Assembly: GCA_963675295.2 (NCBI GenBank)
Contig: CAXXKJ010000002.1
Coordinates: forward strand, 2,272,001 to 2,336,000
DNA: 64,000 nt
Direction: 5' to 3'
Origin: a bacterium
GTDB lineage: Bacteria > Electryoneota > Electryoneia > Electryoneales > Electryoneaceae
The notes under the pieces are model-generated. The model did not search any database. It was not told where the DNA came from and was given only the letters and a program-made list of their open reading frames with translations. The translations under genes were made by a program, and so were the position numbers. This document shows positions 1 through 64,000 of this stretch, piece after piece (positions within the stretch are counted from its first letter, which is position 1; each line of letters begins with the position of its first letter).

Positions 1-949
1 CGACGAGGGGACGTTGTTCGTGGGGACTCGCAGTGAAGACCGGGTGTACGCGTTGACGGACGATGACGGCGACGGGGTCCACGACACTCGGCATGTGATC
101 GCGACCGGTCTGAACATGCCGAACGGGGTGGCGTTCAAGGATGGCGCGCTGTATGTGGCGGAGGTGTCGCGTGTGCTGCGGTATGACGATATCGAGGCGA
201 ATCTCGACAATGTGCCGGAGCCGGTGGTGATCCGTGACGATTTCCCGACGGACCGCAGCCACGGTTGGAAGTACATCGCGTTCGGGCCGGACGGGAAGCT
301 GTATGTGCCGGTAGGGGCTCCGTGCAACATCTGCGATCCAGACGAGGCGATCTATGCGACGATTATCCGGATGGAGGCCGATGGGTCGAATCTGGAGATT
401 GTCGCGCATGGAATCCGGAACACGGTCGGGTTCGACTGGCATCCGGAGACGGGCGAATTGTGGTTCACCGACAACGGGCGCGACTGGCTCGGTGATGATC
501 TGCCGCCGGACGAACTGAACCGGGTGGCGTTCGCGGGCCAGCATTTCGGGTATCCGTACGTGCACGGCGACGGACTGGAGGACCCGGAATTCTACGGCTT
601 GATGCCGGATACGGTGGTGTGGACCGCGCCGGAACGTGAGCTCGGGCCGCATGTGGCGGCGTTGGGGATGGATTTCTATGAGGGTTCGATGTTCCCCGGG
701 GAATACCAGAATCAATTATTTATCGCTGAACACGGATCGTGGAACCGGAGTGAAAAGATTGGGTACCGAGTGATGCTGGCGCGGCTGGATGCGGGCGAGG
801 TTGTCAGCTACGAACCGTTCGCGACTGGCTGGCTGGGTGCGGATGGTTCGGTGAGTGGGCGGCCGGTGGATGTGATCGAATTGCCGGACGGGTCGCTGTT
901 GATTTCGGACGACTATGCGGGAAAAATCTATCGTGTTCGTTACAACTGA
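1..949 (+). CDS. PQQ-dependent sugar/sorbosone dehydrogenase family beta-propeller protein (5'-truncated by window edge)
   Basis: Motifs HGWKYIAFGPDGKLY, GAPCNIC, GIRNTVGFDWHP, TDNGRDWLGDDLPPDELN, EHGSWNRS, GRPVD; frame is open to the window start. Confidence 0.85.
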   Translation, partial: DEGTLFVGTRSEDRVYALTDDDGDGVHDTRHVIATGLNMPNGVAFKDGALYVAEVSRVLRYDDIEANLDNVPEPVVIRDDFPTDRSHGWKYIAFGPDGKLYVPVGAPCNICDPDEAIYATIIRMEADGSNLEIVAHGIRNTVGFDWHPETGELWFTDNGRDWLGDDLPPDELNRVAFAGQHFGYPYVHGDGLEDPEFYGLMPDTVVWTAPERELGPHVAALGMDFYEGSMFPGEYQNQLFIAEHGSWNRSEKIGYRVMLARLDAGEVVSYEPFATGWLGADGSVSGRPVDVIELPDGSLLISDDYAGKIYRVRYN

Positions 950-1271
950 GCGCGCGGTGGAGGAGTGTTTCCGGGCTCAGTGTTGATCAATCCGGTGCAA
1001 GGCTCGGGAATTGTGGCTTGAATTAGGCGAACTTAATTGTGAAGAAGGGTGCATAATTACGGAAAATGGTTAGCTGGAACTCACCTCAAGCTTAGTTTTT
1101 CGCGAAAAATGGTGCGGAGAACGGGGGATTCTTGCCCCTCGGAGTCCAGAGGCTGACTGTAGCGTCCAAGTCGTTTATATTCCCCGGATCTAAGACCTTG
1201 AACGCAAGCATTTGATCGTTCAACTGTTCCCGGGAGCCGGCGTGCATGGCCGCTCAGCGTAACGTTGGTGA

Positions 1272-2669
<1,398 letters not shown>

Positions 2670-2695
2670 TCCAGACCATCAGCGATGAAGAGTTC

Positions 2696-2735
2696 ACGGC
2701 GCGGGATGGATGCATGTCCCGCGCCGTATTATTTT
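2696..2735 (+). terminator. Intrinsic terminator-like hairpin after gdhA
   Basis: acggcgcggga / tcccgcgccgt 11-bp stem followed by attatttt. Confidence 0.65.
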
Positions 2736-2775
2736 GCGCACGTAAAAATGACGCAACGATGATGCGGAGGAGAGG

Positions 2776-5700
2776 GTGTCCGAGGAGTTGTCAAACCAGG
2801 AATCCGGCGGTTCCGGAATACTGACCGAAGCGCTGCAGGCGAGTGTCTGGACGGATCCGTCCACCCGGTACACAAACTTCCAGCAGCTGATGCGGCGGCG
2901 GGTGAACAACATCCTGCTTGTCAGCAGCCTGTACGACTCGTTCATCCTCGCGCAGGATGGACAGCTGGAAGAGTTGATGCTCAGCGAGTTCATGCAGCTG
3001 AACCTGTACCACGCGCCGAGCCTGACGCGTGTGCAGACGGGTTCCCAGGCGCTCGAAATTGCCCGCTCCAGCAACCATTTCAACATGATTGTCGCGACGG
3101 CGAACATCGGCGACATGCCAGTGGACGAGTTCGCCCGGCGGTTGCATGAGTCCGGTGCGGACATCCCGCTGATTCTGCTGACGTATGACAACCGTGAGAT
3201 CGACCGGCTGATTCGTCGCGGTCATGATGAATTGTTCGACAGGATCTTCCTGTGGCAGGGCGACTTCCGGGTGTTGCTGGCGATGGTGAAGTACGTGGAG
3301 GATCGCCTGAACGCCGATCACGATACCAAAGTGATGGGCGTGCAGACGATCTTGCTCGTGGAAGACAACATCCGCTTCTATTCGTCTTACCTGCCGTTGA
3401 TTTACGGCGAGCTGATGGAGCAGAGCCAGCAGTTGCTGGGTGAGGGGATGAACCTCGCGAACCGCATCCTGCGGATGCGTGCGCGTCCGAAAATTCTGCT
3501 GTGTACGACGTACGAAGAGGCATGGCAGACATACATGAAGTACGAGAAGAACATGCTCGGCGTGATCACCGACGTCGAGTATGCCCGCAACGGCGAGAAA
3601 GATCCGGAGGCGGGGATTCACCTCGTGCAGGCGATTCGTGAACGGCGGGAAGACATTCCGATCCTGATGCAGTCGTTCGAGCAGGAATGGGCGAAGCGTG
3701 CGCGGGATCTGCATGTCGGGTTCATCCAGAAGGATTCGCCGACATTGCTGAACAAACTGCGAAAGGTGATGAAGAATTCGTTCAGCTTCGGCGACTTCGA
3801 ATTCTACATGCCGAACGGGCAGTACATCGGGCGGGCGAGCGACCTGAAGTCGTTGCAGAACATGATCTCGACCGTGCCAGCCGAGAGCCTGCTGCATCAC
3901 GCGAAACACGACCATTTCTCGAGCTGGCTGAAGGCACGCACCGAGTTTGCGATCGCGGCTCAGTTCAAAGCGATGCGCGCGGCCGATTATCCCGATCCGA
4001 ATGTGTTGCGTGGCGAATTGATCGTTGCGTTGAGCAACTTCCGGATGGAACGGTTCCGTGGCCTGATCGCCGATTTTCAGCCGCACAACTTCGATCCGCG
4101 ATCCAGTTTCGCCCGTCTCGGTGGTGGTTCGATGGGCGGCAAGGCGCGCGGACTGGCGTTTCTGGCGCATCTCGTGGACCGGTTGGATCTGCACAAGAAA
4201 TGGGACGGTATCCGGGTCTCTGTGCCGGCGACGGTGGTGCTGGGGACGGATGCGTTCGACCAGTTTCTCGAGAACAACGATCTGGACGATTTCGCCCTTG
4301 AGTGTGAGGATGATGGCGAACTGGCGCAGCGGTTCCTCGAAGCGGAGTTCCCGAAACCGCTCAAGGACCAGCTCAGCGAACTGCTGAAGCTGATGGATTA
4401 TCCGATTGCGGTGCGATCTTCCGGCCTACTGGAAGACAGCCTGTTCCAGCCGTTCGCGGGGATCTACTCGACGTACATGCTGCCGAACAATCACCCGGTG
4501 TTCAACGTGCGGCTGGAAGCGCTGATCCGGGCGATCAAGCTGGTTTACGCGTCAACATTTGCGCAGAAGTCGCGGTCCTATTTCCGCTCGACGCCGTATC
4601 GTCTCGAGGAAGAGAAGATGGCGGTGATCGTGCAGCGCCTTGTAGGTGTGGAGCACGGGCAACGATTTTACCCGGACTTTGCGGGGGTGGCGCGTTCGTA
4701 CAACTTCTACCCATCACCGCCGGCGGAGTCGACGGACGGTATCGCGAATGTCGGGTTGGGGTTTGGGTCGTATGTGATGGACGGCGGGGAAGGGGTGCGT
4801 TTCTGCCCGAAGTATCCGCAGCATATCGCCCAGTTTGCGACGATCAGCGACATGCTGAACTATTCGCAGAAACAGTTCTACTGCCTCAAGTTGCCAGCGA
4901 ATTCCGAAATGGATGTGCTGGACGAATTGAAGCTGGAACACTGCGACCTGACGGTGGCGAAGGATCATGGCACGCTGACGGCGACGGGGTCGGTATATTC
5001 GCACGAGAATCGCGCGGTGTACGATGGGGTTTCGCGTGCGGGGATGCCGCTGGTGACGTTTGCCCCGATTCTCAAGCACGGTCTGTTCCCGTTGGCAGAC
5101 ATCCTGTCGACGATGCTGGAAATCTCGGAACGTGGGGTCAGCCGCCAGGTGGAGCTGGAATTTGCGGTCAATTACACGGTTACGGAAGGGCCGCGGGAAT
5201 TTGTGTTGTTGCAACTGCGTCCGTTGGTGTTGAGCCAGGAACAGGAAATCCTTGAAGTCGGCGGCTATGATGAAGGCGACACGATCTGCTGCTCCGACAA
5301 GGTGCTGGGTGCGGGCCGGATTCAGGATATCCAGGATATCGTGTTCGTGGACAGCAAAGGGTTCGACCGGGCGAAAACGCGTGAGGTTGCGGCCGAGGTC
5401 GCGAAACTGAACTCGCAGCTGGAAGCGGAAAACCGGCCCTATCTGCTGATCGGGCTGGGTCGATGGGGCAGTACCGACCCGTGGCTCGGGATTCCGGTGT
5501 CGTGGGATCAGATCAGCGGGGCGCGGGTGATTGTCGAGTCCGGGTTCGAGGACATCAAGGTGACGCCGTCCGAGGGCGCGCATTTCTTCCACAACATCAC
5601 GTCGCTAAGTATCGGCTATTTCACGGTCAACGAGGACGGTGGCGAAGGACGGCTGGACTGGCCATGGTTGCGCAAACACGCCGTTCCGGAAACCGAGGAT

Positions 5701-5865
5701 GGCCTGGTGCGGCGGGTGCGGCTGGATGAGCCGTTGCAAGTGCTGATGGACGGCCACAACCACAAGGGTGTAATTCTGAAGCCGGGGGTGAAGTACCGTC
5801 CGAACGGTGATGCGCCGACCCGGGACTCCAGCGAAGAACGGGCGAAGGCGAAGGACTGGGAATAA
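2776..5865 (+). CDS. Receiver-like domains fused to a PPDK/PEP-synthase-type N-terminal ATP-grasp domain (function unknown)
   Basis: N-terminal ILLVEDN..GVITDVEY receiver-like segment; GGKARGL, AVRSSGLLEDS..FAGIYST, MAVIVQ, ELEFAV, LLQLRP ATP-grasp motifs; C-terminal GRWGSTDPWLGIPV and GAHFFHN; no PEP-binding TIM barrel. Confidence 0.85.
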   Translation: MSEELSNQESGGSGILTEALQASVWTDPSTRYTNFQQLMRRRVNNILLVSSLYDSFILAQDGQLEELMLSEFMQLNLYHAPSLTRVQTGSQALEIARSSNHFNMIVATANIGDMPVDEFARRLHESGADIPLILLTYDNREIDRLIRRGHDELFDRIFLWQGDFRVLLAMVKYVEDRLNADHDTKVMGVQTILLVEDNIRFYSSYLPLIYGELMEQSQQLLGEGMNLANRILRMRARPKILLCTTYEEAWQTYMKYEKNMLGVITDVEYARNGEKDPEAGIHLVQAIRERREDIPILMQSFEQEWAKRARDLHVGFIQKDSPTLLNKLRKVMKNSFSFGDFEFYMPNGQYIGRASDLKSLQNMISTVPAESLLHHAKHDHFSSWLKARTEFAIAAQFKAMRAADYPDPNVLRGELIVALSNFRMERFRGLIADFQPHNFDPRSSFARLGGGSMGGKARGLAFLAHLVDRLDLHKKWDGIRVSVPATVVLGTDAFDQFLENNDLDDFALECEDDGELAQRFLEAEFPKPLKDQLSELLKLMDYPIAVRSSGLLEDSLFQPFAGIYSTYMLPNNHPVFNVRLEALIRAIKLVYASTFAQKSRSYFRSTPYRLEEEKMAVIVQRLVGVEHGQRFYPDFAGVARSYNFYPSPPAESTDGIANVGLGFGSYVMDGGEGVRFCPKYPQHIAQFATISDMLNYSQKQFYCLKLPANSEMDVLDELKLEHCDLTVAKDHGTLTATGSVYSHENRAVYDGVSRAGMPLVTFAPILKHGLFPLADILSTMLEISERGVSRQVELEFAVNYTVTEGPREFVLLQLRPLVLSQEQEILEVGGYDEGDTICCSDKVLGAGRIQDIQDIVFVDSKGFDRAKTREVAAEVAKLNSQLEAENRPYLLIGLGRWGSTDPWLGIPVSWDQISGARVIVESGFEDIKVTPSEGAHFFHNITSLSIGYFTVNEDGGEGRLDWPWLRKHAVPETEDGLVRRVRLDEPLQVLMDGHNHKGVILKPGVKYRPNGDAPTRDSSEERAKAKDWE

Positions 5866-5895
5866 GGGTCCGTCGAGATGAAGGGTTCGAGATGA

Positions 5896-5930
5896 AAACC
5901 GGGGTACGTTCGATGAACGTGCCCCGGTTT
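5896..5930. terminator. Bidirectional terminator hairpin between convergent genes
   Basis: aaaccggggtacgttc-gat-gaacgtgccccggttt. Confidence 0.65.
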
Positions 5931-5954
5931 GTTGTGTCAAGACCGGCTAAGATA

Positions 5955-7253
5955 TCAGCCGAAGATCAGTTCCGTGCCGGGCTCAAGGACGGCGCCTTTG
6001 TGGATGCAGAGGATGCCGTCGCGAAGTGTCCAGCCGTCGCCGTACTTGTCTTCCTTGTCGCCGCCGACGAGTTTGCAGCCGTCGCCGACGTGCGCGTTCT
6101 TGTCGATGATCGCCTGGCGGACGTAGCAGTGTTTTCCGATCCCCATCTGGGGGATTTTTTTCGCCTCGAAGGTGTCACGTTCCTCTTTGGTTGGGTAGTA
6201 GTCCTGGCCCATGACGATGACGTGTTCGAGGCGGCTGCTCATGCCGACGACGCTGCGGATACCGATCACAGAGTGGAAAATATCGCAGTGATCGACGATG
6301 CAGCCGTCCGAGAGTAGCGCGCGCGAGAAGCTGGCACCATTGATCTTGCTCGGCGGGAGGAAGCGGCCGTGCGTGTAGATGCGGTCGACATCATCGAAGA
6401 AGTTGAACTTCGGAATCGGATCGGTCAGCGAGAGGTTAGCGTCAAAGAACGCGCGAATGGTTCCGATGTCTTCCCAGTAATCGTTGTACTGGTGGGCGTA
6501 GACTTTCATCCCCTGCTGGATGGCGTGGGGGAGGATTTCCTTGCCGAAGTCTTCGTCCTCGGATGCGGACAACAGGTCGTGCAGCACCTCGCGATTGAAG
6601 ACGTAGACGCCCATGTTCGCGAGGAACAATCCCTTGCGCACTGGTTCTTTGCGCAGCTCGAAATACTTTGGCTGGATCTCGATCGAGTCGATGACCTTGT
6701 CTTCGTTCGGCTTCTCGATGAATCGTTCGATCTGACCATTGAGGTCAATGTCCATCACCCCGAGGCCGGGGACCAGGTCACGGGACACTTCGAGCGCGGC
6801 GACGGTGACATCGGCACCGCGTTCCCGGTGTTCCTCGACCATCTGCGAGTAGTCCATCCGGTAGAGGTGGTCGCCGGAGAGGATGAGGAACTCGTCGAAA
6901 CGCATGGTTTCGGCGTGGCGCAGGGTTTTGCGGATGGCGTCCGCGGTTCCCTGGTACCAGTCGTTCTGGTCCTTCATGTCGGTTTGTTCGGCGGCGAGGA
7001 TGTTGACAAATCCTTCGCGGCGGAACGGGTCAAACCGGTAAGCCGTGCTGATATGCTGGTTCAGACTCTGGGCGAGGAACTGGGTGAGCACGAAAATCCG
7101 GTCGATTCCGGAATTGATACAGTTGGAGATCGGGATATCGATCAGCCTGTACTTACCAGCAAGCGGGACCGCTGGTTTCGAGCGTTCCTTGGTCAGCGGA
7201 AACAACCGCGTGCCGCGTCCCCCTCCGAGAATCATCGCGAGCACATTTTGCAT
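5955..7253 (-). CDS. glgC: Glucose-1-phosphate adenylyltransferase
   Basis: GGGRGTRLFPLTKERSKPAVP, WYQGTADA, ILSGDHLYRMDY, FIEKP, YWEDIGT; C-terminal beta-helix. Confidence 0.96.
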   Translation of the reverse strand: MQNVLAMILGGGRGTRLFPLTKERSKPAVPLAGKYRLIDIPISNCINSGIDRIFVLTQFLAQSLNQHISTAYRFDPFRREGFVNILAAEQTDMKDQNDWYQGTADAIRKTLRHAETMRFDEFLILSGDHLYRMDYSQMVEEHRERGADVTVAALEVSRDLVPGLGVMDIDLNGQIERFIEKPNEDKVIDSIEIQPKYFELRKEPVRKGLFLANMGVYVFNREVLHDLLSASEDEDFGKEILPHAIQQGMKVYAHQYNDYWEDIGTIRAFFDANLSLTDPIPKFNFFDDVDRIYTHGRFLPPSKINGASFSRALLSDGCIVDHCDIFHSVIGIRSVVGMSSRLEHVIVMGQDYYPTKEERDTFEAKKIPQMGIGKHCYVRQAIIDKNAHVGDGCKLVGGDKEDKYGDGWTLRDGILCIHKGAVLEPGTELIFG

Positions 7254-7283
7254 GGGTACCTCTCAAACGTACGGGGTTGATGG

Positions 7284-7970
7284 TTACTGGTTGTCGCGTG
7301 CCTGCTGCAGAATGGTGACAGTGGCGGAGGCACCAATTCGTGTTGCACCGGCCTTGATCATGGTCATCGCGTTTTGATAGGTACGAATCCCGCCGGATGC
7401 TTTCACGCCGATTTTTCCTTTTGCGACCTCGGCGAGAATGGTGACAGCCTCGACGGTCGCGCCTCCGGAGGCGAATCCGGTGGACGTTTTGAGGAAATCA
7501 GCGCCGCCACGTACCGCCGCCTTGGCAGCTTCGCGGGTATCATGAGCATTCAGCTCGCTGGTCTCGAGGATCGCCTTGACGGTAAATGTACCTGCGGCTT
7601 CCTTCACCGCCCGGACATTCGCCTCGACATAATCCCAGCTCTCCGATCGCCCGATACCGTACGGTATGACCATGTCGAATTCATGAGCGCCGTCTTCAAT
7701 CGCTCGTGCGGTCTCGGCCTCGAGGGCGGGGTAGGCGGTGGCGCCGTGCGGAAATCCAATCACGGTACAGACCGGCACTCCAGACCCGACGAGCTCGACG
7801 TGCGCTTCCTTCACCCAGATCGGGTGGACGCAGACGCTGGCGACTTTCCACTCACGTGCTTCCTGGCAGATGCGCACGATGTCCTTGCGTGCCGCGCCGG
7901 GGTTCAGCAGAGTATGGTCAAAGTATTTCGCGAGTTCCGCGACAGACAGTTTTTCGGGATGTTTGTTCAT
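7284..7970 (-). CDS. deoC: Deoxyribose-phosphate aldolase
   Basis: DHTLL, VIGFPHG, KAILET, DFLKTSTGF, KASGGIR, RIGAS. Confidence 0.96.
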   Translation of the reverse strand: MNKHPEKLSVAELAKYFDHTLLNPGAARKDIVRICQEAREWKVASVCVHPIWVKEAHVELVGSGVPVCTVIGFPHGATAYPALEAETARAIEDGAHEFDMVIPYGIGRSESWDYVEANVRAVKEAAGTFTVKAILETSELNAHDTREAAKAAVRGGADFLKTSTGFASGGATVEAVTILAEVAKGKIGVKASGGIRTYQNAMTMIKAGATRIGASATVTILQQARDNQ

Positions 7971-7977
7971 GGCAGAC

Positions 7978-8289
7978 TCAGATTCGTACCGCGGTGCCCG
8001 ATGCGGAAACCATCAGCATGCCTTCCCGCACCACTTCATAATCGAGATCGACGCCGATGACGGCATTCGCGCCGAGCGTCGCTGCTTCATCCTGCATCTC
8101 GCGCAGGGCGATCTGACGTGCCTGCTTGAGCTTGCTCTCGTAGGCGCCGCTGCGTCCGCCGATGACATCGGTGATGGAGGCGAACAGGTCACGGACGATG
8201 TTGGCGCCCATGATCGCTTCGCCGCTGACGACGCCGAGGTATTCCTGCACGGTTTGCCCGTCGATCAGCGTCGTGGTGGTGACAATCAT
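7978..8289 (-). CDS. YbjQ/UPF0145 family protein
   Basis: MIVTTT...[18 protein letters not shown]...[13 protein letters not shown]...ASGTAV; ATG overlaps upstream stop (ATGA). Confidence 0.92.
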
Positions 8290-9647
8290 TCTTCCTCCCC
8301 TCGAATGGCCGCCGTCGCACGGTCGGCCAGAGTTTGCGCTTCCTGCTTCGATTTCGCTTCCGCAAAGATGCGAACGATAGGTTCGGTGTTCGACGGGCGA
8401 ACGTGAACCCATCCAGCTTCAAGATCAATACGGACGCCGTCGCGGGTGTCGATGTCGCGGGCGTCGTGGAATTCGGCGCGCAGCGGATCCTGCAGAGAGT
8501 CCGGTGTCAGGTCGCCAATCGGTGCCTTGCGTTTCAGCAAGGTGTACTGCGGCAGGCGGCTGACTAGCACGCTCAACGGTTGGCCGTGGGTGGCGAGCAT
8601 GCTGAGCACGAGGCCGATACCGACCATGGCGTCCCGGTTGGCGTGGATTTCCGGCAGCATCACGCCGCCGTTGCCCTCACCGCCGATGATGGCGTTGACA
8701 CGGTCCATCTCCGCCGCGACATGGGCCTCGCCGACGGGAGTGCGAAAGACATTCGCTCCTGCGGAACGGGCAACATCCGCACTCGCTCGGCTGGTGGAGA
8801 GGTTCAGAACCACCGGGCCGGCCTCGATGGACAACACGTGCTTGATCGCCAGCGCCAACGTCAGTTCTTCGCCAATCGGCTGGCCGTGTTCGTTGACGAT
8901 GGCCAGTCTGTCGCCGTCCGGGTCGAGGGCGAAACCGATGTCCATGCCCTCGCTGGTGACCAGATCGCAGAGATCGCCGAGGTGGTCCGGTGTCGGTTCG
9001 GCTTCACGTCCGAAATCGCCGGAGAGGTCGCCGTGGACCTTGCGCACGTCACAGCCGAGATCGTGCAACAGGTTGGGCACGATCAGGTTGCCGACGGAGT
9101 TGACACAGTCGATGGCGACGCGGAACTGGGAGCGCCGGATCGCGGAGACGTCGATGAATTCGCTGTCGAGCACGGCCTTGATGTGAAAGTCGACGCCGCC
9201 ATCATCCTGGGCGACAACCTTGCCGAGATGGTGGACGTCAACGTATTCGAAATCATTCTCGTTAAAGCGGCGGTTGACTTCCGCGCCTTCTTCAGGTCCG
9301 AGGAATCTCCCTTTGCTGTCGAGGAACTTCATCGCGTTCCACGACACCGGGTTGTGGCTCGCGGTGACGCAGACTCCGCCGGCGGCTTCATGTTCGACCA
9401 CCATCAGCTCGATGGTCGGAGTGGTTGCCAGCCCGAGGTCGATGACCTCGCAGCCGGTCGAGACCAACCCGGAAAACAGGGCCTGGCGGACCATGGATCG
9501 GGAGGGCCGAGTGTCGCCACCGACGACGACTCGTCCACCCTTGAGGAATGTTCCGAATGCCGCGCCATAGCGTGCGACGACGTCCGGGGACAGTCCATCC
9601 CCGATGACGCCTCGGATGCCGGCAATACCCGTCATCAACTTCGGCAT
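8286..9647 (-). CDS. glmM: Alpha-D-phosphohexomutase (GlmM/PMM-PGM family)
   Basis: TASHNP phosphoserine loop, DPDGDR metal loop, [15 protein letters not shown]; substrate specificity uncertain. Confidence 0.8.
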
Positions 9648-9743
9648 GCAGCCTCTCAGTTCATGTCAGCGAATGCGGAAATATACACGCCATCCGTGTA
9701 GGGATAAAGGCATGAGGGCCGAATCTTTGGAGAGCGCTAACTG

Positions 9744-10241
9744 TCAGGATTTCACCGCATAGTGCAGCATTGACCGCACGACGAGATGGTGAAACGGCTT
9801 GATCAGGGCGAAATAGAAACGTCCGGAGCGGTTGTGGAACGTGACAAATGTCGTCAGTCCAAAGCGGTCGAAGCCGCCGTGCATATCGTCCCGGGTGACG
9901 ACCAGCCATGCGTCCAGGTGCTTGTCGCTGATCGTGCCTGCCCAGTAACGATCGGGTTCTCCGGCGTCCACGGTGAAGAAAGAATGCGGTGCGCCCGGTT
10001 CAAACGAGATGTCAGCTGCGGTGTATTTGTTTAGCTTTGGCAGGCCAGCCGTGTTCAACCGCAGGATTTTCGCGAGCACCGTGCGGATAGCGAACAATAT
10101 CATCAGCCACCAGGGCTGGTAGGACATCAGCCGGGCGACAACGTCCGCGAGGTCCCGTTCACCGAAGGCGAAATGGACATCGTTGTGATCGCTGTTGACG
10201 CGCAGGTCGATGATGTAGGAGGTGTCGGTAAGGACAGACAT
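9744..10241 (-). CDS. DUF2867-like hypothetical protein
   Basis: PWWLMILFAIR, DKHLD, FHNRSGRFYFALIKPFHHLVV resemble this family. Confidence 0.7.
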   Translation of the reverse strand: MSVLTDTSYIIDLRVNSDHNDVHFAFGERDLADVVARLMSYQPWWLMILFAIRTVLAKILRLNTAGLPKLNKYTAADISFEPGAPHSFFTVDAGEPDRYWAGTISDKHLDAWLVVTRDDMHGGFDRFGLTTFVTFHNRSGRFYFALIKPFHHLVVRSMLHYAVKS

Positions 10242-10258
10242 GGTCAGCTCCGGCAGCG

Positions 10259-10633
10259 CTATTCGTCCGGCGAAAACGCGTTGATGTAGTGAGTTACGGC
10301 GGGTTTGGGCTGCATTACGACGATGCAGACGTCGAAACGGACCGTGGGGAGGGGTTCGGGCAACTCGGCGAGCAGATGGTTGGCAACGCGAGTCACCTGC
10401 CGGCGTTTGCTCAGCGGCACCTTTTCGCTACCCCAGACCGCGCCCTCGGTTTGCATCGAACGGACTTCGACGACCACCAGCTCGTCGCCGTCCCACATCA
10501 ACAGGTCGATCTCACCGGCCTTGTTCCGCAGGTTGCGGGAAACCGGCTTGAACCCTTGCTTCTTCAGGTATTTCTCGGCGGCGCGCTCGCCTTTTGCGCC
10601 GAGTTTTTTGCGGTAATCGGTGGACTCAGGCAT
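10259..10633 (-). CDS. YraN/UPF0102 family putative endonuclease
   Basis: GAKGERAAEKYL, GEIDL, VEVR, RFDV; typical position downstream of rnhB. Confidence 0.92.
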   Translation of the reverse strand: MPESTDYRKKLGAKGERAAEKYLKKQGFKPVSRNLRNKAGEIDLLMWDGDELVVVEVRSMQTEGAVWGSEKVPLSKRRQVTRVANHLLAELPEPLPTVRFDVCIVVMQPKPAVTHYINAFSPDE

Positions 10634-11375
10634 CGGTGCTCCGCTCGGGAAGATTGCCGATGCTGATGCGGTCGCCGTTTCGGGCGGCGATGGTGAAGGT
10701 GAGACGATGGATCGGGCAACGGCCCAGTTTCAACACGGCGAGACGGTGGTCGAGGGTCGGGTAACCCTTGTGCTGCGCGAAGCCGTAGCCGGGGTATTTC
10801 AAATCATAGTCAAGCATTAAACGGTCACGGTGAACCTTGGCGAGGATCGAGGCAGCGCCGATGCTGAAACTCAACGAATCGCCCTTGACGATGTTGTGCT
10901 GGCGGCCGGATTCGAGCGGGGGGATGCGCCCGTCGACAAGCAGGACCGGGTTGTCGCAGTTCAGTTGTGCTGCCACGTCGCGAACGGCTGCGCGCATGGC
11001 GAGCCGTGTTGCCTCGAGGATGTTGTGTTCGTCTATCGCCGCGGCGTCACTCTCCTGGATCGACCACGCGAGGGCGTGCTGCTGGATCAGGTCGAACGCG
11101 ACTTCGCGGCGGGATTCGGAGAGTTGCTTGGAATCGTTGATGCCGGGGATGAACGTGTCCGGCTTGAAGGCGACGGCGCCGACGGTGACCGGTCCGGCGA
11201 GCGGACCCCGCCCGGCTTCGTCCACGCCGATGACGACGGTTTCGCCAGTATCCCAGAAGTCCAGTTCTGGTCCGAAGATGGCGCCGTCCCTGTTGGCTTT
11301 GAGTGAGCGGACGACGGCTAGTTGTCCCTGATCGGTGGAGGGTACGTTGGAGAGTGTTGAGCGCGTTTTCGGCAT
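10626..11375 (-). CDS. rnhB: Ribonuclease HII
   Basis: GVDEAGRGPLAGPV, DSKQL, KGD, AASILAKVHRD, HKGYPT; start codon uncertain. Confidence 0.95.
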   Translation of the reverse strand: MPKTRSTLSNVPSTDQGQLAVVRSLKANRDGAIFGPELDFWDTGETVVIGVDEAGRGPLAGPVTVGAVAFKPDTFIPGINDSKQLSESRREVAFDLIQQHALAWSIQESDAAAIDEHNILEATRLAMRAAVRDVAAQLNCDNPVLLVDGRIPPLESGRQHNIVKGDSLSFSIGAASILAKVHRDRLMLDYDLKYPGYGFAQHKGYPTLDHRLAVLKLGRCPIHRLTFTIAARNGDRISIGNLPERSTDA

Positions 11376-11497
11376 GGTGTGGGATTGTTGACGTTGGTAC
11401 GCGGAAGCCTTATGGCTCGCGGTTTGTCCGGTTTTGCCCGCCGTTTGACGGCTATATTTTGTGCAACGCGAACAAGATAAGCAACAGGTCTGGCAAG

Positions 11498-12331
11498 ATG
11501 AGAGAAACACACGATTCCGAGGTCCAGCCAATTCTGGCGCAGATTCGTGCGCAGATTCCGGAACTACCGTCCATTGCGCTGATTACCGGCAGCGGGCTCG
11601 CCGGGTTGGCGGAGAATGTAAGCGGCGCGGTGACGATCCCGACCTCTGAGCTGGATGGCTATCCGAAGAGTACCGTTTCCGGGCACCCGGGACGATTGAT
11701 CTTCGGCCGGATCGACGACACGCCGGTGATGGTGGTGCAGGGACGGGTGCATTACTACGAAGGCTATCCGATGAGCCAGGTGGTGATGCCAACGCGTGTC
11801 GCGGCGGGCCTGGGTTGCAAGGCGATGATCCTGACGACGGCGTCCGGTGGAATCGGCGACCATCTGCAGCCGGGCGACCTGGTGCGGATTACCGATCAGA
11901 TCAATCTGATGGGAACGAATCCGCTGATCGGGCAGAAATGGGGCTACGACCAGTTTCCAGACATGACGCAGCCGTTCAACGCCACGCTCGGCGCGCTGCT
12001 GCACCGTGTCGCCGGCGAGCTGGGGATCGAGCTGAAGGAAGGCGTGTTCGGCGGGTTGACCGGTCCGAGCTACGAAACTCCGGCGGAAATCAAGTATCTC
12101 AAGCTGATCGGAGTGGACTCGGTGTCGATGTCGACGGTACCGGAGACGATTGCGGCCGCACGTCTGAAGCTGCCAGTGCTGGGGATTACGTACATCTCGA
12201 ATTTCGCCGCCGGGAAAACCGGGCAGCCGTTAACCCATGACGAAGTCACCGAGATGGGGGCGCAGGTGGGTGAAAAGTTCAGCCGTCTGCTGCGGAGTCT
12301 GATTCCAGTGATCCATCACGAGTTCGAGTAG
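11498..12331 (+). CDS. punA: Purine-nucleoside phosphorylase (trimeric PunA/XapA type)
   Basis: GSGL, VSGHPG, QGRVHYYEG, GPSYETPAE, MSTVPE. Confidence 0.93.
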   Translation: MRETHDSEVQPILAQIRAQIPELPSIALITGSGLAGLAENVSGAVTIPTSELDGYPKSTVSGHPGRLIFGRIDDTPVMVVQGRVHYYEGYPMSQVVMPTRVAAGLGCKAMILTTASGGIGDHLQPGDLVRITDQINLMGTNPLIGQKWGYDQFPDMTQPFNATLGALLHRVAGELGIELKEGVFGGLTGPSYETPAEIKYLKLIGVDSVSMSTVPETIAAARLKLPVLGITYISNFAAGKTGQPLTHDEVTEMGAQVGEKFSRLLRSLIPVIHHEFE

Positions 12332-12469
12332 ATACCGAATACTGATACTATTCTGGTATTCGCATACGTGCATCCTCGCTTCAGGTAACGAGTGAGGCGA
12401 ATCTCGGAAGCGGAGAGTATCAGAGGAGAAGGGTCGGTGGTAAATCGGAATTGACGTTGAAAAAAGGTA

Positions 12470-12584
12470 TGAGGTGTGAGGTTTGAGGTGTGAGTCACCC
12501 GGGGACACTTTCGGAGAAAGTGTCCCCGGCTGCATTTTCCGCTGAGGACGGTCGGCGACCACTGACCACTGACCACTGACCAAC
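12470..12584. repeat. Heptamer tracts (tgaggtg x3.5; gaccact x3 plus gaccaac) around a perfect 14-bp hairpin (12499-12529)
   Basis: Read directly; hairpin ccggggacactttc-gga-gaaagtgtccccgg recurs at 60580-60615 and, degenerate, at 58793-58825. Confidence 0.9.
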
Positions 12585-12678
12585 TAAACTTGGCTGCGGA
12601 CTGGGGTACGTGTCCCTCCGCCAGCAGGGATGGTCCGGAGGTGCCGAATAAGGGGTGTGGGGCGCTGGGTGGTTTGCT

Positions 12679-12785
12679 GCGTCCCTACAGGACGCGCCTG
12701 GAAGAGGGTAAAGAAAAGGCGTCAGGGGGGCGCCTGTTCGTGTGGCTGAAGCCACACGCTAACCTTGCTCCACCGCTACGCGGTG
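12679..12785. repeat. 107-bp REP-like element, copy 1
   Basis: gcgtccctacaggacgc - 42 nt - tcgtgtggctgaagccacacgctaacc - 6 nt - caccgctacgcggtg; second copy at 32149-32255. Confidence 0.9.
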
Positions 12786-12791
12786 TGACTA

Positions 12792-12838
12792 ACTGAGGAC
12801 TGAGGACTGAGGACTGAGGACTGAGGACTGAGGACTGA
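12792..12838. repeat. Perfect heptamer tandem repeat (actgagg)x6 plus a partial unit
   Basis: Read directly; tgactaa on both sides (12786-12792 and 12836-12842). Confidence 0.95.
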
Positions 12839-12862
12839 CTAAAGACCACTGCCAACCTTGCC

Positions 12863-13873
12863 TCAACTTCCAGTGATGGAAGCCCGTAGTTGTTGCACCA
12901 CGTTTGCCATATCGTCGGGTAAATCGGTCTCATAACGCACGTTTTCGCCGGTATCGGGGTGTGTGAACCCGAGCAAGCGGGCGTGCAGAGCCTGGCGTGG
13001 GAGTTGATCCAGCAGTTTGCGTCCGAGGTCGCGTTGGTAGGATGTCAGGCGCGCGAGACCGTGCATGCGGCCGCCGTACGTGGAATCGCCGAACACCGGG
13101 TGCCCACGGTGGGCGAGGTGGACGCGGATCTGGTGGGTGCGTCCGGTTTCGAGGCGTAACGCGACCAGTGTGATAAAGCCGAAGCGTTCGAGGACTTTCC
13201 AGTGGGTGACGGCGCGCCGTCCGCCGGACTCGAGCACGGCGAATTTCTTGCGGTTGCCGAGGTGACGTCCGAGCGACGCGTCTATGGTGCCGCGATCCTC
13301 ACGGATATCCCCCCATGCCAGCGCGACGTATTCCCGCTCGATGTCGTGATCGTGGAACTTGCGTCCCAGAACGGTCATCGCGTGGTCGTTGCGTGCGATC
13401 ACCATCACCCCGGAGGTGTCCTTGTCGAGGCGGTGGACGATGCCGGGCCGGTGGGTCGGTCCGCCGGGATTGGGCAGGTCGGCGTAACGGCCGAGCAGAG
13501 CGTTGACCAGGGTGCCGTCGCTGTGTCCGGCGGCGGGATGGACGACCATGCCTGCCGGTTTGTTGATCACGAGGATGTGGTTGTCCTCGTGCAGCACGTC
13601 CAGCGGGATGTCCTCCGGGCCTGCTGGCGGGCGTGGCGGATGAGGGAAAGTGACCTCAATGGTTGCGCCGCCGGGGACGATGGTGGACGCCTTCGCCGGG
13701 GACCCGTTGAGCAGCACGGCCTTTTCGGAAATCAGCTTCTGGACACGGTTTCGCGTGATTTTCGGCAGGCGGTTGGTGACGAGCACGTCCAGCCGTTCAG
13801 CGGCGGAATAGCCGTCCTCGACCTTCAGGGTGACGCGGTTGACGCCGTCTTCGGGGATCTCCGGTTTCTTCAT
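12863..13873 (-). CDS. rluD: RluA-family pseudouridine synthase (RluD-like, N-terminal S4 domain)
   Basis: RLDVLV, NKPAGMVVHP, HRLDKDTSG, LETGRTHQIRVH, RQALHA. Confidence 0.92.
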   Translation of the reverse strand: MKKPEIPEDGVNRVTLKVEDGYSAAERLDVLVTNRLPKITRNRVQKLISEKAVLLNGSPAKASTIVPGGATIEVTFPHPPRPPAGPEDIPLDVLHEDNHILVINKPAGMVVHPAAGHSDGTLVNALLGRYADLPNPGGPTHRPGIVHRLDKDTSGVMVIARNDHAMTVLGRKFHDHDIEREYVALAWGDIREDRGTIDASLGRHLGNRKKFAVLESGGRRAVTHWKVLERFGFITLVALRLETGRTHQIRVHLAHRGHPVFGDSTYGGRMHGLARLTSYQRDLGRKLLDQLPRQALHARLLGFTHPDTGENVRYETDLPDDMANVVQQLRASITGS

Positions 13874-14001
13874 GCCGCAAGGTGCGCACGACAGGCGGGG
13901 TGGGGCAAGCGCCGATACGGGTTCTCCGTCGAGGGGTACGCTTGCGGAACCCGGATGTGTGCTGCATTTTACGCGCTCCCCCCGTGACCGACGGACATGC
14001 G

Positions 14002-15222
14002 ATGAAACGACTGCTGCGAATCTTTGCCCTCCGTGATGATCTCTCCCGCGCGCTGATTGCGACGATGTTTTTCGGCGCGGCGGGCGGCATCGTTATGTCC
14101 ATTCTTAACAACTACTTGTCCGACGTGCATCAGTTGGACGCATCCTCCCGTGGTTGGCTCGAGTTCCCGCGTGAACTGCCTGGTTTTCTGATCATGTTCA
14201 TCGCCGGGGCGATGCTGACGGTGATGCGTGAAACGCGGATGGCGTCGATTGCGATGATTTTCACTGCGCTCGGCGGGTTGGGGCTGGCGTGGTGGTCGCC
14301 GGATGTGACGTGGCTGGTGGTGTGGATCATGGTCTGGTCGCTGGGGGATCATGTCATCTTCGCAGTCGAGGGGCCGATCGGGCTGAAGTTGGCGAAAAAA
14401 GGTGGGGAAGGGCGCCGGCTCGGGCATTTCGGCGGGTTCCGTAACCTCGGTCAAATTACCGGCGTCGGACTGATCTACCTACTCAGCAAGTGGATCGGGC
14501 CGCGGTACGATGTGTTCTTCAGCCTGATGGCGGTGGCTGCGTTGCTGGCGGGGGTGTTGTATGCGACGCTGAAGGTGGGGAACACGGACCAGAAGTCAAG
14601 ACGAATGGTGTTTCGCAAGCGGTACACCATTTTCTATGTGATCAGCGCGTTGTTCGGGATTCGGAAGCAGATATTCTTCGCGTTCGGGACATGGGTGCTG
14701 GTGTCGTTGCACGAGGTGCCGGTTTCGACGATTGCACTGCTGTATTTCATCGCGGCGACGCTGGGCGTGATCTTCCGGCCGTTGCTCGGGGATATTATCG
14801 ACTGGCTCGGGGAACGGGTGGTGCTGGCGGCGGACGAGGTGCTGCTGCTGATCATCTGCATGGCGTACGCGTTCGCTGGGGACCTGTTCGCGCCGAATGT
14901 GGCGTTGTACGTGCTGTACGGGGCATACGTGTTCGACAGTCTGCTGTTTGCACTGCGGATCGCGCGGACGACGTATCTGAAGAAGATTGCGGAGGATCCG
15001 TCCCACATTACCCCGACGATTTCGATGGGGATAACCATTGACCACGTGGTCGCGATGAGCCTGCCGGTGCTGTCCGGGTACATCTGGGAAGCGTACGGGT
15101 TCCGTTGGGTGTTTGTACTGGCTGGAACGATTGCGTTGGCGGGGTTCTTCGTGTGTCTGAAGATCCGTGTTCCGAAGGATGATGAGACGATGATTCCGGG
15201 GGCGACGAGTTCGGTTCGGTGA
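14002..15222 (+). CDS. MFS transporter
   Basis: About 12 hydrophobic segments; LEFPRELPG; GDIIDWLGER motif-A-like sequence. Confidence 0.85.
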   Translation: MKRLLRIFALRDDLSRALIATMFFGAAGGIVMSILNNYLSDVHQLDASSRGWLEFPRELPGFLIMFIAGAMLTVMRETRMASIAMIFTALGGLGLAWWSPDVTWLVVWIMVWSLGDHVIFAVEGPIGLKLAKKGGEGRRLGHFGGFRNLGQITGVGLIYLLSKWIGPRYDVFFSLMAVAALLAGVLYATLKVGNTDQKSRRMVFRKRYTIFYVISALFGIRKQIFFAFGTWVLVSLHEVPVSTIALLYFIAATLGVIFRPLLGDIIDWLGERVVLAADEVLLLIICMAYAFAGDLFAPNVALYVLYGAYVFDSLLFALRIARTTYLKKIAEDPSHITPTISMGITIDHVVAMSLPVLSGYIWEAYGFRWVFVLAGTIALAGFFVCLKIRVPKDDETMIPGATSSVR

Positions 15223-15230
15223 AAGGAAGG

Positions 15231-15291
15231 GGCTACGGACCGCGGACTGCGGTCGGCGGGGTGCGGATTAGCCCAGACATAAATGTCTGGG
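15231..15291. repeat. 31-bp dispersed repeat (15231-15261) plus cccagaca-TAAA-tgtctggg hairpin (15272-15291)
   Basis: The 31-mer matches the reverse complement of 60658-60688 with 2 mismatches; the hairpin recurs at 30918-30937. Confidence 0.85.
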
Positions 15292-15407
15292 GAACGTGCC
15301 CGCCGTCAGACGGTTGCTCGACTCGTTAAACGAGGAATAGTTCACTCGATTTGTAAGAACGAGGCGGGAAGTCCTCTCGTAGACTCGAGAACCAGAAGAA
15401 GCGCACT

Positions 15408-15441
15408 AAAAAACGCCGTCCCCGGGAAGGGAACGGCGTTT
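15408..15441 (-). terminator. Intrinsic terminator of the PGA operon
   Basis: aaacgccgt..acggcgttt stem with a 6-U tail on the minus strand, just past the stop at 15476. Confidence 0.7.
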
Positions 15442-15475
15442 GATGTTTGCTTCAGGTCAATCTCTCAGTCCGGCT

Positions 15476-16621
15476 TCACCACAGGCGATAGCTAAGGTTG
15501 AGAGAAGCGCGGAAGGCGTTAAAGTCCTTGCGTTCCTTGAGCCAGTCGACAGGAGAATCGGTGCGGCGGAATTCGTACTCGACGCTGGGCCCACCGTACA
15601 GGTTGCCGATGATCTTCGTTTTGGTTTCCAGTCCGAAACGCCAGTGGTTGTGTTCGCGGCCGGCGTGCACGGGGTCGTTGTCCACGCTGAGCTCGCTGTC
15701 GTAGAAACGGTGACGCAGGCGGGCGGACAGCGACAGATCAATGCGGTTGGGCAGCAGGTCGTACACGTTGAAATCGGCGACCAGTTCGAACCATTCCTCG
15801 CCGTAGGACCCATCACCATACTCGGAATCGGTCTGTCCCGGGTCGTTGGTGGAACCGGCCAAGTGCTGGTTAAATCCGACGTTATCGGACCAGCGGCGCT
15901 TGACGATACCGGTAAGCGTAACCACCTTGTTAACTTTATACCGCAGGTCGAAGCGCAGGCCCCAGCCTTCCGAATCGTATTCGGTGAAATATTTGTTGTA
16001 GTAGATGGTGAAGTACTCGTACCTCGCGCTGAGCCGCATGCCCTTCAGAAAGTCCGGCGAATACTGGATGCCGCCGCCGAGGAGATCGTAGTCGAACTGC
16101 GTGCCGATGATCTCACCGGAATCACGGTCGTAGTAGTCCCGCAGGTAGCGTTCCGGGATGTACAGGTAGCTGAAGAAGATGTCGGTGCGGTTGAGGATAT
16201 CGTGTGTGAAGTACAGGTTGTGGATCGGGCGGTCGTTGTACGAATTGTTCGCGAATGACAGGTAGTTGAACGAGTAGGAAATGCTGCCGTCTCGCCAGCC
16301 CCACAGTTTTGGCAGGCTCAGCCGGGCGTGCAGGCCGAGGCTCTGCACGAAATCATCGTAGGATTCAACGTCGGTCGCCAGCGGCAGTTCGCCGTTGTCG
16401 AAGCGGTCGATGTCTTCTTCCGACAGCTCGAGGATATTGCTGTCATATCCACCCTGATAGTTCAGGGTGAGGCTGGTTTCATCCTGCCAGTCCCAAGATT
16501 TTTCTTTCGCCGAAGCAGTGAAAACGAAAGCGCTGACGACCAGCAGCAGGCTCAGCAGAACCAGCAGGTTAATCCTGGATCGGGGAAGGACGTGCAGGTC
16601 AGCGTTGTTTCGTTTCACCAT
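15476..16621 (-). CDS. Putative outer-membrane beta-barrel protein (last gene of PGA operon)
   Basis: Signal peptide (LLVLLSLLLVVSAFVFTASA), GGYDSNI, many alternating aromatic/polar strands, C-terminal ASLNLSYRLW beta-signal. Confidence 0.75.
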   Translation of the reverse strand: MVKRNNADLHVLPRSRINLLVLLSLLLVVSAFVFTASAKEKSWDWQDETSLTLNYQGGYDSNILELSEEDIDRFDNGELPLATDVESYDDFVQSLGLHARLSLPKLWGWRDGSISYSFNYLSFANNSYNDRPIHNLYFTHDILNRTDIFFSYLYIPERYLRDYYDRDSGEIIGTQFDYDLLGGGIQYSPDFLKGMRLSARYEYFTIYYNKYFTEYDSEGWGLRFDLRYKVNKVVTLTGIVKRRWSDNVGFNQHLAGSTNDPGQTDSEYGDGSYGEEWFELVADFNVYDLLPNRIDLSLSARLRHRFYDSELSVDNDPVHAGREHNHWRFGLETKTKIIGNLYGGPSVEYEFRRTDSPVDWLKERKDFNAFRASLNLSYRLW

Positions 16622-17535
16622 TATTCCGCCTCCATGGCGAGATCGGATTCGGGGATGAAGAAGCGGAGAATGGCTTCGTACTCGTTCTCTGGCAGGTCGA
16701 AGGTGTAGGTGTGCGTGCCTGCCGGGACGTTGATGTAGAGGTCATCACCGCGTGATGGCCGGCGATCCGGATGGTCTGGCAGAATCGCGACATCGGACGC
16801 GGAGGTGTTGATCAGCACGGTGCGCTTGAGCACGTTGTCTTCGTAAATCGCCAGCGGGAACTTGATCTCGCGGCGCATATGGTCTTCCATCATCACACGG
16901 GTGAGGACCTTGATCACGGTTGGGCCGTTAACCGCGACTTCGAGGTTGCCCTTGGGGTCAACGCCGTAGTAAGTGAGCAGGTTTTCGCGGACGCTGACAT
17001 TCACCGGGTTGTTGTAGCGGCTCGGGGTGTAAACGACGAAGTTTTCCTGCTTGATGGTCTCGAAGCGGTCGCGCTGGACGCGGAAGAAGACCGGCATCGG
17101 CGCATCCTTGTCGAGCTTGATGTAGATGCGCTTGGCGGCTTTCGGGGTCTTTTTCTCGATGATGCGTTCGTCACCAGCGATACCGGGCTTACCGTCCAGT
17201 TCGACGTTATCGTCGGCGGTTGCGGCGCGTGCGAAGAGGTGCATGTTGCCTTCGTCGTAGCCGAGACGGAAGGTATAGACGACTTCGTTCTCATCTGCAT
17301 CGCGCATGTCGGCACGGGTAATGACCCGGATGTGATCGTGCTCGGCGATGTCGTAATACATCATCTTACCGGGCTTGAGCCGGTGGTAGACACGATCGTG
17401 GCCGGCGATGGTAAAACTGACGGGGTTCTCGTCTCCATCCGGCGCCAGGGTCACCCATTCAAACGCCTGGGCGGGGATAATCGCCGTGAAAAACAGAAAC
17501 AGCGCAAAAGCTACCAGTACAACGTTCTTCTTCAT
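16621..17535 (-). CDS. Hypothetical secreted/periplasmic protein with two tandem beta-rich repeats
   Basis: Sec signal MKKNVVLVAFALFLFFTAIIPAQA; internal repeat NPVSFTI..YHRL..IRVITRADM vs NPVNVSV..YYGV..IKVLTRVMM. Confidence 0.8.
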   Translation of the reverse strand: MKKNVVLVAFALFLFFTAIIPAQAFEWVTLAPDGDENPVSFTIAGHDRVYHRLKPGKMMYYDIAEHDHIRVITRADMRDADENEVVYTFRLGYDEGNMHLFARAATADDNVELDGKPGIAGDERIIEKKTPKAAKRIYIKLDKDAPMPVFFRVQRDRFETIKQENFVVYTPSRYNNPVNVSVRENLLTYYGVDPKGNLEVAVNGPTVIKVLTRVMMEDHMRREIKFPLAIYEDNVLKRTVLINTSASDVAILPDHPDRRPSRGDDLYINVPAGTHTYTFDLPENEYEAILRFFIPESDLAMEAE

Positions 17536-17552
17536 GGCTTCCTCGTGTACAA

Positions 17553-18686
17553 CTACAGCAGTGTATCCGGGTCTGCGCCCGGCCGGTCGAGCCGTTGGGT
17601 TCGACGGTCGAACAGTAGCACGATGATAAGGGTCGCGAGCACGATGAACAAGGCGGCGACGGTAATTGTCATGTTATAGCGGACTTCGCTGAAGAGCCGT
17701 CCAACACCGGGTTCCGGCAGCGGATTTGGTGACAGCGGCAGCCAGTAGGTGTCAGCAATTTGAGCGATGTTGACCACGTTGAGCACTGGAATACTGCGCA
17801 CATTCATTGCATGGATGACGCCACGACGTGGATAATTCAGCGCCGGGAGCCGGTCGATCAGACCTTCGCCGATGAGTTCGCTGTTGCGCGAGTATCCGAG
17901 GCTGACGACTCCACCGCCAATGTTGACATAGAGCCGGATCGACCGGTCTCCAGCGGCGTCATCGTACCACGCCATTCGCATGGCGACAGCTTCCTCGAGG
18001 TTTTCGTTGAACAGCAGGGGCAGCTTGTTGCGGTCGATGGCGTCATGCAGCAGTTCCCGTCCGCGTGGCGACAGCTGGCGGCCGATATCGTCCCCACCAC
18101 CGATGCTGGCGGCGATCGAACGCTGTTTCAGCATCCCGGCGTGGTGCAGGATGCTCTCCATATCGAGCCATGTGAAGTTCGGATCGTTGGCACCCCACGA
18201 CGATGCGCCGGTCGAGGTGATAACGATCGGTTCGAGGCCCATCGCCTGTGCGGCGGCATACATGGCGAGGTTCATGCCGGGCAGGGAGCCTGTCAGTCCG
18301 ACGGCGACAACATCACCGGAACGCAGGCCTGCCGAATGGAAGTAGTCGACCATGACGGCGGCCATGTTCGGATTCAGCGCGGTCCACTTGGCCTCGAGGT
18401 CACCGGTTTCGGTGGTGACCGGAGAGAATTGCTGTCCGATCAGGGTGGAGGCGTTTGGATCGTTGATATCGTCGAGGAACTCGATCTGCGGGAATTTTCG
18501 TGCGCGCAGGGTGTCCATGGCGGCGTCCATCCACTCGGCCGCGGCGAGTTTTTCCTCGTAGACGGGGGAGAGGCGGACCACGCGTGAGTGGTTGGCCCAG
18601 AGGTACATGACGAGCGAAACGATGGTGAGGACGGCGAGCGTCCAGCTTGACCGCATGGATGGGCGGAATCGGCGTGCCTTAGGCAA
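17553..18686 (-). CDS. pgsW: Poly-gamma-glutamate system protein (PgsW-like)
   Basis: N- and C-terminal TM helices; TTETGDLEAKWTALNPNMAA, GLTGSLPGMN, GASSWGANDP, SIGGGDDIG; follows pgsBC. Confidence 0.85.
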   Translation of the reverse strand: MPKARRFRPSMRSSWTLAVLTIVSLVMYLWANHSRVVRLSPVYEEKLAAAEWMDAAMDTLRARKFPQIEFLDDINDPNASTLIGQQFSPVTTETGDLEAKWTALNPNMAAVMVDYFHSAGLRSGDVVAVGLTGSLPGMNLAMYAAAQAMGLEPIVITSTGASSWGANDPNFTWLDMESILHHAGMLKQRSIAASIGGGDDIGRQLSPRGRELLHDAIDRNKLPLLFNENLEEAVAMRMAWYDDAAGDRSIRLYVNIGGGVVSLGYSRNSELIGEGLIDRLPALNYPRRGVIHAMNVRSIPVLNVVNIAQIADTYWLPLSPNPLPEPGVGRLFSEVRYNMTITVAALFIVLATLIIVLLFDRRTQRLDRPGADPDTLL

Positions 18687-19131
18687 GGAGCGTCCCTCCC
18701 ATGATAATCATCACCAGCAAGCGGACAACGACGGATGCGATGGTGACGGCGGCGATGGTTCGCAAGATGCCCTGGCGTTCAAACCAGTTCGCAATCAGGC
18801 CGGGAATGATGTAGCCGATGGCTTCGAGCCGGATATCGGAGGCGGCATAGACCGGATCCGCGACCAAGTTTCTCAGCGCGGCGCCGAAGATGAAGCCAAA
18901 CAGGATGGCGAGCACCAGGCGGCGTCGTCCGTAGATGAAGACGAACAGCGAGGTCAGTCTGACCGCGCCGAACGTGACGAATGCGACGACGAGTGTTCCG
19001 GCCAGGGTCCAGATGTTATTCAGGTTCAGCGCGATGTAGCCGGGAACGACGATACCGCCGGCGGCGACACCGAAGATCTCAGCGAATACGAGGCTGAACG
19101 CGACACCCAGACCGACCGCGATTTCAACCAT
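18679..19131 (-). CDS. pgsC: Poly-gamma-glutamate biosynthesis membrane protein PgsC/CapC
   Basis: 150-aa hydrophobic protein; AGGIVVPGYIAL, IYGRRR, IGYIIPGLIANW. Confidence 0.95.
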   Translation of the reverse strand: MVEIAVGLGVAFSLVFAEIFGVAAGGIVVPGYIALNLNNIWTLAGTLVVAFVTFGAVRLTSLFVFIYGRRRLVLAILFGFIFGAALRNLVADPVYAASDIRLEAIGYIIPGLIANWFERQGILRTIAAVTIASVVVRLLVMIIMGGTLLA

Positions 19132-20311
19132 TCTTTACTCCTTCACGGCTCCGTAGACGGAACAACTCAGCCACTTCCAACCCCCCGTGTCCAGCGTTTC
19201 CACAACCGAAAACAAATCCTTCCTCGCCGACTTCTTCGAAGAGGATGTCAAAGATTTCCTGTGACTTGCGCAGCCCGATTTTGCGAACTTTTTCCGCCGG
19301 AATGCCGTAGCGGCGCAAATGCGGTGTCAGCATGTCGGTACTTTCGCCCATGGAGACGAGGCGATCAAAGTCGATGCTGGTCCCGATCATCTCGACGAGC
19401 TGCACGCTGCGCGTAAAGCGATCAGCTCGTGTGTTCAGCAGCAGGACGCGTTTCCCAGGATTCGGGTACAGCTCCTGTATGCGTTGCCAGGTCATCAACG
19501 TTGACTCGGGATCGTTGGCGGCCATGGCGTTCAGGAAATGCAGCGTCTTGCCGTCCCGTTGGACGGTGAAGACACGAAGTGCGCCCGGATCGGGGAACGC
19601 CTGCGCCATGCCGCTGAGCGCGGTTTCACGATCGACGCCGAGGTGTTCGCAGACGGACAGCGCCAACGCGACGTTTGACGGATGCTCAATGTAGCTGAAA
19701 CGCCGCATATCTTCGATAGATACGGAAGATTCGGCAGAATAATGGATATCCGACTCGAGAGGCTTGGCACGTCCCTCGAAAACGCCCTTGATTTCAGCGT
19801 TCGGTTCATCCATGAACATCGGGGCTTTTACCGGAATCGTGTTCGCGAGTGAATTGGCGATTTTTTCCAGCGTTGCGCCCATTTCAAGGGTGTGGTCATG
19901 GCGTACATTGGTCATCACGCCGACGGTCGAGTGCACGAAGCGGTGCTCGCACATCCACTGGTAGGCCGGCTGAACCGCCATACATTCAACGACGACGGCT
20001 TTCGGACGGAATCGCGAGAAGAAGCGGAAGACCTTGATCTGTTCGATGATGTTGACGGGATGGAGCCGGATGATCGGAACTTCGAGGCCGTGTTGATTGA
20101 TGATACGGGGTTTGGTTCCGGTAACTTTGGCCATGGTGCGGACTCCACCCGCACGCAATCCCGCGGCGATGAGGCGAGTAACCGAACTCTTCCCACGAGT
20201 CCCGTTAACATGGATTCGGATGGGAATGGAGCGGACCCGATTTCGGTGGGTGACAAATTCGATCACACCGTAGGTGATCATGAATGTCACCAGCAAGCCT
20301 ATGACCAGCAT
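19124..20311 (-). CDS. pgsB: Poly-gamma-glutamate synthase PgsB/CapB (Mur/FolC-like amide ligase)
   Basis: N-terminal TM; IHVNGTRGKSSVTRLIAAGL P-loop, VVECMAVQP, DPGAL, AANDPEST. Confidence 0.95.
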   Translation of the reverse strand: MLVIGLLVTFMITYGVIEFVTHRNRVRSIPIRIHVNGTRGKSSVTRLIAAGLRAGGVRTMAKVTGTKPRIINQHGLEVPIIRLHPVNIIEQIKVFRFFSRFRPKAVVVECMAVQPAYQWMCEHRFVHSTVGVMTNVRHDHTLEMGATLEKIANSLANTIPVKAPMFMDEPNAEIKGVFEGRAKPLESDIHYSAESSVSIEDMRRFSYIEHPSNVALALSVCEHLGVDRETALSGMAQAFPDPGALRVFTVQRDGKTLHFLNAMAANDPESTLMTWQRIQELYPNPGKRVLLLNTRADRFTRSVQLVEMIGTSIDFDRLVSMGESTDMLTPHLRRYGIPAEKVRKIGLRKSQEIFDILFEEVGEEGFVFGCGNAGHGGLEVAELFRLRSREGVKNG

Positions 20312-20476
20312 GACCCCAGTGGCCTCGTGCGAGTTTCCCCGTCTCACAGCAGGGATGCAGAATGACTCTAAAGATCGTGAGCAGAACCCAAAAACGCAAG
20401 GTGTGCCCCGACATTCCCTGCGCCGGATAATAACGAGAATTGAACACGAAAGCAGGAAGAGCGGAGCCGTAATTTG

Positions 20477-21052
20477 ATGATGTTGTTGAAGAAACACCCG
20501 TGGACGCTTGCCTCTGCCTCTCCTCGGAGACTGGCGATCCTGCGTCAGGTGGGGATCGAGCCGGTGGTGCGTCCCGCGAATGTGGAAGAGCTTGAGAACG
20601 GTGGGGAGCCTGAATCGCTGTGTCTCGCCAACTCGCATCGGAAGCTGGATGCGATCAAGCCGGAGGTGGAATCCGGGTTTGTGCTGGCGGCGGACACGAT
20701 GGTGATCCTCGACGGAAACAGCCTTGGGAAACCGGAATCCGAGGATCATGCGTTGGAACTGTTGCGCTCATTACGTGGTCGAGACCACAAAGTACTTACA
20801 TCCTGGGTGTTACATTTACGCGAATCGAACCAGACGCTCGACGGGGTTGAAACGACTCGTGTCTGGATGCGGAACGTGAGCGATGCTGAGTTGCTGGAGT
20901 ACATTGCCACGGGTCACGCGCAGGACAAGGCGGGCGCTTATGGCATTCAGGGAGCGGCAGGCGCCTTTGTTGAGCGGATTGATGGGTGTTACTTTAACGT
21001 CGTCGGCTTGCCGCTTTCCCGTGTGATGGAAGCGGCGGGCAGATTATTATAA
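20477..21052 (+). CDS. maf: Maf-family nucleoside triphosphate pyrophosphatase
   Basis: LASASPRR, ADTMV, GKP, DKAGAYGIQG, NVVGLP. Confidence 0.95.
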   Translation: MMLLKKHPWTLASASPRRLAILRQVGIEPVVRPANVEELENGGEPESLCLANSHRKLDAIKPEVESGFVLAADTMVILDGNSLGKPESEDHALELLRSLRGRDHKVLTSWVLHLRESNQTLDGVETTRVWMRNVSDAELLEYIATGHAQDKAGAYGIQGAAGAFVERIDGCYFNVVGLPLSRVMEAAGRLL

Positions 21053-21094
21053 TGGCATGCACCACGTGGACGACCGGGAGAGAGGACGCCATTC

Positions 21095-22105
21095 ATGGCA
21101 GAACCGAAGTTCCAGGAGTCGAGACAGGAATTCTGCAAGGATCTGATCGCGGCGCGCGAGTACAAGGATATGGACCTGATGAAGGTCTCCGAGCGCACGA
21201 AAATCAGTCCGGACTATCTGTCGAAACTGGAAGCGGGTGACTGGGATTTCCTTCCCGGCAGCTACGTGCGCGCGTTCATGCGGACGTATGCGCAAACGGT
21301 CGGGCTTGATGTTGGCGAAGTGCTGGAGCGTTACGACAGGATTGTCGGCGTCGCACCGACTCCGCAACCGGCGATCAACATGGGCGAAGGTGGTGGTTCG
21401 CGGCGTCCGATCATCCCGGATACCGGGTCTTCGCGTTCACCGAAGTTCATGCTCGCGGATGACAGTTCCTCCGGCAGCAATTTTACTCTGACCAAACCGA
21501 TGTTGTACGGCGGCATCGCGGTTGCCGCAGTGATCGTGATTGTGCTGGTGTACTTCTTCCTGATCAAACCGGGCGGTGAAGATCGTTCGCAGAATGTGGA
21601 AGAGATTCCGTTCGACGAGGTGGTCCGGGAAAGCCAGATGGGGGACGATCCGGACGGCGCGCTCGCGGACAGCCTGGCGGAGGGAACGGTCACAAACGAT
21701 GGTGGCAGCGAGGCAGAGACAGCCGGCAATACACGGAACCAGGCCGCTACGCAACGCGAGGAACCGGTTGAAACGACCCGTGACGAGCCGGAAGAGGCCG
21801 TTGTCACGCCGGTCGGTGCGGGGAGCGGGTTGACGTTGACCGCCGAGGTGTCGCAGCCGTGTTACATGCGGGTGATCACCGATCATGATACGAGCAACGT
21901 GTTCGACACGATACTCAGCAGTGGCAATACTCGTGTGTTCGATGCGGATTCGGTGTTCCGGGTGGTGATCGGCAACACGAACGGGGTGGAGTTGCTGCTT
22001 AACGGGCGGCGGCTGCGCAACATCGGACAGCGGGGCCGGGTGGTCACGTTGACGATTGATCAAAACGGAATCCGTGAGGCCCAGGCGGGGAACCGGGAAT
22101 TGTGA
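21095..22105 (+). CDS. rodZ: RodZ-like protein (HTH + TM + DUF4115)
   Basis: TKISPDYLSKLEAG..LPGSYVRAFMRTYA HTH; single TM; C-terminal IGNTNGVELLLNG. Confidence 0.85.
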   Translation: MAEPKFQESRQEFCKDLIAAREYKDMDLMKVSERTKISPDYLSKLEAGDWDFLPGSYVRAFMRTYAQTVGLDVGEVLERYDRIVGVAPTPQPAINMGEGGGSRRPIIPDTGSSRSPKFMLADDSSSGSNFTLTKPMLYGGIAVAAVIVIVLVYFFLIKPGGEDRSQNVEEIPFDEVVRESQMGDDPDGALADSLAEGTVTNDGGSEAETAGNTRNQAATQREEPVETTRDEPEEAVVTPVGAGSGLTLTAEVSQPCYMRVITDHDTSNVFDTILSSGNTRVFDADSVFRVVIGNTNGVELLLNGRRLRNIGQRGRVVTLTIDQNGIREAQAGNREL

Positions 22106-22128
22106 TGGTCACCGGGATTGGAACCAAC

Positions 22129-22160
22129 AAAGCCGCCGGAGTGAATCCGGCGGCTTTTCT
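22129..22160. terminator. Terminator hairpin between convergent genes
   Basis: aaagccgccgga-gtgaa-tccggcggcttttct. Confidence 0.75.
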
Positions 22161-22203
22161 ACTCTCATCGTCCCGGGGGTGTGTCAACGGGGACGAGTAC
22201 GAA

Positions 22204-22821
22204 TCACTTGTAGAACTTGATGGAGCAGCCGACGGACTTGGTGGTCGACATTTTCATCGGCTGGCCGCTCAGGTGTGCGGTCATGGCGTCCTGGAGGTAC
22301 GTCGCCGAGACGGCGGACGCGTCCTGCGCGTTGTCGTCCAGCGCGCCGTGGTAGATCAGGGTGTCGTCGACGTCAAACAGAAAGAATTCCGGTGTGCGGG
22401 TCGCGCCGAAGGCCTTCGCCAGCTTCGAACCCTTGTCGACGACATACGGGTACATCATCCCGGCGTTCTTCGCACGCTTGACGTTGTGATCGAAACCGTC
22501 GTCTTTGTATTCGGTCGGGTCGTTGGCGTTGATCGCGATGACGCCAAAGCCGTCCTTGGTCGCCTTGTTGGCGAGTGCGACAGTGCGTTCTTCCCACGCC
22601 TTCACGTAGGGACAATGGTTGCAGGTGAAGATGACGAGGGTACCCTTGTCACCCTTGACTTCACCGATCGAGACCATGGCGCCGTCCACGTTCTTCATCT
22701 TCGCGTCCGACATCGGCAGAGCTGAGCCAATGCTGAGGGCGTCCGATGCGGAGGCCAGACTCGGCAGCACGAGGGCGGCGAGCAGCACAACTACAGGTAC
22801 GTTCCAATTACGAGCGGTCAT
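22204..22821 (-). CDS. Exported thioredoxin-fold (AhpC/TSA-like) protein
   Basis: Signal peptide; FTCNHCPYV, ATRTPEFF, YHGALDD, GCSIK. Confidence 0.9.
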   Translation of the reverse strand: MTARNWNVPVVVLLAALVLPSLASASDALSIGSALPMSDAKMKNVDGAMVSIGEVKGDKGTLVIFTCNHCPYVKAWEERTVALANKATKDGFGVIAINANDPTEYKDDGFDHNVKRAKNAGMMYPYVVDKGSKLAKAFGATRTPEFFLFDVDDTLIYHGALDDNAQDASAVSATYLQDAMTAHLSGQPMKMSTTKSVGCSIKFYK

Positions 22822-22874
22822 GACAAGACTCCGTTGCTTGGTATCGTATTGCTTTCTTTGTTCTCTGACAATTA

Positions 22875-23396
22875 TCAGCGGGTCAGCAGGTTTTCGACCT
22901 CTTCGTAGGTCAATTTGCCTTCCCACGTACGAATGACCGACCCATCCTTTGCGAATAGCACGCTGTACGGCAGTGCGCCCGACCAGTCGGGATCGATCGC
23001 GTTAATGAACTCGTTGTCCTTCTGATCTTTCAAGTACGTCTGAAAATCGACGCCCAGCGTTCCGAGAAACTCGGCGGCCTGATCCTTCTGCCTGGTGAAA
23101 TCCGCAGATACGAGCAGCAGTTTGAATCCATTGTCGCGGTGTACCTGGTACAATTTCAGCAGGTCGGGCATTTCTTCGCGGCACGGCTTGCACCAAGTCG
23201 CCCACATGTTCACCAGCACCGGTCCATCCTCATGGTCACGGACGAGTTCGAACACCTGATCGGCGTTGACCGGTTTCAGCTCCGGGGCAGGTTTTGTGTC
23301 CTGCGCTGATGATGTCGCCGGCAGCGACAGCAACGCAACCAGAACAATACCAACGACTATGATCAGGGGCGAGCGTCCCGCGTAACGTAGACCCAT
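22875..23396 (-). CDS. TlpA-family thiol-disulfide oxidoreductase
   Basis: Signal peptide; VNMWATWCKPCREEMP, WSGALP. Confidence 0.92.
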   Translation of the reverse strand: MGLRYAGRSPLIIVVGIVLVALLSLPATSSAQDTKPAPELKPVNADQVFELVRDHEDGPVLVNMWATWCKPCREEMPDLLKLYQVHRDNGFKLLLVSADFTRQKDQAAEFLGTLGVDFQTYLKDQKDNEFINAIDPDWSGALPYSVLFAKDGSVIRTWEGKLTYEEVENLLTR

Positions 23397-23563
23397 GCAG
23401 TTGTACCCGACAATTTTTTGGATTCCACACGTCAATGATATGATGGATACGTATGAACACGCAGTGGGTTTCGTGTGACTCGCAGGTGACGGGAGACAAT
23501 TCCCCGCAGGCGCTGCAAAACCCTTACGTTTCAAGCAGAGAGCAGGTCAGCGTACAGGAGCGT

Positions 23564-24499
23564 ATGTCCCCCTTTCTTCGTGTACTCCCGTTGTTCGCGG
23601 CGCTCGCATATGCGTGGGCGGCGATCTTCATCCGTTGGGCGGACCCCGCCGGGCCGTTGGCGATTGCGTTCTACCGGATGCTGGTCGCAACCGCTTTCTG
23701 GGCACCGATTTACCTGCTGAAACGGCGTAGAAAGAACCGTATCCCGCCAACCCGGCGGCAATGGGTGTACATGATCCTCGCCGGGATCTTCCTCTGCCTG
23801 CACTTTGCCACATGGACCAGCTCGCTGATGTACACGTCGGTGGCGTCCGCCGTGTTTCTGATCCTGACGCAACCGGTGATGGTCGCTGTGGCTGCGCATT
23901 TCATCCTCAAGGAACGATTGACTGGTCTGCACTGGATCGCACTGGCGCTGGCGGTGCTCGGTGCGGGGATCATTTTTGGCGGCGACATCTCGATTTCGCA
24001 GGACTACATCTTCGGTGACATCCTGGCGTTGATCGGCGCGTTCTTCGCGGGCGCGTACCTGTTCATGGCTCGGTTGACACGTCCTGATCAGGAAGACGGC
24101 ACTCCGGGTGTTCAACTGGCGTGCTACCTGGTGCCGGTGTATGGGTTGTCGGCGGTGGGGCTGTTGATCGTGACGCTCGCGTTCGGCGAGCCGTTGGGCC
24201 CGTTTCCGAAGGAGTCGTGGCTCGCGATGCTGGGTCTGGGGTTGGTGCCGACGGTGATCGGGCACAGCCTATTCAACTTCTCGCTGAAGCATTTGAGTGC
24301 GTTGCCGGTGAACATCGCGCTGGTGATCGAGCCGGTGGGGGCGAGCCTGCTGGCGATCGTGTTTTTCCAGGAAGCACCGTCCCAGGGCCTGCTGATTGGC
24401 TCTCCAATCCTGATCGTCTCCGTGGTGATGATCTTCCTCCGGCCACCGAAAACCCGCAAGGCCCTAGTTCCACCCGAAAGCGGTATCCCCGGAGCATGA
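23564..24499 (+). CDS. DMT/EamA family transporter
   Basis: About 10 TM in two repeats; LAIAFYRM, YTSVASA, GDILAL, GHSLFN, IEPVGA. Confidence 0.9.
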   Translation: MSPFLRVLPLFAALAYAWAAIFIRWADPAGPLAIAFYRMLVATAFWAPIYLLKRRRKNRIPPTRRQWVYMILAGIFLCLHFATWTSSLMYTSVASAVFLILTQPVMVAVAAHFILKERLTGLHWIALALAVLGAGIIFGGDISISQDYIFGDILALIGAFFAGAYLFMARLTRPDQEDGTPGVQLACYLVPVYGLSAVGLLIVTLAFGEPLGPFPKESWLAMLGLGLVPTVIGHSLFNFSLKHLSALPVNIALVIEPVGASLLAIVFFQEAPSQGLLIGSPILIVSVVMIFLRPPKTRKALVPPESGIPGA

Positions 24500-24581
24500 T
24501 CTCTGATCCGCCCGGATGAGTCATTTGTTCTGACCGGCAGCTTCGCTCCAGGAGCGGCCTCTCGTAGGTATGTCTAGCGGA

Positions 24582-24634
24582 GTTAGTTTATCCTAACAGA
24601 CTACCTTGCATTAGATATTAGTGTGTACTAACTT
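24582..24634 (+). promoter_or_regulatory. Two DtxR/MntR-type palindromes overlapping a sigma70-like promoter
   Basis: TTAG-tttatc-CTAA (24583-24596) and TTAG-tgtgta-CTAA (24618-24631); TTGCAT (24606-11) - 17 nt - TAACTT (24629-34). Confidence 0.7.
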
Positions 24635-24641
24635 TACGGCC

Positions 24642-25661
24642 ATGAAAAACAACACGAACAAGTTGAGCGGTCGGGAGAACCTGGTTGCCGGACCGCTGAG
24701 GAGCCTGGTTTCCGCGCTTGCGATACTCCTGCTGGCTGTGATGGTTGCGGGATGTGGCGCTGATCCGGGAGCGGAATTCCGTGTAGATGCGAGCATTAAG
24801 GTTGTCGCGACGACGGCGATGATCGCGGACGCTGCGCAGCATGTTGGTGGCGACCATGTCAGCGTGGTGGCGTTGATGGGGCCGGGCACCGACCCGCACC
24901 TGTACAACGCGAGTGCGGGGGATGTCGCGCGGATGCGAAACGCCGATGTGATCCTGTACAACGGGTTGCACCTGGAGGGAAAGCTCGACCGTGTTCTCGA
25001 GGCGGTGGAGCAGAGCAAGCACATCTTCGCGGTTGCCGAACGAATCCCGGAAGAATTGCGGTTGCATGCGGCGCCGGGGTCGCCGACGTATGATCCCCAC
25101 GTATGGTTCGACGTGAGCCGCTGGCGGTATGTCGTCGATGCCACGGAGGAGGCGTTTGTCGAACTGGACCCGGTTCACGAGGCGGAGTATCGGCTGAATG
25201 CGGCGGCTTTCCGTGATTCTCTCGCGAGCCTGGACGCGTGGATCCGGGACACGTTGTCGGTGGTGCCGGAGAAGCGGCGGGCGTTGATTACCGCGCATGA
25301 CGCGTTCGCGTATTTCGCGGATGCGTATGGCTTTGAGGTATATGGTCTGCAGGGAATCAGTACCGTCAGTGAGGCGGGCGCGGGCGACATGCGTCGAATC
25401 GCGGACTTGATCGCGGAGCGTGACATTCCGGCGATTTTCGTTGAATCCTCGGTGTCTTCGAAGGCGATTGAGGCGGTGCAGGCGGCGGTACGTGCACGGG
25501 GAAAACAGGTGGTGATCGGCGGCACGTTGTTCAGTGACGCGATGGGCCTGCCGGGCACGCCGGAAGGGACGTATCTCGGGATGGTGCGTCACAATGTGCG
25601 CACGATTGTGAGTAGTCTGATGCCGGATGGAGCAGCGGCAGCAACAGAGAGTGAACGATGA
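24642..25661 (+). CDS. troA: Mn/Zn/Fe ABC transporter substrate-binding lipoprotein (TroA/MntA-like)
   Basis: Lipobox VAGC; GPGTDPHLY, NGLHLEG, DPHVWFD, TAHDAF, LFSDAMG. Confidence 0.92.
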   Translation: MKNNTNKLSGRENLVAGPLRSLVSALAILLLAVMVAGCGADPGAEFRVDASIKVVATTAMIADAAQHVGGDHVSVVALMGPGTDPHLYNASAGDVARMRNADVILYNGLHLEGKLDRVLEAVEQSKHIFAVAERIPEELRLHAAPGSPTYDPHVWFDVSRWRYVVDATEEAFVELDPVHEAEYRLNAAAFRDSLASLDAWIRDTLSVVPEKRRALITAHDAFAYFADAYGFEVYGLQGISTVSEAGAGDMRRIADLIAERDIPAIFVESSVSSKAIEAVQAAVRARGKQVVIGGTLFSDAMGLPGTPEGTYLGMVRHNVRTIVSSLMPDGAAAATESER

Positions 25662-26527
25662 CCGAATCTACGGTTCAGGATACAACGAGCAAACTTGATC
25701 AGACTTCGGCGCTGGCGGTTGAGGTGAACGACCTGACGGTTGCCTACCGCAGCAAGCCGGTGTTGTGGGACGTGGACTTGAGTGTTCCGGCCGGCGTGTT
25801 GATGGCGATTCTCGGCCCGAACGGGGCGGGCAAGACGACGTTTCTGAAGTCGTTGCTCGGCCTGATTCCACCGGCGGCGGGGAAGGTGAAGATCCTCGGG
25901 CAACCGTACGCGAAGGTGCAGAAGCGAGTCGGCTATGTGCCGCAACGAGGCAGCGTGGACTGGGATTTTCCGACGACGGTGCTGGATGTGGTGACGATGG
26001 GTGTGTACGGGAAGATCGGCTGGTTGAAGCGTCCCGGGAAGGCGGATCGTACGGCGGCGATGGGGGCGTTGACGCGGGTCGGGATGGAGAATTTCGCCAC
26101 GCGTCAGATCAGCCAGCTCTCTGGCGGGCAGCAGCAGCGAGTGTTTCTCGCGCGGGCGTTGCTTCAGGATGCGGACATCTACTTCATGGATGAACCGTTC
26201 CAGGGAGTCGATGCGACGACGGAACGGGCGATCATCGCGATTCTGCAGGAGATCAAGGACGCGGGGAAGACGGTGATCGTGGTGCATCACGACCTGCAGA
26301 CGGTGGAGGAGTATTTCGACTGGGCGCTGTTGTTGAATGTGCGCGCGATTGCGAGCGGTCCGGTGAACGAGGTGTTCACCGGCGAGTTGCTGCGGCAGGC
26401 GTACGGCGGCAAGATCAGCTTCATTGAGGACATGCAGCGGTATCGGTTGGGCGAAGATGCCGCCGCGCTGCAGTCTAGTGCACGTGATTTGCCCCCATGG
26501 GAGAGCTGGGGTGGGGGTGAAGGGTGA
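25658..26527 (+). CDS. troB: Metal ABC transporter ATPase
   Basis: GPNGAGKT, GYVPQR, LSGGQQQR, FMDEP, VHHDL. Confidence 0.93.
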   Translation: MTESTVQDTTSKLDQTSALAVEVNDLTVAYRSKPVLWDVDLSVPAGVLMAILGPNGAGKTTFLKSLLGLIPPAAGKVKILGQPYAKVQKRVGYVPQRGSVDWDFPTTVLDVVTMGVYGKIGWLKRPGKADRTAAMGALTRVGMENFATRQISQLSGGQQQRVFLARALLQDADIYFMDEPFQGVDATTERAIIAILQEIKDAGKTVIVVHHDLQTVEEYFDWALLLNVRAIASGPVNEVFTGELLRQAYGGKISFIEDMQRYRLGEDAAALQSSARDLPPWESWGGGEG

Positions 26528-27636
26528 TGCTGCTGGACTGGTTCAGCGATTACACCCTGCGGACGGTGATCCTCGGTTCCGCGATTCTCGGTGCGACCAG
26601 CGGCGCGCTGGGCAGCTTTGCTGTGCTAAGACGGCAGGCACTGCTCGGGGATGCTGTCGCGCACTCGACATTGCCGGGCATCGTGCTCGCGTTTGTGTTG
26701 ACCGGGACGAAAACGTCACTGGTGCTGCTCATTGGCGCGGCGCTGACCGGTTGGCTGGCGACGCTGTTGATTCTGCTGATTTTGCGTCAAACACGGATCC
26801 GAGAGGACGCCGCGCTGGGGATCTCACTGTCGATTTTCTTCGGGCTGGGGATTGTGCTGATGTCGTGGGTGCAGCGCCAGCCGATTGAGCACAAGGCCGG
26901 GCTCGATCGGTTCCTGTTCGGGCAGGCGGCGGCGTTGATGCGGGAAGACGTGATCCTGATGAGCGTGCTCGCGGTGGTCATTCTGATCATGTTGCTGCTG
27001 TTCTGGAAGGAATTCAAGCTACTGTCCTTCAACCCGGAATACGCGCAGACACTGGGGTTGCCGGTACGGCGGCTGGACATTCTGCTGACGGGCCTGATCG
27101 TTGTCTCGATTGTGCTCGGGCTGCAGATGGTCGGCGTGGTGCTGATGAGCGCGATGTTGCTCGCGCCTGCCGCGGCGGCGCGTCAGTGGACGGACAAGCT
27201 GTCGAAGATGGTGCTGCTGTCGGCGTTGTTTGGCGCGGTTGCGGGGGCCATCGGGACGATCATCAGCTCGAGCGTCAGCCAGTTGCCGACGGGTCCGACG
27301 ATTATCGTGGTGGTCAGTGTGTTTGTGGTACTGTCGCTGTTTCTCGCGCCCGAACGTGGGCTGGCCTGGGAGTGGCGGCGGCGGTATGCACAGCGGCGCA
27401 GCTTCGCGGTGGAGACGGCGCTGGTCAACCTGTACCAGCTTGCGGCGCAGCACGGATCGGCACGTCACCCGCATGAAACCAGCGCGATTGAGGTGATGAT
27501 GGGCGAGCGTGCCCGGAAAGCGTTGCAATCGCTGCAAACTAAGGGCTGGGTGGAGGCGAGCGGCGCGGATCTGTGGTCGTTGACAGAAGATGGCGAGGAC
27601 AAGGCACGTCAATTGATGCTGAAGGAGATGCATTAA
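26524..27636 (+). CDS. troC: Metal ABC transporter permease with C-terminal wHTH-like tail
   Basis: LLGDAVAHSTLPG, EDAALG, PAAAARQWT, LPTGP; soluble tail ending LTEDGEDKA. Confidence 0.9.
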   Translation: MMLLDWFSDYTLRTVILGSAILGATSGALGSFAVLRRQALLGDAVAHSTLPGIVLAFVLTGTKTSLVLLIGAALTGWLATLLILLILRQTRIREDAALGISLSIFFGLGIVLMSWVQRQPIEHKAGLDRFLFGQAAALMREDVILMSVLAVVILIMLLLFWKEFKLLSFNPEYAQTLGLPVRRLDILLTGLIVVSIVLGLQMVGVVLMSAMLLAPAAAARQWTDKLSKMVLLSALFGAVAGAIGTIISSSVSQLPTGPTIIVVVSVFVVLSLFLAPERGLAWEWRRRYAQRRSFAVETALVNLYQLAAQHGSARHPHETSAIEVMMGERARKALQSLQTKGWVEASGADLWSLTEDGEDKARQLMLKEMH

Positions 27637-28745
27637 TGGACATCGCCTACCTCGAAATCCTGATTGTTGCTGTGCTGGTGACGACGGCGAGCGTGATCCC
27701 GGGCGTATTCCTCGTGCTTCGGCGGACGGCGATGCTGAGCGACGCGATCTCGCACTCGGTGCTGTTTGGCATTGTGATCGCGTTTCTCGTGGTGCAGGAC
27801 CTGAGCCACCCGGCGTTGATCGTCGGCGCGGCGGCAACGGGGATTTTGACCGTGGCGCTGGTCGAAATGCTGAACCGGACGGGTAAGGTGCATGGCGACA
27901 CGGCGATCGGGCTGGTGTTCCCGTTGCTGTTCAGCCTCGCGGTGATCATGATCAGCCGTTACGCGGGCAACGTGCACCTCGACACGGACGCGGTGCTTAG
28001 CGGAGATCTGGCGTTTGTTCCGTTCGACCGGCTGGTAATCGGAACCATGGATCTGGGGCCAAGATCGGCATGGTTGCTCGGCGGGATGCTGCTGCTCAAC
28101 CTGGCGTTCGTGCTCGTGTTCTACAAGGAGCTGAAGGTCTCGACATTCGACCCGGAACTTGCGGAAGCGCAGGGGTTCCGACCGAAGACGATGCAATACG
28201 CGTTAATGACGCTGGTGTCGTTGACCGTAGTCGCGGCGTTCCAGACGGTGGGTTCATTGCTGGTGATTGCGTTACTGATCGTGCCGGCGGCGACCTCGTA
28301 CCTGCTGACGGACAGGCTGTCGTGGATGCTGGTGATCGGTGTGATTGCGGGGATGATGTCGGCGGTGTTCGGGTTTGCTGGTGCGATCCAGCTGGACCTG
28401 TCGATATCGGGAAGTATTGTGGTTGCCGGGGGGATACTGTTCCTGCTCGCGCTGGTGATCGCACCGAAACGGGGACTGCTGTCGATGCTGCGGCTGCGAC
28501 GGAAGCAACGTGCCGACTTCGCGGGCAATCTGCTTGCTGTCCACCTGCTGAACCATCAGGGGACTGAGAAGGGGACGGAAACCTGCCAGTCGGAACTGTT
28601 GGCGGCCTCGTTGAACTGGGAGCCTGATTATGCGCAGCTGGCGTGCCGGAACCTACAGGGGCGGCGGTTGATCGAACGGGAGGATGGCGTCATCACGTTG
28701 ACGGAGAAAGGTGCGGAAGTCGCGCGCGCGACGATGATGTTGTGA
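27636..28745 (+). CDS. troD: Metal ABC transporter permease with C-terminal wHTH-like tail
   Basis: MLSDAISHSVLFG, HLDTDAVL, YKELKVSTFDP; tail ending LTEKGAEVA; TAATG coupling. Confidence 0.9.
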   Translation: MDIAYLEILIVAVLVTTASVIPGVFLVLRRTAMLSDAISHSVLFGIVIAFLVVQDLSHPALIVGAAATGILTVALVEMLNRTGKVHGDTAIGLVFPLLFSLAVIMISRYAGNVHLDTDAVLSGDLAFVPFDRLVIGTMDLGPRSAWLLGGMLLLNLAFVLVFYKELKVSTFDPELAEAQGFRPKTMQYALMTLVSLTVVAAFQTVGSLLVIALLIVPAATSYLLTDRLSWMLVIGVIAGMMSAVFGFAGAIQLDLSISGSIVVAGGILFLLALVIAPKRGLLSMLRLRRKQRADFAGNLLAVHLLNHQGTEKGTETCQSELLAASLNWEPDYAQLACRNLQGRRLIEREDGVITLTEKGAEVARATMML

Positions 28746-28975
28746 TGGACATACCAGCTAGTTGCGAATCGGTAATTCTTTGAAAACACTGGCACATCCC
28801 TTGAGATTCCCGAGATCGTCCGTCTCTGGAGTTATCGTGTAAATTTAACAAAGTTGTGTAGATGGATCTTGTTTTTGATCCTTTTCGCCTATATTGATCA
28901 GGGTTGATAGACGTCAAGACGGTTTAACCAGAGTTGCCGCAGGATGGGATTGGCCGCCGTGGCAGGGAGAAAGAA

Positions 28976-29197
28976 ATGACAGGGAAGGTGAAGTGGTTCG
29001 ACTCTAAAAAGGGATTCGGATTTATTGATGTAGGTACCGGACAGGATGTATTTGTCCACTATTCGTCGATCGAGGGACAGGGATTTCGCGATCTGGCGGA
29101 GGGGGAAGACGTCGAGCTGGAAATCGTGGAAGGTCCGAAGGGGCCGTCGGCGAAGGATGTGCGCAAAGTCAATCAGGCGCAATCGACAAGCTGGTAG
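28976..29197 (+). CDS. Cold-shock domain protein
   Basis: [15 protein letters not shown] (RNP1), DVFVHYS (RNP2). Confidence 0.97.
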
Positions 29198-29380
29198 AAC
29201 GCGGCGCGTTCAAATTTGTCACGTACATCTGAACACTGAGTAGGCGAGTCCAGAGGTCAACGAAGGGCTTGCATCTGGATCTGTCGAGTGGGCATTGTTG
29301 TCTGTCGTCACGGAGCGGGCTCCGTGCGCGTTAGCCGGCGAGGCAAAAGGCAGATTCAGTCACGATGTGCTGAGCTTTTA

Positions 29381-29405
29381 CCCGGCTGAACAGGCCGGTT
29401 TTTTC
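29381..29405 (+). terminator. Terminator-like hairpin
   Basis: ccggc..gccgg followed by tttttt. Confidence 0.55.
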
Positions 29406-29422
29406 ATGCAGGGGACAGGGAG

Positions 29423-30076
29423 TTGATGCGGACGTTGAGGGGCAGAAGCTGGCAGGGATTGTCAACTGTGATCGTGGTGTTGGTCGTGGCGGTCTGGGGG
29501 ATCGCTCAGCCACAGATGGAATCCAGCGCCGACGGTCGCAGTGAGTCGATTGTACGGCAGGCGATCGCGCACTATGCGACGCACACCCAGTGCAAGCTTG
29601 AGGATATTTACAAGTACGTGCACCAGGCGACACTGGGCCCGGGTCATTTGCAGCTGAACCGGGAGCAGGCGGCGCAGTACCTGCTGCGGGAGTGGAACGC
29701 GCTGCCGTCGGTGGATAACGGCGACCACATTTTCGAGCCGCTCGGCGAAACGTATCAGCGGATCAACCTCCAAGCCTACAAGGCGTCCGGCGGCAAGGTG
29801 ATGGATGTGCTGGACGCGTTCATGGCGTCGATGAATGCTGAGGCGGATACGACGCTGCTCGATTCCACGTGGACACGCACCACGCGCCTGCTGGAGACGA
29901 CTGGCCTGGTTCCCGCGGACAGCCTGGCATCATTCACGGAACGGGTTCGCGCATCGGATTGGCCGCTCTATCACCATAGCGAACAGTACGCGAACGCGTA
30001 CAAGCCTCATTATCGTGTGATTACGATGGCGGAGGGGGTCGCGTTGATGGAGAAGCTGGGGACGTGGGAGCCGTAA
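29423..30076 (+). CDS. Conserved hypothetical exported protein
   Basis: N-terminal hydrophobic signal; EDIYKYVHQATLGPGH and HHSEQYANAYKPHYRVI blocks; host-like codon usage. Confidence 0.75.
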   Translation: MMRTLRGRSWQGLSTVIVVLVVAVWGIAQPQMESSADGRSESIVRQAIAHYATHTQCKLEDIYKYVHQATLGPGHLQLNREQAAQYLLREWNALPSVDNGDHIFEPLGETYQRINLQAYKASGGKVMDVLDAFMASMNAEADTTLLDSTWTRTTRLLETTGLVPADSLASFTERVRASDWPLYHHSEQYANAYKPHYRVITMAEGVALMEKLGTWEP

Positions 30077-30103
30077 GGCGGAAGAAATAGCGCAGAAACA
30101 ACG

Positions 30104-30136
30104 AACGGGACGCGGCATTGGCCACGTCCCGTTTTT
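30104..30136 (+). terminator. Intrinsic terminator
   Basis: aacgggacgcggc-attg-gccacgtcccgtt followed by ttt. Confidence 0.7.
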
Positions 30137-30157
30137 ACAGCTCAAAGCCGTGACGGA

Positions 30158-30517
30158 TTACATCGGCTGGTTCTGGACGAGACCGACCATGTTGCCGTCC
30201 GGATCATTGAACATGGCGATGGTCGGACCGTTGGGGACCTCCATCTTCGGCACGATGACCGTGCCGCCGAGTTCCTGTACCTTGGCAATGGAGGCGTCGA
30301 TGTCGTCCACGCCGACGTAGAAGGTGGCATACATCGCGCCGTTACTCATGTCACTACCGCCGATGCCGCCGCCGAGGCCGGTGTCTTTCTCAGATGTCAT
30401 ACCATAGCCAGGCATGGATTCGTTGTCATACTGCCAGCCGAACAGGTCGGTGTAGAACTTCTGTGACGTGTTGGCGTCCTTACCGATGATTTCAAACCAG
30501 ACAATCTTGTCAGCCAT
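30158..30517 (-). CDS. VOC/glyoxalase family protein
   Basis: IVWFEI, FYTDLFGW, FYVGVDDI, FNDPDGNMVGL; RBS ggagagg. Confidence 0.92.
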   Translation of the reverse strand: MADKIVWFEIIGKDANTSQKFYTDLFGWQYDNESMPGYGMTSEKDTGLGGGIGGSDMSNGAMYATFYVGVDDIDASIAKVQELGGTVIVPKMEVPNGPTIAMFNDPDGNMVGLVQNQPM

Positions 30518-30917
30518 GATACCCTCTCCTTGTACACCGTGAATGTGCGTCAGTTCACTTCCCACATGTTGCAGCTGCAACACTAACCATATGTTCAGTG
30601 AAATGCAAGGGCGAGTTGAAAGTTTGGCGACCCTAAGAGAGGCGGGTTGGGAGACGGGTCGTGTGAAACGGATGAAGGTGGGTTGAGCGCGGGAGAGGCA
30701 GATAGACTGTGGGTCATTCTGACGTCGAGTGTATTTGCGACGGAACAAGGTCCGGAGTATCAATAATTCAGACAGTTTGTCCATCGTCCGTGAAGCAAAT
30801 TCTGCCAAGCTGGCTCTTCCTCACTTCTCTTCGTTCCGTTCGGAATGACGTGCTGGCCGAAAGGTGATGGTTGATTCACAGATTGGGGCGTGGAGTGTCA
30901 GGGTGGGGACGGGGTGG

Positions 30918-30937
30918 CCCAGACATGAATGTCTGGG
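30918..30937. repeat. cccagaca-TGAA-tgtctggg REP-like hairpin, copy 2
   Basis: Identical to 15272-15291 except for one loop base. Confidence 0.8.
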
Positions 30938-31015
30938 GCATGGTTAGTCGGACTGGAATTGAGTACAGGATAAACTTACTAGATCAGCTATACGGGATCA
31001 GCTTGCAGGATCCAC

Positions 31016-32062
31016 CTACAGGATCAGCATCGCGTCGCCGTAGGAGAAGAAGCGGTAGTTCATTTCGACGGCTTCCTCATAGGTGGCGAGGATGCGTTCC
31101 CGTCCGGCGAGGGAGCTGACGAGCATCATCAGTGTTGAACCCGGCAGGTGGAAGTTGGTGACCATCGCGTCCACGGCTTTGAAGGTGTAGGGCGGGCGGA
31201 TGAAGAGCGCGGTGCGTCCGGACGCGGGCGCAAAGGAACCGTCCTCGCGGACCACGGATTCCAGCGTGCGGACGGAGGTGGTGCCGACGGCGATGATACG
31301 TCCACCACGGGCGCGGGTGGCGTTCAATTTCTCGGAGGTGGTTTGGTCGATGGTGTAGCGCTCCTCGTCCATGCGATGATCGGCGAGGTTTTCGACCTCG
31401 ACCGGCCGGAAGGTACCGATGCCGACGTGCAGGGTGAGGTACGCGGTGTCGACGCCGTTGCCGCGCAAGGTTTCGAGCAGTTCCGGGGTGAAGTGTAGCC
31501 CGGCGGTGGGGGCGGCGACGGAGCCTTTGTGTATCGCGTATACGGTCTGGTAGCGGTCACGGTCATGGTCGACCGGTGCGCGGTGGATGTATGGCGGTAG
31601 CGGAACCGCACCGGCGCCGTTAAGCCACGCCCAGAATCCGTCGACGGTGGTCTCGGTGTAATCAGCTGAAAAACGGACCAGCCGCCGGCCGGCGTCGCCC
31701 TCTTCAAGTACGGTTGCGGACCAGCCTCCGTTAAATCGGACACGCGTGTCCGATTTAAGGCGTTTGGCGGGACGGGCGAGGCAATCCCAGGTCAGGGGTG
31801 CGGTTTCTTCGAGCAGCAACAGCTCAACCTGACCACCGGTGTCGCGGTGCCCGTGCAGGCGTGCCGGGATGACACGAGTGTTGTTGAAGACCAGGGTATC
31901 GCCGGGATTGAGGAAATCGGGCAGGTCGCGGAAGTGGAGGTGCTGGTTGTCGCCACGGGAACGGTCGAGCACGAGCAGACGGCTGGCGTCGCGGGGTTCA
32001 ACGGCCTGTTGCGCGATCCGGTCTTCGGGCAGATGGTAGAGGTAGTCGCTGCGTTTATCCAT
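31016..32062 (-). CDS. queA: S-adenosylmethionine:tRNA ribosyltransferase-isomerase
   Basis: FNNTRVIPARL, PLPPYI, AAPTAGLHFT, AVGTTSVRTLE, TNFHLP, YRFFSYGDAM. Confidence 0.97.
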   Translation of the reverse strand: MDKRSDYLYHLPEDRIAQQAVEPRDASRLLVLDRSRGDNQHLHFRDLPDFLNPGDTLVFNNTRVIPARLHGHRDTGGQVELLLLEETAPLTWDCLARPAKRLKSDTRVRFNGGWSATVLEEGDAGRRLVRFSADYTETTVDGFWAWLNGAGAVPLPPYIHRAPVDHDRDRYQTVYAIHKGSVAAPTAGLHFTPELLETLRGNGVDTAYLTLHVGIGTFRPVEVENLADHRMDEERYTIDQTTSEKLNATRARGGRIIAVGTTSVRTLESVVREDGSFAPASGRTALFIRPPYTFKAVDAMVTNFHLPGSTLMMLVSSLAGRERILATYEEAVEMNYRFFSYGDAMLIL

Positions 32063-32072
32063 GTGAGGGATG

Positions 32073-32100
32073 GTCTCTAGTCTCTCGTCTCAGGTCTCTC
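32073..32100. repeat. Degenerate heptamer tract (gtctcNN)x4
   Basis: gtctcta gtctctc gtctcag gtctctc. Confidence 0.75.
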
Positions 32101-32148
32101 GGCGCGTCTGTGATCCGTTGTGCGACGTCAGCGATGAACGGAACTGCG

Positions 32149-32255
32149 GCGTCCCTACAGGACGCAACGAAGAGAGGTGGGTGGCCTCTTTCGTTGGATG
32201 GCCTCTCTCGTGTGGCTGAAGCCACACGCTAACCACGTCCCGCCGCTACGCGGCG
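32149..32255. repeat. 107-bp REP-like element, copy 2
   Basis: Same three conserved hairpin blocks at the same spacing as 12679-12785. Confidence 0.9.
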
Positions 32256-32325
32256 TTAAACAAGCAAGCCGACATGCGGCTGCACGGCCTTAAACAGGCA
32301 AGCCGACTTGCGGCTGCACGGCGTT
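32251..32325. repeat. 34-bp tandem duplication (2.2 units)
   Basis: cggcgttaaacaagcaagccgacatgcggctgca / cggccttaaacaggcaagccgacttgcggctgca / cggcgtt. Confidence 0.85.
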
Positions 32326-32344
32326 GCGGAACACCCAGTCCTGG

Positions 32345-33373
32345 TTAGAACAACCGGGCCTGGGGGTTGAACTCATTGGGATTGCGTCCGACGAGCTCGA
32401 AGGCGGCGGCTGTGGCGACACGGCCGCGCTGGGTGCGTTCGAGAAAGCCCTGTTGAATCAGGAACGGCTCGTACAGTTCCTCGATGGTGCCGGAGTCCTC
32501 GCCGATGCTGACGGCAAGGGTGCCCAAACCGACCGGCCCGCCGCGGTACTTGAGGATGATCGCCTCAAGGATGCGTTTGTCCATGTCGTCGAGGCCGTGC
32601 TCGTCGATTTCGAGGCGTTCGAGCGAACTGTGGGCGATCTCGGCGGTCAGTTTGCCGGAGCCCTCGACTTCAGCGAAGTCACGGAGACGCCGGAGCAGGC
32701 GGTTGGCGACGCGGGGTGTGCCCCGGCTGCGCAGGGCGACCTGGACGGCGGCGTCGGTGTCCATGTCCACATCGAGTTTTGACGCGTTGCGTGTGATGAT
32801 GGTCTGGATCTCGTCGCGGGAATAATAGTCCAGCCGTCCGGTGATGCCGAAACGATTGCGTAGCGGCGCGCTGAGCAGGCCGGCGCGTGTGGTCGCGGCG
32901 ATCAGGGTGAACGGCGGCAGGTTAAGCTGAACGCTGCGTGCGGCCGGGCCGCGGTCGATGAGGATATCGAGCCGGAAATCCTCCATCGCCGGGTAGAGGT
33001 ACTCCTCGACGACTTTGTTGAGCCGGTGAATCTCGTCGATGAACAGGACTTCGCCCTCGTCCAGCTTGGTCAGCAGGCCGGCGAGGTCGGCGGGTTTCTC
33101 GAGAACGGGTCCGCTGGTGATGTGTAGCCGGACGCCCATTTCCTGTGCGATAATGCCGGCGAGGGTGGTCTTGCCGAGCCCGGGGGGACCGTAGAAGAGG
33201 CAGTGGTCGAGCGCCTGTTCACGTTGCCTGGCAGCGGCGACGAACACCTCGAGGTTCGCTTTCAGCTTGTCCTGTCCGACATAATCCTCGAAGCGGAGCG
33301 GTCGCAGGGACCGGTCGAGCTCCTGTTCGCCGGGCAGCGGGGTACCGCTGGTTATGCGTTCTTGTTCATCCAT
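32345..33373 (-). CDS. ruvB: Holliday junction branch migration helicase RuvB
   Basis: [37 protein letters not shown]. Confidence 0.97.
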
Positions 33374-33571
33374 GAGATTCGGCTGATGGTATGGGTTTGG
33401 CCGGGCTGTTGCCGGATCGTGCAACTTATTCCGCGACAAGGTAGGGCGCAAGCAGGGTGGGGGTGGAGCTTCTCCGGCATCGTTCCGAGCACGGGCTCCT
33501 GTTTGGCGCGGGTGTGTCGAACACGTAGATTACAACGTTTTTGCACCCACACGAAGATCAGGAACCCGTTC

Positions 33572-34417
33572 ATGCGCCGCAGCAGGCCCCTCGCCCGTCC
33601 GACACGTCTGTCCAGCCCGGACCTCGCCGGTCCGCCAACTCCGTCCGATTACTGGCGTCGCGAGGATGATGCCCGTCTCGACAATGTCGCGGTGGTGCTC
33701 GTCGAACCGGCTCGTCCGGAGAATGTCGGTGCGGCGGCGCGTGCGATGAAAACGATGGGACTGCGGCGGTTGATCGTGGTTGGCTCAGACGCGTGGCGCA
33801 GTGGCAAAGCTCGCGCGTTGGCGGTGGGTGCTGGCGAGCTGCTGGAGGCGGTGGAGGAATACGCGACTCTCGCCGAAGCGGTGGAACACATGCGTGCCGT
33901 CGCGATTACAACAGCCAGACGCCGCAGGCGGACACGTCCGGTACATCCGGTCGAGGCCGTCGCACCGCACCTGCTGTCGATTGCGAAGAGCGGTCCGGTG
34001 GCGATTGTCTTTGGCCGGGAAGAGTGGGGCTTGCGCAATGAAGAGCTGTTGCTCGGGGATTTCTGGACGACGATTCCGATGGCGACGGCGTATCCGTCGC
34101 TGAACCTTGCGCAGTCGATCATGCTGGTGTGTCACGAGATTGCGAAAGCGTCGACTGGACCGTTGCCCGACTATCCGTGGGAACCGGCTCCGAAGGGGGA
34201 ACGGCAGCGGGTGCTCGAACATGCGGCGGAGACGATGCTGAAGGCCGGGTTGCAGCCGCGTCCGGACATTGAAGGCTACCAGATGGTGCTCGGGCGGGTG
34301 TTGGACCGCGCGTTGCTGGAGGACCGGGACGTGCAGGTGCTGCACGGACTCTTCCACCAAATGGACATTTACATGCACCGGTACAAGTTGCAGAACAAAG
34401 AAAGCTCGCATGCGTAA
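33572..34417 (+). CDS. SPOUT RNA methyltransferase, TrmJ/LasT-like
   Basis: VVLVEP..ENVGAAARAMKTMG, VFGREEWGL, SLNLAQS; start uncertain. Confidence 0.88.
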   Translation: MRRSRPLARPTRLSSPDLAGPPTPSDYWRREDDARLDNVAVVLVEPARPENVGAAARAMKTMGLRRLIVVGSDAWRSGKARALAVGAGELLEAVEEYATLAEAVEHMRAVAITTARRRRRTRPVHPVEAVAPHLLSIAKSGPVAIVFGREEWGLRNEELLLGDFWTTIPMATAYPSLNLAQSIMLVCHEIAKASTGPLPDYPWEPAPKGERQRVLEHAAETMLKAGLQPRPDIEGYQMVLGRVLDRALLEDRDVQVLHGLFHQMDIYMHRYKLQNKESSHA

Positions 34418-35795
34418 ACACACCGGGACAACGCACGGCAGTTCAAACGAGGCGATCGACCGTTCGCACCGGATCAGCCGGTTCGGCATGGGGAGGTTGC
34501 TGCGGGTTGTTTTGTTGTTTGCCGTTGCCGTGTTGATTGTTCCCTCCGTGTTTGCGACCACGATTGCGGTTGCTCCGCTGAAAACCAGCTCGATGTTCGA
34601 CAAGTTTGACGATGCGGATTACGTCGAATTCCGGTCGCAGCTTCACGACGCTCTGGCTGATGATGACGATGTGGATCTGCTGAGTCTGGCAGCGGTTGAT
34701 TCGTTCGCCGCGTCGAAGGGTGTGACCTCCAGCGAGGGATGTTTCACGCTTGAGTGCATGCTTGAACTGGGCGAGGCGCTGGGAACAGACCTGGTGGTAG
34801 CGGTTGCGTTGAACGGGGAATTGCGTTCCTCGTTGATCCAGTATGAAGTGCGAGTGCTGGATGTGGCGCAGGGCCGAGTGGTTGAACGGGAGTTCGGTAG
34901 CGGGTCGGAAGCGTACGAGATGCCGGAGCGGGAGGTCAAAGAGGTTCTTCGCGACCTGGTGTCGCGTCATGTGAATCCCAAGGCGTTTTTGACGGTGAAA
35001 ACGATCCCGGCGGAATCGGCGGTGCTGTTGAACAACAATCCGGTCGGGTTCGCACCGTTGACGATCGAGCGTCCGAGCGGGTTGACGGATACGGTGACGG
35101 CGGTCCGGCACGGGTATGTGAGCGAGACGGACTATATCAAGCTCGATCCCGGCGAGGAACGTACGTTGACGTTGGAATTATCGCAGCAGACACCGGTTAC
35201 GATTCGTGAGTTTCCGGAGATCCACCTGTATGTGATCGGTGGACAGCCTTTGGACCAGGCGTCCTCGAACCTCGATTCGCGGATCTCGTGGGGGACCGGT
35301 AGCAGTTTCGGGTTCCGGGTCGATGCCGGATCGATCTGGCGCATCGGACTGGGTTTCTTCCTGTACGACGGCGAGTTGGACGATACCGATGCGGAGTTGT
35401 TCGGGAACGCCAACATACAGACCAACCCGGATGCGGTCGCAACGGCGGTCCATTCCAACCTGTTCTACTATCCCGGCAGCGACTTGTTTTCACCGTACTT
35501 CGGCATTGGTGTCGCCGCGTTGCAGCGGAACATCACGCTAACCGGCGTCAATGGACTCGAGGAAGAGCGCAGCACCGACTTCGAAGCAGCGTGGATGTTT
35601 ATGGTCGGGATGGAGGCGAAGGTGTACGGCCCGGCTCGGTTCCAGATCGAACTGATGCACGCGCGTACGTTGATTGAGAGCGACGCGTGGTCGTTAGCCG
35701 AGGATTCGCCGGAGTATCGCGCGGTGTGGGAGCGTTCGTTCGACGATTTCCGTTCCATGACTGTTCTTCGTGCCGGATTCGGTTTCACCTTCTGA
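34410..35795 (+). CDS. Exported PEGA-domain protein with C-terminal outer-membrane beta-barrel
   Basis: Signal peptide (alternative start 34488); LTVKTIPAESAVLLNNNPVGFAPL PEGA-like segment; SPYFGIGV; terminal RAGFGFTF. Confidence 0.75.
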   Translation: MRKHTGTTHGSSNEAIDRSHRISRFGMGRLLRVVLLFAVAVLIVPSVFATTIAVAPLKTSSMFDKFDDADYVEFRSQLHDALADDDDVDLLSLAAVDSFAASKGVTSSEGCFTLECMLELGEALGTDLVVAVALNGELRSSLIQYEVRVLDVAQGRVVEREFGSGSEAYEMPEREVKEVLRDLVSRHVNPKAFLTVKTIPAESAVLLNNNPVGFAPLTIERPSGLTDTVTAVRHGYVSETDYIKLDPGEERTLTLELSQQTPVTIREFPEIHLYVIGGQPLDQASSNLDSRISWGTGSSFGFRVDAGSIWRIGLGFFLYDGELDDTDAELFGNANIQTNPDAVATAVHSNLFYYPGSDLFSPYFGIGVAALQRNITLTGVNGLEEERSTDFEAAWMFMVGMEAKVYGPARFQIELMHARTLIESDAWSLAEDSPEYRAVWERSFDDFRSMTVLRAGFGFTF

Positions 35796-35930
35796 TGCGT
35801 CGTCCTCACTCATGAACACCTTCCGTCACCTGATTGTCCGCTTGATGAGACCAGCACCGGTCCGTGCGCTACTGGCGACTCTTTTCTCCGGGATTGCGTT
35901 GGTGCAGATTGTGGCGGTGAAGCGGTTGAG

Positions 35931-36125
35931 GTGATTGTATATCAGCACGCGAGGTGCTTACATGAGTCCGTCACAATCCTGCAAACGGAGCGTGGATTGC
36001 TTCCATACAAGTATGCAGAGGCGGACAGTGCCGGGCACCAGCTGTGGAAGATGCTGACCTCACAACCAGCTGTGGAGTACCTGTTTCGCGAGGAACCGGC
36101 AGATATCTCCGTCGATTTGGAGTGA
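35931..36125 (+). CDS. Possible small hypothetical protein (true start unclear)
   Basis: 64-aa ORF filling an intergenic gap; frame stays open upstream to 35796. Confidence 0.3.
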   Translation: MIVYQHARCLHESVTILQTERGLLPYKYAEADSAGHQLWKMLTSQPAVEYLFREEPADISVDLE

Positions 36126-36259
36126 GGAACGGTCCAGGAACCACTTGCGAATGCAGGTTGCTCAGTGACGGGGTGGACGGTATATTCGGAGCTGGTTGTA
36201 CAACGTTAACATTCAACAGGTAAAACCATTGCATCCCGAGGGATGCCACAGGAATACGG

Positions 36260-37744
36260 ATGACCAGAGATCAAGAAAACCTGATTGCACTATTCATCGA
36301 TTACGATAACATCGCCATCGGTTTGAAGGAATCCGGCGGAAAACCTTTCGAGGTCCGCCGTGTGCTGGAGCGTCTGCTGGAAAAGGGGCGCATCATTTAC
36401 AAGCGGGCGTATGCGGACTGGTATTTGTTTTCCGATGCCAAGCAGCCACTGCATGAACACGCGATCGAGATGATTGATATCCCGATGCGCCGGAACATCG
36501 GCAAAAACAGCGCCGATATCCGGATGGTGGTTGACGCGCTCGACCTCTGCTACACCAAGGAGCACATCGACACGTTCGTGATCGGATCCGGCGACAGCGA
36601 CTTCACGCCGCTGGTTTCGAAGCTGAAGGAAAACGACAAGCGTGTCATCGGTTTTGGCCTCACCCAGTCGACCAGCAACCTGCTGGCGAACAATTGCGAC
36701 GAATTCATTTTCTACGAAGACCTGGTCAGCCTGGCGGTGAACCGTCCGCAGCTGCCGATGGGTCTGACGAAACGCCAGGCGGATGCGTTCAATTTGATTC
36801 TGGATGCCGTCGCCGCGTTGATGCGTGAGAACAAGGATGCCCTCTGGGGCAGTTTGATCAAGGATACGATTCGCCGCAAGCGGCCGTCGTTCACTGAGGG
36901 CCAGTATGGCTATTCCAGCTTCTCACAGCTGCTGGAAGATGCGGCAAAGCATCAGCTGATCGGTTTGATCAAGGACCCGAAGTCGGGTGGTACGCCGGTG
37001 GTGACGGGCTTCGGCCTCGCCAGTGACGCGGATGCGGCGGCGAAGCTGAGCTCCGGCGCACAGGCCGCCCCGGCGCCGATGAAAGCGCCGAGCCTGCAGG
37101 TGAAGCCGGACAGTACGCGTCTGTTGAGCACCGACAACGGCACGGAAGAGAAGAAGCCGACGCGGACACGCACCCGCCGCCGTCCATCGACACGCAAGAC
37201 CGCTGCGGAAAAAGCCGCCGAGAAGGCTGCGAAGGAAGCCGCGGAGACGGAAACCGCCGACAAGAAGGACAGCGCCAAAGCGGAGAAGAAGGACGACGCC
37301 AAGGACGAGAAGAAGGAAACGAAGGCGGAGCTCGTCAAGCTTGACAAGGTGGAAGCGGAAAAGAAACCCGCCCGCCGGACCACGCGCCGTCGCAGCACCG
37401 CCAAGCCGAAGACGGATGACACGAAAGCTGAGGCGAAGGCGGACGAGAAGAAGACGGATGACACGAAGGCGGAAGAGCCGAAAGTTGAGGATAAAGTAGC
37501 CGAGGCGAAGGCGGATGATAGCGGGGAGAAGAAAGCCCCGGCACGGAAGCCACGCCGCCGCAGCACCGCAAAGCCAGCGAAGGACACGAAGGCTGCCGCA
37601 GAGGCCTCCAGCTCCGAGAGCGGGTCTGAGGCGAAAAAAGAGACAAAAGTCGAACCTGCTCCCGTAAGCTCGGAACCTGAGCAGGACAAACCGATTCCGA
37701 AGGGCGAGCCGTTGCGTACACGCGTGCGTCGCAGGCGGCGGTAA
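36260..37744 (+). CDS. NYN (LabA/DUF88) domain ribonuclease-like protein with OST-HTH/LOTUS domain and long charged disordered tail
   Basis: FIDYDN, KNSADIRMVVDA, SGDSDF; YGYSSFSQLLE; K/E/A-rich tail with Arg clusters. Confidence 0.9.
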   Translation: MTRDQENLIALFIDYDNIAIGLKESGGKPFEVRRVLERLLEKGRIIYKRAYADWYLFSDAKQPLHEHAIEMIDIPMRRNIGKNSADIRMVVDALDLCYTKEHIDTFVIGSGDSDFTPLVSKLKENDKRVIGFGLTQSTSNLLANNCDEFIFYEDLVSLAVNRPQLPMGLTKRQADAFNLILDAVAALMRENKDALWGSLIKDTIRRKRPSFTEGQYGYSSFSQLLEDAAKHQLIGLIKDPKSGGTPVVTGFGLASDADAAAKLSSGAQAAPAPMKAPSLQVKPDSTRLLSTDNGTEEKKPTRTRTRRRPSTRKTAAEKAAEKAAKEAAETETADKKDSAKAEKKDDAKDEKKETKAELVKLDKVEAEKKPARRTTRRRSTAKPKTDDTKAEAKADEKKTDDTKAEEPKVEDKVAEAKADDSGEKKAPARKPRRRSTAKPAKDTKAAAEASSSESGSEAKKETKVEPAPVSSEPEQDKPIPKGEPLRTRVRRRRR

Positions 37745-37952
37745 GACCCCGAGAGCGGAACGTTCTCGCGTCTGTGTTGGTATCAGGGTTAATTTGATGC
37801 GTTGACACTCGCGAGTTATCTTATTGATGTCCGCTTGCCATCGCGGACATTCGTGTATCTGACAGAAGCATACCGTTGGAGGTAGTTCCTCGAAGCTTGT
37901 TCACGGTCCTGATCGTAGGTAGTGACACACGATGAGTTGAGGTAACGGCCTG

Positions 37953-40900
37953 GTGAGTCTGACCAGATGTCGCCGTGGGCAGCGTCGGGTGAACTCTGTA
38001 GTTTTCTCCGCCCTCGCGCTGTTCCTGTTGAGTTTGCTTCCCTTGAACGCGTCCGCGTTTAACCGTGCCGGGCTCTCTCCGAGCGTTCCAGGCTGGTTTG
38101 ATCCGGATGAGGATCTCCGTGCGCCCAAGCCGTACCAGGCGTTTGGCGTTGACAGCCTCGCTGGTTTCAACGTTGAGGGTATCCTGTTTCGCGTGGAAAC
38201 GGAACTGGATTCAGCGCGCGGGTATTACATCTCGACTCGTGAATTATTTGGCCGGGAGTATGGCCGTCCCATTGTCGAATCGCGAGAAACCTACCGTGAA
38301 GACCGTTTCAAACGGGACCGTGTCAAGTACTTGAAAGACGACTTCCTGGAACGGATCAAGCGTCCCTCGGCGAACGCCGGCGAGGATGCGATTGAGATCC
38401 AGGTTCCGTTCAAGATCCAGAACAAGACATTCCGCCGGATTTTCGGTGGTGACCGTGTCGGACTGCGGGTGTCCGGCAAGATCACCGTCGATGGCGGACT
38501 CCGCCGTGAAACCTCGGACCAGGTTGTAACGACTCAGACCGACCAGGCGAATTACAATTTCAAGATTGACCAGACGCAGCAGTTCCGGATCGTGGGTAAG
38601 GTGGGTGACAAGGTCTCGGTGGAAATTGACCAGGACTCGGAACGTGTGTTCGAATTCGAGAACAATGTCAAACTCGAATACACCGGCTATGAAGACGAGA
38701 TCATCCAGTCGATCGAGGCGGGTAACGTTTCGTTGACCCTTCCCGGGACGCAGCTGGCGACGCTGACTGCGAAAAACGAGGGCCTGTTTGGCTTCAAGAC
38801 GGTCTCGAAGGTGGGCGCGTTGTCGATCACGACGATCGCGTCGCTGCAGAACGGTGAAAAGAACAAGCTGAGCTACACCGGCGGCAGCGAGTCGCAGACG
38901 AAGCGTGTCAATGACGTTGATTACGTCACCAACCAGTACTTCTTCCTCGATCCGGTTTACCGGGAAACGTTCCCAACCTTTACGCTCGACTACGTCCGAC
39001 AGGCGCAGCAGGCTGAGATCTCAAACCTCGAAGTGTACCGCAGCGTGGTCGCCGGGGCGGGTGATGTCTCGACCTTGCTCGAGGGTATCGCGATTTACGA
39101 TGAATCGATCGCGAACAAGGTTCCGGATGTTTCCGGGTTGACAGTTCAAGAGCTGTCGGACTTCGTGGACAGCTTGAGCGCGGACACTGAACTTCAATCG
39201 GCTGACTGGGTGGAACGTGGCTTCTTCAAAAAACTGGAGGAAGGCACGGACTACGAGTACCACAAGGACTTCGGGTACATCCGGCTGCGGTATGCGGCCC
39301 AGGGGAACGAAGTCATCGGTGTGTCATATACGGTGAACGGGCAGCACGTCGGTGTGAACAACGTCAACTTCCCGGGCGGTAACAAGACCGTCCTGAAGTT
39401 GATCAAGCCGACCAGTCCGAAGCCGTCCAACCCGACGTGGAACCTGGAGTGGAAGCACGTCTACTGGGTCGGCACGACGAATCTTAAGGAAGGCGATTTC
39501 GATTTCCGCATTTTGCGGAACAATACCGAGCAGAGCCAGACCAACGCTCAGAACAAGAGCTGGCTGGAAGTGTTCGGCCTCGACGTGTTCAACAGCGATG
39601 GCGCGAAGACGCCGGACGGGATCATCGATGCGCAGTGGGTGCGGCTGGGTGATGGTGAAATCCACTTCCCGGATCTGCGTCCGTTCGACCCGGCGGGGTA
39701 TGTCGTGGGCTCGGACTCGGTGTTCATCGACCTGTCAGAGGAGCTGCGCAACCCCAATATCTACGATGTGTTGCCGAATTCCGGTGTCACGATTGAAAAG
39801 AAGTTCGTACTCGAATCAGAATACAGCAATACGTCCGCGAACATCAACCTGGGCATTAACGTCCTCGAGGGTTCGGAAGAGGTTTTCCTCAACGGGGCAC
39901 TGTTGAAGAAGGACCAGGACTACATCATCGACTACCTTTCTGGCCAGATCACGATCCTCAACGAAGCTGCATTCGACCCGAATGCGAACCTCGAGATCAA
40001 GTATGAATCCGGTGAGGTGTTCCAGCTCGATCAGCGAACGATGCTGGGTATTCGTCTCGAGTATGCTCTCTGGGAAGACTCGTTCATCGGCCTGACGCTG
40101 CTGAATTTCAACGAAAAACCGATTGAAAAGCGCGTCAAGGTTGGTAACGAACCGTTGCAGAACTTCATCTGGGACGCGAACACCCGGTTGCGTTTCCACC
40201 CGTATTTCATGACGCAGATGGTGAACGCGATCCCGTTGATCAGCACCGACGAACCGTCCGAGGTGGTGTTCGAGGGTGAAATCGCGCAGGTCTTCCCGAA
40301 CCCGAACAGCCTCAACAACGGCTCGACCGGCGACAACGACGGTGTTGCCTACATCGACGACTTCGAAGCGTCTCAACGTGCAACGCCGCTGGGCGTGCGC
40401 CGTAAGAACTGGTACGCCGCGTCGCACCCGGTCCGCCTGCCGTTCTGGAATCAGAAAATGACGGCCAACGACAACAACGATTTCCGGATGCGGTTGTACT
40501 GGTGGAATCCGTACAAGCAGATTCCGATTACGGACATCTGGCCGAACCGTGAAGTGAACAGCAACGTGCCGAACAACACGGACGTGCTGAGCATGCGGTT
40601 CGATCCGGAAGTGAACAATCTGCGCCGTGCTGACGTTGATCCCGAGGACACGTGGAACGGTGTGATGCGTTCATTGTCCGCTGGTTTCCACAACCAGTCG
40701 AACACCAAGTTCATCGAAGTGTGGATGCAGTGGAACGGGCAGGGCGGTCCAAACGCGGCGATCTACTTCGACATGGGGCAGATCAGCGAGGATGTGATTC
40801 CGAACGGCCAGCTGGACAGCGAAGACGAACCGCTGTATTCGGACTCGAATATCGGCAACAAAATCCTCGACGACGGCGAAGATATTGGAATCGACGGGAT

Positions 40901-43900
40901 TGATGACGATGACCCGCCATGGCGCAACGGATCCGAGACAAGCGGTGAGCCGTGGACTGTTGAAAATGAGAACTACGATTACGACAGCCCGCAGTATGAC
41001 TGGTGGGACATCAACGGTAACGGTGTTCACGACGCCGGCGACGGATCGCTGAGCAACCCACCTGAGCCGTTCTCGTCGGACGACTGGTCGTTCAGTGCGT
41101 CGTCGCCGAACGATGTTGACCAGATCAACGGGACGGAAAACAACCAGGACGACGAAGCGCGGTATCCGGATACGGAAGACCTCGACGGCGACCTGAACCT
41201 GAACCAGGCGAACAATTTCTTCCGCTACCAGTTCCGGTTGAACGATCCGGAGCATTTCACCAAGTACGTTCGTGGTGGGCAGAGCAATCCGAAGAAATGG
41301 TATCTGGTCCGCATCCCGATTGAAGATGTATTCGACGAGGTCAACGAGCCGGACCTGACGCAGATCGAGTTCTTCCGCGTGTGGGCGACGGGGTTGAGTA
41401 GCCCGGCATCAGTGCAGATCGCGCAGATCGAGCTGGTCGGGAATGAGTGGCTGGAAGATCCGATCGTCAATCCGGTGACCGGTGACACGACGGTGTATGT
41501 CACCGCGACGACGATCAACACGTACGACAACTCGGAAGATTACAATCCGCCGCCGGGCGTGGCTGGTGAAATCGACCCGATCACCGACATTCGCAGCAAG
41601 GAACAGTCACTGGTGATGTCACTGCGTGACATTCCGACCGCGGTCGAAGGTCAGCTTATCAAGTACCTGTATAACGAGCAGGATCTGCGTGAGTACCGGC
41701 TGCTGAAGATGTTTGTGAACGGTGGTGGGCGGAATCAGCAGGCCTTGGAAAACAAGGATCTGGAATTCTTCCTGCGTTTCGGTTCGGGTCTGGAGGGGTC
41801 GAATCTCGGGTATTACGAATACTCGCTGCCGCTGAAACCTGGATGGGACGAAAACAGCATCGAGATCAACCTCGACCGTCTCACCAGCTTGAAAAAGAAG
41901 GCGGAAGAGTCAGGCGAAGATTTTGCGTATGAAACGCTGGCGAACGGTCACACGATGAAGGTGATCGGCACGCCGTCGATTGGTTCGGTCAACCTGTACG
42001 CCGTCGGTGTGCGGAATAACGGCAGGCCGGTCTCATCGGATGAGGGCATCGAGGTCTGGGTGGACGAATTGCGCCTGTCGGGTGTTCGCAAGGAACGCGG
42101 CATGGCAATGCGCAGCTCGCTCGACATGAGTTTCGCTGACTTCTTCGATCTGCAGACGAACATCAAGCAGTCGGACGCCGAGTTCCACCAGGTGGACCAG
42201 CGTTCCGGCTCGGACCAGAGCTCGATTGACGCCTCTGTGAGTGGCTCGTTGCAACTGGACAAGTTCCTCGATCCGTCGCTGGGTGTACGTTTGCCGTTGC
42301 GCGGGTCTGTTTCCAGCAAGCTGGACATTCCGAAGTACACGTCGGGCAATGGGGATGTGCGCACCGAATCGCTGGTCGATCAGGGCGAGCTGAATGTGTG
42401 GAAACGCTATGGCGACATGGCGTTGAGCAAGGAACACTACAACGACAAATATCTGCGCGATGAAAGCGGCGGGGTGGTTGTCGATGAAACCACGGGTATT
42501 CCGTTGCAGGACCGGTCGGCCTGGGGCGTGGACACGTTGTTCACGACGTCGCAGAATTATTCCTGGAGTCTGAACTACTCGAAGTCCGGCCAGAGCAGTC
42601 ACTGGTTGCCGAAGTACACGATTGACAAGCTCAGTTCCAGCTACAGCCGGTCAGAGAAGTATTCCTCCAGCCTCAGCTACCAGTACCAGAAGACGTTTAC
42701 CAACAACGGGAGCGTGTCGTACTCGTTGCCGCTGGAACGGCAGGAGCTGAACGTTTTCGGGTGGACAGAACGGATTCCGGTGCTGGAGACGCTGGCGGAT
42801 TCCAAGTTGAATTACCTGCCGACACGGTTGAATGGTGGCGTTGATGCCTCGGAGACGATCAAGTCGCAGAAGTACCGGAACGCGTTGGAGCGGCCGTCGT
42901 ACACGTTGGGCATGACCCGTGACTGGGGGACGAGTTTCAGCCCGTTCCGCCCGTTGTCGTTTGACTACGATTATTCGATTCAGTCGCAGCATGTGCGGCA
43001 GGACAGCTCGCGGCAGCAGATTCTTTACGATGATCAGCCGGATTCGGTGCGTCAACGGGTATTTGATCCCGGGACGACGGACCTGACAATGGTCGAGGAA
43101 CTTATCTCGCAGTTGCAAGAGGTCACGTTTGGACAGGATGGCCAGGACATTGCCAACCAGGCGCAGACGAAACTGAACAATGGCGAACCTCCGGCGGATA
43201 TCCTCGAGTTCATTTACAGTGAAGCGAGGATCAGGTTACCGGGCGATCTGGCGTCGTATCTGAAGCAGCCGTGGGATCGGATACCGAGCGACGATCCGAG
43301 ATACAGCGAGACGTTCTGGAGTGCGCTGAACCTGCCGTTCGCTGATACGCAGAAGACGCAGAATGTGCGGTTCAACTATTCGCCGAGCATCGTCTCCTGG
43401 CTAACCACCAGCATGGACTACTCCAGCCGGTACACGTGGTCATGGTCCGGTTTCAAGTACACCGGGCGGTCGATCCAGACCAGCAACAATCTCGGCGGCA
43501 GTATGTCGTTCCGTTTGCGTCAGATCCTGCCCGCGGAACGTGGCGAGGGCAGTGTGCAGGACCAGCAGGAGCGGGATTTCGCGCGTCTGTTGGGCCGTGA
43601 GGAAGAGACGGAAGGCGAAGAGGGCGGCGAAGAAGGGGACGAGGAAGAACAGGGGCCGAGCGACGAAGAACGTTTGCGTGCGAACCAGCAGGCGATTCTG
43701 CGCGCGATCAACCCGGTCAACCTTGGTCTCGGATTCCTGCGGCGGCTGCAGGATATCCGGGTGAACTACAACCAGTCGACGTCGTTCAACACGCCGGGCG
43801 TTGAGGATGGCACTCCGAGCTGGGAGTATCGTCTCGGTTTCACCGGCGATTCCGGCTTGAACCAGGTGCCGAATATCTCATCAGTGACAACCGCGAACCG

Positions 43901-44717
43901 TACGGATGACTACCGTCTCAGTTCCGGTGTGGACTGGACGACCCGGTTGAGCACGAGCATCGATTACAACATCAAGTTCTCACAATCCTCCGGGAACAAG
44001 GTTTCAGGCCAGACGACGCGTTCAGCGTTCTATTTGTTCAACAAGGACGATGAGTCGTTGACGGCGCTGGACATTCCGAACTACACGGTGCGTTGGTCGG
44101 GACTCGAGCAGTTCGGACCGTTGAAGAACATCGCGCAGACGATTTCCTTCGATCACAGCTACCGTGGTGAAACCAGCGAAAGCTGGGAACGGGTGGTGCA
44201 GCCGGACAGCCTGGGCGGAATCCGGCGGCAGGTGCAGTCGCGTTCGTTCAGCCGGCAGTTCAGCCCGCTGGCAGGGTTCAATATCACATGGATGCACAGT
44301 ATCAGCACCACCGCACGCTACAACTGGTCGCAGCGTTACAACGTGACGGCCAGCAACAACACGAAGACGCGTAACACCGAACAGAGCATCACATTGTCGG
44401 TGAACTACACGCGCAAGACCGGGTTCCGGATTCCGATTCCGGTGTGGCCGTTCAAGAACAAGCGTTTCGACAACGAAACCACGTTCGCGTTGAGCTTTGA
44501 CAGGACCGCGAGCCGCAACGAAACGCAGCGTGAGGGGTCCGGGTTCGAGATGACGGACGAGCGGTTGAGCTGGTCGGTGGGGCCGAATGTGAACTATCGT
44601 TTCTCGCGGAATGTCAGCGGCAGTGTCCGGTACAAGTACGGTGTGACGGAAACGGTGACGAACACGACGAAGTTCCAGGAATTCGGTATCAACGTCCAGA
44701 TCAACATTCGTGGGTAG
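37953..44717 (+). CDS. sprA: Cell-surface protein SprA (type IX secretion outer-membrane translocon)
   Basis: 2254 aa; IQSIEAGNVSLTLP, GLFGFK, DYIIDYLSG, AYIDDFE, QISEDVIPNG, PDTEDLDGD, VWVDELRL, QFSPLAG; beta-rich C-terminus. Confidence 0.9.
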   Translation: MSLTRCRRGQRRVNSVVFSALALFLLSLLPLNASAFNRAGLSPSVPGWFDPDEDLRAPKPYQAFGVDSLAGFNVEGILFRVETELDSARGYYISTRELFGREYGRPIVESRETYREDRFKRDRVKYLKDDFLERIKRPSANAGEDAIEIQVPFKIQNKTFRRIFGGDRVGLRVSGKITVDGGLRRETSDQVVTTQTDQANYNFKIDQTQQFRIVGKVGDKVSVEIDQDSERVFEFENNVKLEYTGYEDEIIQSIEAGNVSLTLPGTQLATLTAKNEGLFGFKTVSKVGALSITTIASLQNGEKNKLSYTGGSESQTKRVNDVDYVTNQYFFLDPVYRETFPTFTLDYVRQAQQAEISNLEVYRSVVAGAGDVSTLLEGIAIYDESIANKVPDVSGLTVQELSDFVDSLSADTELQSADWVERGFFKKLEEGTDYEYHKDFGYIRLRYAAQGNEVIGVSYTVNGQHVGVNNVNFPGGNKTVLKLIKPTSPKPSNPTWNLEWKHVYWVGTTNLKEGDFDFRILRNNTEQSQTNAQNKSWLEVFGLDVFNSDGAKTPDGIIDAQWVRLGDGEIHFPDLRPFDPAGYVVGSDSVFIDLSEELRNPNIYDVLPNSGVTIEKKFVLESEYSNTSANINLGINVLEGSEEVFLNGALLKKDQDYIIDYLSGQITILNEAAFDPNANLEIKYESGEVFQLDQRTMLGIRLEYALWEDSFIGLTLLNFNEKPIEKRVKVGNEPLQNFIWDANTRLRFHPYFMTQMVNAIPLISTDEPSEVVFEGEIAQVFPNPNSLNNGSTGDNDGVAYIDDFEASQRATPLGVRRKNWYAASHPVRLPFWNQKMTANDNNDFRMRLYWWNPYKQIPITDIWPNREVNSNVPNNTDVLSMRFDPEVNNLRRADVDPEDTWNGVMRSLSAGFHNQSNTKFIEVWMQWNGQGGPNAAIYFDMGQISEDVIPNGQLDSEDEPLYSDSNIGNKILDDGEDIGIDGIDDDDPPWRNGSETSGEPWTVENENYDYDSPQYDWWDINGNGVHDAGDGSLSNPPEPFSSDDWSFSASSPNDVDQINGTENNQDDEARYPDTEDLDGDLNLNQANNFFRYQFRLNDPEHFTKYVRGGQSNPKKWYLVRIPIEDVFDEVNEPDLTQIEFFRVWATGLSSPASVQIAQIELVGNEWLEDPIVNPVTGDTTVYVTATTINTYDNSEDYNPPPGVAGEIDPITDIRSKEQSLVMSLRDIPTAVEGQLIKYLYNEQDLREYRLLKMFVNGGGRNQQALENKDLEFFLRFGSGLEGSNLGYYEYSLPLKPGWDENSIEINLDRLTSLKKKAEESGEDFAYETLANGHTMKVIGTPSIGSVNLYAVGVRNNGRPVSSDEGIEVWVDELRLSGVRKERGMAMRSSLDMSFADFFDLQTNIKQSDAEFHQVDQRSGSDQSSIDASVSGSLQLDKFLDPSLGVRLPLRGSVSSKLDIPKYTSGNGDVRTESLVDQGELNVWKRYGDMALSKEHYNDKYLRDESGGVVVDETTGIPLQDRSAWGVDTLFTTSQNYSWSLNYSKSGQSSHWLPKYTIDKLSSSYSRSEKYSSSLSYQYQKTFTNNGSVSYSLPLERQELNVFGWTERIPVLETLADSKLNYLPTRLNGGVDASETIKSQKYRNALERPSYTLGMTRDWGTSFSPFRPLSFDYDYSIQSQHVRQDSSRQQILYDDQPDSVRQRVFDPGTTDLTMVEELISQLQEVTFGQDGQDIANQAQTKLNNGEPPADILEFIYSEARIRLPGDLASYLKQPWDRIPSDDPRYSETFWSALNLPFADTQKTQNVRFNYSPSIVSWLTTSMDYSSRYTWSWSGFKYTGRSIQTSNNLGGSMSFRLRQILPAERGEGSVQDQQERDFARLLGREEETEGEEGGEEGDEEEQGPSDEERLRANQQAILRAINPVNLGLGFLRRLQDIRVNYNQSTSFNTPGVEDGTPSWEYRLGFTGDSGLNQVPNISSVTTANRTDDYRLSSGVDWTTRLSTSIDYNIKFSQSSGNKVSGQTTRSAFYLFNKDDESLTALDIPNYTVRWSGLEQFGPLKNIAQTISFDHSYRGETSESWERVVQPDSLGGIRRQVQSRSFSRQFSPLAGFNITWMHSISTTARYNWSQRYNVTASNNTKTRNTEQSITLSVNYTRKTGFRIPIPVWPFKNKRFDNETTFALSFDRTASRNETQREGSGFEMTDERLSWSVGPNVNYRFSRNVSGSVRYKYGVTETVTNTTKFQEFGINVQINIRG

Positions 44718-45052
44718 TTGATTCCGTGAAAGTTAGCTGATATTGCTGTAACCTCACTGGGAGGCCGCGGAAAAGAGGACTGCCTTTTTTCCCAGACTGC
44801 TTCTCGCTACTTTGCATTGCTCACCTGCGCGGATTGGTTGCCACACTGGTAGTGATGGCGGAAACACGTTGGACACGGTGATGGCGTGACACCGGGAAAT
44901 GGTTCCCGTGTCCGTGGATGGATGATCGCGCCCGGTCGAGTCTGTCACGCAAGTCGTGTATTCATTTTGGTTTGCAGCTGCATTCGGGTTATTCAGACGG
45001 ATGCGCTTGACGGTAGTTTTACCGTCGCATAAGGTGTCATGAAAGGCCGTAT

Positions 45053-46885
45053 ATGTGCGGAATTATTGGATACGTCGGTCAACGACCGGCTACACCGTTG
45101 TTGCTGGACGGGTTGAAACGTCTCGAATACCGGGGGTATGACTCCTCGGGCATTGCGTTGATGCAGGACGATGGGATCAACGTGATGAAGAAGCAGGGAC
45201 GGATCAGCGCGTTGGAAGGGATGTTGAACGGTCACATCGCCGATTCCAAGGCGACCGTCGGCATCGGGCATACGCGTTGGGCGACGCATGGCGTGCCCAA
45301 CGATCTCAACGCTCACCCGCATTATTCGATGGGTGGCGATCTGGTTTTGATTCACAACGGCATCATCGAGAATTTCAGCGAACTGAAGGAATACCTCAGC
45401 AATACGGGCTACACGTTTACCAGCGACACCGACACGGAAGTGCTCGCCAACCTGATCCTCGACTTTTACGAGGGCGATCTGCTCAAGGCGGTGGTGCGTG
45501 CGTTGCATCGTATCGCGGGCACGTACGGCATCGTGGTGATGCACAAGGATCACCCGCGTAGCATGGTTGTCGCACGCAAGGGCAGTCCGCTGGTGGTGGG
45601 TGTGGGTGAGGATGAGTATTTCGTCGCGTCGGATCTCGCGGCGATGGTGGAACACACCCGGGACGTCATCTTCCTCAACGACAATGAAGTCGGCATCATC
45701 GAGGACAGCGGCTTCCGTCACTTCAACCTCGACCAATCCCCGATCCAGCGTCAGATCACGCACATCGACTTCACGCTCGAGCAGATCGAAAAGGGCGGCT
45801 ACCGTCACTTCATGCTGAAGGAAATCATGGAGCAGCCGCAGACGCTCGAGGATACGATGCGCGGGCGGTTGCTGCCGGATGGTGGCATCAAGCTGGGTGG
45901 GCTGAACCAGCATCTGGACGAACTGGCGAATGCCGACCGGATCCTGCTGCTCGCGTGCGGAACGTCCTACCACGCCGGGCTTGTCGGCGAATACCTGATC
46001 GAGGAACTGGCTCGGATTCCGGTGGAAGTGGAATATGCGTCCGAGTTTCGCTACCGGAACCCGTTGATTCCGCCGAACACGGTGGCGTTCGCGATCAGCC
46101 AGTCCGGTGAGACGATTGATACGCTGGAAGCATTGCGTGAGGCGAAATCGCGCGGTGCGTTGGGGCTGGGGATTGTCAACAGTGTCGGGTCCACGATTGC
46201 GCGTGAGAGTGTCGGCGGGGTGTACCTGCACGCCGGCCCGGAGATCGGGGTGGCGTCCACGAAGGCGTTCACGTCACAGGTCACGGTACTCACTCTGATT
46301 GCGTTGCTGTTGCGGCAGCAACGGATGGGGCTGGATGAGACCAGCCAGGAAATCACGGATGCGTTGCGGCGGATTCCGGATCAGGTGAGCCGGATTCTCG
46401 AGGATCATTCGCAGATCATCGACATCGCGAAGATGTTCAGCCGGGCGAGCAATTTCCTCTATCTCGGGCGCGGCACGCAGTATCCGGTCGCGCTGGAAGG
46501 CGCGTTGAAGCTGAAGGAAATCAGCTACATCCACGCCGAAGGGTATCCGGCGGCGGAGATGAAGCATGGGCCGATCGCGTTGATTGACCGCATGATGCCG
46601 GTGGTGGTGCTGGCGGCACAGAGCGGCGCGGAGAGTGCGAAGATCATCTCGAACACGCAGGAAGTGCGCGCGCGTGACGGAGTTGTCATCGCGGTAGTCA
46701 CCGAGGACGATCACCAGATGGACAACCTCGCGAACCACATCATCCGGATTCCGAAGACGTTGAACCTGCTGGTGCCGTTGCTGGCGGTGCTGCCGATGCA
46801 GCTGCTGTCGTATTATGTCGCCGACCTACTCGGGCTCGACATGGACAAGCCGCGGAATCTGGCGAAAGCGGTGACAGTTGAATGA
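45053..46885 (+). CDS. glmS: Glutamine-fructose-6-phosphate transaminase (isomerizing)
   Basis: MCGIIGY, LEYRGYDSSG, GHTRWATHG, SQSGET, KPRNLAKAVTVE. Confidence 0.98.
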   Translation: MCGIIGYVGQRPATPLLLDGLKRLEYRGYDSSGIALMQDDGINVMKKQGRISALEGMLNGHIADSKATVGIGHTRWATHGVPNDLNAHPHYSMGGDLVLIHNGIIENFSELKEYLSNTGYTFTSDTDTEVLANLILDFYEGDLLKAVVRALHRIAGTYGIVVMHKDHPRSMVVARKGSPLVVGVGEDEYFVASDLAAMVEHTRDVIFLNDNEVGIIEDSGFRHFNLDQSPIQRQITHIDFTLEQIEKGGYRHFMLKEIMEQPQTLEDTMRGRLLPDGGIKLGGLNQHLDELANADRILLLACGTSYHAGLVGEYLIEELARIPVEVEYASEFRYRNPLIPPNTVAFAISQSGETIDTLEALREAKSRGALGLGIVNSVGSTIARESVGGVYLHAGPEIGVASTKAFTSQVTVLTLIALLLRQQRMGLDETSQEITDALRRIPDQVSRILEDHSQIIDIAKMFSRASNFLYLGRGTQYPVALEGALKLKEISYIHAEGYPAAEMKHGPIALIDRMMPVVVLAAQSGAESAKIISNTQEVRARDGVVIAVVTEDDHQMDNLANHIIRIPKTLNLLVPLLAVLPMQLLSYYVADLLGLDMDKPRNLAKAVTVE

Positions 46886-46886
46886 A

Positions 46887-47016
46887 CCGGTTGTCGGTTC
46901 TCGGTAGTCGGTAAGCGGTAAAACAATACTGCAAACCGTTTTACGGGAGCCGTGAAAGTGGCGAAGAGATCTGTGTGAGCAGTTACCGACAACCGATCAC
47001 CGAATACCATGTACCA
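46887..47016. repeat. Inverted pair of heptamer arrays (tcggtNN x5 / NNaccga-like x5)
   Basis: ccggttg tcggttc tcggtag tcggtaa gcggtaa ... ttaccga caaccga tcaccga ataccat gtacca. Confidence 0.8.
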
Positions 47017-47074
47017 ATTTCCAGCAGGCCCCCATGCGGCGCCTGCTGTTTGTTTATCCGGGGGGAAACACAAG

Positions 47075-47788
47075 ATGAAGACCATTGGTTTGATCGGCGG
47101 GATGAGCTGGGAGAGTACGCAAACGTATTACAAGCTGATCAATGAAGGTGTGCGGGATCGGCTCGGCGGCCTGCATTCGGCGAAGATTCACATGGTCAGC
47201 GTCGATTTCGACGAGATCGCGCAGCAGCAATACTCGGGGCGCTGGGATGATATGGGTATGACGCTCGGTGACGCAGCGAAAACGCTCGAGGATTCCGGCG
47301 CGGATGTGGTGCTAATCTGCACGAACACGATGCACAAGGTGTACGACGCGGTGCAGGCGCGTGTCAGTGTGCCGATGCTGCATATCGCGGATGCGACTGG
47401 TGACGCGATCAAAGCGGCGGGGGTGAGGTCGGTGATCCTGCTCGGCACACGGTACACGATGGAGATGGAGTTTTACAAGGATCGGTTGGCGGAGAAATAC
47501 GGGCTGACGGTTCTGACGCCGAAAAAAGAGGACCGTGACGAGGTGCATCGGATCATCTACGACGAACTGGTGCAGGGGAAGGTGCTGGATGCGTCGCGGG
47601 AACGGATGCTCGGAATCATTGGTGGGTTGGTTGAGCAGGGCGGGAAAGGGGTGATTGCCGGTTGCACGGAAATCGGGCTCTTGTTACAGCAGGACCATCT
47701 CAGTGTGCCGCTGTTCGATACGGCAGTGATTCACGCGCAGGCGGCGGTGGGTTACAGTTTTCAGTTGTCAGTTGTCAGTGGTCAGTGA
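47075..47788 (+). CDS. Aspartate/glutamate racemase family protein (YgeA/RacX-like)
   Basis: GLIGGMSWEST, CTNTMH and GCTEI two-cysteine motifs. Confidence 0.93.
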   Translation: MKTIGLIGGMSWESTQTYYKLINEGVRDRLGGLHSAKIHMVSVDFDEIAQQQYSGRWDDMGMTLGDAAKTLEDSGADVVLICTNTMHKVYDAVQARVSVPMLHIADATGDAIKAAGVRSVILLGTRYTMEMEFYKDRLAEKYGLTVLTPKKEDRDEVHRIIYDELVQGKVLDASRERMLGIIGGLVEQGGKGVIAGCTEIGLLLQQDHLSVPLFDTAVIHAQAAVGYSFQLSVVSGQ

Positions 47789-48024
47789 AGGTCAACAGAT
47801 CCCGGACTGAAGTCCGAGGGCGTGATGGCTGAAGGTGCTTGGACGGCAGCGAATCCCGGACTGAAGTCCGAGGGCATGGAGAGTGGTAAGTGCTTGGGCT
47901 GCGGAGAATCGCGGACTGAAGTCCGAGGGCAGAGCAACACGCCCGCGTCTGTAAACAGACACGGGCACTTATCTTCAATCGACCTTCGACTACTGATCAC
48001 TGAGCACTGGTCACTGAGCACTGT
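47754..48024. repeat. Cassette bounded by inverted heptamer arrays, with three 23-bp REP-like units and a TAAA hairpin
   Basis: tcagtNN array (47754-88) vs NNactga array (47990-48024); atc(c/g)cggactgaagtccgagggc at 47799, 47853 and 47908; hairpin 47941-47966. Confidence 0.9.
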
Positions 48025-48026
48025 CC

Positions 48027-49949
48027 TTAACTCACGCGTAAACCCGGCGATACCTGGTCGTTCGGGGTTAATAGACGCAGGTTGTCGCCGTCACGGACGG
48101 CCAGCAGCATCCCCTGGCTCTTGACACCACGGATCTTTGCCGGCTGCAGGTTAGCAACGACGATGATGGTCTTGCCGACGATCTGCTCCGGGGTGTAATG
48201 CTGCTTGATGCCGGCGACGAGCTGTCGTTTCTCGGTACCGAGGTCGATCTGCAGTTGCATCAGCTTATCGGTGTCCTCGATCGGTTCGGCAGCAAGAACC
48301 ACGGCGGTGCGCAGATCCACCCGCTTGAACTCGTCGAAGCTGATCAAGCCGTCATCCGCTTTTGGCGCGGGTTTCGGCTGTTTTTTCTGCTTCGATTCCG
48401 ATTTTGGCTTCGGGGCTTCGTCCTGCGCTCCCGGCTTCTTGTGTCGCGGGAAGAGCGGGTCGCCGTATTTGGCGGTCCGTCCAGCCAGTTTTTCGCCCCA
48501 CTCAACATCATCCCAGTTCCGATGCGGATCGGCTTCGACGCCAAGGCGCTCGAACACTTCCGGGATCATCACCGGCATCACCGGCGCGAGCAGGATCGCG
48601 GCGATGCGCAGCCCTTCGGCGGCACGAGCGAGGTCGCGTCCGGCCTGTTCCTTGTCGGTCTTGATCGTGGTCCACGGCGCGGCTTCGGTGATGTCGCGGT
48701 TGATCGCACGGACGAATTGCAGCGTTTCCTCGATCGCGGCGTGGATCTGGATGTCTTCGACCAGCTGTTTGACCTTGTGCGTCGTCGCCTTGGACAATTC
48801 GACCAGCGGATCTTCCTCGTCCCACTGCACGTCCGGCACGACGCCGTCGAAGTGCTGGTCGAGCAATTTTGTGACACGGTTCAGCAGGTTGCCGAGATCA
48901 TTGGCGAGGTCGCTGTTGAGGCGCTTGACGACGTTTTCCTCGCTGAAGTTGGCGTCCTGCCCGACGACCATGTCGCGCATCAGGAAGTAGCGGAACGAAT
49001 CCATGCCGTAGATGTCGGCGAGGTCGAGCGGCTTGACCACGTTCCCGGATGATTTGGACATCTTGGCGGCGTCCTTCGCCAGCCACCAGCCGTGCGCGAG
49101 GATGTGTTGCGGCGGTTCGAGTCCAGCGGCTTTCAGCATCGTCGGCCAATAGACGGAATGCGTGGTCAGGATGTCCTTGCCGATCAGGTGATACTGGGCT
49201 GGCCACGCGGGGCTTTTGCCGTCGGGCGGCGCAAGGGTCGCGGAGTAATAGTTCAGCAAAGCGTCGAACCAGACGTAGGTGACGTAGTCACTGTCCCACG
49301 GGATCTCGATTCCCCAACTCAAACGGCTTTTCGGACGGCTGATGCAGAGGTCGCCGAGCGGTTCGCGGAGGAAACCGAGGACTTCGTTGCGACGGAAGCC
49401 CGGAACGATCGAGTCCGGGTTCTTCTCATAATGCTCGATCAGCCAGTCCTGGTACTTGGACATCTTGAAGAAGTAGTTGGTCTCCTTGATCAGCTCGACC
49501 GGACGACCGCTGATGGGATCTTTTCCATCCACGAGATCCTTCTCGGTGAAGAACTGTTCTTCGAAGACGCTGTACCAGCCTTCGTAGTCTTTCTTGTAGA
49601 TGTCGCCGGCGTCGTAAATCTGCTGCAGGATCTGCTGCACGATTTTCGTGTGGCGCGGTTCGGTGGTGCGGATGAAATCGTCATATTCGATGCCGAGCTT
49701 GGCCCACACCTTGACGAACTTCTGCGATGTGATGTCGCAGTGTTCCTGCGGGGTGCGTCCCAGCTTCTCAGCCGCGGTGGCGACTTTCTGGCCGTGTTCA
49801 TCGGTGCCGGTCAACAGGTGGACATCATCACCGAAGAGCCGGTGATAGCGGGCGAGGGTGTCCGCGAGCACTGTTGTGTAGGCGTGCCCAATGTGCGGTT
49901 CGTCGTTGACGTAGTACAGCGGCGTGGTAATGTAAAAGGGCTTGCTCAT
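48027..49949 (-). CDS. metG: Methionine--tRNA ligase with C-terminal tRNA-binding domain
   Basis: YITTPLYYVNDEPHIGH, GTDEHGQK, YVWFDAL, KMSKS, NLQPAKIRGVKSQGML. Confidence 0.98.
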   Translation of the reverse strand: MSKPFYITTPLYYVNDEPHIGHAYTTVLADTLARYHRLFGDDVHLLTGTDEHGQKVATAAEKLGRTPQEHCDITSQKFVKVWAKLGIEYDDFIRTTEPRHTKIVQQILQQIYDAGDIYKKDYEGWYSVFEEQFFTEKDLVDGKDPISGRPVELIKETNYFFKMSKYQDWLIEHYEKNPDSIVPGFRRNEVLGFLREPLGDLCISRPKSRLSWGIEIPWDSDYVTYVWFDALLNYYSATLAPPDGKSPAWPAQYHLIGKDILTTHSVYWPTMLKAAGLEPPQHILAHGWWLAKDAAKMSKSSGNVVKPLDLADIYGMDSFRYFLMRDMVVGQDANFSEENVVKRLNSDLANDLGNLLNRVTKLLDQHFDGVVPDVQWDEEDPLVELSKATTHKVKQLVEDIQIHAAIEETLQFVRAINRDITEAAPWTTIKTDKEQAGRDLARAAEGLRIAAILLAPVMPVMIPEVFERLGVEADPHRNWDDVEWGEKLAGRTAKYGDPLFPRHKKPGAQDEAPKPKSESKQKKQPKPAPKADDGLISFDEFKRVDLRTAVVLAAEPIEDTDKLMQLQIDLGTEKRQLVAGIKQHYTPEQIVGKTIIVVANLQPAKIRGVKSQGMLLAVRDGDNLRLLTPNDQVSPGLRVS

Positions 49950-49958
49950 GGTTCGATC

Positions 49959-51560
49959 TTAGCGCTTTCGATTACGTCCTCGAGGTCGTGGCGGCCGGCC
50001 TTGCGGCTTGCCATCCGAAGGCTGGGAAGATGGGCCCTGCTTGCCGCCGTCGCCAGACGGCTGGCTCTGGCGAGACTCTTTGCCGCCCTGAGATCCGGAA
50101 GCGTTCGGGTTGCCGCCGGAACCCTTGTCATCGCCGCCTCCGCGATGGTTGCGTCCGCGTCCACCGCGCCGCCGCGAGGACTTGCCGTCACCCTTGTTCT
50201 GCTGGGAATCGTCGCCATCCTTGCGTTTGTCGCGTGGCTGGGCTTCGTGCTTCGGGGATCCGTCCGCGTTCTTGCCTCCCCGGCGTCCACGGGATTTAGA
50301 CCGTGACCGGCTCGGCTTATCGCTTTGCTTCTCGTCGCCGGACTTCGCGCCGTCGGCGGCCTGAGCCTTGTCGTTTGGCTTGTTGCCACGTCCCCGTCGT
50401 CGAGATCCACCACGGCGGGATTTGCGTTGCGGCTTTTTCTTGTCGTCGTCCGCGGACTCGCCGGCGGAGGACGGAGTTGCCGGAACAACCTGCACGATCT
50501 CCGGACGATCCTTGGTATTGGCGTGCTGCTGCTTCTGGCTTTTGTCCTTGCCGCAGGAGGGGCAGGCGCCGCCGTCTCCGCCGCCCTTCTTCGGCTTGGA
50601 GCGTACGGACACGCGCGGGTCGCCGTTCGGACGGTGATCGCCACGGGCGACCAGTTCGCCTTCCTGTTCTTCCTTGCGTTGCTCCTCGATCGAGGGATCT
50701 TTGCGGAAGGTCAGCAGTTTGGGCTTCTCAGTACTATCCGGGTCCCAGTCGGTGAATTCCTTGAGGTGTTCCATTCCATAGGAATACTTGGCGCCGTCTT
50801 CCCACTCGATGCCGATGTGTTCCCAGTTGTAACTGAACTTGTTGACCTTGCCGCGTCCGCGCGGGCCCTTGACCAGGGTGCCGATTTTCGGGAACAGCTT
50901 GTTCAGATCGCGGTACTGGTCGACTTCATAACGCAGGCAGCAGCGCAGTTTGCCGCAGGGGCCGGTGTTCTTCTGCGGATTCAGGATCATGTGCTGATCC
51001 TTCATCATCGAAGTGGTCACCGGTTTGAACTCACGAATCCATGACGAACAGCACAGTTCACGTCCACAGATACCAATACCGCCGAGCCGCTTGGACTCGT
51101 CCCGGGCGCCGATCTGACGCAGGTCGATGCGGGTGTGGAACTGTTGCGCGAGGGATTTGACCAGTTCGCGGAAATCGACGCGTCCGTCCGCCGTGAAATA
51201 AAACGTCAGCTTGCGGCGATCGAGCTGGCATTCGACTTCGACCAACTTCATCTCGAGGCCGATCCGCTTGACTTCGTCCCGGAAGAATTTGCGGGCTTCG
51301 ACTTCGTGCTCGGCGTTTTCCTGGAGTTTTTCCAGGTCGTCGGGGGTGGCGAGACGGAGGACGGACTCTGGATCGCGTCCCTCTTCGATGTTGTTGCGGT
51401 TGATCTCTTCGAAGCGATCATCGACGAGGTTGACGATCCCGAGGTCAATGCCCCGATCCGCCTGGACAATGACGGCGTCCTCGGGGACCAACGGGTACTG
51501 CTCGGGGTTGGCGTAGGTAACACGCCGGCGTCCCCGGAACTCTATTTCTACCAATCGCAT
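49959..51560 (-). CDS. ricT: PSP1/RicT (YaaT) domain protein with long disordered C-terminal tail
   Basis: FYFTADGRVDFRELVK, RIDLRQIGARDE, GICGRELCCSSW, GPCGKLRCCLRYE. Confidence 0.9.
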   Translation of the reverse strand: MRLVEIEFRGRRRVTYANPEQYPLVPEDAVIVQADRGIDLGIVNLVDDRFEEINRNNIEEGRDPESVLRLATPDDLEKLQENAEHEVEARKFFRDEVKRIGLEMKLVEVECQLDRRKLTFYFTADGRVDFRELVKSLAQQFHTRIDLRQIGARDESKRLGGIGICGRELCCSSWIREFKPVTTSMMKDQHMILNPQKNTGPCGKLRCCLRYEVDQYRDLNKLFPKIGTLVKGPRGRGKVNKFSYNWEHIGIEWEDGAKYSYGMEHLKEFTDWDPDSTEKPKLLTFRKDPSIEEQRKEEQEGELVARGDHRPNGDPRVSVRSKPKKGGGDGGACPSCGKDKSQKQQHANTKDRPEIVQVVPATPSSAGESADDDKKKPQRKSRRGGSRRRGRGNKPNDKAQAADGAKSGDEKQSDKPSRSRSKSRGRRGGKNADGSPKHEAQPRDKRKDGDDSQQNKGDGKSSRRRGGRGRNHRGGGDDKGSGGNPNASGSQGGKESRQSQPSGDGGKQGPSSQPSDGKPQGRPPRPRGRNRKR

Positions 51561-51602
51561 GAAACTGTATCCTTATCCACAATTACCCAGGCCGGACCCG
51601 TG

Positions 51603-52814
51603 TTATTTGCCTCGTGGCCTGAACAGCACCTTGCGCAAGGTGGCGAACAGGTTGTAGGCGATCAGGGTCGTCTGCACGTGACGCTCGATATCGAGCCGCG
51701 CCTCATCGATGGCGGCGAGAGCGTCCTCAAAGTTACGGCCTTCAGTAAAAGTAGCAAATTTAACAAGATGCTCGTCCCGTGCAAGCTCTTTCGCGGAACT
51801 CGGGTCGGCATCGTAGGTTTGTACGTCGCGCAGCCAATGAGCCATCCGTTCCAGAATGCCGGCGAAATCGCCGGAACGGGAAGCCGCGCCCCAATAATCG
51901 ACAAGTTCATCCAGCCGTCCGGGGTCGCCACGCAGCAGATCGCGCAGCAACTCGACGACTTTCATCGTTTCCTTCGTCGGATCGCCCTTCGCCCAGTCAA
52001 CAGCCTGTTTCCACGATCCATCCGCCAGCCGTGCGGCGGCTTCGGCCTTGTCCGGCTTGACTTTCAAGCGTGTAATCAGTTCGTCACGCAGGGTGTCCTG
52101 ATCGATGCGTGCGAACCGCAGCACCTGGCAACGTGACAATATTGTCGGCAATAAGCGCGATTCGCGGGACGAGGTGAGGATGAAGACGACGTTCGCCGGG
52201 GGTTCCTCGAGCAGCTTGAGGAATGCGTTCGCCGCCTGCACGCGCAGCCGGTCGGCCTGGCTGATGAGCACCACGCGCCAGCCGCCGGAGTAGGAGGTCA
52301 GCCGGAATTCGGAACGCAGGGCGCGGATGTGTTCGATCAGGATCTCGTTGCCGCCGGAAACGGACAGGCTGGTGTAGTAATCGTCCGCCTTGGCCGCCAT
52401 CAGGGCGTCCATCTGCTTGCGTTGCGCGGCGGTGTATTGCTCGACGGCGTCAACGCCGTCCTGACCTTCCTTCGGCGGCTGCGGCTTCGGTTGCGGGAAG
52501 AGAATCTTCATGCCCGGGTGGGTCAGCTTCTCGGTTTGCACGCAGCTATCGCAGGTTCCGCAGGGAAGAGCGGCGGAGCGTTGGCCCTTACGGTCTCCTT
52601 CGGACATGCAGAGCAGGATGCGCGCGAAATCCAGCGCGGCGGCTTCCTTGCCGCTGCCAACTTCGCCGAGGAAGAGGTACGCGTGCGCAATCCGGCCGGT
52701 GGTTGCGGCACGGGAGAGAACATCCTTGACCCGGTCCTGGCCGATCAGGTTGCGGAAATGGACACCCGGTTGGATTTGTTCGACGTCATCCAGCAGATCT
52801 ATGAGCTCAGCCAC
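51603..52814 (-). CDS. holB: DNA polymerase III subunit delta'
   Basis: HAYLFLGEVGSGK, PCGTCDSC, AANAFLKLLEEPP, LLPTILSRCQ; upstream of ricT. Confidence 0.9.
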   Translation of the reverse strand: MAELIDLLDDVEQIQPGVHFRNLIGQDRVKDVLSRAATTGRIAHAYLFLGEVGSGKEAAALDFARILLCMSEGDRKGQRSAALPCGTCDSCVQTEKLTHPGMKILFPQPKPQPPKEGQDGVDAVEQYTAAQRKQMDALMAAKADDYYTSLSVSGGNEILIEHIRALRSEFRLTSYSGGWRVVLISQADRLRVQAANAFLKLLEEPPANVVFILTSSRESRLLPTILSRCQVLRFARIDQDTLRDELITRLKVKPDKAEAAARLADGSWKQAVDWAKGDPTKETMKVVELLRDLLRGDPGRLDELVDYWGAASRSGDFAGILERMAHWLRDVQTYDADPSSAKELARDEHLVKFATFTEGRNFEDALAAIDEARLDIERHVQTTLIAYNLFATLRKVLFRPRGK

Positions 52815-54085
52815 GCGAGGGGATCCTGTTTTTCCTGCTTGTGCCAGACCTGGAAGTGCAGCCGTGGTGAATCGGCGCCTCCAGATTGGCCCACGGTACC
52901 GATGACCCGTCCGGCGTCCACCTGTTCATTTTCGCTGACGAGCACGTTCGCAAGGTGGGCATACACGGTATAATACCCGTTCTGATGGGAAATCAAGACC
53001 GTGTTTCCGAACCCTCGAACGTAGGTAATCCGTGTGCAGATCCCCTCCTGCACGGCCAGGACTTCGGAGCCCTCGTGAGCCTGAATGTCGATGCCGGGGT
53101 TCTCGGTGACGGTGCCGGTGGACTGGTTTCGTTCCAGCCCGAAGCGTGTGACGACCCGGCCTTTCACCGGCCACGGCAGTTTGCCGCGTGCGGACGGGAA
53201 GGAGGTGAAGTGCGGAACCTCGCGGATGACGATCTCGGTTGGTGAATTAACGCCAACTTCCTGTACGCCACCGGAAACGCGCTGGCGTTCGAGGGACGCG
53301 ATCCAGTCGGTGACCTCGCTCATCGCGGACTGACGGTCGGCGATGCGTTGGCTAAGGGCGTTCTTGTCCGCTCGCAGGCTGGCGATGGTAGCGTTGAGTT
53401 GCTCGCGGTCGGCCTCGATCAGCTTGCGTTCACCGTTGGCTTCAGCGAGCAGGGCTTCGGCACGCTTCACCTGTGCGGCTTTTTCAGCACGGGTCTCGGC
53501 GAGGGCGGCGATCAGGGCGCGGTGTTTGCCGGCAATGCGTTCCTGGGTATTGCGGGCGACGGCGAGCGCGTCGAGGTTCGAATGGTCGCGTTCGTTGATT
53601 TTGCGAACGTAGACTTGGCGCTGGAGAAACTCGCCAAGGGACGATGCGTTCAACAAGTAGGCGAGGACGTTGCGGTCACCTTGTTTGTAAACATGCACGG
53701 CCCGCGCCGCGACTTGAGATTGCAGGGTGGAAATGTCGGCTCGAGTGGCGTCGAGGTCGCGTTCCACCTGGCCGAGCTCGCGCTGTTGTTTGGTGATCTG
53801 ACGGTCCTGCTTGCGGACTTCAGCGCGGGCGTTGTCGCGCTGGTTGTCGAGTTCGCGGATCAGTTTCTGCCGGGCGGCGATCTGCTTGTCGAGGGCTTGG
53901 ATCTGTTTGGCGAGGTCGCGTTCGGTGTGGCCGAGGGACTCGAGGACAACGGTGAGGCTGTCAACTTCACCACGAAGGCGGTCGAGGCGGTCGCGCGGAT
54001 TTTCCTGCAGCATCGCCCGGCTCCCGGCTGCGATCAGCAGCAGGGAAATGATAAAAATGAGCCGAACGTGAGGAGCTCGCCGCAT
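52799..54085 (-). CDS. EnvC-like murein hydrolase activator (coiled coil + M23 domain)
   Basis: Signal peptide, long coiled coil, LPWPVKG, NPGIDI (first His degenerate), YAHL, LHFQV. Confidence 0.88.
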   Translation of the reverse strand: MRRAPHVRLIFIISLLLIAAGSRAMLQENPRDRLDRLRGEVDSLTVVLESLGHTERDLAKQIQALDKQIAARQKLIRELDNQRDNARAEVRKQDRQITKQQRELGQVERDLDATRADISTLQSQVAARAVHVYKQGDRNVLAYLLNASSLGEFLQRQVYVRKINERDHSNLDALAVARNTQERIAGKHRALIAALAETRAEKAAQVKRAEALLAEANGERKLIEADREQLNATIASLRADKNALSQRIADRQSAMSEVTDWIASLERQRVSGGVQEVGVNSPTEIVIREVPHFTSFPSARGKLPWPVKGRVVTRFGLERNQSTGTVTENPGIDIQAHEGSEVLAVQEGICTRITYVRGFGNTVLISHQNGYYTVYAHLANVLVSENEQVDAGRVIGTVGQSGGADSPRLHFQVWHKQEKQDPLAWLSS

Positions 54086-54270
54086 AAATTTGTTATCTTT
54101 CGAGTTCGGGTCAAATCGTGCCGGGAATCCCCGTCGCCATTCCTCGGATTGAGGGAACCGGGAAGTCCGCAGATGGAAAGATACAACGGCGATAAGCGGC
54201 AGTTCAAGCACGATTTCTAACGTACAGATAGCTTTCAAAGACGGTTGTAGACGAGAATGGGGGTAGGATC

Positions 54271-56325
54271 ATGCGTTCACGATGGATCATACTCTTTGTC
54301 GCAATAGGAGTGGTGGCAGGGGTTTCGAGCTACGCGGAGCAGTACAGCCCGGCGACACAACCGTTCGTCCAGCGCCTGGTGGACGAATCTCTCGCCGGGG
54401 AGGTGGTGGACTTCTGCTCTCACGGGAAAGCGACGGCGTGGCTGGACAAGGGCGCGTATGTCATCGCCGATGACAGCAGCCACAGCTACAATTCGCTGCA
54501 CCTGGACATCCGTCTGACGCCGGACATGGACTCGGACTCGTTCGAGGGCACGGTGATCATGACTGCCGAGGCGAACGAGACGCTGAACAGCTTCTGGTAC
54601 AACCTCAAGGATTGCAGCATTCAGTCGGTGCTGGTCAATGGAACGGCGGCGACATTCAACATCTCCAATGAAGTGGTGACGGTTACTCCCACGTCACCGA
54701 TTGCGTCTGGCGCTGAATTTACGGTTGAAACGAACTACACCGGCAATATTTACGGGACCAACGCTGACGGCGGCATGATCGAGTCGTCCTCGACGAATAC
54801 AGTGTTCACATTCGGCGAACCGTACGATACCCGTCGCTGGCTGGCGTGTTACGATTTTCCGTTCGACAAGGTGACCAGCGAGATGCGGGTGACCATCGAC
54901 GAAGATTACGAGGTGTTGTCGAACGGTCTGCTGGAATCGGTGACGAATCACGGCAACGGGACGCATACGTACTACTGGATCAACGACGAGCCGGTTTCGA
55001 CGTACCTGATCGCGTTTTCCGCCGGGCCGTATGTGATTGTCCATGACGATCCGGCCGGGGTCAACGATACGCCGGTTGCGTATTGGATTCTGCCGCAGTG
55101 GCAGGCGCAGGCGGAGTATGATTTCGGCCGCACGGACGAGATGATCGACTATTTCGAGCCGTTGTTCGGGGCGTATCCGTTCGTGAAGTACGATCAGGCG
55201 ATGGCGGCGATTTTCGGCGGCTGGGGTGCGATGGAGCATCAGACGTGCACGACGATGGGGCACGCGCTTGTAAACAACGGCAATCGGTACTACGAGAACA
55301 TTGTCGCGCATGAACTGGGCCATATGTGGTGGGGTGATTATGTCGGCCCGCGCACGTTCAAGAACATCTGGCTGAACGAGGGGTTCGCGTCCTACAGCGA
55401 GGCGTTGTGGGCTGAACACTTCTCGTTGCAAGACCGGAAAGACATTCTCGCAACGTTCCGCAGCTCGTTCTTCAATCACGATAACAGCAACCGGCACCCA
55501 ATCTACGATCCGCCGCCGGGGCATCTGTTCTGCTCCACCGTGTACAAGAAAGGCGGCTGGATTCTGCACATGCTGCGTTGGGTTGTCGGCGATCAGAATT
55601 TCTTCGACGGGCTGCAGTATTACGCCAGCCAGCACGCGTACGAGACTGCCGTGACGCCCGAATTCCAGGCGGCGATGGAACATGTCAGCGGGATGAATTT
55701 GACGCGTTTCTTCGACGAGTGGGTCTATGGCCAGGGCTATCCGGAATACCTGATTACCGGGTGGAAGGTGCGGAAGAACGGGGACACGTGGGACGCGACG
55801 TTCCGTCTGACGCAGACCCAGACGAATGCGCCGTATTTCTCGACGCCGTTGCCGATCCTGGTGCGTGAACAGACCTCGGAAAGTCCAGTGCAGTATCGTG
55901 AGACGCTGGTCCGTGCGGAAGTGTTGCCGATGGCGGAGCAGACGGTGACGTTGAGTGGATTTGAGTTGCCGCCGGATTCGTTCGAATTCGATCCGGACGA
56001 GTGGATTCTGTGCCTGTCCGAGTACCGGTCGAGTGTGGACGATTTCGAGATTCTGCCGAGCCAGTTCGAGGTGTCGAACGTGTGGCCGAATCCGTTCAAC
56101 TCGACGGCGGCAGTGACGGTTCAGCTTGATCGTCCCAGCCATCTCCGTGCGGAGGTGTTTGACCTGCTCGGGCGTTCAGTTGCGCTGTTGGCGGATGATA
56201 ACTACACTGTTGGATCACACCGGCTGACGTGGACTCCGGAAGGCATGTTTGCCAGTGGAACCTACCTGCTTCGTGTGGAAGCAGGATCGCAAACCGAGAT
56301 ACGAAAGCTCGTTTTCCTGCAATGA
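54271..56325 (+). CDS. M1-family zinc aminopeptidase with T9SS-type C-terminal sorting domain
   Basis: Signal peptide; GAMEH, HELGH..WLNEGFA; C-terminal WPNPFNS..FDLLGR..SGTYLLRV..KLVFLQ. Confidence 0.9.
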   Translation: MRSRWIILFVAIGVVAGVSSYAEQYSPATQPFVQRLVDESLAGEVVDFCSHGKATAWLDKGAYVIADDSSHSYNSLHLDIRLTPDMDSDSFEGTVIMTAEANETLNSFWYNLKDCSIQSVLVNGTAATFNISNEVVTVTPTSPIASGAEFTVETNYTGNIYGTNADGGMIESSSTNTVFTFGEPYDTRRWLACYDFPFDKVTSEMRVTIDEDYEVLSNGLLESVTNHGNGTHTYYWINDEPVSTYLIAFSAGPYVIVHDDPAGVNDTPVAYWILPQWQAQAEYDFGRTDEMIDYFEPLFGAYPFVKYDQAMAAIFGGWGAMEHQTCTTMGHALVNNGNRYYENIVAHELGHMWWGDYVGPRTFKNIWLNEGFASYSEALWAEHFSLQDRKDILATFRSSFFNHDNSNRHPIYDPPPGHLFCSTVYKKGGWILHMLRWVVGDQNFFDGLQYYASQHAYETAVTPEFQAAMEHVSGMNLTRFFDEWVYGQGYPEYLITGWKVRKNGDTWDATFRLTQTQTNAPYFSTPLPILVREQTSESPVQYRETLVRAEVLPMAEQTVTLSGFELPPDSFEFDPDEWILCLSEYRSSVDDFEILPSQFEVSNVWPNPFNSTAAVTVQLDRPSHLRAEVFDLLGRSVALLADDNYTVGSHRLTWTPEGMFASGTYLLRVEAGSQTEIRKLVFLQ

Positions 56326-57044
56326 CGATCCAGCCTGCCGACGATGCGGTGCGTCAGAAATCGCACCGCATCGCCGGGATGTTTAACCACATCGCACCGA
56401 CCTACGATTTGCTCAACCGTTTGCTCAGCATGGGACTGGACAAACGGTGGCGTTCTCTTGCCTTGAAAGCCGGTTCGCCGAAGCCGACCGAACTGTGGCT
56501 CGATCTTGCCGCTGGCAGCGGGGACATGGTCTTCGCGGGCTTGAAACTATCCCCGGCCAGCCGTTGGTTCGCTGCGGACCCCTCGCGCGAACTGTTGCTG
56601 CGGCTGCAGAAGAAGGTACCGCCGGGGGTGAAGGTGCCAGCAACGCTGACCCGTGCGGAAGATCTGCCGTATGCCGATGGGACGTTTGATGGTGTCACCG
56701 TCGCGTTCGGCGTGCGCAATTTCGCCGACACGCATCGTGGATTGAGTGAGCTGGCGCGTGTGCTGAAGCCTGGTGGACGGCTGGTCATCCTCGAATTCCA
56801 TCCGAGCACGGTGGGGCAGTGGGGTGTGAACCCGTTGGTCAAGTTTTACCTGCACAACGTGATCCCGCTGGTCGGTGCGCTGGTCAGCCGGCAGTACAAG
56901 GCGTACCGTTACCTCTCCGAATCTTCCCGCAATTTCTGGACGGTCGAGCTGCTTGCGCGCGAACTGCGTGAGGCTGGCTTCGCGAAAGTCCAGTGGCAGT
57001 CCGTGTTTGCCCAATCGGTAATGCTAACCCGGGCGATCCGATGA
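56322..57044 (+). CDS. menG: Demethylmenaquinone methyltransferase (UbiE/MenG)
   Basis: MFNHIAPTYDLLNRLLSMGLDKRWR, LDLAAGSGD, AFGVRNF, RVLKPGG, AYRYLSES. Confidence 0.92.
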   Translation: MTIQPADDAVRQKSHRIAGMFNHIAPTYDLLNRLLSMGLDKRWRSLALKAGSPKPTELWLDLAAGSGDMVFAGLKLSPASRWFAADPSRELLLRLQKKVPPGVKVPATLTRAEDLPYADGTFDGVTVAFGVRNFADTHRGLSELARVLKPGGRLVILEFHPSTVGQWGVNPLVKFYLHNVIPLVGALVSRQYKAYRYLSESSRNFWTVELLARELREAGFAKVQWQSVFAQSVMLTRAIR

Positions 57045-57424
57045 GACGGCGGAGTTTGCGTTTCCGTCCCGGCGACGTGGTGGTGATCCTGGTGCTGGTG
57101 GTGCTCGCTGTTGGACTCACAGTGCTGACTGGATCGGTGCCGCGTGGCGCACGGGCGGTGGTGCTGGTGGACGGAATTTCGAAAGCCGTGTTGCCGTTGG
57201 ATCAACCGGGTGAAGTTCGTGTGAATGGCGCGTTGGGCGAAACCGTGGTCGTGGTGGATAGCCTCGGGGTGCAGATCACCGAGTCCGCGTGTCCGCACAA
57301 GACCTGCGTTCACATGGGACATATTTCGGTGCGGGGGCAGGTGCTGATCTGCGTGCCGAACCACGTGGCGGTGCGGGTCGAGGGCGGGGACGATGAGTCG
57401 AACCTCGACGGTGTAACGGGGTGA
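57041..57424 (+). CDS. NusG domain II-containing membrane-anchored protein (DUF1312-like)
   Basis: GD + TM anchor; SACPHKTCVHMG, LICVPN. Confidence 0.88.
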   Translation: MRRRSLRFRPGDVVVILVLVVLAVGLTVLTGSVPRGARAVVLVDGISKAVLPLDQPGEVRVNGALGETVVVVDSLGVQITESACPHKTCVHMGHISVRGQVLICVPNHVAVRVEGGDDESNLDGVTG

Positions 57425-57436
57425 GCGCAGCGTTCG

Positions 57437-57979
57437 ATGAGTGAACATGCCCGAACAGATGTGATGCGTCACGCGCGCATTCTCGCCCGGCTGTCGTTAT
57501 GGACGGCGGTGGGGGTGGTGCTCGGCGGACTTGAGCGGATGCTGCCGCAGCCGGTGCCGTGGGCGAAGCTTGGGATCGCGAACCTCGCGGCGGTGCTGGT
57601 GCTGTATGGCTTCGGCTGGCGGCTGGCGTTGCTGGTCAATGTCGCGCGGGCGTTGACGGTTGCGTTGCTGTTTGGCACGTGGGCGACGCCGGTGTTCCTG
57701 CTGTCGCTCGGTGGGGCGGTGTTGTCGATTCCGGCGATGGCGTTCGTGCGAGGGATCGGCGGACGTTATGTCAGCGTGATCAGTGTCTCGGCGGTGGGTG
57801 GGTTCACGCACATGTTGACACAATTCGCGCTGGCGTCGTGGTTGATCGCACGCCATGGCGGGTTGCTGGTATTCGCCGGGCCGAGCCTGCTGGTGGCAAT
57901 TGTCAGCGGGGTGTTGGTTGGTCTGCTCGCCGCGTTGTTGCTGGTTCGGTTGCCGCGTTCGCTGGTCTACAGTCCTTGA
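57437..57979 (+). CDS. Gx transporter family / heptaprenyl diphosphate synthase component I-like membrane protein
   Basis: LERMLP..KLGIANL, LSLGGAVLS, SAVGGFTH..Q; follows the NusG-II gene. Confidence 0.85.
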   Translation: MSEHARTDVMRHARILARLSLWTAVGVVLGGLERMLPQPVPWAKLGIANLAAVLVLYGFGWRLALLVNVARALTVALLFGTWATPVFLLSLGGAVLSIPAMAFVRGIGGRYVSVISVSAVGGFTHMLTQFALASWLIARHGGLLVFAGPSLLVAIVSGVLVGLLAALLLVRLPRSLVYSP

Positions 57980-58081
57980 CCATTTCTTTCCTGTTCAGTA
58001 GGTTTCAGACAGTGAATCGGCGGCGAGTCATGACTTGTCGCCACTACCTGTTGAATCCAACGATCCTGGAGGAGATGAACC

Positions 58082-58750
58082 ATGGCGAAGGTAGCTGTAG
58101 TCCTGGCGGGCAGTGGTGTGAAGGACGGTTCGGAAATCCATGAGGCGACATTGGCGTTGCTGCACCTGGACGATCTCGGTGCGACGTACCAGTGTTTTGC
58201 GCCGGACAAGCCGCAGTTTCATGTCGTCGATCACCTCAAGGGTGAGGAGATGGCGGGCGAACGGAATGTGCTGGTTGAAGCGGCACGGATCGCGCGAGGG
58301 GATGTCAAGCCGTTGAGCGACCTGAAGGCGGCGGATTACGATGCGATTGTCTTTCCCGGCGGGTTCGGTGCGGCGAAGAATCTGTGTAACTATGCGTTCA
58401 AGGGTGCGGACTGTTCGGTCGATGCGGATGTGGAACGCGCGATCCTCGAGTTTGACGCGGCGGGGAAGGTGAAGACCTTCATCTGCATCGCGCCGGTGAT
58501 CGCGGCGAATGTGTTCGGCAAGCAGGGCAAGAAGGTCCAGGTGACGGTCGGCAACAGTGCGCACAACAGTGGTGATATGGACAATGTGCGGAAGATGGGC
58601 GGCGAACCGGTCGATGCGAATGTGGACCAGGCGGTGGTCGATGCGGCGAACAAGGTGGTGTCCGCGCCGGCGTACCAGCTCGGGCCGACGATTGCGCCGG
58701 TCAGCCGTGGTATCCGGAAGGCGATCGAGGAGACGCTGAAGCTGGTGTGA
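58082..58750 (+). CDS. elbB: ElbB/ES1 glyoxalase (DJ-1/PfpI superfamily)
   Basis: DGSEIHE, RNVLVEAARIARG, FPGGFGAAKNL, CIAP. Confidence 0.93.
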   Translation: MAKVAVVLAGSGVKDGSEIHEATLALLHLDDLGATYQCFAPDKPQFHVVDHLKGEEMAGERNVLVEAARIARGDVKPLSDLKAADYDAIVFPGGFGAAKNLCNYAFKGADCSVDADVERAILEFDAAGKVKTFICIAPVIAANVFGKQGKKVQVTVGNSAHNSGDMDNVRKMGGEPVDANVDQAVVDAANKVVSAPAYQLGPTIAPVSRGIRKAIEETLKLV

Positions 58751-58752
58751 GG

Positions 58753-58825
58753 CGAGATTCGAGATTTGAGATGTGAGATGTGAGAAACATGGCGGGGACA
58801 CTTGTGGGCAGCAGCGGTGTCCCCG
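58753..58825. repeat. Heptamer tract (Ygagat(t/g))x4-5 plus degenerate ggggacac..gtgtcccc hairpin
   Basis: cgagatt cgagatt tgagatg tgagatg tgaga; same layout as 12470-12529. Confidence 0.8.
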
Positions 58826-58925
58826 GTTTCATTTTGAAACAGGTCGCTGTCCCAGCCGCTGCAAGGTTTCCAGTTTGTAGCCGGATTCCTGGTTATATTG
58901 ATCCTATCAAATCAGAGAGGTTACG

Positions 58926-60458
58926 ATGCTGAAAACACTTGTATTTCCTGGTATACTCCTGAGCTTGATGTTCACGCTACAGGTTCCTGCAACTGCAGAA
59001 ATCCTACATACCATCAGCGATTCACAAACATATGGTGGTCCCTCCCTGTTGGATTTTGAAGGTGATGGGGACTTGGATATTCTCCATGGTTCTGTCTCTG
59101 GGGAAGATCACCCACCGCTTTACTGGTACATCAACGACGGCCAGGGACAATTCACCCTTCAGGAGTCGCAAACCTTATTCCATCGTTGCGATGCCAGCGA
59201 CGCTGGAGATCTGGATAGCGATGGCGATATCGATTTTGTAGTTCTTGAAAGCGAAGTCGGTGTTTATCCGGAATTAACCTGGTATGAAAACATCGGCAGC
59301 GGTTCTTATCTGGCTCATGACCTTCTTCTTGATCACGGCGGTTTCTGGGTAAAAATCGTGGATTTCGATGGGGACGGCGATCTGGACATTATTACAACCG
59401 CCACCTACAGTGAATTTCCACCTCAACCTTCACTACGATTGTTCCAGAACAATGGTGAGGGTTTCTTCCAGGAATTCACCTACACTAACAATGTGATTGG
59501 TAGTTTCTCGAGATTTGATACTGGTGATTTGGATGGTGATGGGGATGCTGATATTGTAGCGCTCGGTGGAAGTCGAGCATCAATTCTGTGGAATAACGGA
59601 TCTTTTTTCAACATGGACAGAGAAAACCTGTTTCCGTATGCGTTTTATAGCGACGGTGTTGCGGTCGCGGATGTCGATCTGGATGCTGATATTGACCTGA
59701 TCTTTCACAACATTGATACAACAATTGTTGCCTTTAACAACAATGACGGTAACTTCATCATTCATAGGATGTTTCCAGATTTTGATGCAGCCCTTTGGGC
59801 GGGAATTGCAGCAACAGACTGGGAACTTGACGGAGATGTTGATATCCTGGTTGGAGCCTATAGGCGATACACCAATCAGGAGAACATGGAATTCACACCC
59901 GATCCAAGCGATTTATTCATTGGCGATCTACTCCTTGGAGATATGGATTCTGATGGTGATTTGGACTGTGTACGGACAATTGGTGACGAGCTTGCCTGGA
60001 TCGAGAATGAAACAGATCCGGGAGTTGTGACCATCGGCATTGTCCCGCAACCCGGCGGGATCAGCTTACCCACTATGGGTGGAACATTCCGCTATTCAGG
60101 CACTCTGTGGAATCAACTGAGCTCACCAAAAACTGGGTACATCTGGGCAGAAGTACGTGGACCGGGTGGTACGACTGTGCGCCCCTGGGCACGTCCAATC
60201 GGTGTTCTGCCCGGCGTGACTTACCAATCGCTGAATATCGAGCAAGAAGTCCCCGCCGGTCTACCCAGCGGAACCTACACCTATTTCCTTCGTGCCGGAC
60301 GCCGTTTGAGCACACCTCTTGTCTCTGACTCCCTTGTGTTCACAATTGGGACTGGGTTGCCTCAACCAGCAGTAATTCCTGGGCAAAGCGGGCAATCTTC
60401 GCAGCAATCTCATAAGCCCTGGGCGGTGACTGGTGAGTGGATTCCTGTTCAGAAATGA
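58926..60458 (+). CDS. Secreted FG-GAP/VCBS repeat beta-propeller protein with C-terminal Ig-like domain (low GC)
   Basis: Signal peptide; seven D-x-D-x-D-G-D-x-D-like loops (DFEGDGDLD, DLDSDGDID, DFDGDGDLD, DLDGDGDAD, DVDLDADID, DWELDGDVD, DMDSDGDLD). Confidence 0.88.
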   Translation: MLKTLVFPGILLSLMFTLQVPATAEILHTISDSQTYGGPSLLDFEGDGDLDILHGSVSGEDHPPLYWYINDGQGQFTLQESQTLFHRCDASDAGDLDSDGDIDFVVLESEVGVYPELTWYENIGSGSYLAHDLLLDHGGFWVKIVDFDGDGDLDIITTATYSEFPPQPSLRLFQNNGEGFFQEFTYTNNVIGSFSRFDTGDLDGDGDADIVALGGSRASILWNNGSFFNMDRENLFPYAFYSDGVAVADVDLDADIDLIFHNIDTTIVAFNNNDGNFIIHRMFPDFDAALWAGIAATDWELDGDVDILVGAYRRYTNQENMEFTPDPSDLFIGDLLLGDMDSDGDLDCVRTIGDELAWIENETDPGVVTIGIVPQPGGISLPTMGGTFRYSGTLWNQLSSPKTGYIWAEVRGPGGTTVRPWARPIGVLPGVTYQSLNIEQEVPAGLPSGTYTYFLRAGRRLSTPLVSDSLVFTIGTGLPQPAVIPGQSGQSSQQSHKPWAVTGEWIPVQK

Positions 60459-60579
60459 AGTGGTCTTCCGAGCTGAGTAGCTGGTTCGTCGAAGCGGCCA
60501 ACAGGGGCATATTGTACACCCGGGTCACGAGATGACCGGGGCCACCCATGGAAGGCTCACCGAATGATCTGGGCCACTC

Positions 60580-60688
60580 AACCGGGGACACTTTGGGGAC
60601 AAAGTGTCCCCGGTTCGACCCGGGCCACCCAGGCAAGCGCGCCGACATTACCCGGGCCCCCGCCGACCGCAGTCCGCAGTCCGCAGCC
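60580..60688. repeat. Perfect 16-bp hairpin (60580-60615) and 31-bp dispersed repeat with ccgcagt heptamers (60658-60688)
   Basis: aaccggggacactttg-ggga-caaagtgtccccggtt; reverse-complement match to 15231-15261. Confidence 0.88.
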
Positions 60689-60871
60689 TGAGGCAAAAAC
60701 GCACTCGTGGAGGCGGGTTGGTGGCGCTGGGGTTCGTATCTTCTGACTCGTGGTAGAACAAACGCGCGGGCTGTTCCAGTCCGCGATTTCCGTTGTAGTC
60801 ATCAACAACCGTACGCATCCGTGGGGGAGTCAGAGTCCGGACGGGTGGCGTCGAGTTGCAGGGAGGACGTG

Positions 60872-62260
60872 ATGGAGTACCGTATCGAGCGGGACACGAT
60901 GGGCGAGATCAAGGTCCCGGCGGACAAGTATTACGGCGCCCAAACCGCGCGCAGCCTGATGAACTTCAAGATTGGCGGCGAGACGATGCCGCGTGAGTTG
61001 ATCAAGGCGTTCGGTATTCTCAAGAAGGCGGCGGCGTTGACCAATGCCGAGCTCGGTATTCTGCCGCAGGAGAAGGCGGACCTGATCGTGCAGGCGGCGG
61101 ACGAAGTCATTGACGGCAAGCTGGATGAGCACTTCCCGCTGGTCGTGTGGCAGACCGGCAGCGGCACGCAGACGAACATGAACGTCAACGAGGTGATCGC
61201 CAACCGTGCGATCGAGATCGCGGGCGGCACACTCGGCTCGAAGGATCCGGTTCACCCGAACGATGACGTCAACAAGGCGCAGTCCTCCAACGATACGTTC
61301 CCGACGGCGATGCACATCGCGGCGGCGAATGTGGTTGTCAAGACCACGATACCCGGCATCACCAAGCTGCGCAACGAGCTCAAGGACAAGAGCGAGGCGT
61401 GGGACGATATCATCAAGATCGGCCGCACGCACTTCATGGACGCGGTCCCGTTGACGCTCGGCCAGGAATTCAGTGGCTACGCGCATCAGATGAACAACGC
61501 GTTGGTGCGGATCGACGCAATGCTTCCGCGGTTGTTTGAGCTGGCGTTGGGCGGCACGGCGGTGGGTACCGGGTTGAACACACACCCGGAATTCGCGGTC
61601 AAGGCGGCGAAGAAGATCGCTGATCTGACGGATCTGCCGTTTGTCACCGCGCCGAACAAGTTCGAGGCGTTGGCAGCGCATGACGCGATTGTGGAGGCGT
61701 CCGGCGTGATGAAGACCATCGCGGTTGGCCTGATGAAGATCGGGAACGACGTGCGGATGCTCGGTTCGGGCCCGCGTTGCGGAATCGGCGAGTTGAATTT
61801 GCCGGCGAACGAGCCGGGCTCATCGATCATGCCGGGCAAGGTCAACCCGACGCAGGCGGAAGCGATCACGATGGTTGCCGCGCAGGTGATTGGGAACGAT
61901 GTCGCGGTCAATGTCGGTGGCGCGACCGGCCATTTCGAGCTGAACGTGTTCAAGCCGGTGATGATTTACAACTTCCTGCAGAGCGCGCGGCTGATCGGAG
62001 ATGCGTGCGTCTCATTCACCGACAACTGCATCGCCGGTACCGAGCCGAACAAGGCCCGGATCGACACATTGATGAACGAATCGCTGATGCTGGTGACGGC
62101 GTTGAACCCGCACATCGGGTACGACAACGCGGCGAAGGTGGCGAAGAAGGCGCATGCGGACAACACGACGTTGAAGGAAGCCGCGGTCGAGTTGGGCTTG
62201 TTGACGGCGGAAGAGTTTGACGACAAGGTGCGTCCGGAAAATATGGTGCGCCCGAAGTAA
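60872..62260 (+). CDS. fumC: Class II fumarate hydratase
   Basis: [42 protein letters not shown]; RBS ggagga. Confidence 0.97.
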
Positions 62261-62367
62261 GTCGGCACGGAACGCGTTTCCAGCCGATCGGAACGACATT
62301 TCTCAGCGAAGGGATATCAGGCCTGGTGAAGACGGCTTGATGTCCCTTCGATTATTTGTGGCGGCGG

Positions 62368-62444
62368 ATCCCGGGCTGAAGCCCGAGGGCATGGGTGCGG
62401 TTGTGGCTTGGGTGGCGGATTATCCCGGGCTGAAGCCCGAGGGC
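62368..62444. repeat. Two 23-bp REP-like units (atcccgggctgaagcccgagggc), 54-bp period
   Basis: Copies at 62368 and 62422; variant of the 47799-47930 unit. Confidence 0.9.
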
Positions 62445-62484
62445 ATGCCCCGAGGGCATAAGGAAGGAAAGTGACAGGTACACA

Positions 62485-63360
62485 GTGGAACGACTGATTC
62501 ACACCGACATCCGGACGAATCCTGACCATCGGGAGCTGTTCTACGACCTGACGCAGATCGTGTTCGGGTTCGACCTGCAGCAGTGGTATGAGCTGGGATT
62601 CTGGACGCCGAAGTACAGGCCGCACGCGTACATCGAGGACGGGCGGATGGTGGCGAACGTCTCGGCGTACGACATGCGGCTGGTGATTGCCGGGCAGGAA
62701 CACCAGGCGGTGCAGATCGGGACGGTGATGACGCATCCCGACTATCGCGGTAGAGGGTATGCGTCGGAGCTGATGGAGCATGTGGTTGAACGGAAAGCGG
62801 CGGACGCCGATCTGATGTTCCTGTTCACCAGTCCGCATTTGATCCCGTTTTACCAGCAGAGCGGATTCGAGGTGGTCAGGGAACGCCGCTATCTGGCGGA
62901 ATTTCCGGAAGAGGTGCAGGAAAGGGGCGTAGTAACGCGTCTCGATCCCGGCGACGCGAAGACAATGGCGGGTATCTATGCCCGGGCCAAGGCCAGACTT
63001 CCACTCTCCGATCAGTTCGCGATTCTCGACGGTCCGGAGATCTTCATGTTCCATTGCCTGTACCGTTACAGGGATTGCATTTACCGCGATGAGACGTTGG
63101 ATTGCCTGTTGATCGCGAGACGGAAGGACGATGTACTCCACATCTATGACATCCTCAGCAGCGAGCCGGTGAATGTGGCGAAGTTGCTTTCCTCATTTTC
63201 GGGGGATGGCATCAAGTCTGTGGAGTTCCATTTCGTTCCGGATCGGCTGGCGTTGGAAACCCGGGTGGAACCATTTCCGGAAGAGGACGTGTTCATGGTT
63301 CGCGGAGCAGGGGTGGAGTTTCCCAACGATTTCCGCCATCAGACCACAATGCAGGCGTGA
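62485..63360 (+). CDS. GNAT family N-acetyltransferase
   Basis: VANVS, QIGTVMTHPDYRGRGYA, FYQQSGF; GTG start. Confidence 0.88.
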   Translation: MERLIHTDIRTNPDHRELFYDLTQIVFGFDLQQWYELGFWTPKYRPHAYIEDGRMVANVSAYDMRLVIAGQEHQAVQIGTVMTHPDYRGRGYASELMEHVVERKAADADLMFLFTSPHLIPFYQQSGFEVVRERRYLAEFPEEVQERGVVTRLDPGDAKTMAGIYARAKARLPLSDQFAILDGPEIFMFHCLYRYRDCIYRDETLDCLLIARRKDDVLHIYDILSSEPVNVAKLLSSFSGDGIKSVEFHFVPDRLALETRVEPFPEEDVFMVRGAGVEFPNDFRHQTTMQA

Positions 63361-63523
63361 CACCCCGGGAGATTCAACCTGCTTTGTGCCCCGATGCGTA
63401 CGGGTCCGCTCCAATCGGATCCATCAGAAAAAGTAGTGATTTGGGAGGGCGGCCAACGGTGGGGAGGAGGGTGGAAAACAGCCATCCTCATGCAATGATT
63501 CCGGCGCTGTTCAATCGAGTGCC

Positions 63524-64000
63524 TCAACTGGGTTCATACCATGAACGAAGGTCCTTGCCGACCAATTCCTCAAGCAGTTTCATGTCTTCCAGAAGCGACA
63601 ATCGCACGATTTCCCGATCCTCGGCTGTTACGACCGGCTTCCCCTCTTTAAGGGCGAATCGTCGATACACTCGGTTCCAGCTAACCTCGCTGCGGTTCTG
63701 AACCCGTTTGGCAAATGACTCGGAAACGACGACTCTGCTCGCCGCTATCAGTCCTCGACTACAGGCACGGAAAAGCGGAAATCCGAACTGCATCAGGGAT
63801 CGGCTGAGCGATTGCCTAGGAAGCATTCCCCGATTCGACCACCCCAGTTCTCGTCTGCCGTCATCCTCAATATCCAGGAAATCCCGCAGCTCCGCGTACG
63901 CCGACGGAAAGTCGTTTACAAGATCTTCGAGCAGAAAAATGAGCACCTGTTCACGTGGAAAATGCGCGAGCAGCCGCTGAAGTTGTTTCCCGAAAGTAGC
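63524..64000 (-). CDS. Sulfotransferase family protein, C-terminal part (5'-truncated by window edge)
   Basis: FGKQLQRLLAHFPREQVLIFLLEDL..LRDFLDI..EDMKLLEELVGKDLRSW; frame open to the window end. Confidence 0.7.
   Translation of the reverse strand, partial: ATFGKQLQRLLAHFPREQVLIFLLEDLVNDFPSAYAELRDFLDIEDDGRRELGWSNRGMLPRQSLSRSLMQFGFPLFRACSRGLIAASRVVVSESFAKRVQNRSEVSWNRVYRRFALKEGKPVVTAEDREIVRLSLLEDMKLLEELVGKDLRSWYEPS

Follow-up and report, generated by a model that had tools for sequence, protein, structure and literature searches.

A secreted protein of 304 residues, here called P2, and an outer-membrane β-barrel protein of 381 residues belong to the poly-γ-glutamate system whose synthase genes precede theirs in an operon from the Electryoneaceae (Electryoneota). 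This assignment is supported by a gene order conserved across lineages, by joint presence and absence, and by natural fusions. We consider it probable that the five genes, as one translationally coupled operon, are the poly-γ-glutamate system of a two-membrane cell, with the roles along the path of the polymer that are proposed below. Poly-γ-glutamate occurs in capsules and biofilms and is used in industry. Almost all studies of it concern Bacillus, where the role of PgsB and PgsC in glutamate polymerisation is established. Full-text literature searches returned no account of how the polymer crosses the outer membrane of two-membrane cells, and no description of the P2 and barrel genes was found in the literature searched.

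Operon layout and the synthase genes

The sequence examined, referred to as the window, is the stretch of 64,000 nt at positions 2,272,001-2,336,000 of contig CAXXKJ010000002.1 (assembly GCA_963675295.2). All positions are window coordinates, and the operon occupies 15408-20311 on the minus strand. In the direction of transcription its features are:

20312..20473, no strand assigned: intergenic region of 162 bp between pgsB and a divergent Maf gene; presumed operon promoter region
19124..20311, minus strand: pgsB, 395 aa; poly-γ-glutamate synthase amide ligase (TIGR04012)
18679..19131, minus strand: pgsC, 150 aa; small polytopic membrane subunit (TIGR04011), 8-bp overlap with pgsB
17553..18686, minus strand: gene for the TIGR04332 "poly-gamma-glutamate system protein", 377 aa; TTG start, 8-bp overlap with pgsC
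16621..17535, minus strand: P2, 304 aa, secreted; two tandem β-sandwich domains like those of carbohydrate-binding modules (CBMs) in the structural model
15476..16621, minus strand: outer-membrane β-barrel of 14 strands, 381 aa; signal peptide, 1-bp overlap with P2
15408..15440, minus strand: intrinsic terminator hairpin and T run closing the operon, from the sequence reading and the list of terminator sites

The open reading frame coordinates bear out the arrangement described in an earlier note on this DNA, in which five genes on one strand are joined by overlaps of 8, 8 and 1 bp and a single 17-bp gap, the latter between the TIGR04332 gene and P2. The single terminator that the note placed at the operon end was also found, as a 12-pair hairpin followed by six T at 15440-15408, 35 nt past the stop codon of the barrel gene. 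Four of the five start codons have purine runs resembling Shine-Dalgarno sequences upstream. The open frame of pgsB extends as far as 20749; the ATG at 20311 is the sensible start, because TIGR04012 aligns from residue 3 and the Maf gene fills 20474-21052. A sigma-70 scan of the presumed promoter region, 20312-20473, gave no promoter match.

Each of the three leading proteins scored above its NCBIfam cut-off, in agreement with the names first given to them. PgsB matched TIGR04012 at the equivalog level with 411.9 bits (cut-off 222.7) over profile positions 2-379 of 380; it also contains a Mur_ligase_M domain (28 bits, cut-off 24) and an N-terminal hydrophobic segment at residues 2-20. PgsC, with several hydrophobic segments, is likewise an equivalog of TIGR04011 (116.8 bits, cut-off 96.45) and matched PF14102 (Caps_synth_CapC) with 113.2 bits. 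The third product belongs to TIGR04332, with 310.3 bits (cut-off 100) over all 307 profile positions (1-307). The two membrane anchors expected of it correspond to hydrophobic segments at residues 13-31 and 341-359, which flank a domain of about 300 residues that is predicted to lie in the periplasm. A sequence search of solved structures returned no relative of this protein, and the 10 best of 33 full-text literature matches to the name "pgsW" were all unrelated.

Comparison with the Bacillus PgsBCA(E) and CapBCADE systems shows both what is shared and what is replaced. As in Bacillus, PgsB and PgsC equivalogs lead the operon and their genes overlap. Unlike there, TIGR04332 takes the third position, two further genes encode proteins with signal peptides, and one of these is an outer-membrane barrel that would be of no use to a monoderm. 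The TIGR04332 protein stands in place of PgsA/CapA in the operon and is unrelated to PgsA. The reported absence of PgsA/CapA, CapD and CapE from the operon was upheld: Pfam searches of the five proteins found neither PgsA/CapA (PF09587, PGA_cap) nor a CapD/GGT-type protein (PF01019), and the layout leaves no room for a PgsE/CapE peptide. Elsewhere in the genome PGA_cap matches occur at three sites, and the single gamma-glutamyltransferase (GGT) lies ~460 kb from the operon. The same first three genes in the same order make up the pgsB-pgsC-TIGR04332 cassette of Gram-negative producers. In its accessible text, a preprint on Cloacimonadota (10.1101/2025.11.11.687785) describes a three-gene operon of CapB, CapC and "PgsF", deduces the polymer from the genes, and mentions neither "outer membrane" nor "export"; relative to the cassette as described there, P2 and the barrel are two further genes that are shown here to be part of the unit. 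A table in one paper labels Francisella capA as a TIGR04332-type protein.

Linkage, co-occurrence and natural fusions

To place P2 and the barrel relative to the synthase genes, we compared loci and genomes across lineages. We collected 80 loci seeded by the barrel, whose record titles name Calditrichaeota, Electryonea, LCP-89, KSB1, Zixibacteria, Bacteroidota, Ignavibacteria, Chlorobi, Cloacimonadota and others, and 62 of these have at least 4.5 kb of sequence upstream of the barrel. The genes pgsB, pgsC and TIGR04332 (together pgsBCW) lie immediately upstream in 60 of the 62, so that the downstream homologues proved to be mostly linked to pgsBCW rather than mostly unlinked, the outcome by which the earlier note would have had its proposal fall. 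P2 was found by tblastn in 57 of those 60 loci, always in the same order and strand; the other three have an open reading frame of 267-300 aa at the P2 position, which in two of them starts with a clear signal peptide. Within the phylum of the window, the same 39 of 41 genomes (7 families) contain PgsB, a P2-family protein and a barrel-family protein, and the two genomes that have none of them belong to one genus. Among 121 Cloacimonadota genomes, 113 hold both TIGR04332 and the barrel, seven hold neither and one holds the barrel alone, ~1.1 kb from the low end of its contig; thus, every TIGR04332-holding genome there also has the barrel. Of 251 Bacteroidota genomes, eight hold TIGR04332 and four the barrel, in each case 1-2 kb downstream of TIGR04332, and none of the 243 TIGR04332-negative genomes has a barrel. 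The genomes compared are kin, not independent, and as few as one or two losses in each phylum may account for the joint absences.

The cassette has exceptions. Four of the eight TIGR04332-positive Bacteroidota carry a divergent pgsBCW (PgsB ~29% identical) with neither P2 nor barrel; of these loci, the two that were read (L091 and L093) each encode a small secreted protein and an M14-like peptidase, with a gamma-glutamyltransferase gene in addition in L093. In 3 of 44 metagenome loci pgsBCW stands by itself, and in a few genomes the barrel is distant from pgsBCW (L020, L079, G334 and G345). Clusters in other lineages additionally include a C25 peptidase bearing a type IX secretion tail, and an LVIVD lipoprotein.

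Fusions join the same parts within single polypeptides. A barrel-family profile retrieved 1097 representative proteins, and 18 long ones, taken from the 150 matches listed, were searched for domains. Eleven consist of one or more P2 domains and a barrel, three of TIGR04332, P2 and barrel, and one of TIGR04332 and barrel; one carries TPR repeats before the barrel (P0154), and the N-terminal parts of the remaining two are of other kinds. The four TIGR04332 fusions, each from one contig only and read at the protein level, share 39-56% identity and all keep the fused architecture, with two of the six pairs aligning in one piece through the junction. Three of the four contain a third hydrophobic segment, which would restore the topology. 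P2-barrel single frames were also observed at the operon position in five metagenome loci. Since P2 is N-terminal to the barrel in the fusions, the usual barrel topology would place it on the periplasmic side. These results support one part of the earlier note's interpretation, that P2 and the barrel belong to the poly-γ-glutamate system; for the other part, a role as conduit, they are consistent with a proposal that is set out below.

Predicted structures of P2 and the barrel

Neither P2 nor the barrel protein matched any Pfam or NCBIfam family above its cut-off. Both have a single hydrophobic segment at the N terminus, which terminates in AQA or ASA. The AlphaFold2 model of P2 (pLDDT 81.8) contains two CBM-like β-sandwiches, at residues ~27-156 and ~166-295. 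Its best fold match was CBM51 (Z 9.1), a score within the range of common folds, with many unrelated β-sandwiches among the matches at Z 7-9. The first carbohydrate-binding domain of BcsB aligned with the first domain of P2 (Z 8.5, rmsd 3.1, 106 residues). The best PDB match by sequence had an E-value of 0.12. P2 carries a basic net charge in 30 of 36 relatives (median +11.5), as would suit a polyanion, and in the studied genome it is acidic, with a net charge of –12. On its modelled fold, P2 is a candidate periplasmic protein for binding or guiding the polymer.

The earlier note predicted the 381-aa protein to be a barrel and would have counted any other fold against its proposal; the AlphaFold2 model is a barrel, with 14 strands (pLDDT 85.9, pTM 0.79). 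In fold, with no sequence relation, it belongs with the 14-strand monomeric channels: CymA (Z 23.0, rmsd 3.7, 282 residues) and OmpG (Z 19.5) were the closest solved structures, with FadL (Z 16.0-16.7) and KdgM (Z 14.1) also among the best matches. CymA and OmpG share its strand number and differ from it in sequence (9-10% identity) and in being uptake channels unrelated to polymer synthesis; the loop motifs YNxYFTEYD and DPxHxGR set the barrel apart as a separate family. Searching the chains of solved structures with the barrel-family profile gave no match. Assignment as a BBP2 or OmpL-like porin (PF07642) was considered and rejected, at 14.0 bits against a gathering cut-off of 26.2 (E 0.031).

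Conservation within the barrel is highest in the loops predicted to face outward, where N, Y, E, D, H and R residues are invariant: the frequency of the top residue is 0.86 in L4, 0.58 in L6 and 0.51 in L1, compared to 0.37 in the strands and 0.20-0.34 in the periplasmic turns. In the studied genome the barrel is acidic (net charge –19), and the lumen as assigned by strand alternation holds 19 basic and 17 acidic residues, so that it is not obviously an electropositive pore like that of AlgE. On this model, the barrel could serve the polymer as an exit channel or as a surface anchor.

A proposed path of the polymer and alternative readings

In the mechanism that we propose, PgsB and PgsC would polymerise glutamate at the inner membrane. 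The TIGR04332 protein would replace PgsA as a two-helix inner-membrane anchor that exposes its ~300-residue domain to the periplasm, where P2, a soluble tandem β-sandwich of CBM fold, would bind or guide the nascent chain while docked on the periplasmic face of the barrel. The 14-strand barrel would then allow passage of the linear chain across the outer membrane, its strongly conserved loops acting as a constriction or holding site. The product in the studied lineage, the topology, the protein contacts and the passage of polymer through the barrel are features that we infer. That the TIGR04332 protein together with P2 and the barrel makes up a physically continuous trans-envelope machine, handing the nascent polyamide from PgsBC through the outer membrane as a new class of synthase-dependent secretion that draws on two protein families lacking annotation, is a tentative proposal to which we give slightly less than even odds.

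This layout resembles that of AlgK/AlgE, PgaA, BcsB/BcsC and PelB/PelC, where one operon encodes an inner-membrane synthase together with a periplasmic component for binding or scaffolding and a dedicated barrel in the outer membrane. The BcsB alignment with P2 is a further likeness, as is the TPR-bearing barrel relative, which recalls PgaA and BcsC, although the studied barrel itself has no TPR part. Those systems secrete polysaccharides, whereas the polymer here would be a polyamide, and the operon showed no c-di-GMP module. The barrel has no sequence relation to their porins: Pfam and NCBIfam searches reported no AlgE, PgaA or BcsC model, and its fold matched theirs at Z of only 13-14 (PgaA 14.2, PelB 13.2, BcsC 13.1), below the 14-strand channels. 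Those porins have 16 to 18 strands, against 14 here.

That the closest solved barrels are uptake channels, not exporters, counts against export. The barrel might then be a porin specific for γ-glutamyl oligomers and P2, whose fold is that of a binding module, a periplasmic binder recovering released polymer, much as CymA serves cyclodextrins and KdgM oligogalacturonate. We regard such uptake or recycling as very improbable: the P2 and barrel genes are translationally coupled to synthase genes and their presence tracks pgsB in three sampled phyla, the operon holds neither a hydrolase nor an inner-membrane importer, and fusion to the synthase-associated TIGR04332 protein would make little sense. 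Alternatively, the barrel together with P2 could hold poly-γ-glutamate at the cell surface as a capsule, a diderm counterpart of CapD-mediated attachment, and the polymer would pass the outer membrane either via this barrel or along a different route. The conservation of the outward-predicted loops is as compatible with a binding or catalytic site as with a constriction, the operon contains no GGT/CapD gene, and the C25 peptidase and LVIVD lipoprotein in the clusters of other lineages suggest surface processing. Surface anchoring is nevertheless unlikely in our estimate: the N-terminal P2 of the fusions would be periplasmic rather than at the surface, fusion to the inner-membrane TIGR04332 protein fits a trans-envelope path better, and the sequence reveals no attachment chemistry.

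The same export role could also serve a different polyamide or a modified glutamate polymer, if the PgsB-type ligase of this lineage yields another product. No characterised polymer from these phyla was found in the literature searched, where the one match was the Cloacimonadota preprint, and PgsA has been replaced by an unrelated protein. PgsB and PgsC, however, score well above curated equivalog cut-offs and TIGR04332 is named by NCBI for the same poly-γ-glutamate system, which makes a different product quite improbable.

For the exit of the polymer from two-membrane cells, P2 and the barrel are the leading candidates, and both are small enough to express. If the trans-envelope proposal is true, synthase-dependent polymer secretion would gain a branch for polyamides, each single-chain TIGR04332-P2-barrel protein would unite the entire envelope-spanning part in one polypeptide, and polyglutamate production could be engineered in Gram-negative hosts. 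The system would be nearly universal in the phylum of the window and in Cloacimonadota, and would recur in many other lineages of the FCB group and in a MAG labelled Acidobacteriota; a polyglutamate coat would thus be a widespread and overlooked trait of these bacteria.

Operon layout and synthase core

The earlier note had described five genes on one strand, joined by short overlaps and one gap and closed by a terminator, and this layout agrees with the open reading frame coordinates and with a hairpin past the last gene. By these coordinates three neighbouring pairs of genes overlap (by 8, 8 and 1 bp) and one pair is separated by 17 bp, and Shine-Dalgarno-like purine-rich runs lie ahead of four of the five starts.

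Features of the predicted poly-gamma-glutamate operon
19124-20311, minus strand: pgsB, 395 aa
18679-19131, minus strand: pgsC, 150 aa
17553-18686, minus strand: gene for the TIGR04332 protein, 377 aa, TTG start
16621-17535, minus strand: gene for the secreted protein P2, 304 aa
15476-16621, minus strand: gene for the barrel, 381 aa
15440-15408: hairpin of 12 pairs plus a T run, 35 nt past the last stop codon of the operon

The pgsB frame is open as far as 20749; 20311 was taken as its start because TIGR04012 aligns from residue 3 there and because a divergent Maf gene occupies 20474-21052. The neighbouring genes (an MFS transporter, a pseudouridine synthase, Maf and RodZ) are all unrelated housekeeping genes, and the unit is therefore exactly five genes. 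Maf and the RodZ-like gene (HTH_25 plus RodZ_C), together at 20474-22105, are divergent from the operon and have no evident functional tie to it.

The assignment of the three core genes in the earlier note held when they were searched with NCBIfam models, all three exceeding the curated cut-offs: PgsB scored 411.9 bits against 222.7, PgsC 116.8 against 96.45, and the product of the third gene 310.3 against 100 for TIGR04332, 'poly-gamma-glutamate system protein'. The TIGR04332 protein has hydrophobic segments near both ends (13-31 and 341-359), and the positive-inside rule predicts a periplasmic location for the central domain, which is about 300 residues long; a sequence search against solved structures gave no match below E 0.1. 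None of the five operon proteins matched PgsA/CapA or gamma-glutamyltransferase, which bears out the earlier statement that PgsA/CapA and CapD are absent from the operon; both families do have genes in this genome, at sites hundreds of kilobases from the operon. The label 'pgsW', which the earlier note used for the third gene, was not traceable in the full-text literature, where the 10 best of 33 matches were all unrelated. A Cloacimonadota preprint (10.1101/2025.11.11.687785) names this gene 'PgsF', a name used in this sense by that preprint only among the 10 literature matches listed of 14, and a table in one further paper annotates Francisella capA as 'poly-gamma-glutamate system protein'.

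Linkage of P2 and the barrel to the synthase genes

Within the phylum of the window genome, PgsB, the P2 family and the barrel family were each found in 39 of 41 genomes (seven families) and were all missing from the same two genomes, which belong to one genus; in nearly all genomes the three matches share a contig and strand within about 5 kb. A wider scan with the barrel alignment, taking one genome per species, gave 80 loci whose record titles include Calditrichaeota, Candidatus Electryonea, Tariuqbacter, LCP-89, KSB1, Zixibacteria, a 'Gemmatimonadota' MAG, Bacteroidales, Chitinophagales, Ignavibacteria, Chlorobi and Cloacimonadota, with a few MAGs labelled Alphaproteobacteria. At 60 of the 62 loci where 4.5 kb or more of sequence precedes the barrel, pgsB, pgsC and the TIGR04332 gene (together, pgsBCW) lie directly upstream, so that homologues of the last two genes are not mostly unlinked, one of the outcomes that the earlier note had named as refuting its proposal. 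P2 was also detected by tblastn in 57 of these 60 loci, in uniform order and strand, and the remaining three have an ORF of 267-300 aa at the P2 position, with a clear signal peptide in two. At the two exceptions (L020 and L079) PgsB is located elsewhere in the genome, and at the 18 loci with too little upstream sequence to judge, what is available fits the expected partial order.

The same association was seen in other samples. The system is rare in Bacteroidota (251 genomes: TIGR04332 in eight, the barrel in four); all four barrels sit 1-2 kb downstream of TIGR04332, and no barrel was found in the 243 genomes without TIGR04332. Among 121 Cloacimonadota genomes, 113 have both TIGR04332 and the barrel, seven have neither and one has the barrel alone, at a site some 1.1 kb in from the low end of the contig. 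P2 and the barrel come next after the TIGR04332 gene at 41 of 44 metagenome loci with at least 2 kb past that gene, a set seeded with a fused relative and thus biased to the full layout. On these counts a coincidental neighbourhood was rejected. Relatives are not independent, and the joint absences may represent just one or two losses per phylum. In two Cloacimonadota genomes (G334 and G345) the barrel and the TIGR04332 gene are on the same contig, 1.16 Mb and 54 kb apart; linkage is therefore usual, not obligatory.

The cassette of P2 and barrel is not the sole organisation of pgsBCW. The other three metagenome loci have pgsBCW alone, and four Bacteroidota genomes carry a divergent pgsBCW (PgsB about 29% identical) without P2 or the barrel. 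Two of these four loci were read. In other lineages genes are added: a beta-propeller protein with LVIVD repeats, about 336 aa long, lies directly after the barrel in 22 of the 80 loci, and the one sequence read, from L037, looks like a lipoprotein. At 32 of the 80, a large C25 (gingipain-family) peptidase is encoded immediately before pgsB or after the barrel; the five scanned have a propeptide, together with either a type IX secretion C-terminal domain or an FlgD-Ig-like end. At L079 the barrel, LVIVD-repeat protein and C25 peptidase stand together, apart from pgsBCW. The window operon has neither a C25 nor an LVIVD gene, and seven C25 genes are found elsewhere in its genome.

Divergent clusters and added genes at other loci
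L091:3069-9030: divergent pgsB-pgsC-TIGR04332 cluster with M14-like peptidase, secreted protein of about 180 aa and 430-aa membrane protein
L093:3459-10836: divergent pgsB-pgsC-TIGR04332 cluster with M14-like peptidase, secreted protein of about 180 aa, 660-aa gamma-glutamyltransferase and N-formylglutamate-amidohydrolase-like ORF, the last two named by sequence reading and not by a family scan
L037:10046-11083 and L079:7460-8479: LVIVD-repeat protein, also at 20 further loci
L024:11930-16219, L046:1279-5052, L064:704-4831 and L079:8597-13219: C25 peptidases

Predicted folds of P2 and the barrel

Neither protein reached a Pfam or NCBIfam cut-off, the sole family hint being BBP2 for the barrel (14.0 bits against a cut-off of 26.2). 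Close relatives of both are all unnamed or 'hypothetical', as are their nearest clusters in the ESM Atlas, where one lower-ranked cluster has BBP2_2 in 46% of its members. The earlier proposal that the 381-aa protein is a beta-barrel is supported by AlphaFold2, which, from our own alignment of 23 sequences, predicts a barrel of 14 strands (pLDDT 85.9, pTM 0.79). Compared with 48,161 solved chains, this model best matched CymA (Z 23.0, rmsd 3.7 Å over 282 residues) and OmpG (Z 19.5), both of them monomeric channels of 14 strands, followed at Z 16-17 by FadL-type barrels and accessory barrels of Bacteroidota BAM complexes, whereas the polysaccharide porins scored lower (PgaA 14.2, PelB 13.2, BcsC 13.1); Foldseek concurs. 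A sequence search of the barrel profile against solved structures gave no match below E 0.1. The C25 peptidase genes linked in other lineages raised the possibility of a PorV/PorQ-type type IX secretion barrel; Pfam reported no such family for the barrel, and the only type IX entry among the 50 fold matches listed was the translocon 6h3i (Z 13.1, rmsd 14.4).

In an alignment of 35 barrels from many lineages, N62, Y208, N209, F212, T213, E214, Y215, D216, H319, R322 and R352 are invariant. When conservation was mapped on the model strands, the best-conserved parts were loops predicted to face outward: the frequency of the top residue is 0.86 in loop L4, 0.58 in L6 and 0.51 in L1, against 0.37 in the strands and 0.20-0.34 in the periplasmic turns. 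In ordinary porins the pattern is reversed. This conservation points to a constriction formed by the loops, or to a binding or catalytic site in them. The lumen, as estimated from strand alternation alone, has 19 basic and 17 acidic residues, a mixed charge that decides nothing. The barrel of the window genome is acidic, with a net charge of -19.

P2 is modelled as two tandem jelly-roll sandwiches (about 27-156 and 166-295; pLDDT 81.8), each resembling carbohydrate-binding modules, with CBM51 as top match (Z 9.1) and the first carbohydrate-binding domain of the cellulose synthase subunit BcsB at Z 8.5, values in the range of common folds. The P2 profile likewise had no match below E 0.1 in a sequence search of solved structures. 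Among relatives a net basic P2 is the rule (30 of 36; median +11.5), which is what one would expect of a polyanion binder. The P2 of the window genome has a net charge of -12, and P2 and the barrel are acidic in its nearest relative also; one possibility is that the acidity of the two proteins encoded at 15476-17535 reflects a generally acidic proteome. Complex prediction for barrel residues 40-381 and P2 residues 25-304, from our own alignments, scored 0.13 against a mark of 0.32, which speaks neither for nor against binding.

Fused forms and proposed function

A word-index search for longer P2 relatives returned none, a result overturned by a full barrel-profile search of 1.84 billion representative proteins, which found fused forms. 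The barrel family has 1097 members at E ≤ 0.001, 817 of them at ≤ 1e-10, and the 18 longest (457-977 aa) among the best 150 of the 1097 were searched with our own HMMs and NCBIfam. In 11 of the 18, one to several P2-type domains precede the barrel; in three (P0122, P0141 and P0158) the order is TIGR04332, P2 domain, barrel, and in one (P0136) TIGR04332 is followed by the barrel. Another (P0154) has TPR repeats ahead of the barrel, the layout of PgaA and BcsC, and its TPR part weakly matches PgaA, BcsC and PilW-type models. Two have other N-terminal parts; that of P0180 is a low-complexity stretch, some 120 residues long, which is strongly basic and rich in Lys and Ala. P2-barrel fusions also occur as single frames at the operon position in five metagenome loci, and four Cloacimonadota genomes have them as open frames of 640-654 aa; one fusion comes from an Acidobacteriota MAG and one lies on a 12.2-Mb contig.

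Identity among the four TIGR04332 fusions is 39-56%, and for two of the six pairs a single unbroken alignment spans the junction. Each is a single-contig sequence read as protein only, and assembly error is an unlikely source because the architecture is common to such diverged sequences. Three of the four have a third hydrophobic, signal-peptide-like segment between helix 2 and the P2 part, which returns the chain to the periplasm. The fused P2, at the N-terminus of the barrel, would by the usual topology be periplasmic, and these predicted proteins tie P2 and the barrel to an inner-membrane component.

We consider export, or hand-over across the envelope, to be the most likely function and a somewhat probable one: polymerisation by PgsBC would take place at the inner membrane, the polymer chain would be received and guided by the TIGR04332 domain and P2, and it would leave through the 14-strand barrel. 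The conserved barrel loops and the lack of CapD in the operon would also suit anchoring of the polymer at the surface instead of export, which we hold to be rather unlikely. That the operon product is a different polymer is less likely still. Uptake or recycling, to which the uptake-type fold matches of the barrel would lend themselves, is the least probable reading, as the gene coupling and the fusions speak against it.

Full-text searches on Gram-negative polyglutamate, TIGR04332 and pgsB/pgsC in FCB phyla returned no description of outer-membrane components for poly-gamma-glutamate, and the Cloacimonadota preprint (10.1101/2025.11.11.687785), in its available part, treats the operon as three genes. 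By analogy, the logic of this system would be that of synthase-dependent polymer secretion, here serving a polyamide and assembled from two protein families that lack annotation.
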